From the IMG/VR virus record IMGVR_UViG_3300012155_000058, positions 1 through 5,842 of that record: a stretch of 5,842 nucleotides of DNA; one strand, written 5' to 3'. A program made the position numbers and the translations under genes. Positions 1 through 5,842 of this stretch are shown piece by piece. The notes under the pieces are model-generated. The model had not been told where the DNA came from. It did no database searches and saw only the letters and a program-made list of their open reading frames with translations. Within the stretch, counting starts at the first letter, position 1, and every line of letters starts with the position of its first letter. The DNA comes from a virus. Lineage: Duplodnaviria > Heunggongvirae > Uroviricota > Caudoviricetes.

Positions 1-56
1 TGCCCTATGGCTGGCAGTGAGACATCGCCACTAAATTGAATCATTTTTTGTTGCAT
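1..56 (-). CDS. 5' end of an unidentified gene leaving the window at the left edge (first ~18 codons, MQQKMIQFSGDVSLPAIG...)
   Basis: Minus-strand ATG at 56-54 preceded by GGAGG (complement of 62-66) with 5-nt spacer; frame stays open to position 1. Too short to assess coding properties or product. Confidence 0.3.
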   Translation of the reverse strand, partial: MQQKMIQFSGDVSLPAIG

Positions 57-95
57 TGTTTCCTCCCAGGTATTGCACCACCGTAATGCAAAACA

Positions 96-114
96 GGGCG
101 TGACGCCCTTTTTA
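96..114. terminator. GC hairpin GGGCG-tga-CGCCC followed by TTTTTA; intrinsic-terminator-like element of uncertain assignment
   Basis: Perfect 5-bp GC stem 96-100/104-108, 3-nt loop, T-run 109-113 on plus strand; A-rich run immediately upstream makes it weakly bidirectional. It lies in a divergent intergenic region, so what it terminates is unclear. Confidence 0.3.
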
Positions 115-263
115 TTGGTGCGCAACATATTGATTTTAAATACCTTTATTTTTTAGTGTCCACAATTTGCCCCATTCTAAGCACGACTGGAATCAACTAT
201 TTTTATCTAAAAAAAATGGCTATGCCCGCCTCTACGTCTAATAACTTAATCCAACCTAATGAT

Positions 264-272
264 TGTTATAAT
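264..272 (+). promoter_or_regulatory. Candidate sigma70 extended -10 element (TGtTATAAT) for the DUF4177/YidD-like operon
   Basis: TGTTATAAT at 264-272 matches the TGnTATAAT extended -10 consensus; sits about 70 nt upstream of the ATG at 342 in an AT-rich leader. No good -35 hexamer, consistent with an extended -10 promoter. Prediction by eye only. Confidence 0.3.
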
Positions 273-341
273 TATTTATTGAAATATCATTCCCCTAGTT
301 TACTATTTAAACTCGTTTAATTACAAAAAGGAGTTTAATAC

Positions 342-578
342 ATGTACACCTATAAGATGATACAAGTACCGCCCAATATCTCAGTTAAAGCACGTGACAA
401 CAAAGCAGGAATAGCAGCAGCTTACCTTCAAGACGTGGTAAACGAACAAGCCGCCAACGGCTGGGAGTTTCAGCGGATAGACACTATTGGGATTGAAGAA
501 AAGCCAGGGTGTTTCGGTGGCAGCAAGACAAACTTTACTCAGTACTACGTTATCACTTTTAGAAAAGAAGTGGATTAA
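342..578 (+). CDS. Small DUF4177-like protein (78 aa), function unknown
   Basis: ATG at 342 with AAGGAG at 327-332 (9-nt spacer). Protein begins MYTYKMIQVP, has a central NGWEF and ends YYVITFRKE, which matches my recollection of the DUF4177 pattern. Stop TAA 576-578 overlaps the next start. Confidence 0.7.
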   Translation: MYTYKMIQVPPNISVKARDNKAGIAAAYLQDVVNEQAANGWEFQRIDTIGIEEKPGCFGGSKTNFTQYYVITFRKEVD

Positions 579-793
579 TGTTAAAAGTCTTGAGTATTCG
601 CCTTGTGTTGTTCTACCGAGCACATGCGCCAATGAATATTCGTAACAGATGTCGTCACACCCCATCTTGTTCAAAATACACACTGATTGCATTAAAGCGT
701 TTTGGATTCGTAAAGGGGTGGAAACTAGGTTTAAAGCGGATTTATCGTTGCCGTCCACCGAATGGCGGTATTGACTACCCGCCACACAAGTAA
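578..793 (+). CDS. yidD: YidD-family protein (putative membrane protein insertion efficiency factor paralogue, 71 aa)
   Basis: Clear similarity to E. coli YidD recalled from memory: CRHTPSCSKYTLIALKRFGFVKGWKLGLKRIYRCRPPNGGIDYPP versus [46 protein letters not shown]. Start ATG 578-580 overlaps upstream stop (TAATG). Symbol denotes family membership, not orthology to the rnpA-linked yidD. Confidence 0.85.
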   Translation: MLKVLSIRLVLFYRAHAPMNIRNRCRHTPSCSKYTLIALKRFGFVKGWKLGLKRIYRCRPPNGGIDYPPHK

Positions 794-800
794 TGCCTAA

Positions 801-827
801 GGCCGCCATAGTCGACGGCCTTTCTCA
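801..827 (+). terminator. Possible intrinsic terminator of the DUF4177/YidD-like operon
   Basis: AGGCCG (801-806) / CGGCCT (817-822) 6-bp stem with 10-nt loop, 8 nt after the TAA at 791-793; trailing T-tract is weak (TTCTC). Confidence 0.3.
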
Positions 828-971
828 AGACCAAAGCGTAAATTTCAGTTTCATATTTAACTAACTATATGTTTTTATTGTAATTTTTAAAATCTCTCAA
901 GCATTCCCTCACCCTCAAGCCTTCACGTAAAATAATTTTTTCTTTTATTTTCAATGTAATAAAAACAGGCC

Positions 972-997
972 GATCACATTCGTGATCTTTCTGTTTT
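972..997 (+). terminator. Hairpin GATCAC-attc-GTGATC followed by TTTCTGTTTT; weak terminator-like element
   Basis: 6-bp perfect stem 972-977/982-987 and T-rich tail 988-997. Stem is short and not GC-rich, so low confidence. Confidence 0.2.
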
Positions 998-1001
998 CAA
1001 T

Positions 1002-1105
1002 TAACTGAAAAAGCACGTAATTTTTTCAGTTCCGCAGATCCTTTTTAGATCCTTGCTGCGCGGGCTTTTGCGGCCCTTTATTGCAATATCCAGAACTGAA
1101 AAAAC
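1002..1105. repeat. Three copies of a 10-12 bp motif AACTGAAAAA(A): direct at 1002-1011 and 1094-1105, inverted at 1021-1032
   Basis: TTTTTTCAGTTC (1021-1032) is the exact reverse complement of GAACTGAAAAAA (1094-1105), flanking about 61 bp. AACTGAAAAA at 1002-1011 also pairs with 1022-1031 around a 9-nt loop. Read directly from the sequence. Confidence 0.6.
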
Positions 1106-1257
1106 TTTAACCACGCACAAGCGGCGGGCGTGCGGGTGAGCGCGGTTTTCGTCCCGCTGGCGTTCCGGTGTTCAGATTTTGACCGCGCGCCGTGTATCGA
1201 GCACCGCCAGACCTGCAGGACCGCCATAAATGACCGTGTTTGCCGGAATGAGGACGT

Positions 1258-1279
1258 AAAAAAGCCCGCGCAGGCGGGC
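1258..1279 (-). terminator. Rho-independent terminator of the minus-strand operon
   Basis: On the minus strand: GCCCGC-ctgc-GCGGGC (perfect 6-bp GC stem, 4-nt loop; plus coordinates 1264-1279) followed by TTTTTT (complement of 1258-1263), starting 12 nt downstream of the gene E stop at 1292-1294. Confidence 0.6.
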
Positions 1280-1291
1280 AATGAGAAGGGA

Positions 1292-2938
1292 TTAGCGTTC
1301 TATGATGGGGGATAGCTGCGCATGTAGCGTTGCAGCATTGACAGATTCAGCCGTAAACAATGCGGCGGTTGTAGGTGGGCTACTGGGGCCGCACTGGCAG
1401 TTATGGATGTGCGCAGCGTCAGCCGCTGCTAGCCGTTGAACAACCATCATCAGGTTATCCAACAGCACAAAAATATTTATTGCGTCCGTGCCGGTCCAAC
1501 TCTTTCCGGCTTCAAAATGCTGCAATTCTTTAGCCACGCTACGCCGCAGCTTGCCGACGACTTCAACCAACTGCCCGCCGACAGCGTGCCGGTGATCTCC
1601 TCCTGCTCCGGTGTCAATATCACCTGCAGTCATCTGCTCAATAGCGCCCAGGGTATGCAGGATATGCGACCCGCCAACCTGTAACACATCATCACCCGTT
1701 ACGCTGGCGCGACGCTCCGCGACGTCCGTCTGTTCTTCATCCACCGTCAACTTTCGCACCCGCGCAACTTCGGTCAGTGCCTGATCGGTTTCGCGGCTGA
1801 CATCGCCGCGACTGTTTGTCTTATGCAGAACGCCCGCGCGCGACTGCTGCACCTGCTCACCCGCAGCAACAGCAGGCAGCGTCAACCCCTGCGCCATTAC
1901 CTGGCGGATGTGTGGGCGGTCCGGGCGTGCCTCACTGAATCCCAGTTCGACCAGTGTTCCCGGCGCTGGGTACTGCATCAAGCCGCTATCGCTTCCGCCA
2001 AACCCAACCGGCAACGGCACAGCCTGATAAACAGGGACCGTTTGATCTGGTTTCCCGTCTTCATCAAGTAACTGAACATTGACGGCAAAACGCGGACGGA
2101 ATGGATCTGATATGTCGCTATGGCCGGTCGTGTCGCTGATAGCCTCAACGCGGCCAATTTTTGGCAGGTGTAAACCTGCGGCCAGTTCCGGAAACTCCTT
2201 TTCAGCCTGGCGGCGGAATTGCGATTTTTGCGCCTCGCGGCCTTTGCTGTCTGTTACTGCCCATTTGACTGACATCTGGTCATCAGTCAGATCGATACGC
2301 TTAACCCGCTGGCCGTTAACGACAGCGCCAGGCCGCAGTGACGGCACGCACACGATCCGCATAGTGTCGCCGCCAGTCTGCTGATCAGAAAATCCGGGCG
2401 GTATCTCAACGGGCAATGACGGCCATCGGGATTCCTGCCAACTACCAACAAACACAACACCTTCGGGCAACTGCTGCCAGATATAATCCGGGATAGAAAA
2501 AGCGCGCCCCAGGTTGTTTAGCAACTGATAGCCGCTGCCTGAATGGGTAAAGTTAGGGATCGGCGTATCGGTGTATTTCTGCCCGTCTGGCAGCGCAAAC
2601 GCCAGCCCGCACTGTTCAGTAACCCAGTTACAGACATCCCGTAATGTTGGGTGCTGTATTGAACAGGGCATAGGGCGCGCCAGTATTCCCGTTAATTCAC
2701 GCACCAGGATACGCTGCCAGCCCTTTTCCGCCTGCTGACTACGCTCAACAATACCAGTGAACCAGCGCAGCATTTTTCCGGAATACCCCAGATCCAGCGC
2801 GACCATTTTTCCCTGTAAGTTTTCATCACCGGGGACCGTGACAAAACCCAACCCAGCGCCGGACAACTCCAGCGCCAGATGTACATTAACCGGCGTTACC
2901 GTCTGCGAACCGATATAAAAACGGCTTGTTATCTTCAT
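1292..2938 (-). CDS. Gene E: hypothetical protein, 548 aa, no recognisable domain; last gene of the operon
   Basis: Long ORF; ATG 2938-2936 overlaps gene D stop (ATGA); followed by the terminator at 1258-1279. No Walker A, no reverse-transcriptase YxDD, no obvious transmembrane segments. Confidence 0.8.
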   Translation of the reverse strand: MKITSRFYIGSQTVTPVNVHLALELSGAGLGFVTVPGDENLQGKMVALDLGYSGKMLRWFTGIVERSQQAEKGWQRILVRELTGILARPMPCSIQHPTLRDVCNWVTEQCGLAFALPDGQKYTDTPIPNFTHSGSGYQLLNNLGRAFSIPDYIWQQLPEGVVFVGSWQESRWPSLPVEIPPGFSDQQTGGDTMRIVCVPSLRPGAVVNGQRVKRIDLTDDQMSVKWAVTDSKGREAQKSQFRRQAEKEFPELAAGLHLPKIGRVEAISDTTGHSDISDPFRPRFAVNVQLLDEDGKPDQTVPVYQAVPLPVGFGGSDSGLMQYPAPGTLVELGFSEARPDRPHIRQVMAQGLTLPAVAAGEQVQQSRAGVLHKTNSRGDVSRETDQALTEVARVRKLTVDEEQTDVAERRASVTGDDVLQVGGSHILHTLGAIEQMTAGDIDTGAGGDHRHAVGGQLVEVVGKLRRSVAKELQHFEAGKSWTGTDAINIFVLLDNLMMVVQRLAAADAAHIHNCQCGPSSPPTTAALFTAESVNAATLHAQLSPIIER

Positions 2939-3570
2939 TTGTCTTTGTCCGTTTTGACAGCTGATCCGGCCGTACCGTTTGACGTCGTATCCGCTTTTGA
3001 TTCAGACGGCGACGGGGCCAGCCAATCATCAATTTTTTTCCAGAATTTATCTGATGACGACATTTCAGTGTCTGGCGGTGTATTTTCCCCAGAAGATGCA
3101 CCCGGCGTCGTAATACCTGGCGTTGTCTGCGAAACAACCCCGCCCAGTTTTGAAAATACGTTGGCCTCTTTTTTCTCCGGCACACTGCTGTACTCCCGCA
3201 GAGTGAACGACACGTTCCACGCCCGCAGTGAATCCGATTCCGGCGCGCTCAGACGCCCGGTGAATGTCGCCTGGCGCATGTTGATCGCCGTGGCGGTGAG
3301 ATTAGAAACGCGGTAAACCGTCTGCTTTCCGCCCTCGTCCACCCCTTCCGCCAGTTCAAAAATACGCGTAAGAAATTCAACATTACGAAACGGGATCACG
3401 CCGCTGACGTTTAATTCCTTTGCTTTTATCCCGCCCTCACTTTTCTGCGTTCCCGACGTCTGGCCAGACTGATCTTTGTCTTTGAACGGCAAAACAGCCT
3501 CCACTTTCAGATTCAGCATTTTTACCGTTTCGCCGTTCAGCGTTAAAATTACTGGGTGTCTCGTGCTCAT
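2935..3570 (-). CDS. Gene D: hypothetical protein, 211 aa, with a low-complexity S/T/P/G/K/D-rich C-terminal tail
   Basis: ATG 3570-3568 overlaps gene C stop (ATGA) and is preceded by GAAGGG about 6 nt upstream. An N-terminal region of about 130 aa of ordinary composition is followed by a C-terminal third of compositionally biased sequence. Confidence 0.75.
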   Translation of the reverse strand: MSTRHPVILTLNGETVKMLNLKVEAVLPFKDKDQSGQTSGTQKSEGGIKAKELNVSGVIPFRNVEFLTRIFELAEGVDEGGKQTVYRVSNLTATAINMRQATFTGRLSAPESDSLRAWNVSFTLREYSSVPEKKEANVFSKLGGVVSQTTPGITTPGASSGENTPPDTEMSSSDKFWKKIDDWLAPSPSESKADTTSNGTAGSAVKTDKDK

Positions 3571-4436
3571 ATGCAGCCCTTCAAAAACGACAGATCCGCG
3601 CCAGTGAACAGCACGACAGCAGTAAAAATAAAAGAATGGCCGGGCGGGCTACTGGATTCCAGCGCAGACGCCAGTGACGCACCGCCACCGCTTCCCTTCC
3701 AGGACCAGACCTGCGCGGCGGTTTCGTTCAGCTTGTCAAAGTCACCAGCCAGATCAGAAACAGCCTTTTCACGCAGCTTTACCAGTTCCGCCAATGTATC
3801 GACCGGCGCGCGGGTTTTATGTGCGGCCAGCATCGCCATTTCTGACAACAGCAGGCGGCGCGATTCACGGTGATTTTTTTCGATCAGGTCGCCAGACTCC
3901 GGCCACGCCGGATAGGTCAGCGCGCCGGGGCGTTGCATTTTCTGGGATTCCTTGCCAGCGTGAGCGCGGGCGGTGTTCAGTGCCTGCGTAAATCCGGGGG
4001 CGGGCAAGGTGTCACAGACTTTTGTCAGCTTGCTAATGAAGTCCCCAATCTGACCAGCGCAAACAAGTAAACAAACGGCGTCACCGCCTGCGCCCATTCT
4101 CAGATCTGCACCATCGCGCAATTTTTCGGCCAGCCGTTTGACGGCGTTCGGCGGGCTAAGATAAGTGCCGCTTTCTTCCTCCTTACCCGCGCCAAACGTC
4201 CAGTTATGAACGGCGATTTGCTGCCCGTTCGTTGTCAGTTTATCCAGTTCGACGCGCAGATCGGCAACCTGATCCGCCTGCCCCGCCAATTCTGGCTGCG
4301 GCCACTGCGCCCGCGATTCCAGCGCGCGCAATGCGTTAATGCCAGGGGATGACAGCGACGACAACGCACCGTTTAACGTGTCATGCGGCGTTTTCACTTC
4401 ATCCGGCAGTTTTAACTGTCCATTACTCCACGCCAT
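3567..4436 (-). CDS. Gene C: hypothetical protein, ~289 aa, helix-rich composition with a short hydrophobic C-terminal segment
   Basis: ORF in track is 3567-4529, but the best start is ATG 4436-4434 (MAWSNGQLKLPDEV...) preceded by GGGAGCGGGG. This gives a 25-nt overlap with gene B. An alternative ATG 18 nt upstream cannot be excluded. C-terminus FIFTAVVLFTGA is hydrophobic. Confidence 0.7.
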   Translation of the reverse strand: MAWSNGQLKLPDEVKTPHDTLNGALSSLSSPGINALRALESRAQWPQPELAGQADQVADLRVELDKLTTNGQQIAVHNWTFGAGKEEESGTYLSPPNAVKRLAEKLRDGADLRMGAGGDAVCLLVCAGQIGDFISKLTKVCDTLPAPGFTQALNTARAHAGKESQKMQRPGALTYPAWPESGDLIEKNHRESRRLLLSEMAMLAAHKTRAPVDTLAELVKLREKAVSDLAGDFDKLNETAAQVWSWKGSGGGASLASALESSSPPGHSFIFTAVVLFTGADLSFLKGCI

Positions 4437-4900
4437 GAATAACCCCGCTCCCATTCGCTGGAAACCAGCGCGTGTAACTGGCCGGGCGAATAACGCCAGG
4501 CATCCCGTAACTGCATAAATTCGGCACAAAACTCGCTACAAAACCACTTTTCAGGATTCCCACGGCAAAACAGCAAAAAGCCGATAACCCCGGCGATGTC
4601 GTATTTTTTCCCCGCGTACAGGCGGTAAAAACTGGCGATTTCCTGCGGGCTGGCGCTGATTTCGATCAAGTCCCATTTGTCAGAGGGTAAAGGCATTGTT
4701 TTAGCCCTGACCCCGCCATCACGGAACGATGACGAATAGCAGGTAAAATCCGTGCCGACGTCGTAGCACTGCGGCCCCACGGCGATTTCACAATGTGAAT
4801 ACGGACTGCGGGTAACAAGGCGTGTCACCCAGTCCGCCAGGCTGGCTAGTCCGTTGTGATCGCTGCGGCCACGATAAAACGCAATAAACACCGCGTTCAT
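4412..4900 (-). CDS. Gene B: putative permuted papain-like (NlpC/P60 superfamily, YaeF/YiiX C92-like) hydrolase, ~162 aa
   Basis: ATG 4900-4898 overlaps gene A stop (ATGA); a GTG at 4909 is an alternative start. Motif order is a histidine motif PYSHCEIAV followed by a C-terminal cysteine motif KWFCSEFCAEF, resembling the YSH and YCSE motifs of the circularly permuted YaeF/YiiX family. Assignment is by eye and needs profile confirmation. Confidence 0.7.
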   Translation of the reverse strand: MNAVFIAFYRGRSDHNGLASLADWVTRLVTRSPYSHCEIAVGPQCYDVGTDFTCYSSSFRDGGVRAKTMPLPSDKWDLIEISASPQEIASFYRLYAGKKYDIAGVIGFLLFCRGNPEKWFCSEFCAEFMQLRDAWRYSPGQLHALVSSEWERGYSWRGVMDS

Positions 4901-5499
4901 GGTTGCCACCCCAGGGACCAGTCGTAAGCCTCAACGGCGGCAATATCGCCCAGGGCATCCACTGCCGCAATATGCGCCTGCGCAACGGCAAACAAACGCA
5001 TATCGTGTTCAATGGTCACAAACTCAAACTGTGCGGCGATTGCGTTGGTCAGTTCAATCAGCCCGTTATTTTTGGTTTGCCACATCAGACCGGGCGGAAC
5101 CGCGCCCGCCTGTCCCATTTTTGCCAGCGTCATCTGCTGAATGCGGCTGTTAGCGTCGCTATGGAAGCGATTCCCGTCGATCACGATGTAATCGGCGGTG
5201 ACGGCGTCCCTATGTGCTTTTATATCCTGTTCAACCTGCGCTTTAATCTGCTTCAGCGCGGCGGCAAATGCTGCCGCGTCATAAATCCATTTATCACCGT
5301 CCAGGCGATAATATTCGCCCGGTGGCGGCGTTGTTACGAGCTTTCCAGCAGCGGGATTTACCCAGCAATCACGATCGCGGTAACGCCACTGCACATCCGT
5401 TAATTGCATGACCGTTTCAGGCAGAACAATGTCAAACTGATCGGTGTCCAGCCATGCTAGGACCTTCATTGATTCAGAATCAAAATATACATATTTCAT
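4897..5499 (-). CDS. Gene A: hypothetical protein, 200 aa; possibly a tail-fibre assembly or chaperone-like accessory protein by position
   Basis: ATG 5499-5497 lies 3 nt after the stop of the glycine-rich gene, with GGTGA upstream. Position immediately after a fibre-like gene suggests a chaperone role. It lacks the NPEG...RRAD...GKWMFKDG signature of P2/Mu/lambda-type Tfa proteins, so the functional call is weak. Confidence 0.75.
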   Translation of the reverse strand: MKYVYFDSESMKVLAWLDTDQFDIVLPETVMQLTDVQWRYRDRDCWVNPAAGKLVTTPPPGEYYRLDGDKWIYDAAAFAAALKQIKAQVEQDIKAHRDAVTADYIVIDGNRFHSDANSRIQQMTLAKMGQAGAVPPGLMWQTKNNGLIELTNAIAAQFEFVTIEHDMRLFAVAQAHIAAVDALGDIAAVEAYDWSLGWQP

Positions 5500-5502
5500 T
5501 GA

Positions 5503-5842
5503 TCACCATGACAATTTAACAAAACCCGGCGACCCATTGCCGCCCGGGAAACAGTTCGCACCAGAAGTCCCATAAGCACCAGCCGACCCGCCCGCACCGT
5601 ATCCGGTGCCATTGTGACTACCACCGATAACCCCGCAACCACCATCGCCATATACTGACGACGCTCCATTATTGCCCGCAGTGGCTTTTGTAGTACCAGT
5701 ACCGCCAGTAGTACCACCATAACCACCAGAACCACCGGGTGACGACACTCCCGAAAATGAAGACGCGCCGCCAGCAGTCCCCGAATTACCCTTGGTCATA
5801 TTGCCTGCTGATGACGTGACTACGGTTCCCCCTACCCCCCCA
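5503..5842 (-). CDS. 3' end of a gene encoding a glycine-rich C-terminal domain (tail-fibre or adhesin tip-like); 5' end lies beyond the window
   Basis: Reading frame is open from the window edge (5842) to the TGA at 5505-5503. Translation is Gly/Ser/Thr-rich with interspersed aromatics (GGSGGYGGTTGGTG, GTGYGAGGSAGAYG) and ends GFVKLSW. The internal Met at 5799 has only a weak SD, so a longer protein is more likely. Confidence 0.55.
   Translation of the reverse strand, partial: GGVGGTVVTSSAGNMTKGNSGTAGGASSFSGVSSPGGSGGYGGTTGGTGTTKATAGNNGASSVYGDGGCGVIGGSHNGTGYGAGGSAGAYGTSGANCFPGGNGSPGFVKLSW

Follow-up and report, generated by a model that had tools for sequence, protein, structure and literature searches.

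A short YidD paralogue and a DUF4177-like partner as a probable two-gene accessory cassette at the edge of an HP1/P2-like prophage of Escherichia coli

Two small overlapping genes near one end of a 5,842-nucleotide stretch of viral DNA (the whole of which is called the window here), one for a DUF4177-like protein (ORF1) and one for a short and very basic paralogue of YidD (ORF2), almost certainly constitute a mobile, self-contained accessory cassette (i.e., a prophage moron), as judged from the anatomy of the locus and the identity of its genes. The pairing of ORF1 with this type of YidD is near-obligate across the loci surveyed. We also propose a fuller account, in which this mobile cassette acts through the joint action of its two products at the membrane of lysogens, and we put it forward tentatively, as a possibility that falls short of being probable.

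The window matches the chromosome of E. coli 40EC with 100% identity; bases 1 to ~115 belong to the core gene yeaE and core E. coli homology stops at about positions 113–117. The attL core at positions 90–109 is a 20-bp direct repeat (AAAACAGGGCGTGACGCCCT) that corresponds to the mipA terminator hairpin and has a second exact copy in the int-mipA spacer, and the two copies bracket an HP1/P2-like prophage whose insertion site lies between mipA and yeaE. The prophage reads int…rep…capsid…tail, with int at the far end from the gene pair; the pair itself lies ~230 bp inside attL, between the att site and the tail genes, where it and the late operon converge, and the neighboring tail genes are collinear with orf31–orf35 of Haemophilus phage HP1. 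GC content is 0.31–0.45 over positions 100–1000 compared to 0.53–0.64 in the adjoining tail operon, which bears out the AT-rich islet of the original prediction; what had been called an islet is the edge of the prophage. Horizontal acquisition and a stand-alone YidD gene had been predicted as well, and both are supported by genome comparisons, since the pair lies in an att-bracketed prophage that just 7 of 5426 E. coli genomes carry (the count for the pair is 28 of 5426), and the canonical rpmH-rnpA-yidD-yidC cluster is present elsewhere in the 40EC genome, so that the prophage yidD is a second copy. The pair thus has the features of a prophage moron: it sits inside the prophage borders, its base composition deviates, and most related phages lack it.

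Signals for independent expression were sought around the two genes. A perfect extended -10 promoter-like element (TGnTATAAT; TGTTATAAT) was read from the sequence and found by consensus scan at positions 264–272 on the plus strand, as originally predicted, and a Shine-Dalgarno sequence (AAGGAG, positions 328–333, plus strand) was read 8 nt 5' of the ORF1 start codon. However, the consensus scan also returned alternative -35/-10 promoter-like hexamer pairs at 263–290 and 279–306, and the stretch upstream of the pair, including the promoter-like elements, is unconserved in the related N1420 prophage, so the promoter assignment is plausible but not unique; the final 20 nt 5' of the ORF1 ATG are conserved with N1420. 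ORF1 (positions 342–578) and ORF2 (578–793) are both on the plus strand and are joined by a TAATG overlap, in which the ORF1 stop codon (TAA, 576–578) and the ORF2 start codon (ATG, 578–580) have one base in common, exactly as first described. Directly 3' of yidD, a terminator-like hairpin (GGCCGCCATAGTCGACGGCC, positions 801–826, plus strand) is followed by TTTCTC, and the base changes in the N1420 alignment preserve the stem; as its score is under the terminator-scan threshold, we infer rather than assign a terminator here.

Beyond the pair, positions 794–1180 form a non-coding stretch that is conserved and accompanies the pair and the tail genes (87% identity to N1420; 95–100% to IMG/VR contigs) and includes palindromes at 972–987 and ~1003–1030. 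No Rfam family was matched in positions 1–1400. This stretch could contain the cos site, given synteny with the HP1 order orf34-orf35-cos-attP; since positions 794–1291 do not resemble the HP1 cos junction in sequence, synteny is the one argument for this idea.

The upstream gene, ORF1, encodes a soluble protein of 78 aa that belongs to the HP1 orf3 family and matches the phage protein family phrog_12383 (E 1e-37). Its best and only Pfam match is DUF4177 (PF13783), at 23.6 bits (cut-off 25; E 5.9e-5) and over residues 2–46 only. The original description of this protein as DUF4177-like is thus as far as the match goes. Its close relatives exceed the cut-off in the precomputed Pfam assignment, and many relatives carry a DUF4177 annotation or score (56 of 150 ORF1-family representatives match PF13783 at E<1e-3), but the window ORF1 itself is under the cut-off and its structural matches are marginal, the top ones in BFVD being viral DUF4177 proteins with E ~1e-3 and TM scores of 0.4–0.55. 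A search for a solved structural relative of ORF1 found none. DUF4177 is a domain-of-unknown-function family, so membership gives no mechanism. ORF1 has a predicted beta-alpha-beta-beta fold, two near-invariant motifs (GWEF and PGC, the latter with Cys57), and no transmembrane segment. Its domain is ~50% identical across distant phyla, where it occurs fused to zinc ribbons (frequently) or to GYF/GYF_2 domains and sometimes carries a membrane anchor at its C-terminus, as would fit an activity exerted at the membrane surface. The 150 best family representatives include no natural ORF1-YidD fusion, and 24 of 126 ORF1-family loci are without YidD; these loci, together with the zinc-ribbon and GYF fusions, indicate that ORF1 activity is not intrinsically YidD-dependent.

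The downstream gene, ORF2, encodes 71 aa of the HP1 orf2 family, and its predicted membership in the YidD family was confirmed by scores over both curated cut-offs (PF01809, 66.5 bits, cut-off 27; TIGR00278, 69.8 bits, cut-off 40) and by 39% identity to E. coli YidD (E 2e-14). The YidD core motifs are kept, i.e., C-x5-C-S-x-Y and a third Cys before P-x-GG-x-D-x-P, and the residues C25, C31, S32, Y34, C58, P61, G64, and D66 of ORF2 vary hardly or not at all among 103 partner-type sequences. The His adjacent to the third Cys (“CHP”) is replaced by Arg59 in ORF2, and in an HMM alignment this position is Arg or Lys in 95 of the 103 partner-type YidDs compared to His in 119 of 120 canonical ones, the latter drawn from Enterobacterales only. 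ORF2 further differs from canonical YidD in lacking the N- and C-terminal extensions (the median length is 67 aa for partner-type and 85 aa for canonical YidD), in its location on a prophage, unlinked to rnpA or yidC, and in the DUF4177-like gene ahead of it. These differences in context, length, His, and partner indicate that the NCBI equivalog name “membrane protein insertion efficiency factor YidD” is likely a functional over-annotation for ORF2. The protein is very basic (16 K+R and 1 D+E) and, like canonical YidD, lacks a transmembrane segment; its N-terminal helix has a hydrophobic moment of 0.21 compared to 0.71 in E. coli YidD, so membrane binding by the canonical mode is not assured. 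The YidD family was formerly annotated as a “haemolytic domain”, and E. coli YidD is reportedly (work ascribed to Yu et al. 2011) membrane-associated and non-essential, with a modest reduction in the insertion of YidC-dependent proteins. COG0759 (YidD) has independently been flagged as often horizontally transferred (PMC6287321).

The pair corresponds to orf3-orf2 of phage HP1 (hypothetical proteins NP_043469 and NP_043468, respectively), with 63% and 50% identity, and has thus long been known, though uncharacterized. Escherichia phage P88 has a closer copy (82% and 78% identity), made up of gp53 and an unannotated downstream ORF. The genes in these phages, which belong to the family Peduoviridae, are homologous to ours, in the same order, and have abutting or overlapping stop and start codons. 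Among 50,697 phage records, ORF1 was found in only these two phages, each deposited twice. The HP1 pair lies downstream of PL in the leftward lysogeny operon, between cI-orf4 and orf1-int, whereas here it is on the other side of att, beside the tail genes, and is preceded by a promoter-like sequence of its own. The yidD gene is frameshifted in the P88 record, while 20 E. coli genomes with a P88-like copy have a yidD annotated at that position. P88 also has a hok-like toxin gene adjoining the pair, and no such downstream gene is present in the window.

Having placed the pair among phages, we surveyed the co-occurrence of the two families, as the original prediction had proposed, and found them coupled from both sides. 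The YidD gene begins between 19 nt before and 15 nt after the ORF1 stop at 102 of the 126 loci found through ORF1, and ORF1 lies just upstream at 78 of the 80 viral loci found through partner-type YidD, with one of the two exceptions at a contig edge and the other with swapped gene order. The pairing was seen in four distant lineages and then across several phyla, with stop/start coupling at >100 loci. Hence this is not the only yidD of its genome in a core context, nor did we see the DUF4177-like ORF lost while the yidD-like gene was kept, the two findings that had been named in advance as arguing against an acquired pair. Carriers include P2-like, HP1-like, and lambdoid prophages as well as phage-free chromosomal sites (e.g., in the Yersinia pseudotuberculosis complex), and P2/HP1-like genes were nearby at 36 of 43 paired viral loci versus 4 of 59 paired genome loci. 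The neighbors are heterogeneous (lambdoid tail-tip J, transposases, S24 repressors, and housekeeping genes), and a Pfam scan of 105 immediate neighbors revealed no conserved third gene. A handful of these neighbors are defense genes (Gabija, MADS, or OLD-like), too few to argue from, and enrichment in defense islands was therefore dropped as a line of argument.

Sequence divergence further indicates that both genes are under purifying selection. Compared to strain N1420, pN/pS is 0.013/0.32 for ORF1 and 0.006/0.041 for yidD; relative to distant copies of the pair, pN is 0.1–0.2 and pS is saturated. Such conservation argues that ORF1 and ORF2 are not chance ORFs.

Morons and other small accessory loci are familiar from P2-like phages, with old, tin, and Z/fun of P2 as examples. 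The cassette resembles P2-like morons in its small size, its own promoter-like and terminator-like signals, its deviant composition, its place at the prophage edge beside att, and its absence from most related phages, but it has no sequence relation to known P2 accessory genes. Neither protein matched any PADLOC-DB v2 model, even at E<=1, and our literature search found no paper that functionally links YidD with DUF4177, HP1 orf2/orf3, or prophages.

Based on these observations, we hypothesize that the pair is expressed in the lysogen, as the gene order suggests: the HP1 copy belongs to the cI-int operon, and the copy described here has a promoter-like sequence and is opposed to the late genes. 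Both products would be made in fixed proportion and would form a jointly acting complex on the cytoplasmic side of the inner membrane, where the YidD paralogue may supply the membrane- or YidC-proximal contact. Such a complex might alter YidC/Sec-linked membrane-protein biogenesis or the state of the membrane to the benefit of the element or its host, and the most plausible benefit would be the exclusion of other phages or elements. We regard this mechanistic part as doubtful, though possible. The original prediction had instead suggested membrane insertion of a partner or cargo protein, and this did not stand: having no transmembrane segment, ORF1 is not an insertion substrate, and with no conserved gene among the 105 scanned neighbors the cargo idea was rejected on present evidence. 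A more specific version of our hypothesis, and an improbable one, is a heteromeric complex with a shared thiol/metal centre, in which the near-invariant Cys57 of ORF1 replaces the His missing from the Cys3-His set of canonical YidD, and which modulates YidC/Sec insertion and shields lysogens, for example by blocking the insertion of incoming-phage proteins. The coat proteins of filamentous phages are classic YidC substrates. If this version is true, the cassette would be a new kind of exclusion or defense system and would offer a handle on YidD biochemistry.

Several other explanations were weighed against joint membrane action in lysogens. The pair could be a toxin-antitoxin or addiction module, with the basic YidD paralogue as a membrane-active toxin and ORF1 as its protein antitoxin, that stabilizes the element or triggers abortive infection; we consider this unlikely, yet the arguments for it are several. 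Like type II systems, the cassette comprises two small, overlapping, co-directional genes that are promiscuous on many unrelated mobile elements and islands without fixed neighbors, it persists at phage-free chromosomal sites such as those of the Y. pseudotuberculosis complex, it adjoins a hok-like toxin gene in P88, and one partner is essentially never alone (partner-type YidD is with ORF1 in 78/80 cases, whereas ORF1 relatives are alone in 24/126), an asymmetry as expected of a toxin and its antitoxin. Against this stand the plain beta-alpha-beta-beta fold of ORF1, with no recognizable DNA-binding domain (no HTH, RHH, or AbrB element), the lack of a known toxin fold, and the absence of toxin-antitoxin-related matches to either protein in Pfam, NCBIfam, and PADLOC, the last of which includes many toxin-antitoxin-like defense modules. 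In addition, the putative toxin retains all conserved core residues of the housekeeping family bar one His, and a cross-phylum identity of ~50% with frequent zinc-ribbon or GYF fusions would be unusual for an antitoxin. Selective neutrality, with the pair as decaying or hitch-hiking DNA of no current function, might be suggested by its rarity in E. coli (28/5426 genomes) and the frameshifted yidD in the P88 record, but this reading is hardly credible, being contradicted by the strong purifying selection on both genes, by the stop/start coupling conserved at >100 loci in several phyla, and by the yidD annotated in place in the 20 E. coli genomes with a P88-like copy.

The two other explanations keep a function for the pair and move it to a different stage or target. 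As an aid to the lytic cycle, a phage YidD with its cofactor would boost the insertion of phage membrane proteins (holin, spanin, or those for injection or assembly), either in lytic growth or following infection, in line with the ties of the YidD family to YidC-dependent insertion (through its family names and the reported work of Yu et al. 2011). The pair is indeed conserved in the active phages HP1 and P88, and it adjoins late genes in the 40EC prophage. This explanation nevertheless seems very improbable to us: the host already has a yidD, which is itself non-essential, the HP1 pair shares the lysogenic PL operon with cI and int and is absent from the lytic operons, and the pair described here is convergent with, and compositionally foreign to, the late operon. 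Moreover, with HP1 and P88 as the sole ORF1 carriers in 50,697 phage records, Peduoviridae evidently do not need ORF1, and the pair survives at chromosomal sites without phage genes. Alternatively, the pair may have a cytosolic target (ribosome or nascent chains) or handle redox or metal chemistry through its cysteines, with the YidD fold serving as a small, Cys-rich, basic adaptor. The three near-invariant Cys residues of the YidD paralogue and the one in ORF1, the extreme basic charge of the former, the very strong conservation of the ORF1 domain between phyla (a hint that its target is universal), and its frequent fusion to zinc ribbons would all fit, as would a co-evolution study that tied the YidD domain to ribosomal proteins L34, L36, and L32, a link its authors considered probably spurious (PMC6822775). 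The gene order rpmH-rnpA-yidD offers the simplest explanation for that link, however, and the C-terminal membrane anchors on some ORF1 relatives point to the membrane surface, and we therefore rate a cytosolic role as quite unlikely.

Overall, the analysis delimits a distinct YidD subfamily that is mobile, short, very basic, without the canonical His, and essentially never found without a specific partner, and, for the model phage HP1, two “hypothetical” genes of the lysogeny operon now have an identity that can be tested. YidD is near-universal in bacteria while its biochemical role is poorly defined, and an obligate partner offers an experimental route to both YidD and DUF4177-like folds. 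If the cassette does act in exclusion or defense via membrane-protein insertion, it would represent a new class of mechanism; if it does not, the finding still corrects an automated annotation that names the gene as a housekeeping YidD.

The pair was established to belong to the HP1 orf3-orf2 family and to form a mobile accessory cassette of two genes, coding for a divergent YidD paralogue and an obligate DUF4177-like partner; here its carrier is an HP1/P2-like prophage, which harbours it as a moron at the attL end. The window matched the chromosome of Escherichia coli 40EC at 100% identity, where a ~33-kb prophage is annotated between mipA and yeaE, with an integrase, a C/cox-type switch, a replication endonuclease, ogr, a portal, a terminase, and P2-type capsid and tail genes. 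At bases 1 to ~115 the window covers the 5′ end of yeaE, a core gene, and this part is present in 5426/5426 complete E. coli genomes; the window beyond ~115 was found in only 7 of these 5426. One copy of a 20-bp direct repeat (AAAACAGGGCGTGACGCCCT) lies at 90-109 and the other adjoins the integrase gene, at the opposite prophage end, which places the pair inside the prophage, ~230 bp from attL. The pair and the late tail operon converge, and the tail genes adjoining the pair are collinear with HP1 orf31-orf35: the 1292-2938 product (548 aa) shares 40% identity with HP1 orf35, and the gene after it has a match to Pfam HP1_ORF34. Attachment sites differ between this prophage (mipA terminator) and a related one in E. 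coli N1420 (beside yecA). The original prediction of a horizontally acquired accessory pair was supported, as the pair is prophage-borne, bounded by the 20-bp repeat, and present in few E. coli genomes. Elsewhere in the tail-gene cluster, a 165-aa ORF without a Pfam match (4412-4909, minus strand) matched the N-terminal half of phrog_1128, a family listed as enoyl-CoA hydratase-like in the category "moron, auxiliary metabolic gene and host takeover".

Both genes are on the plus strand, ORF1 (the DUF4177-like gene) at 342-578 (78 aa) and ORF2 (the YidD-family gene) at 578-793 (71 aa), joined by a TAATG overlap in which one base is common to the ORF1 stop TAA and the ORF2 ATG. A perfect extended -10 (TGTTATAAT, 264-272) and a ribosome-binding site (AAGGAG, 328-333), each read from the sequence, precede ORF1, where further promoter-like hexamer pairs overlap, and a GC-rich hairpin followed by TTTCTC (801-826) lies directly 3′ of ORF2. 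GC content is 0.31-0.45 over 100-1000 versus 0.53-0.64 in the adjoining operon. The pair had been described accurately from the outset (coordinates, TAATG, extended -10, and AT-richness). The promoter-bearing region 110-341 is conserved with the N1420 locus (L002, 7590-8020) in its last 20 nt only, so each prophage must drive expression of the pair from an upstream sequence of its own. Downstream of yidD, the non-coding stretch 794-1180 is 87% conserved with the N1420 prophage and 95-100% with IMG/VR contigs, and contains the palindromes GATCACATTCGTGATC (972-987) and CTGAAAAA...TTTTTCAG (~1003-1030). By synteny with HP1 (orf34-orf35-cos-attP), this stretch could contain the phage cos site; comparison with the HP1 cos junction found no similarity, and a search of Rfam gave no family match.

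ORF2 is unambiguously a YidD-family gene (PF01809, 66.5 bits, cut-off 27; TIGR00278, 69.8 bits, cut-off 40). Since a canonical rpmH-rnpA-yidD-yidC cluster adjoining dnaA, the presence of which was one check on the original prediction, is found in the same 40EC genome, the window gene is a second yidD, with 39% identity to the housekeeping one. Its product is very basic (16 K+R, 1 D+E), and no transmembrane segment was found in it. Partner-type YidDs, i.e., those paired with ORF1 (n=103), retain Y13, R22, C25, P29, C31, S32, Y34, G43, R54, C58, P61, G64, and D66; their median length is 67 aa versus 85 aa for canonical YidDs, and the third Cys is followed by Arg/Lys in 95/103 versus by His in 119/120 canonical YidDs (Enterobacterales, a narrow phylogenetic sample). 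The NCBI pipeline names the window gene "membrane protein insertion efficiency factor YidD" via an equivalog model. Family membership is sound, but functional equivalence to canonical YidD is doubtful given the different gene context, the change of one near-invariant residue, the missing termini, and the obligate partner.

The ORF1 product scored just under the Pfam DUF4177 cut-off (23.6 bits, cut-off 25) and gave a very strong match to the phage family phrog_12383 (E 1e-37). The protein is soluble and its beta-alpha-beta-beta fold is confidently predicted (pLDDT 85); DUF4177 proteins were its best, though only marginal, matches in a viral structure library. Near-invariant motifs include YxYKM-Q-PP, AA-YL, GWEF-R-D, and PGC, with Cys57 in 101/103 paired copies. 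An exhaustive profile search returned 926 cluster representatives (E up to 0.001), many of them longer proteins with the ORF1-type domain at the C terminus behind zinc ribbons or GYF_2 domains; in a few relatives the domain is followed by a C-terminal membrane anchor, sometimes a coiled coil plus membrane anchor. A small repeated N-terminal domain also precedes the ORF1-type domain in other phyla (search hits P0072-P0220). No YidD fusion was found among the best 150 family representatives. Identity of the domain across phyla is ~45-60%, which is unusually high for a small non-enzymatic module.

In a translated search of 50,697 phage records, ORF1 turned up only in Escherichia phage P88 (ORF1 82% and YidD 78% identity) and Haemophilus phage HP1 (63% and 50%). 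Judged by sequence, the pair is already known as HP1 orf3 and orf2, both annotated "hypothetical". These lie in the order cI-orf4-orf3-orf2-orf1-int, head to tail, 3′ of the annotated PL promoter, and this layout makes them part of the lysogeny operon; the arrangement recurs in a Rodentibacter prophage. In P88 the pair adjoins int/att and a hok-like gene, and the yidD homologue (L004, 35222-35432) has a frameshift in a T8 run and for that reason carries no annotation; yidD is annotated at the corresponding position in 20 E. coli genomes with a P88-like copy. Overall, 28/5426 complete E. coli genomes contain the pair, each as one chromosomal copy, and a few Klebsiella plasmids carry ORF1 at 58% identity. 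We found no paper on DUF4177-YidD pairing or on a function for HP1 orf2 or orf3; one comparative study lists COG0759 (YidD) among frequently transferred genes, with no reason given there (PMC6287321).

ORF1 and YidD are near-obligate partners, and the cassette they form is autonomous. The co-occurrence survey that the original prediction called for agreed with it from both sides: among 126 loci found via ORF1 (80 species-representative genomes and 46 viral contigs), 102 had a YidD ORF starting -19 to +15 nt from the ORF1 stop, and among 80 viral contig loci found via partner-type YidD, 78 had ORF1 immediately 5′. In Castellaniella, Halomonas, Yersinia, and Rodentibacter, the gene directly 3′ of the ORF1 relative is a YidD gene. 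The 24 exceptions without YidD comprised nearly all members from phyla other than Proteobacteria, along with one Vibrio and three Budvicia copies; the two reverse exceptions were a contig-edge locus and one with swapped order (L219, 3001-3409, YidD first and the ORF1-like gene second). The Budvicia aquatica copies (L027, L030, L031) are in one genome, have SGL in place of PGC and lack the near-invariant Cys, and each is followed by a ~140-aa membrane protein in place of YidD. P2/HP1-like genes lay within 6 kb of 36/43 paired viral loci versus only 4/59 paired genome loci, a test that can miss distant phages because its queries were enterobacterial and HP1 sequences. In the Yersinia pseudotuberculosis complex (L012/L013, 6001-6451; also L018, Y. 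similis), the pair is fixed in the chromosome, flanked by a nemA-like gene and gloA, with both genes intact and no phage genes nearby; yidD starts there at a GTG just 3′ of the ORF1 stop, which gene callers miss, giving a 53-aa product from an internal ATG. In Pseudomonas (L046, L062, L071), the pair is directly 5′ of a lambdoid tail-tip J protein gene, so siphovirus-type prophages carry the cassette too, beyond Peduoviridae.

Both genes are under purifying selection: between 40EC and N1420, pN/pS was 0.013/0.32 for ORF1 and 0.006/0.041 for YidD, and against more distant copies pN was 0.1-0.2 with pS saturated. The ~eight-fold pS gap between the genes in this comparison (342-793 vs L002 8017-8468; ORF1 0.32, YidD 0.04) hints at a recombination breakpoint inside the cassette.

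The tight translational coupling and near-obligate co-occurrence suggest joint action of the two products, probably in a complex. Their likely site of action is the cytoplasmic side of the inner membrane, given the YidD homology, the strongly positive charge, and the membrane anchors that some ORF1 relatives carry. The original prediction had envisaged membrane insertion of a partner or cargo protein; the cargo idea was not borne out, as no third gene was conserved among 105 immediate neighbours, which include lambdoid tail-tip proteins, transposases, S24 repressors, AbiEii-like ATPases, and ordinary metabolic genes. A toxin-antitoxin or addiction module is the chief rival: in its favour, the YidD partner is never found alone, whereas ORF1 relatives are; against it, the pair contains no TA-like domain. 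A helper for membrane proteins of the phage itself is another rival, as is a cytosolic role, either ribosome-linked or redox.

Expression of the cassette in the lysogen is suggested by its position within the cI-int operon of HP1 and, in this prophage, by its separate promoter-like signals and an orientation opposed to the late genes. A few defence genes occur among the neighbours (a strong GajA match, two mad3, one mad8, and OLD/AriA-like and CARF proteins), which is suggestive of variable regions and too sparse to argue from. Given the distribution of the cassette, the most plausible class of function for it is a putative benefit such as the exclusion of other phages.

Follow-up and report, generated by a model that had tools for sequence, protein, structure and literature searches.

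A sharp GC step in Escherichia coli DNA coincides with a predicted cos site at the int-distal end of an HP1-like prophage

Organization of the window

The window (the whole 5,842-nucleotide stretch of DNA analysed here) is E. coli DNA and very probably crosses the int-distal end of a single HP1-like prophage of the Peduoviridae, which sits between mipA and yeaE, with a sharp GC step lying on a predicted cos site and a small gene cassette held in the AT-rich arm beside it. Such a layout is the ordinary, already-understood architecture of HP1-like phages. The prophage is 33.6 kb in size and its int-distal end enters the window at approximately position 110, whereas positions 1–109 comprise the start of yeaE and the mipA terminator. 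The host boundary and the genes of the window were as follows.

1–56, minus strand: 5′ end of yeaE, the host methylglyoxal reductase gene (RefSeq annotation, NZ_CP070920.1)
90–109: att core AAAACAGGGCGTGACGCCCT, a 20-nt direct repeat forming the int-distal junction (attR by convention)
342–578, plus strand: DUF4177-like small protein of 78 aa, homologue of HP1 orf3 (phrog_12383, E = 1e-37; PF13783, E = 5.9e-5)
578–793, plus strand: YidD-family protein of 71 aa, homologue of HP1 orf2 (PF01809, E = 1.8e-18; TIGR00278)
1292–2938, minus strand: baseplate protein, homologue of HP1 orf35 and K139 orf39, last gene of the late operon (phrog_2258, E = 5e-206)
2935–3570, minus strand: HP1 ORF34-type baseplate complex protein (PF25759, E = 2.9e-53)
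3567–4436, minus strand: late-operon gene (phrog_1677)
4412–4900, minus strand: late-operon gene (phrog_1128)
4897–5469, minus strand: late-operon gene, DUF4376, tail-fibre associated (annotation and family match)
5503–5842, minus strand: 3′ part of a tail-collar fibre gene, cut by the end of the window (RefSeq annotation)

The minus-strand genes represented an HP1-type tail/baseplate set ending in orf34–orf35, as in HP1-like prophages, and the orf35 homologue showed 35–48% identity over its full length to proteins of phiO18P, HP1, HP2, K139, F108, ESSI-2, and others by tblastn. The first-pass annotation had described two operons with convergent 3′ ends, and this description was borne out: the plus-strand pair (342–793) was followed by hairpins at 799–822 and 962–997, and the minus-strand gene ending at 1292 was followed by a terminator at 1264–1279, at which position a hairpin was kept in all relatives aligned. 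A scan of genome contigs for related loci succeeded with an alignment as query, the single baseplate protein alone having found nothing.

The GC step and its occurrence across HP1-like prophages

The switch from AT-rich to GC-rich DNA reported at about 1020–1100 was real, the GC content being 0.382 in 113–1100 and 0.554 in 1101–5842. With 300-nt flanks the step reached 0.263 at approximately 1120, more than at any other point of the 45.8-kb locus that surrounds the window, and with 200-nt flanks the greatest drop, 0.30, fell at approximately 1027; the transition zone was therefore placed at 1020–1120. On the AT-rich side, GC was 0.297 in 113–341, 0.435 in each of the two small genes, and 0.365 in the non-coding 794–1100, and on the other side it rose to 0.602 in the non-coding 1101–1291. 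Taking 18 flanking host genes as the reference (GC 0.523 ± 0.029, GC3 0.543 ± 0.043), we found the tail genes to be normal (GC z −0.2 to +1.8; codon-usage z −0.7), with those adjoining the cassette at GC 0.52–0.58. Only the AT-rich side departed from this reference, the two small genes being atypical (GC z −3.0; GC3 z −2.0 and −2.9; codon-usage z −2.2). Several essential genes of the same prophage in the tail sheath and tube region, at GC 0.42–0.46, were as AT-rich as the cassette, which therefore cannot be called foreign from its composition alone.

A drop in GC across cos was found in HP1 (0.39 to 0.26), K139 (0.59 to 0.38), and phiO18P (0.62 to 0.45), and when 63 HP1-like prophages, none of which carries the cassette, were aligned on cos, the step was positive in 59. 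Their mean GC was 0.60 in the 50 nt before the cos midpoint, 0.34 just after it, and 0.29–0.44 beyond, with one peak of 0.55 at +50 to +100, and the GC profile of the window around its own predicted cos had the same shape. The greatest drop after the baseplate gene had a median of 0.175 versus 0.095 in a control taken from the interior of the tail genes (p = 6e-18), and after removal of the cassette in silico (342–830) the GC content at cos still fell from about 0.60 to about 0.34. Since the drop is family-wide and occurs also where there is no cassette, the step alone is no sign of foreign origin.

A different explanation of the step, which we consider improbable, would ascribe it mainly to a low-GC cassette recently acquired from a Pasteurellaceae-type phage such as HP1, with the coincidence with cos being incidental. 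In all the phage backgrounds examined the cassette stays at approximately 40–49% GC, also where the late genes are at 55–59%; HP1 has homologues of both genes in an orf2–orf3 region of 0.37 GC; and the low synonymous divergence from the phage of strain N1420, 0.04 for the yidD-like gene and 0.42 for the DUF4177-like gene against 1.51 for the adjacent baseplate gene, speaks for a recent exchange. However, phages that lack the cassette also have the step at cos, the lowest GC in the window lies in the non-coding arm (0.30 and 0.365) and not in the genes, and the arm beside cos carries motifs conserved in the family. Import of the cassette would account for how wide the AT-rich block is (about 1 kb versus 0.25–0.5 kb) but not for the position of its edge.

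The predicted cos site

The non-coding features between the att core and the late operon were as follows.

113–341, plus strand: AT-rich attP-arm DNA (GC 0.30) with promoter-like hexamers, a match to the IHF consensus, and a ribosome-binding site
799–822, plus strand: terminator-like hairpin after the cassette with a weak U tail (−11.3 kcal/mol, z −2.05)
962–997: strong palindromic hairpin AAAACAGG..GATCACATTCGTGATC..CTGTTTT that includes two GATC sites, terminator-like on both strands (−13.9 kcal/mol, z −4.27, 0/200 shuffles)
1003–1102: repeat element of the cos left arm, with three copies of TTTTCAGTT, a AGATCCTT direct repeat, and a GC hairpin
1083–1163, minus strand: predicted cos (nhmmer profile match)
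1123–1140: predicted cohesive-end sequence, plus strand GGCGGGCGTGCGGGTGAG, minus strand CTCACCCGCACGCCCGCC
1165–1261: GC-rich, non-coding spacer on the cosR side, poorly conserved (50% identical columns with indels versus the N1420 prophage)
1264–1279, minus strand: rho-independent terminator of the late tail operon, GCCCGCCTGCGCGGGC plus TTTTTT (−12.5 kcal/mol, z −3.3)

A blastn search (word 11) of 940–1291 against phages returned short terminator-hairpin matches only, with no likeness to known cos sites; this similarity lies below the reach of BLAST, and a profile was therefore needed. Alignment of the genome ends of phiO18P (cosL and cosR annotated), HP1 (cosL annotated), K139, ESSI-2, and SW5 gave a common core of GCGCTCAnCCGC..CCCGCC followed by TTTTTTCAG, and an nhmmer profile built solely from these terminal junctions had a single match in a 60-kb region, at 1083–1163 of the window (E = 2e-6, 22.7 bits; next best, 0.33). 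Of 80 related prophages, 67 had exactly one match to the same profile, downstream of the baseplate gene and on the expected strand; the distance after the baseplate stop codon was 129 nt in the window and a median of 193 nt in the relatives. The assignment of this match as the cos of the prophage is a prediction from motif homology, and the cut positions given above were extrapolated from the annotated cos of phiO18P and the terminal repeat of ESSI-2, so that the exact overhang is putative. ORFs at 1078–1281 and 1130–1315, which overlap this region, were rejected as genes, having no family matches, no annotation, and no conserved frame.

The cos cores of phiO18P of Aeromonas (CGCGCTCATCCGCTCCCGCC / TGCGGG) and ESSI-2 of Cronobacter (GGCACTACACCGCACCCGCC / TGCAAG) were very similar to that of the window (GCGCTCACCCGCACGCCCGCC / GCTTGTG). 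In these two phages and in SW5 of Salmonella, cos lies 175–215 nt past the orf35 homologue, and after it come T-rich TTTTGCA/TTTTCAG motifs together with GGATC repeats; however, their baseplate proteins were only 42–47% identical to that of the window, and their arms differ from it in content, the cos-to-attP arm of phiO18P being about 0.5 kb long with no annotated gene and no cassette, that of ESSI-2 being without an annotated CDS, and that of SW5 holding two small hypothetical ORFs. HP1 (Hpunavirus, the "HP1-like viruses" of Peduoviridae) shares with the window its last two late genes, orf34 and orf35, a terminator right after orf35, then CACGG-type repeats and cos approximately 150–200 nt past the stop codon, as well as the TTTTTTCAGTT motif, an AT-rich arm toward attP, and the DUF4177-like/YidD-like pair as orf3/orf2. 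It differs in that the pair stands upstream of int, whereas in the window it occupies the interval from attP to cos, on the downstream side of attP; the proteins were only 40–63% identical, host and att site are other ones, and the cohesive-end sequence is AT-richer and aligned poorly with the core in the window.

The same ~95-nt cos core (1070–1164 of the window) was the sole segment in common with a P4-like satellite-type element in four E. coli genomes; strain PapRG-04-4 carries such an element. This element of about 12 kb encodes an integrase, an Icd-like protein, a derepression protein, a DUF927 primase-like protein, and an ogr/Delta-like protein. P4 shares cos with its helper P2, and the element shares its cos core with the prophage in the same manner. 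It is a separate element in other genomes, outside the window, and a helper role for the prophage is putative. With their cos core copied in this way, HP1-type coliphages may have dedicated satellites.

We regard it as very unlikely that the 1083–1163 motif is not a functional cos, in which case the step would reflect no more than the change from coding to non-coding DNA where a defective prophage ends, its packaging site having been lost or being located elsewhere. The modest profile score of a cos predicted from sequence, and the position of the P2 cos next to the portal gene, would agree with such an account, but it conflicts with a match that is unique in 60 kb, that recurs at this position in 67 of the 80 related prophages, that corresponds to the annotated or record-terminal ends of five phages, and that is the one segment shared with the satellite-type element. 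Moreover, HP1-type cos sites adjoin attP and not the portal gene (PMC2771037). The predicted cos, approximately 1 kb from att, thus stands beside attP, the arrangement of HP1-like prophages.

Limits of the prophage and its host setting

The limits of the prophage were fixed by its att repeats. The att core at 90–109, which contains the mipA terminator hairpin (95–109), recurred as an identical 20-nt copy at the opposite boundary of the prophage (L002 6606–6625), where a tyrosine integrase gene adjoins mipA, and the precise empty site in O157 had one att copy and lacked both blocks together. In RefSeq, an annotated P2/HP1-type prophage spans from the integrase beside mipA to the end of the element in the window; portal, large terminase, GPO scaffold, P2-family capsid, gpM, and head completion genes are present in order as a P2-family head/packaging module under the RefSeq annotation as it stands, and also in the N1420 relative. 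The search for att-like repeats that had been proposed yielded a direct repeat, though one enclosing both blocks and not separating them. Since one pair of att repeats encloses the element, both compositional blocks lie inside one prophage.

The yeaE stretch was matched in all 5426 E. coli genomes searched, and the remainder of the window in 8 only. Limits, orientation, and probable packaging site are now fixed for an HP1-like prophage that is rare in the species (8/5426 complete genomes). A tRNA scan of the window found none, which shows that the att site here is not a tRNA; a relative at another att site, the tRNA-Leu beside yecA, carries both blocks together. Whole-window megablast at near-identity against 50,697 phage records gave no match. 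Rfam at a permissive E-value gave a sub-threshold STnc420 match over the mipA terminator as its sole match, with no known RNA in 794–1291.

The blocks had been suggested to differ in origin, as a prophage end abutting a separate islet; the prophage end and the separate history of the AT-rich block were supported (about 92% identity to the N1420 prophage versus 77–83%, see below), but the islet was not. That the AT-rich block is a separate islet or independent mobile element, the step being the junction of two insertions, is extremely unlikely: its atypical composition (GC z about −3) and a divergence history unlike that of the tail genes would fit, but a single att pair surrounds both blocks, the empty site lacks both, the phage at tRNA-Leu carries both, as do IMG/VR prophage contigs ending with the cassette pair, neither integrase, transposase, nor terminal repeats flank 113–1100, and the cos profile match spans the supposed junction. 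Because the step lies inside one element, composition-based island calls would mis-split the prophage; a sharp GC step may mark a cos/attP arm rather than the junction of two acquired islands.

The AT-rich arm and the proposed arrangement

With a single HP1-like prophage as the preferred reading, the excised genome in the orientation of the window would run int, attP, DUF4177-like gene, YidD-like gene, terminators, and cos, with the end of the late tail operon converging on cos from the other side. The step would then fall on the point at which terminase cuts and the ends of virion DNA rejoin. To the right of cos would lie the GC-rich cohesive-end sequence and the last late (baseplate) genes of host-like composition, and to the left the AT-rich cos-to-attP arm, which in HP1-like phages is mostly non-coding and dense with short repeats (TTTTCAGTT, GGATC) that are presumably accessory sites for packaging and integration. 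Here the arm would also hold a two-gene accessory cassette (moron), which integration at attP would leave outermost in the prophage, directed inward so that it converges on the tail operon; this position would produce the picture of two convergent operons with a sharp GC boundary.

The repeat element with which the step had been said to coincide was confirmed. All three copies of TTTTCAGTT in the window lie in 1003–1102 (1003–1011 minus, 1023–1031 plus, and 1094–1102 minus), where 0.09 were expected and three were reached in 0/200 shuffles; the AGATCCTT repeat occupies 1036–1043 and 1047–1054, and a GC hairpin 1062–1076. Motifs TTTTTTCAGTT and (A)GGATC were also found on the cosL side of HP1, K139, ESSI-2, and phiO18P and were enriched 2.5–4-fold in the cos–attP arm across 71 HP1-like prophages; terminase or a host factor may bind these repeats.

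Next to attP, the arm had promoter-like hexamers at 263–290 and 279–306, which match the consensus and may act as promoters, and the RBS AAGGAG at 328–333. The one match to the IHF consensus, at 123–135 on the minus strand, was not significant alone (36/200 shuffles). In the N1420 relative, which has another att site, 113–341 was unrelated (40.8% identical columns), with no conservation upstream of the RBS. An ORF at 156–320 was rejected as a gene, with no family matches and no conserved frame. A type I toxin among the small ORFs of 794–1291, considered because P88 has a hok-like gene in the corresponding position, was likewise rejected, having neither homology to the P88 region nor an Rfam match.

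The DUF4177-like/YidD-like cassette

The stop codon of the DUF4177-like gene overlaps the start codon of the YidD-like gene (TAATG), making a translationally coupled pair. The YidD-like protein scored 66.5 bits with PF01809 (cut-off 27; profile positions 3–66 of 67) and 69.8 bits with TIGR00278 (cut-off 40), which places it in the YidD family. The first protein scored 23.6 bits with PF13783 (DUF4177; positions 1–43 of 65), below the gathering cut-off of 25, and was therefore named DUF4177-like; RefSeq labels some of its homologues as DUF4177 domain-containing. The DUF4177-like protein showed 63% amino acid identity to HP1 orf3 and 82% to its homologue in phage P88, and the YidD-like protein 50% to HP1 orf2 and 78% to P88. 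Identity of the latter to enterobacterial chromosomal yidD was approximately 39%, indicating no recent capture from the host.

Homologous pairs were found in HP1, in the order cI-orf4-orf3-orf2-orf1-int, in P88, and in P2-like prophages beside ogr and gpD, and in all 15 IMG/VR loci, in HP1-type and P2-type prophages, the YidD-like gene was paired with a DUF4177-like gene. P88 (Xuanwuvirus) and other P2-like prophages have the same pair (58–85% amino acid identity for the DUF4177-like and 55–77% for the YidD-like protein), likewise outermost and convergent with the end of the late genes. They differ from the window in their P2-type backbone, in which ogr and gpD adjoin the cassette and cos is expected close to the portal gene, and in lacking the AT-rich repeat arm (794–1165), the homology being confined to the coding part. 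None of the 80 HP1-like loci had the cassette in the 4.5 kb that follow the baseplate gene, and it was also missing from the cos–attP site of phiO18P, K139, and ESSI-2; it is thus dispensable, occurring in some related phages only, as morons do. Its distinct composition and history (GC 0.435 and low synonymous divergence) are also those of a moron, although some essential phage genes are equally AT-rich.

Small and non-essential, the P2 genes old, tin, and Z-fun lie near int/att where modules meet and occur in some relatives only. The K139 glo gene, annotated for phage exclusion, is a moron of the same sort and occupies the cI–int slot in which HP1 keeps orf2/orf3, but the cassette has no sequence similarity to glo and is not known to have any to the P2 genes. 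PADLOC on six proteins gave no defence-system matches, a PDB sequence search with both small proteins gave nothing usable, and the literature held no functional link for DUF4177, for YidD with prophages, or for the pair.

Because the HP1 homologues sit in the cI–int operon, the cassette is probably expressed in lysogeny, and it probably has a membrane-directed accessory function. Here it stands just downstream of attP; integration would uncouple it from the int transcript, and its expression could depend on the integration state. Tentatively, the two genes may form an uncharacterised accessory module of temperate Peduoviridae, mobile between phages of HP1 and P2 type and always settling beside int/attP, possibly with a membrane-level lysogen phenotype, for example superinfection exclusion or a change in the way YidC inserts membrane proteins. 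Small, mobile, conserved, and under purifying selection, the cassette is a candidate for a lysogenic-conversion or exclusion function, and nothing marks it as unusual.

Compared with the sister prophage in strain N1420, 326–1164 was approximately 92% identical and the rest of the genome 77–83%; the best 400-nt stretch in the whole-phage comparison was 413–812, at 98%. Judged from this divergence, the cassette is a mobile module with a separate recent history. A few other patches of the same prophage pair were also 93–96% identical, so that the cassette is not the sole mosaic piece.

Prophage limits and gene content

Positions 1 to about 115 of the window, which cover the beginning of yeaE together with its upstream DNA, were present by megablast in all 5426 complete E. 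coli genomes, and the sequence beyond about 115 in just 8 of the 5426. The top megablast match was E. coli 40EC (NZ_CP070920.1, 2084443–2090284, reverse strand), whose annotation places the window at one end of a prophage of about 33.6 kb between mipA and yeaE. From the window end, the annotated order is tail-fibre and baseplate genes, a P2-family head/packaging module, a replication endonuclease, the lysogeny region, and an integrase adjoining mipA. When both junctions were aligned with the uninterrupted mipA–yeaE site of O157, a 20-nt direct repeat, AAAACAGGGCGTGACGCCCT, was found at 90–109, where the mipA terminator hairpin lies within it, and at the integrase end, with one copy in the empty O157 site. 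Since the repeat is at both ends and single in the empty site, the DNA from about 110 to the window end, including both the AT-rich left side (113–1100) and the GC-rich right side (1101–5842), is one prophage. A sub-threshold Rfam match to the Salmonella sRNA STnc420 at 71–120 (score 22.7 bits, gathering threshold 70, E = 0.59), overlapping the mipA terminator and the att core, is probably due to chance.

Main genes of the window
342–578, plus strand: DUF4177-like gene on the AT-rich side (slightly under the Pfam cut-off; phrog_12383, E = 1e-37)
578–793, plus strand: clear YidD family gene on the AT-rich side (PF01809 and TIGR00278, both above cut-offs)
1292–2938, minus strand: baseplate protein, homologue of HP1 orf35 and K139 orf39 (phrog_2258, E = 5e-206)
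2935–3570, minus strand: HP1_ORF34 protein (PF25759, E = 3e-53)

The baseplate protein showed 35–48% identity over its full length to those of HP1, HP2, K139, phiO18P, and ESSI-2. The two small genes form a translationally coupled pair, here called the cassette. In the late operon, a 162-aa protein (4412–4900, minus strand) matched only the first half of phrog_1128 (positions 22–177 of 381), annotated as 'enoyl-CoA hydratase/carnithine racemase-like' in the moron category, and had no match in Pfam or NCBIfam.

Composition step and convergent ends

The first-pass annotation had described an AT-rich block and a GC-rich block meeting at a repeat element and at the convergent 3' ends of two operons, and these observations held. 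GC content was 0.382 at 113–1100 versus 0.554 at 1101–5842; the step at about 1120 (0.263 with 300-nt flanks) was the largest in the 45.8-kb locus, and the maximum drop measured with 200-nt flanks was 0.30, at about 1027. The convergent ends carry hairpins, and TTTTCAGTT occurs three times within 1003–1102, a number reached in none of 200 shuffles. A perfect 14-nt inverted repeat, CTGCGCGGGCTTTT / AAAAGCCCGCGCAG, at 1056–1069 and 1260–1273 flanks the predicted cos, each copy being half of a terminator-like hairpin, and the two may shield cos against transcription entering from either side.

A comparison of GC and codon usage with 18 flanking host genes showed nothing remarkable in the tail genes (GC z −0.2 to +1.8, codon-usage z −0.7), whereas the GC of the two small genes lay about 3 SD, and their GC3 2–3 SD, below the host values. 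The strongest AT-richness was non-coding (GC 0.297 at 113–341 and 0.365 at 794–1100), and several essential genes of the phage equal the two small genes in AT-richness. Outside the window, a hypothetical gene of the same prophage between ogr and sfsB (L001 42183–42668; GC 0.31, GC3 0.24) deviated far more than the cassette (z about −7 relative to host genes) and probably represents additional cargo.

Prediction of the cos site

In HP1-like phages, cos adjoins attP after the last tail gene, whereas that of P2 is beside the portal gene (PMC2771037). The linear records of phiO18P, HP1, K139, ESSI-2, and SW5 end 175–215 nt past the orf35 homologue, and cos is annotated in those of phiO18P (cosL/cosR) and HP1 (cosL). 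The right and left ends of these five phages were joined and aligned with the minus strand of the window, and the alignment showed a common layout: a terminator hairpin, CACGG-type repeats, a core GCGCTCAnCCGC..CCCGCC, TTTTTTCAG(TT), GGATC repeats, and a second TTTCAGTTAATTG. A profile HMM built from the five reference phages only gave a single match on both strands of 60 kb (prophage and flanks), at 1083–1163 (E = 2e-6; next best 0.33). The 16-nt overhang of phiO18P and the ESSI-2 terminal repeat, taken as analogues, place the predicted cohesive end at 1123–1140, the right-hand edge of the 1020–1120 GC transition zone; its exact ends and cut sites we infer.

Four E. coli genomes had only window 1070–1164 in common with the query 326–1165, at 80% identity with an almost identical core. 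The segment, present also in NZ_CP148331.1 (L118 3501–3595), lies inside an element of about 12 kb (NZ_CP049201.1, 4690281–4702001) and matched the cos profile at E~9e-7. Genes for an integrase and a P2-family capsid occur in the element alongside those for Icd-like, 'derepression', DUF927 primase-like and ogr/Delta-like proteins, a set typical of a P4-type satellite; phd/yoeB is there as well. By comparison with P4 and P2, retention of this piece alone in a satellite is the expectation for a packaging site. The element lends independent support to a cos at 1083–1163, and the findings suggest a satellite packaged by HP1-type coliphages.

The step across HP1-like relatives

Scanning GTDB species representatives with a baseplate-protein alignment yielded 80 HP1-like prophage ends from Aeromonas, Serratia, Yersinia, Xenorhabdus, Photorhabdus, Pasteurellaceae, and others. 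In 67 of the 80, the cos profile gave exactly one match; every match lay past the baseplate gene and in the predicted orientation, with a median distance of 193 nt from the stop. In loci aligned on the match, mean GC ran at 0.52–0.60 ahead of it, with 0.60 over the final 50 nt, fell to 0.34 directly after, and was 0.29–0.44 further on except for a lone peak of 0.55 between +50 and +100. A positive step was seen in 59 of 63 cos-aligned loci, and the window had the same profile. This GC-rich peak is at the position equivalent to an inverted-repeat copy of the window. The largest drop past the baseplate gene had a median of 0.175 versus 0.095 in the tail-gene-internal control (p = 6e-18); the 0.30 of the window is at the top of the family range, and the drops at cos were 0.13 in HP1, 0.21 in K139, and 0.17 in phiO18P. 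GGATC and TTTCAG were enriched 2.5–4-fold in the arm, the AT-rich DNA between cos and attP (71 loci). The DUF4177-like/YidD-like pair was found within 4.5 kb in none of the 80 loci; the step is therefore independent of the cassette. The window prophage, itself new and rare, belongs to a known kind of phage and has the architecture usual for its family.

In about 18 of the 67 prophages, the cos match was 0.7–1.9 kb past the baseplate stop instead of about 190 nt (L040, L045, L046, L048, L050, L060, L063, L064, L070, L073, L076, L077, L079, L081, L083, L094, L099, and L110), suggesting a second slot for cargo, located between cos and the end of the tail genes.

History and mobility of the cassette

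A sister prophage in strain N1420, integrated at tRNA-Leu next to yecA, has the window order of cassette, arm, cos, and baseplate gene. The two phages were 77–83% identical genome-wide and about 92% over 326–1164, and 413–812 (98%) was the best 400-nt stretch of the entire comparison; the attP arm at 113–325 was unrelated, and 1165–1261 was about 50% identical. The adjacent baseplate gene had a synonymous divergence of 1.51, against 0.42 in the DUF4177-like gene and 0.04 in the yidD-like gene, with dN/dS at 0.03–0.15. The low values of the cassette point to recent exchange rather than stronger constraint alone. By tblastn, the pair corresponds to orf3 and orf2 of HP1 (order cI-orf4-orf3-orf2-orf1-int) and also occurs in the P2-like coliphage P88. 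In IMG/VR, the genes were paired in 15 of 15 loci as the outermost genes of predicted prophages, both on P2-type backbones, where they adjoin ogr and gpD, and on HP1-type backbones, some of which add an AT-rich gene of 309 aa. A further 20 E. coli genomes carried the coding part of the cassette only (~71.5% identity). The cassette is thus an accessory module that is mobile and has a history of its own. The different origins first proposed for the two blocks stand as far as this separate recent history; both blocks are inside one prophage, and the cassette passes from phage to phage rather than forming the adjoining islet that had been suggested.

The 309-aa ORF (GC 0.30; L018 724–1653 in UViG_2706794640_000002, also L020 and L021) lies between cassette and cos in ESSI-2-like prophages; the cos–attP arm therefore gathers further AT-rich cargo. 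Six genomes carry a copy of 326–1165 at 98.5% identity, all with a 53-aa PGAP yidD-like annotation that starts later than the 71-aa gene (L007 2132–2293, strain LZSFT34). The sole difference from the window in this gene is A-to-T at 628, and the shorter call is an annotation inconsistency, not a disruption.

The cassette proteins had no defence or functional link in PADLOC, PDB, or the literature. A lysogeny-associated, membrane-directed role seems most likely, because in HP1 the homologues belong to the cI-int operon and occupy the slot that in K139 is taken by the exclusion gene glo.

Proposed arrangement

The excised genome would read int, attP, DUF4177-like gene, YidD-like gene, terminators, and cos, with the late tail operon converging from the other side. 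Integration would cut this order at attP, placing the cassette at the far prophage end beside yeaE, so that it and the tail operon face each other with cos between them. Cohesive-end sequence and ordinary late genes would then make up the GC-rich side, and the AT-rich side would be a repeat-laden cos/attP arm widened in this phage by the ~0.5-kb cassette. Terminase or IHF may bind the arm repeats, and promoter-like sites at 263–306 could drive cassette expression. Only two threads are mildly novel, namely the mobile gene pair, as yet uncharacterised, and the copy of the cos core in a satellite-type element.

Follow-up and report, generated by a model that had tools for sequence, protein, structure and literature searches.

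The convergent gap between nucleotides 794 and 1291 of the DNA analysed in this study (5,842 nucleotides in total, hereafter the window) raises the question of why a short word should recur there three times and in both orientations, and what is represented by the perfect inverted repeat that two of its copies form. A pair of protein-binding sites, a large convergent terminator, a MITE-like remnant and an insertion junction were the four explanations offered in the original prediction. The reading favoured here, that of a phage packaging site, is not among these four; the pair of protein-binding sites comes nearest to it, as the words would appear to be conserved, position-fixed putative recognition sites.

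Genomic context of the word cluster

The window is part of the chromosome of E. coli 40EC, in which a P2-family prophage of approximately 33.6 kb lies between yeaE and mipA. Its annotation places the integrase at the far end and includes P2-type capsid, terminase, portal, ogr and replication genes, as well as its own DNA adenine methylase (L009 9635-10633); the prophage might be defective. Window bases 1 to ~113-117, which comprise the start of yeaE and the sequence upstream of it, were matched in all 5,426 complete E. coli genomes, and at least 80% of the length of the remainder was covered in eight of these genomes only. A prophage in strain N1420, 79% identical to that of 40EC, occupies a different site (adjoining yecA and a partial tRNA-Leu), and its similarity to the window begins at position 326. 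Taken together, these two results place the host/prophage junction at approximately 115 (113-117) and identify 118-325 as an att arm specific to this integrase, the junction and arm together spanning 113-325. Two integration sites are thus seen for one phage type, namely yeaE/mipA in seven genomes and the tRNA-Leu 3' end beside yecA in N1420 (L002 19790-20016), and the att arms of 40EC and N1420 are unrelated. Three matches to the IHF consensus occur in this half of the window, all within the 40EC att arm at 123-264. A match to Rfam STnc420 at 71-120 on the plus strand is weak (22.7 bits, the gathering score being 70; E = 0.59) and probably without meaning; it overlaps a hairpin upstream of yeaE that resembles a bidirectional terminator.

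The word cluster sits inside the prophage in the gap at 794-1291, which is flanked on one side by an AT-rich gene pair on the plus strand and on the other by the end of the tail operon on the minus strand. The gene pair (342-793), positioned as cargo between att and cos, encodes a DUF4177-like protein of 78 aa, for which the Pfam match is below the cut-off, and a YidD-like protein of 71 aa; a PADLOC search for defence families returned no match for either gene. The pair is nearly the same sequence in the 40EC and N1420 prophages despite their other sites and their overall identity of 79%, and it is missing in HP1, where cos and attP are approximately 250 bp apart. A terminator on the cargo side was read from the sequence at ~803-830. 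The opposite flank holds the Rho-independent terminator of the tail operon (1264-1279, minus strand; GCCCGCCTGCGCGGGC followed by TTTTTT), which is kept in N1420 and is also found after the orf35 homolog in ESSI-2, YenM324, HP1 and phiO18P. The last tail or baseplate gene (1292-2938, minus strand), whose product of 548 aa served as the synteny anchor, is the homolog of HP1 orf35, HP2 orf35 and K139 orf39, with 35-47% identity over its full length to HP1-like phages (tblastn), and the 211-aa gene beside it matches Pfam HP1_ORF34.

Repeated words and the inverted repeat

All three copies of the motif described in the original prediction are present, one base away from where it had placed them: AACTGAAAAA occurs at 1003-1012 (plus strand), 1022-1031 (minus strand) and 1094-1103 (plus strand). 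These are the only copies in the whole 33.6-kb prophage, all three being clustered within 1003-1103. By number alone the count in the window is only moderately unusual (three matches against 0.59 expected, a number reached in 4 of 200 shuffles). For the relaxed word AYTGAAAA, five of the 12 prophage copies lie inside 940-1105 (Poisson P ~4e-10), and none is found in the block 118-939, which is as AT-rich as 940-1105; the clustering of words in 940-1105 is not chance.

The perfect 12-bp inverted repeat also exists, its arms being located at 1021-1032 (TTTTTTCAGTTC) and 1093-1104 (GAACTGAAAAAA) and enclosing 60 bp rather than the 61 or so that had been proposed. With respect to the cohesive end predicted below, the arms correspond to a distal inverted word (1021-1032, plus strand; GAACTGAAAAAA on the minus strand) at +111 and a proximal word (1093-1104, minus strand; TTTTTTCAGTTC) starting 37-38 nt from that end, and the third word (1003-1012, plus strand), which with 1022-1031 makes up a 10-bp palindrome with a 9-bp spacer, is located at +129. 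Both elements ascribed to the 60-bp spacer (1033-1092) were found: AGATCC is repeated at 1036-1041 and 1047-1052, 11 bp apart, within the GATC-containing direct repeat AGATCCTT at 1036-1043 and 1047-1054, and the short GC-rich element is a small hairpin at 1062-1076. A conserved short word, TTGCAAT (1081-1087), adjoins the proximal word. The outer part of the region (948-1001) contains the degenerate word TTTTCAAT at 948-955 and 994-1001 and, between these two, the GATC palindrome GATCACATTCGTGATC at 972-987, and the cos arm accordingly has four GATC sites arranged in two close pairs (972 and 984; 1037 and 1048). A perfect 14-nt inverted match between 1056-1069 and 1260-1273 (CTGCGCGGGCTTTT and AAAAGCCCGCGCAG, 190 nt apart) ties the small spacer hairpin to the tail-operon terminator, and may be just two GC hairpins that look alike.

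The compositional step near position 1100 is real, the GC content rising from ~38% to ~60%, but it does not mark an insertion boundary, the host junction being at ~113-117 and the similarity between related prophages breaking off at ~1166.

A predicted cohesive-end block beside the words

In the linear records of HP1, HP2, K139, phiO18P and ESSI-2 the orf35 homolog comes last among the genes, at a distance of 180-220 bp from a genome end. In the HP1 record cosL is annotated at 1-9 and attP at 251-694, int starts at 698, and orf35 stops 192 bp before the right end, from which annotations a circular order of orf35 - cos - attP - int follows. The order in the window is that of HP1, except that the two AT-rich genes separate cos from att, and the physical genome ends of the related phages fall at the place that corresponds to the word cluster of 40EC.

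A cohesive-end sequence (cosN) is predicted at 1123-1140 on the minus strand (CTCACCCGCACGCCCGCC), with nick positions deduced by homology. Using a slash for the ends of the block, the 40EC minus strand CCGCG/CTCACCCGCACGCCCGCC matches the annotated phiO18P cohesive end CCGCG/CTCATCCGCTCCCGCC, which is 16 nt in length. The full junction reads ...CCACGGAATCCGCG/CTCATCCGCTCCCGCC/TGCGGG...AAATTTTTTGCAAAAG in phiO18P and ...GGGACGAAAACCGCG/CTCACCCGCACGCCCGCC/GCTTGT...AAAGTTTTTTCAGTTC on the minus strand of 40EC, and a T-run begins at nt 37 in both. The ESSI-2 record has the same 15 nt at both of its ends (CTACACCGCACCCGC in this orientation), followed by TTTTTTCAGTTT at +39. These alignments are short and were judged by eye and by positional concordance rather than by an E-value; it is the matches to phiO18P and ESSI-2 that place the block at 1123-1140, where 40EC has a 2-nt insertion relative to both. 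The block is present as a single copy in the 33.6-kb prophage, the next best match having four mismatches. The 24 nt at 1126-1149, which include 1126-1140 of the cohesive end, are identical in all phage and satellite copies, and the first three plus-strand bases of the block (1123-1125) differ in N1420 and in the satellites.

The flank of cos on the right-end (orf35) side (1141-1166, minus strand; CGCCAGCGGGACGAAAACCGCG) contains an ACGAAAA word ending 4 nt before the cohesive end, and is kept in the satellites to ~1166, beyond which there is no similarity. Its counterparts in HP1, CFP3, phiO18P, A051, YenM324 and SI7 are the CCACGGAA(A) words that immediately precede the cohesive end. An ACGGAAA-type word ending 3-5 nt before the cohesive end is common to 40EC, the satellite L018 and these six phages; in N1420, ESSI-2 and the other satellite its place is taken by variant words.

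As neither blastn nor megablast of the region against the phage collection gave a match, these relatives were reached via proteins. Among one-genome-per-species representatives, no genome was found with the exact 24-mer or by a protein-anchored search with the orf35 homolog, the element being too rare to appear there. When viral and metagenome data were scanned with the 24-mer, all matches were near-identical copies from the phage or the satellites, which added little diversity.

Positions of the words across phages

Eleven junctions were compared, each numbered from the first base of its cohesive end, whether known or inferred. The inverted word TTTTTCAGT is found at +36 to +39 in 40EC, N1420, ESSI-2, YenM324 (one mismatch), HP1, Pasteurella phage CFP3 and two satellites. 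The word in the opposite orientation follows at +107 to +119 in 40EC, N1420, ESSI-2 and HP1 (one mismatch in each of the last three), in CFP3 and in two satellites, and the third word at +128 to +147 in 40EC (+129), N1420 (+128), ESSI-2 (+140) and HP1 (+147, one mismatch). These offsets hold in seven phages or prophages, although in some of them not all three words are present or free of mismatches, and nearly the same offsets as in 40EC are seen in phages of Cronobacter, Yersinia, Haemophilus and Pasteurella. Since the flanking DNA cannot be aligned between genera and the words are nonetheless retained at their offsets, selection is indicated. The distal word of N1420 has one mismatch and a 1-nt deletion, so that the exact sequence is not strictly needed.

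GATC-containing repeats (GGATC(T)) occur at +87 to +121 in 40EC, N1420, CFP3, phiO18P and A051, the repeat of CFP3 being GGATCTATAAAAAAGATCTTAACTGAAAAA as against GGATCTAAAAAGGATCTGCGGAACTGAAAAAA in the window. Words of the type ATTGAAAAG, comparable to those of the outer part at 948-1001, are present in ESSI-2 and YenM324.

No CAGTT word was found in phiO18P, A051 or Salmonella phage SI7. These three have TTTGCAAAAG at +34 to +40 instead, which in SI7 recurs at +135, and words of this type are also seen in the phiO18P/SI7 group at the places equivalent to TTGCAAT. The corresponding loci are L012 35-50 for phiO18P, L022 ~3420-3560 for SI7 and L023 for A051. A different word at the same offsets fits phage-specific recognition, and the occurrence of TTTGCAAAAG and TTTTTCAGTT at equal offsets possibly represents a swap of packaging specificity within one cos architecture.

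P4-like satellites share the predicted packaging region

A sensitive search of the gap against E. coli genomes revealed that four other genomes have an unannotated stretch with ~80% identity to window ~1070-1164. Inspection of two of the four showed P4-like satellites whose genes encode an Icd-like protein, the epsilon "derepression protein", a DUF927 primase and Ogr/Delta, the match in both being located between the delta-like gene and Phd/YefM-YoeB cargo beside the integrase end. The toxin-antitoxin pair Phd/YefM-YoeB directly adjoins the satellite cos. In all, the cos block is carried by P4-like L004 (1-7100), L005 (1-6700) and L017-L020, next to a cargo hotspot.

The only DNA shared by satellites and prophage consists of ogr/delta (~80% at the nucleotide level), one small early gene and the cos region. 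Conservation in the phage/satellite alignment extends over ~1018-1166, both repeat arms included, with invariant islands at 1022-1029 (TTTTTCAG), 1094-1104 (AACTGAAAAAA) and in the 24-nt block at 1126-1149. TGCAAT at 1082-1087 is nearly invariant, and TTGCAAT (1081-1087) is kept but for one A in L016 and one T in L018; TTTTCA at 948-953 is kept, and ACTGAAAT/ATTGAAAT words are present in the area of the third word. The 60-bp spacer has diverged in the satellites and has neither GATC nor the GC hairpin, so that it is evidently not needed by everything that uses this cos. The near-identical ogr/delta and cos suggest, at the level of sequence, a dedicated helper-satellite pair outside the classical P2-P4 pairing.

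A CRISPR protospacer within the region

The region is also a CRISPR target, in that 1020-1051 (minus strand) constitutes a protospacer of type I-E, its canonical PAM (5'-AAG) being at 1054-1052, and annotated CRISPR arrays of 10 E. coli genomes match window 1020-1052 at 33 of 33 positions. The array located between ygcE and queE (L003 1289-1927) contains this spacer. Strain AMSHJX01 has eight spacers in its array, and for five of these a match was found in the prophage of 40EC or N1420 (0, 0, 1, 1 and 3 mismatches), which indicates repeated spacer uptake from this phage family in that lineage.

Discussion

Based on the findings of this study, the word cluster in 40EC is very probably the part of a cos site on which terminase is loaded (its accessory half), the prophage being an HP1-/ESSI-2-/phiO18P-like member of the P2 family (Peduoviridae), and a loading function resembling that of lambda cosB is, by analogy, its best-supported reading. 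The layout, with the block at 1123-1140 and words at +38, +111 and +129 toward the left end of the genome, is kept across genera and in the satellites that such a phage must package. Late in infection, the terminase, composed of homologs of P2 gpM (WP_087603728) and gpP, would recognise circular or concatemeric DNA through the repeated words, as in the lambda model. The proximal and distal inverted words, approximately 72 bp apart from start to start, might be joined on a terminase oligomer, with the A-tract-rich spacer presumably bent or wrapped in bringing them together. The nuclease would thereby be set over the GC-rich block some 20 bp away, where staggered nicks would generate cohesive ends of roughly 16-18 nt and packaging could begin. 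If the words are protein-recognition sites, the 12-bp inverted repeat represents two oppositely oriented copies of one word and not a stem, and the change from AT-rich to GC-rich DNA reflects the point at which the AT-rich loading region meets the GC-rich cleavage block.

The most serious competitor accepts that the region is cos and differs in what reads the words, which could be a host DNA-bending protein (IHF-, HU- or Fis-like) rather than the small terminase, unless the words simply act as intrinsically bent A-tracts. We regard this as a genuine possibility, albeit an unlikely one. The word is A/T-rich with A6 runs, it is common to phages of Pasteurellaceae and Enterobacteriaceae, hosts with conserved nucleoid proteins, and lambda cosB uses IHF; furthermore, the identity of the small terminase to that of 40EC (ESSI-2 47%, SI7 44%, phiO18P 41%, HP1 40%) tracks overall relatedness and not word type. 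However, the IHF consensus WATCAANNNNTTR has no match in 940-1170 when up to one mismatch is allowed, and the CAGTT part of the word is conserved as much as the A-tract. The different word at the same offsets in SI7, a phage of a closely related enterobacterial host, is hard to square with a shared host factor and argues for a phage-encoded reader.

That the inverted repeat is instead a functional RNA or DNA hairpin (a large terminator, a small RNA or a cruciform) is highly improbable. The folding predictions do lend it some substance, as the minus strand of 40EC is predicted to form a long stem (z = -3.4 to -4.2), one satellite gives a comparable prediction (z = -2.2), and 1055-1076 contains weak terminator-like hairpins. 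No such stem results for N1420 (z = -0.13), however, where one arm has changed without a compensating change; no co-varying position pairs are seen, and the same word is kept in both arms at positions fixed to the cohesive end and not to a mutual pairing register. Rfam 15 gave no match in 800-1300 at E <= 1. The idea of a large convergent terminator fares no better, given that the flanking genes have their own terminators at ~803-830 and 1264-1279 (minus strand), the latter being a hairpin separate from the repeat. A Rho-independent terminator was likewise considered and rejected, the 12-bp arms being A/T-rich and 60 nt apart and the inner hairpin at 1055-1076 being weak and not kept in the satellites.

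Equally remote is the prospect that the words are arm-type integrase, excisionase or Cox sites of attP, even if the HP1 cos is only ~250 bp from attP and a related word, ATTTCAGTTAATTGA, is located at the annotated edge of HP1 attP (246-259). The distance from the words to the cohesive end is kept, whereas that to att varies from ~250 bp in HP1 to ~1,000 bp in 40EC; 40EC and N1420 have the same words with different integration sites and att arms, and in the satellites the words are separated from the integrase by cargo genes. It is because the words keep their distance to cos and not to att, and occur with different integrases, that this reading is unlikely.

Least probable of all is a MITE-like remnant, or the scar of an insertion through which the GC-rich operon or the AT-rich genes arrived: 12-bp terminal inverted repeats around a short core at a composition step have that appearance, but there is one copy per genome (of the 22 among 5,426 E. 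coli genomes that match, 12 have the cos region, with no departure from the phage or satellite context, and 10 have the CRISPR spacer only), no target-site duplication flanks the arms, the arms are the word at fixed offsets in distant phages that have no AT-rich genes, the true mosaic breakpoints are elsewhere (~326 and ~1166), and an insertion junction is contradicted by the prophage ending at ~115 and by the repeats being internal to a block common to prophages at different chromosomal sites.

With the words thus taken to be the loading half of cos, several known systems may be compared. The cos of Haemophilus phage HP1, Aeromonas phage phiO18P and Cronobacter phage ESSI-2 is like that of 40EC in its place between the orf35-type last tail gene and attP/int, in its homologous GC-rich cohesive-end block, in the ACGGAAA-type word that immediately precedes the end, in a T-run word that starts ~35-40 nt in from the left end, and in the GATC repeats further in. 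By comparison, the block predicted for 40EC is ~2 nt longer, a two-gene AT-rich cargo lies between cos and att, one clear ACGAAAA word is present on the right-end side where HP1 has three, and TTTTTCAGTT is found where phiO18P has TTTGCAAAAG.

In lambda, cosB consists of R3-I1-R2-R1 beside cosN, and IHF is used. The 40EC region would share with it a set of short repeated words that occur in either orientation on a single flank of the nicking site, span ~120-200 bp and have a bendable spacer between the first two. In contrast, 40EC has no sequence similarity to cosB and no IHF-consensus site between the words, and its small terminase belongs to another family (P2 gpM type); the relation is analogy, not membership. 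Cleavage of the phage P1 pac site needs Dam methylation of clustered GATC words and leads to headful packaging. The predicted packaging site of 40EC likewise has clustered GATC (1037, 1048, 972 and 984), together with a phage-encoded DNA adenine methylase, but P1 is a headful and not a cos phage, and the satellites that use the 40EC-type cos have no GATC in the region, so that the parallel is purely a lead.

The resemblance to P2/P4 consists in a helper and a satellite sharing a packaging signal and almost nothing else, with variable cargo directly beside cos, and in TTTTTTCAG at +47/48, 47-55 nt inside cosL of P2. The cos of P2 is located between the portal gene Q and the old/tin/A region and not beside attP, and its 19-nt cohesive end GGCGAGGCGGGGAAAGCAC has no counterpart in the 40EC prophage, where the best match has mismatches at five of the 19 positions. 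A scan of the prophage and the satellites found no P2-type cos (best match 5-7 mismatches in 19), and P2 and P4 cos, also unconvincing by eye, were set aside as direct counterparts. The P2/P4 cos was described by Ziermann and Calendar (1990), as cited in PMC9122126, where P2 and P4 are reported to have cos alone in common. The general premise of a P2/P4 cos was found in the searchable literature, and a description of these words was not.

It is tempting to go further and regard the three-word layout (+38, +111, +129) as a swappable packaging-specificity code of HP1-like phages (TTTTTCAGTT versus TTTGCAAAAG), which a P4-like lineage adopted in its 40EC-type form along with a near-identical ogr/delta to exploit a non-P2 helper, and to which the GATC pair of the spacer might add, in the phage only, a dependence of cos cleavage on Dam resembling that of P1 pac; this combined proposal is speculative and, as a whole, rather doubtful.

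A prophage packaging site is a further example of an already well-known type of element. The present analysis proposes a function for an unannotated 500-bp gap of a rare E. coli prophage and corrects its misreading as an insertion scar or terminator. The predicted packaging site, and hence the predicted genome ends, of this phage group would help in annotating and re-orienting genomes, the satellites that are expected to be mobilised by this phage, such as those in Z1323HEC0462 and PapRG-04-4, have been identified, and a compact stretch of ~150-250 bp is defined as a candidate transduction signal. The positions of the words across genera, together with the existence of two alternative words, would provide a simple route to study the recognition of cos by the terminases of P2-family phages.

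Follow-up and report, generated by a model that had tools for sequence, protein, structure and literature searches.

A predicted DUF4376-type tail fibre chaperone gene in an HP1-like prophage of Escherichia coli and its companion gene B

Gene order at the right end of the prophage

The window, that is, the whole 5,842-nucleotide stretch analysed here (positions 1 to 5,842 of IMG/VR record IMGVR_UViG_3300012155_000058), represents the right end of an HP1-like prophage that lies next to yeaE in the chromosome of E. coli. The E. coli strain 40EC chromosome matches the window at 99.9% identity; most of this stretch was present in only 8 of 5426 complete E. coli genomes, the others matching the yeaE end only. 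The annotated neighbourhood is that of a P2-family prophage with HP1-like tail genes, in the order DUF2586 sheath, tape measure, DUF2590, baseplate J, ‘phage tail protein’ and tail-collar fibre. Five small genes, A to E, lie 3' of the fibre gene, followed by an AT-rich stretch and then yeaE. The minus strand carries the fibre gene and then A, B, C, D and E, in that order. A megablast search with the whole window gave no match in a phage collection, and tblastn of A against the phage collection found three phage records only. NCBIfam held no model for any of A to E.

The 3' end of the tail fibre gene, its last 112 codons, occupies positions 5503–5842 (minus strand), the remainder of the gene lying outside the window. 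The full fibre gene encodes 669 aa (L001:25503-27512), with Pfam domains Phage_tail_fib at the N-terminus and Gly_rich_2 at residues 498-661, and the distal part of the protein, a glycine-rich receptor-binding tip, is encoded within the window. When this tip was searched against the PDB, glycine linkers alone were retrieved.

Gene A (positions 4897–5499, minus strand) is an open reading frame of 200 codons that runs from an ATG at 5499 to a TGA at 4899-4897. The fibre stop codon, TGA at 5505-5503, is followed by TCA and then by the ATG of A, a gap of 3 nt, with a Shine-Dalgarno-like GGTGA just 5' of the ATG. At the other end of the gene the stop codon of A and the start codon of B overlap in the sequence ATGA. 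The A protein is acidic, with a pI of 4.72 and 27 D+E residues versus 17 K+R. A sequence-only reading of this DNA had described A as a 200-aa acidic protein starting 3 nt past the fibre gene and coupled to the downstream genes by ATGA, and the coordinates, the fibre stop, the pI and the A/B overlap all agree with that description. The start codons called by PGAP vary by genome, giving products of 190, 216 or 200 aa, with 190 aa called in the present genome. The 200-aa start is supported because the PHROG match is full-length from residue 2 and because many A homologues are 198-204 aa long, beginning MKY or MTRY. Gene A is real.

Gene B (positions 4412–4900, minus strand) overlaps C by 25 nt, and the C/D and D/E overlaps are 4 nt each. 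Genes C, D and E are operon context outside the fibre cassette. Gene C (positions 3567–4436, minus strand) is the orthologue of HP1 orf33 (33% identity, E 6e-35; phrog_1677), and gene D (positions 2935–3570, minus strand) encodes an HP1 ORF34-family baseplate complex protein (Pfam PF25759, E 2.9e-53). Gene E (positions 1292–2938, minus strand) is the orthologue of HP1 orf35 and encodes a baseplate protein (40% identity over the full length, E 1e-148; phrog_2258 ‘baseplate protein’, E 5e-206). Downstream of E, a terminator-like hairpin followed by a T-run (GCCCGCCTGCGCGGGC then TTTTTT; positions 1264–1279, minus strand) closes the late operon, and this hairpin, read from 1279 to 1264, is the sole convincing minus-strand terminator in the window. 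Because the junctions from the fibre through E are all tight, tight junctions are the style of the whole late operon, and translational coupling carries no information specific to A.

Family membership of gene A

Pfam DUF4376 (PF14301) was matched by A residues 84-189, which cover profile positions 1-102 of 106; the score was 47.2 bits (E 3.4e-12), above the curated gathering score of 25. In the same Pfam search there were no other matches at E<=1, either to PF02413, the classical Tfa family, or to Peptidase_S74. Two protein families of the tail category, phrog_2837 and phrog_1807, matched A at E ~1e-39. By BLASTP, A was similar to gp27 of Alteromonas phage V22 (E 4e-7, with 21% identity across 120 aa up to the C-terminus), and gp27 scored 76 bits on PF14301 and E 3.7e-13 on the A-family profile. 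The DUF4376 family comprised 759 cluster representatives at E<=1e-3. The listed representatives are mostly 150-250 aa long and the matches extend to their last residues, so the domain is C-terminal. All 64 sampled family members matched PF14301, and at every homologous locus examined the homologue gene was directly 3' of, and co-oriented with, a fibre or receptor-binding protein (RBP) gene. PDB sequence searches with A and with the 64-member family profile found nothing meaningful.

Previous work showed that V22 gp27 is needed for the receptor-binding gp26 but is not in the final complex (PMC7289586), and that RBP function in Campylobacter CJIE1 requires the DUF4376 gene that follows the H-fibre (PMC7882524). 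Models of gp27 and of phage A5 gp9 have a helical body plus a beta-hairpin and were likened to intramolecular chaperone domains; transient capping of the fibre was proposed for DUF4376 chaperones in the same work (PMC10579305). By its sequence similarities, A is an ordinary member of this non-classical DUF4376 family, and it is predicted to be a fibre chaperone. The suggestion, made earlier from the letters alone, that A might belong to a different chaperone family is thus borne out by the DUF4376 match and by the similarity to V22 gp27, though the family was already known.

The same reading had noted that A lacks the classical Tfa signature, and this proved correct. The positive controls λ Tfa, Mu U and P2 G scored 127-148 bits on PF02413, the profile that A failed to match, and none of the three had a Pfam match to DUF4376. 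A published claim that Mu U contains DUF4376 is accordingly rejected. Mu U and P2 G contain the motifs NPEG, RRAD and GKWMFKDG. A lacks the first two and retains the third in degenerate form only: its YRLDGDKWIYD is paired with RRADDSGKWMFKD, DGDKWIYD being aligned with SGKWMFKD, and the W is invariant across an alignment of eight sequences. A weak match of phrog_105 ‘tail fiber assembly’ to A residues 54-98 (E 0.0023) spans the same residues as this remnant. A hinge of the form aromatic-x-x-(D/N)-G-x-x-W, placed before the helical C-terminal part as in A, was also found in λ Tfa, in HP1 orf32 and in another post-fibre protein. We considered whether DUF4376 is merely a divergent form of the Tfa C-terminal domain. 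When the 64-member DUF4376 profile was aligned with the classical Tfa profile by hhalign, no relationship was seen (probability 0.3%, E 0.21), and the idea was therefore dropped.

The AlphaFold2 model of A, built on a 19-sequence alignment, had a pLDDT of 84.7. Strands were predicted at residues 2-6, 12-18, 30-32, 46-48, 53-55, 64-67 and 70-73, helices at 75-101, 116-130 and 152-191, and hairpins at 105-112 and 139-149. The model would thus agree in outline with the published descriptions of gp27 and gp9. Fold searches with the model did not reproduce the likeness to intramolecular chaperone (S74) domains.

N-terminal modules, fibre tips and their exchange

Two modules can be distinguished in A. 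Residues 1-73 (positions 5281–5499, minus strand) form a variable module, beta-rich by the AlphaFold2 strands, which covaries with the class of fibre tip and is proposed to recognise the tip. Residues 84-189 (positions 4933–5250, minus strand) are the conserved DUF4376 domain, predicted to be helical with two beta-hairpins and proposed to be the oligomerisation or assembly module. The DUF4376 domain of A was 60-75% identical among proteins with four different N-terminal modules. Close relatives of A, 60-66% identical over A residues 55-200, carry other N-termini: one group has a λ-Tfa-like N-terminus of ~115 residues that passes the PF02413 cut-off and is fused to DUF4376, a second has a short Tfa-like N-terminus, and a third has another N-terminus again. 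These natural hybrids indicate that DUF4376 replaces the helical half of classical Tfa. The relatives lie in P2-like or Mu-like tail modules, the gene always directly after the fibre gene, and one λ-Tfa-like/DUF4376 relative occupies the position of Mu U, upstream of com/mom.

The fibre tips differ with the N-terminus of the chaperone, being glycine-rich for the A type, Collar/His-repeat for the λ-Tfa type and Gp53-like_C for the short type. To compare the two, the N-terminal parts of the chaperones and the last 180 residues of the fibres were clustered for 38 loci. N-terminal class against tip class was nearly block-diagonal, with the A type accompanied by a glycine-rich tip at 18 of 18 loci, although these loci are related prophages and the counts do not represent independent events. 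The λ-Tfa-type N-terminus was found at 14 and 2 loci with two tip classes that end ...NYIVR(L/A)A. The same pattern of N-terminus and tip has been reported independently for Campylobacter phage F341.

A natural exchange was seen when the 40EC prophage was compared with that of LZSFT34. The J, I, B, C, D and E proteins were 98-99.5% identical, and the fibre N-terminus was 96.7% identical, whereas the fibre tip was only 55% identical and the N-terminal and C-terminal parts of A were 72% and 81% identical, respectively. At the DNA level the divergent block runs, in window numbering, from ~4850, at the A/B junction, to ~6700, inside the fibre gene. These bounds make the fibre tip plus A the unit of exchange. 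Within A, DNA identity declines gradually from the 3' end to the 5' end, and one of the boundaries for recombination seems to be provided by the conserved end of DUF4376.

The comparison with HP1 separates A from the genes downstream in another way. C, D and E have clear orthologues in HP1 orf33, orf34 and orf35, and the fibre tip of HP1 differs from that of the present prophage. HP1 orf32 resembles A in being 200 aa long, in occupying the slot between the fibre gene (orf31) and orf33, and in having the hinge motif. There was, however, no detectable sequence similarity between the two, the best BLASTP alignment having an E value of 0.55 over 16 residues, and no DUF4376 was found in orf32. On these grounds orf32 was rejected as an orthologue of A. 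HP1 has no B-like gene.

Gene B and the proposed role of A in fibre assembly

Gene B encodes a 162-aa protein predicted, from its homology to V22 gp28, its His36/Cys121 pair and PDB 3kw0, to be a permuted papain-like Cys-His protein of the NlpC/P60 superfamily. There was no Pfam or NCBIfam match to B itself; a weak Peptidase_C92 match was found in 1 of 37 relatives, and the PHROGs label on B is ‘enoyl-CoA hydratase/carnithine racemase-like’. His36 and Cys121 are invariant in the relatives, Cys121 lying in an FCSE motif and the His preceding the Cys. By BLASTP, B was similar to V22 gp28 (E 3e-8), which is annotated ‘permuted papain-like amidase’ and itself matches Peptidase_C92 below the cut-off (E 9e-4). 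A B profile matched PDB 3kw0 (E 0.024), both the His and the Cys motif being aligned, and 3kw0 is a permuted NlpC/P60 enzyme (PMC3142127). Foldseek with the B model (pLDDT 88.5) found nothing.

A B-family gene came next after the DUF4376 gene, its start codon usually overlapping the stop codon of the latter, at 42 of 44 IMG/VR loci, which were collected with a narrow alignment and are mostly close relatives. The same succession was found in three P2/Mu-like enterobacterial contexts, in Neisseria and Pasteurellaceae prophages, in V22, and in each of the three distant contexts sampled, which included an Mtd_N-type phage and an SU10-like podovirus, and it held across N-terminal classes and fibre types. 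Many unrelated phages thus share B as a conserved companion to their DUF4376 genes, and no discussion of the pairing was found in the searchable literature.

The constancy of the pair, and its independence of N-terminal class and fibre type, raised the question of whether A mainly serves B, the DUF4376 domain recruiting or regulating B or being its substrate, with the link to the fibre secondary. We think this doubtful, given that V22 gp26 and gp27 yield a functional RBP in E. coli without gp28 (PMC7289586). Moreover, phage A5 has a chaperone without a gp28 homologue, the first of two tandem fibre-DUF4376 pairs at locus L059 is without B, and at locus L019 B comes after a post-fibre gene outside the DUF4376 family. 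Recombination, too, has parted A from B without apparent cost, B being 98% and A 72-81% identical in the two prophages compared above. It is possible, and we offer it tentatively, that a DUF4376 chaperone and B together make up a two-gene module for fibre maturation, conserved in tailed phages of very different kinds, with B acting enzymatically on the fibre-chaperone complex. If so, B might release or degrade the chaperone cap, or its target might be an acyl or peptide group, carried by the fibre tip or by envelope lipid, that it hydrolyses or transfers, and there would be a so far undescribed catalytic step in fibre assembly or host recognition. A role for B in fibre maturation, in cap removal or in lipid or peptide hydrolysis is speculation.

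For A itself, we consider it quite probable that the protein is an intermolecular tail fibre chaperone of the DUF4376 type, and that its gene forms with the fibre tip a mobile host-range cassette that stands apart from C, D and E. A would be made together with the fibre from one late transcript. By analogy with the two-domain model of other fibre chaperones, its variable beta-rich N-terminal module (~residues 1-75) would bind the glycine-rich distal tip, and its conserved helical DUF4376 module (~residues 75-200) would oligomerise. The oligomerised A might bring three fibre chains into register, leading to trimer folding from the C-terminal end, and A would then probably depart from the mature fibre or cap it only transiently. 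The analysis itself shows the family, the position and the modular build of A, and its covariation and joint transfer with the fibre tip; binding, trimerisation and release are ascribed to A by inference.

An improbable alternative is that A is a virion component, a cap or adhesin at the distal end that remains attached to the fibre tip and joins in receptor binding, as in Mu Tfa and the gp38 proteins of T2 and S16. TfaMu stays bound to its fibre, a transient cap has been suggested for DUF4376 chaperones, and the N-terminal half of A diverges with the tip, a pattern to be expected if A were an exposed host-range determinant. V22 gp27, by contrast, comes away completely from the mature RBP in size-exclusion chromatography, leaving an RBP that is still able to bind cells. 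Further, the fibre itself bears a hypervariable glycine-rich tip, which is the receptor-binding element in Pam3 gp24 and S16 gp38. The labels of PHROG 1807 and 2837, ‘tail fiber protein’ and ‘tail protein’, would fit a virion part, but they are annotations and not tests.

That A heads a five-gene A–E system unrelated to the fibre is very improbable, and in spite of the overlapping or nearly overlapping A-to-E junctions and the lack of an internal terminator we reject it, because the fibre tip plus A is the unit of exchange while B to E stay ~99% identical and because orf33-35, the HP1 orthologues of C, D and E, are kept behind the unrelated orf32; in addition, A homologues lie in P2-like and Mu-like tail modules without any C–E genes, and the fibre/A junction is as tight as the others. 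The sequence-only reading had raised the possibility that A is the first gene of a coupled B–E system; this fails for C, D and E, which have HP1 orthologues and were not swapped, and it survives for B only in the sense of a habitual partner.

If A is a DUF4376-type chaperone, genes of enterobacterial prophages that follow a fibre gene and are annotated ‘DUF4376 domain-containing’ or ‘hypothetical protein’ can be taken to encode the chaperone of that fibre, and the N-terminal module of the chaperone predicts the type of fibre tip. Since the matching chaperone must travel with the tip, this should help in fibre transplants that retarget phages or pyocins. The natural hybrids link the DUF4376 and classical Tfa chaperone families by function. 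The less ordinary point, and the one worth following up, is not A itself but the A-B pairing: the recurrence of B, a Cys-His enzyme by prediction, beside fibre chaperones in myoviruses, podoviruses and Mtd-type phages is a cheap and testable lead.

Of the known systems, V22 gp27 is the closest in kind to A, and A5 gp9 shares with both the placing of DUF4376 at the C-terminal end of a protein of ~195-200 aa. In V22 and in the present prophage the chaperone gene is immediately downstream of the fibre or RBP gene and is followed by a permuted papain-like gene (gp28 and its homologue B), and a helical body with beta-hairpins is predicted for both chaperones. They differ in the N-terminal module and in the fibre tip, which is a knob domain in V22 and glycine-rich here, and V22 is a lytic marine myovirus whereas the phage of A is a temperate HP1-like prophage of E. 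coli. The Campylobacter CJIE1-like prophages and Fletchervirus F341_034 share with A the DUF4376 domain and the position after a P2 H-like fibre, in a different host. F341_034 was reported to be an N/C hybrid that follows the C-terminus of the RBP, the same pattern as at the A loci, the likeness here being one of description.

The classical chaperones λ Tfa, Mu U (TfaMu, PDB 5YVQ) and P2 G resemble A in position, size and acidic character. They also share with A the aromatic-x-x-(D/N)-G-x-x-W hinge and a two-module logic, with a variable N-terminal fibre-binding part and a conserved helical C-terminal part, but the C-terminal domain of A is about twice as long as that of classical Tfa. In the Peptidase_S74 domains of T5 pb1 and the K1F endosialidase, to which published models liken the DUF4376 chaperones as ‘body plus tentacle’, the chaperone is intramolecular; A, in contrast, is a separate open reading frame with its own start codon, and nothing suggests autoproteolysis. 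Cyanophage Pam3 gp25 showed no sequence similarity to A in the PDB searches and was not retrieved by the fold searches. Its cryo-EM complex has a beta N-terminal domain that grips the glycine-rich tip of gp24 and a helical C-terminal domain that trimerises. A, judged by its AlphaFold2 secondary structure, would have the same plan of a beta N-terminal domain and a helical C-terminal part, and Pam3 gp25 serves a fibre with a glycine-rich tip, the same kind of tip as that of the fibre beside A.

The predicted chaperone gene and its downstream neighbour

Gene A (window 4897-5499, minus strand), which encodes a predicted DUF4376-type tail fibre chaperone directly after the fibre gene, has been given different starts by RefSeq/PGAP in different genomes, with product lengths of 190, 216 and 200 aa. 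These calls concern window 5469-5499, L004:10896-11546 and L005:10598-11200. With the 216-aa start the gene would share 44 nt with the fibre gene, and the homologue alignment supports 200 aa as the length of the gene A product.

Genes of the gene B family lie directly 3' of genes for DUF4376 chaperones, nearly always and across highly dissimilar phages. Members of this widespread family are about 150-170 aa long, are without Pfam coverage, and have an invariant His and Cys in that order, i.e., the order of a permuted papain; examples are gene B itself (window 4412-4900, minus strand), L021:9960-10370, L066:2619-3101, L067:4085-4570 and L017:5001-5465. The PHROGs name for the family, "enoyl-CoA hydratase-like", looks like a mis-annotation. 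One IMG/VR contig (L059:359-4875) carries two fibre and DUF4376 chaperone pairs in tandem, which differ in their tips and also in their N-terminal modules; a B gene is found after the second pair only.

The fibre shaft, the operon end and the adjoining cargo

The fibre gene lies mostly beyond the window; its full length is in an E. coli locus (L001:25503-27512). Its shaft contains tandem repeats of 25 aa, LTYSDVNAVPTTRKVNNKALSADIT, the copy number of which varies across three E. coli prophages, and one of these has an additional insert of about 95 aa in the repeat region.

Gene E (window 1292-2938, minus strand) is the orthologue of HP1 orf35 (L002:10563-12164). A strong terminator-like hairpin on the minus strand, GCCCGCCTGCGCGGGC followed by T6 (window 1264-1279), is located 13 nt past the E stop codon, where the late operon ends. 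HP1 orf35 gave a weak match to the Phage_base_V OB domain, under the cut-off (E = 0.0033), which hints that the spike or hub gene of HP1-like tails lies at the extreme end of the operon, 3' of the fibre gene.

Between the prophage end and yeaE is an AT-rich cargo segment (window 342-793, plus strand; GC 39%) that codes for two proteins, one with DUF4177 and the other a phage-borne paralogue of the membrane protein insertion efficiency factor YidD. Both genes also accompany the related prophage of strain N1420, whose integration site differs and adjoins yecA.

Relation to classical Tfa proteins

The Mu U chaperone has been said to contain a DUF4376 domain (PMC7882524). This statement is at odds with our Pfam scan, in which Mu U, P2 G and λ Tfa matched PF02413 alone, with no match to DUF4376 at E ≤ 1. 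The gene A product has, at residues 62-73 (window 5281-5316), the hinge motif aromatic-x-x-(D/N)-G-x-x-W, which is also present in λ Tfa, Mu U, P2 G, HP1 orf32 and the protein encoded at L019:4271-4999. This short motif, N-terminal to the helical C-terminal part, occurs in post-fibre proteins from otherwise unrelated families, and may be a shared structural element or a vestige of common ancestry.
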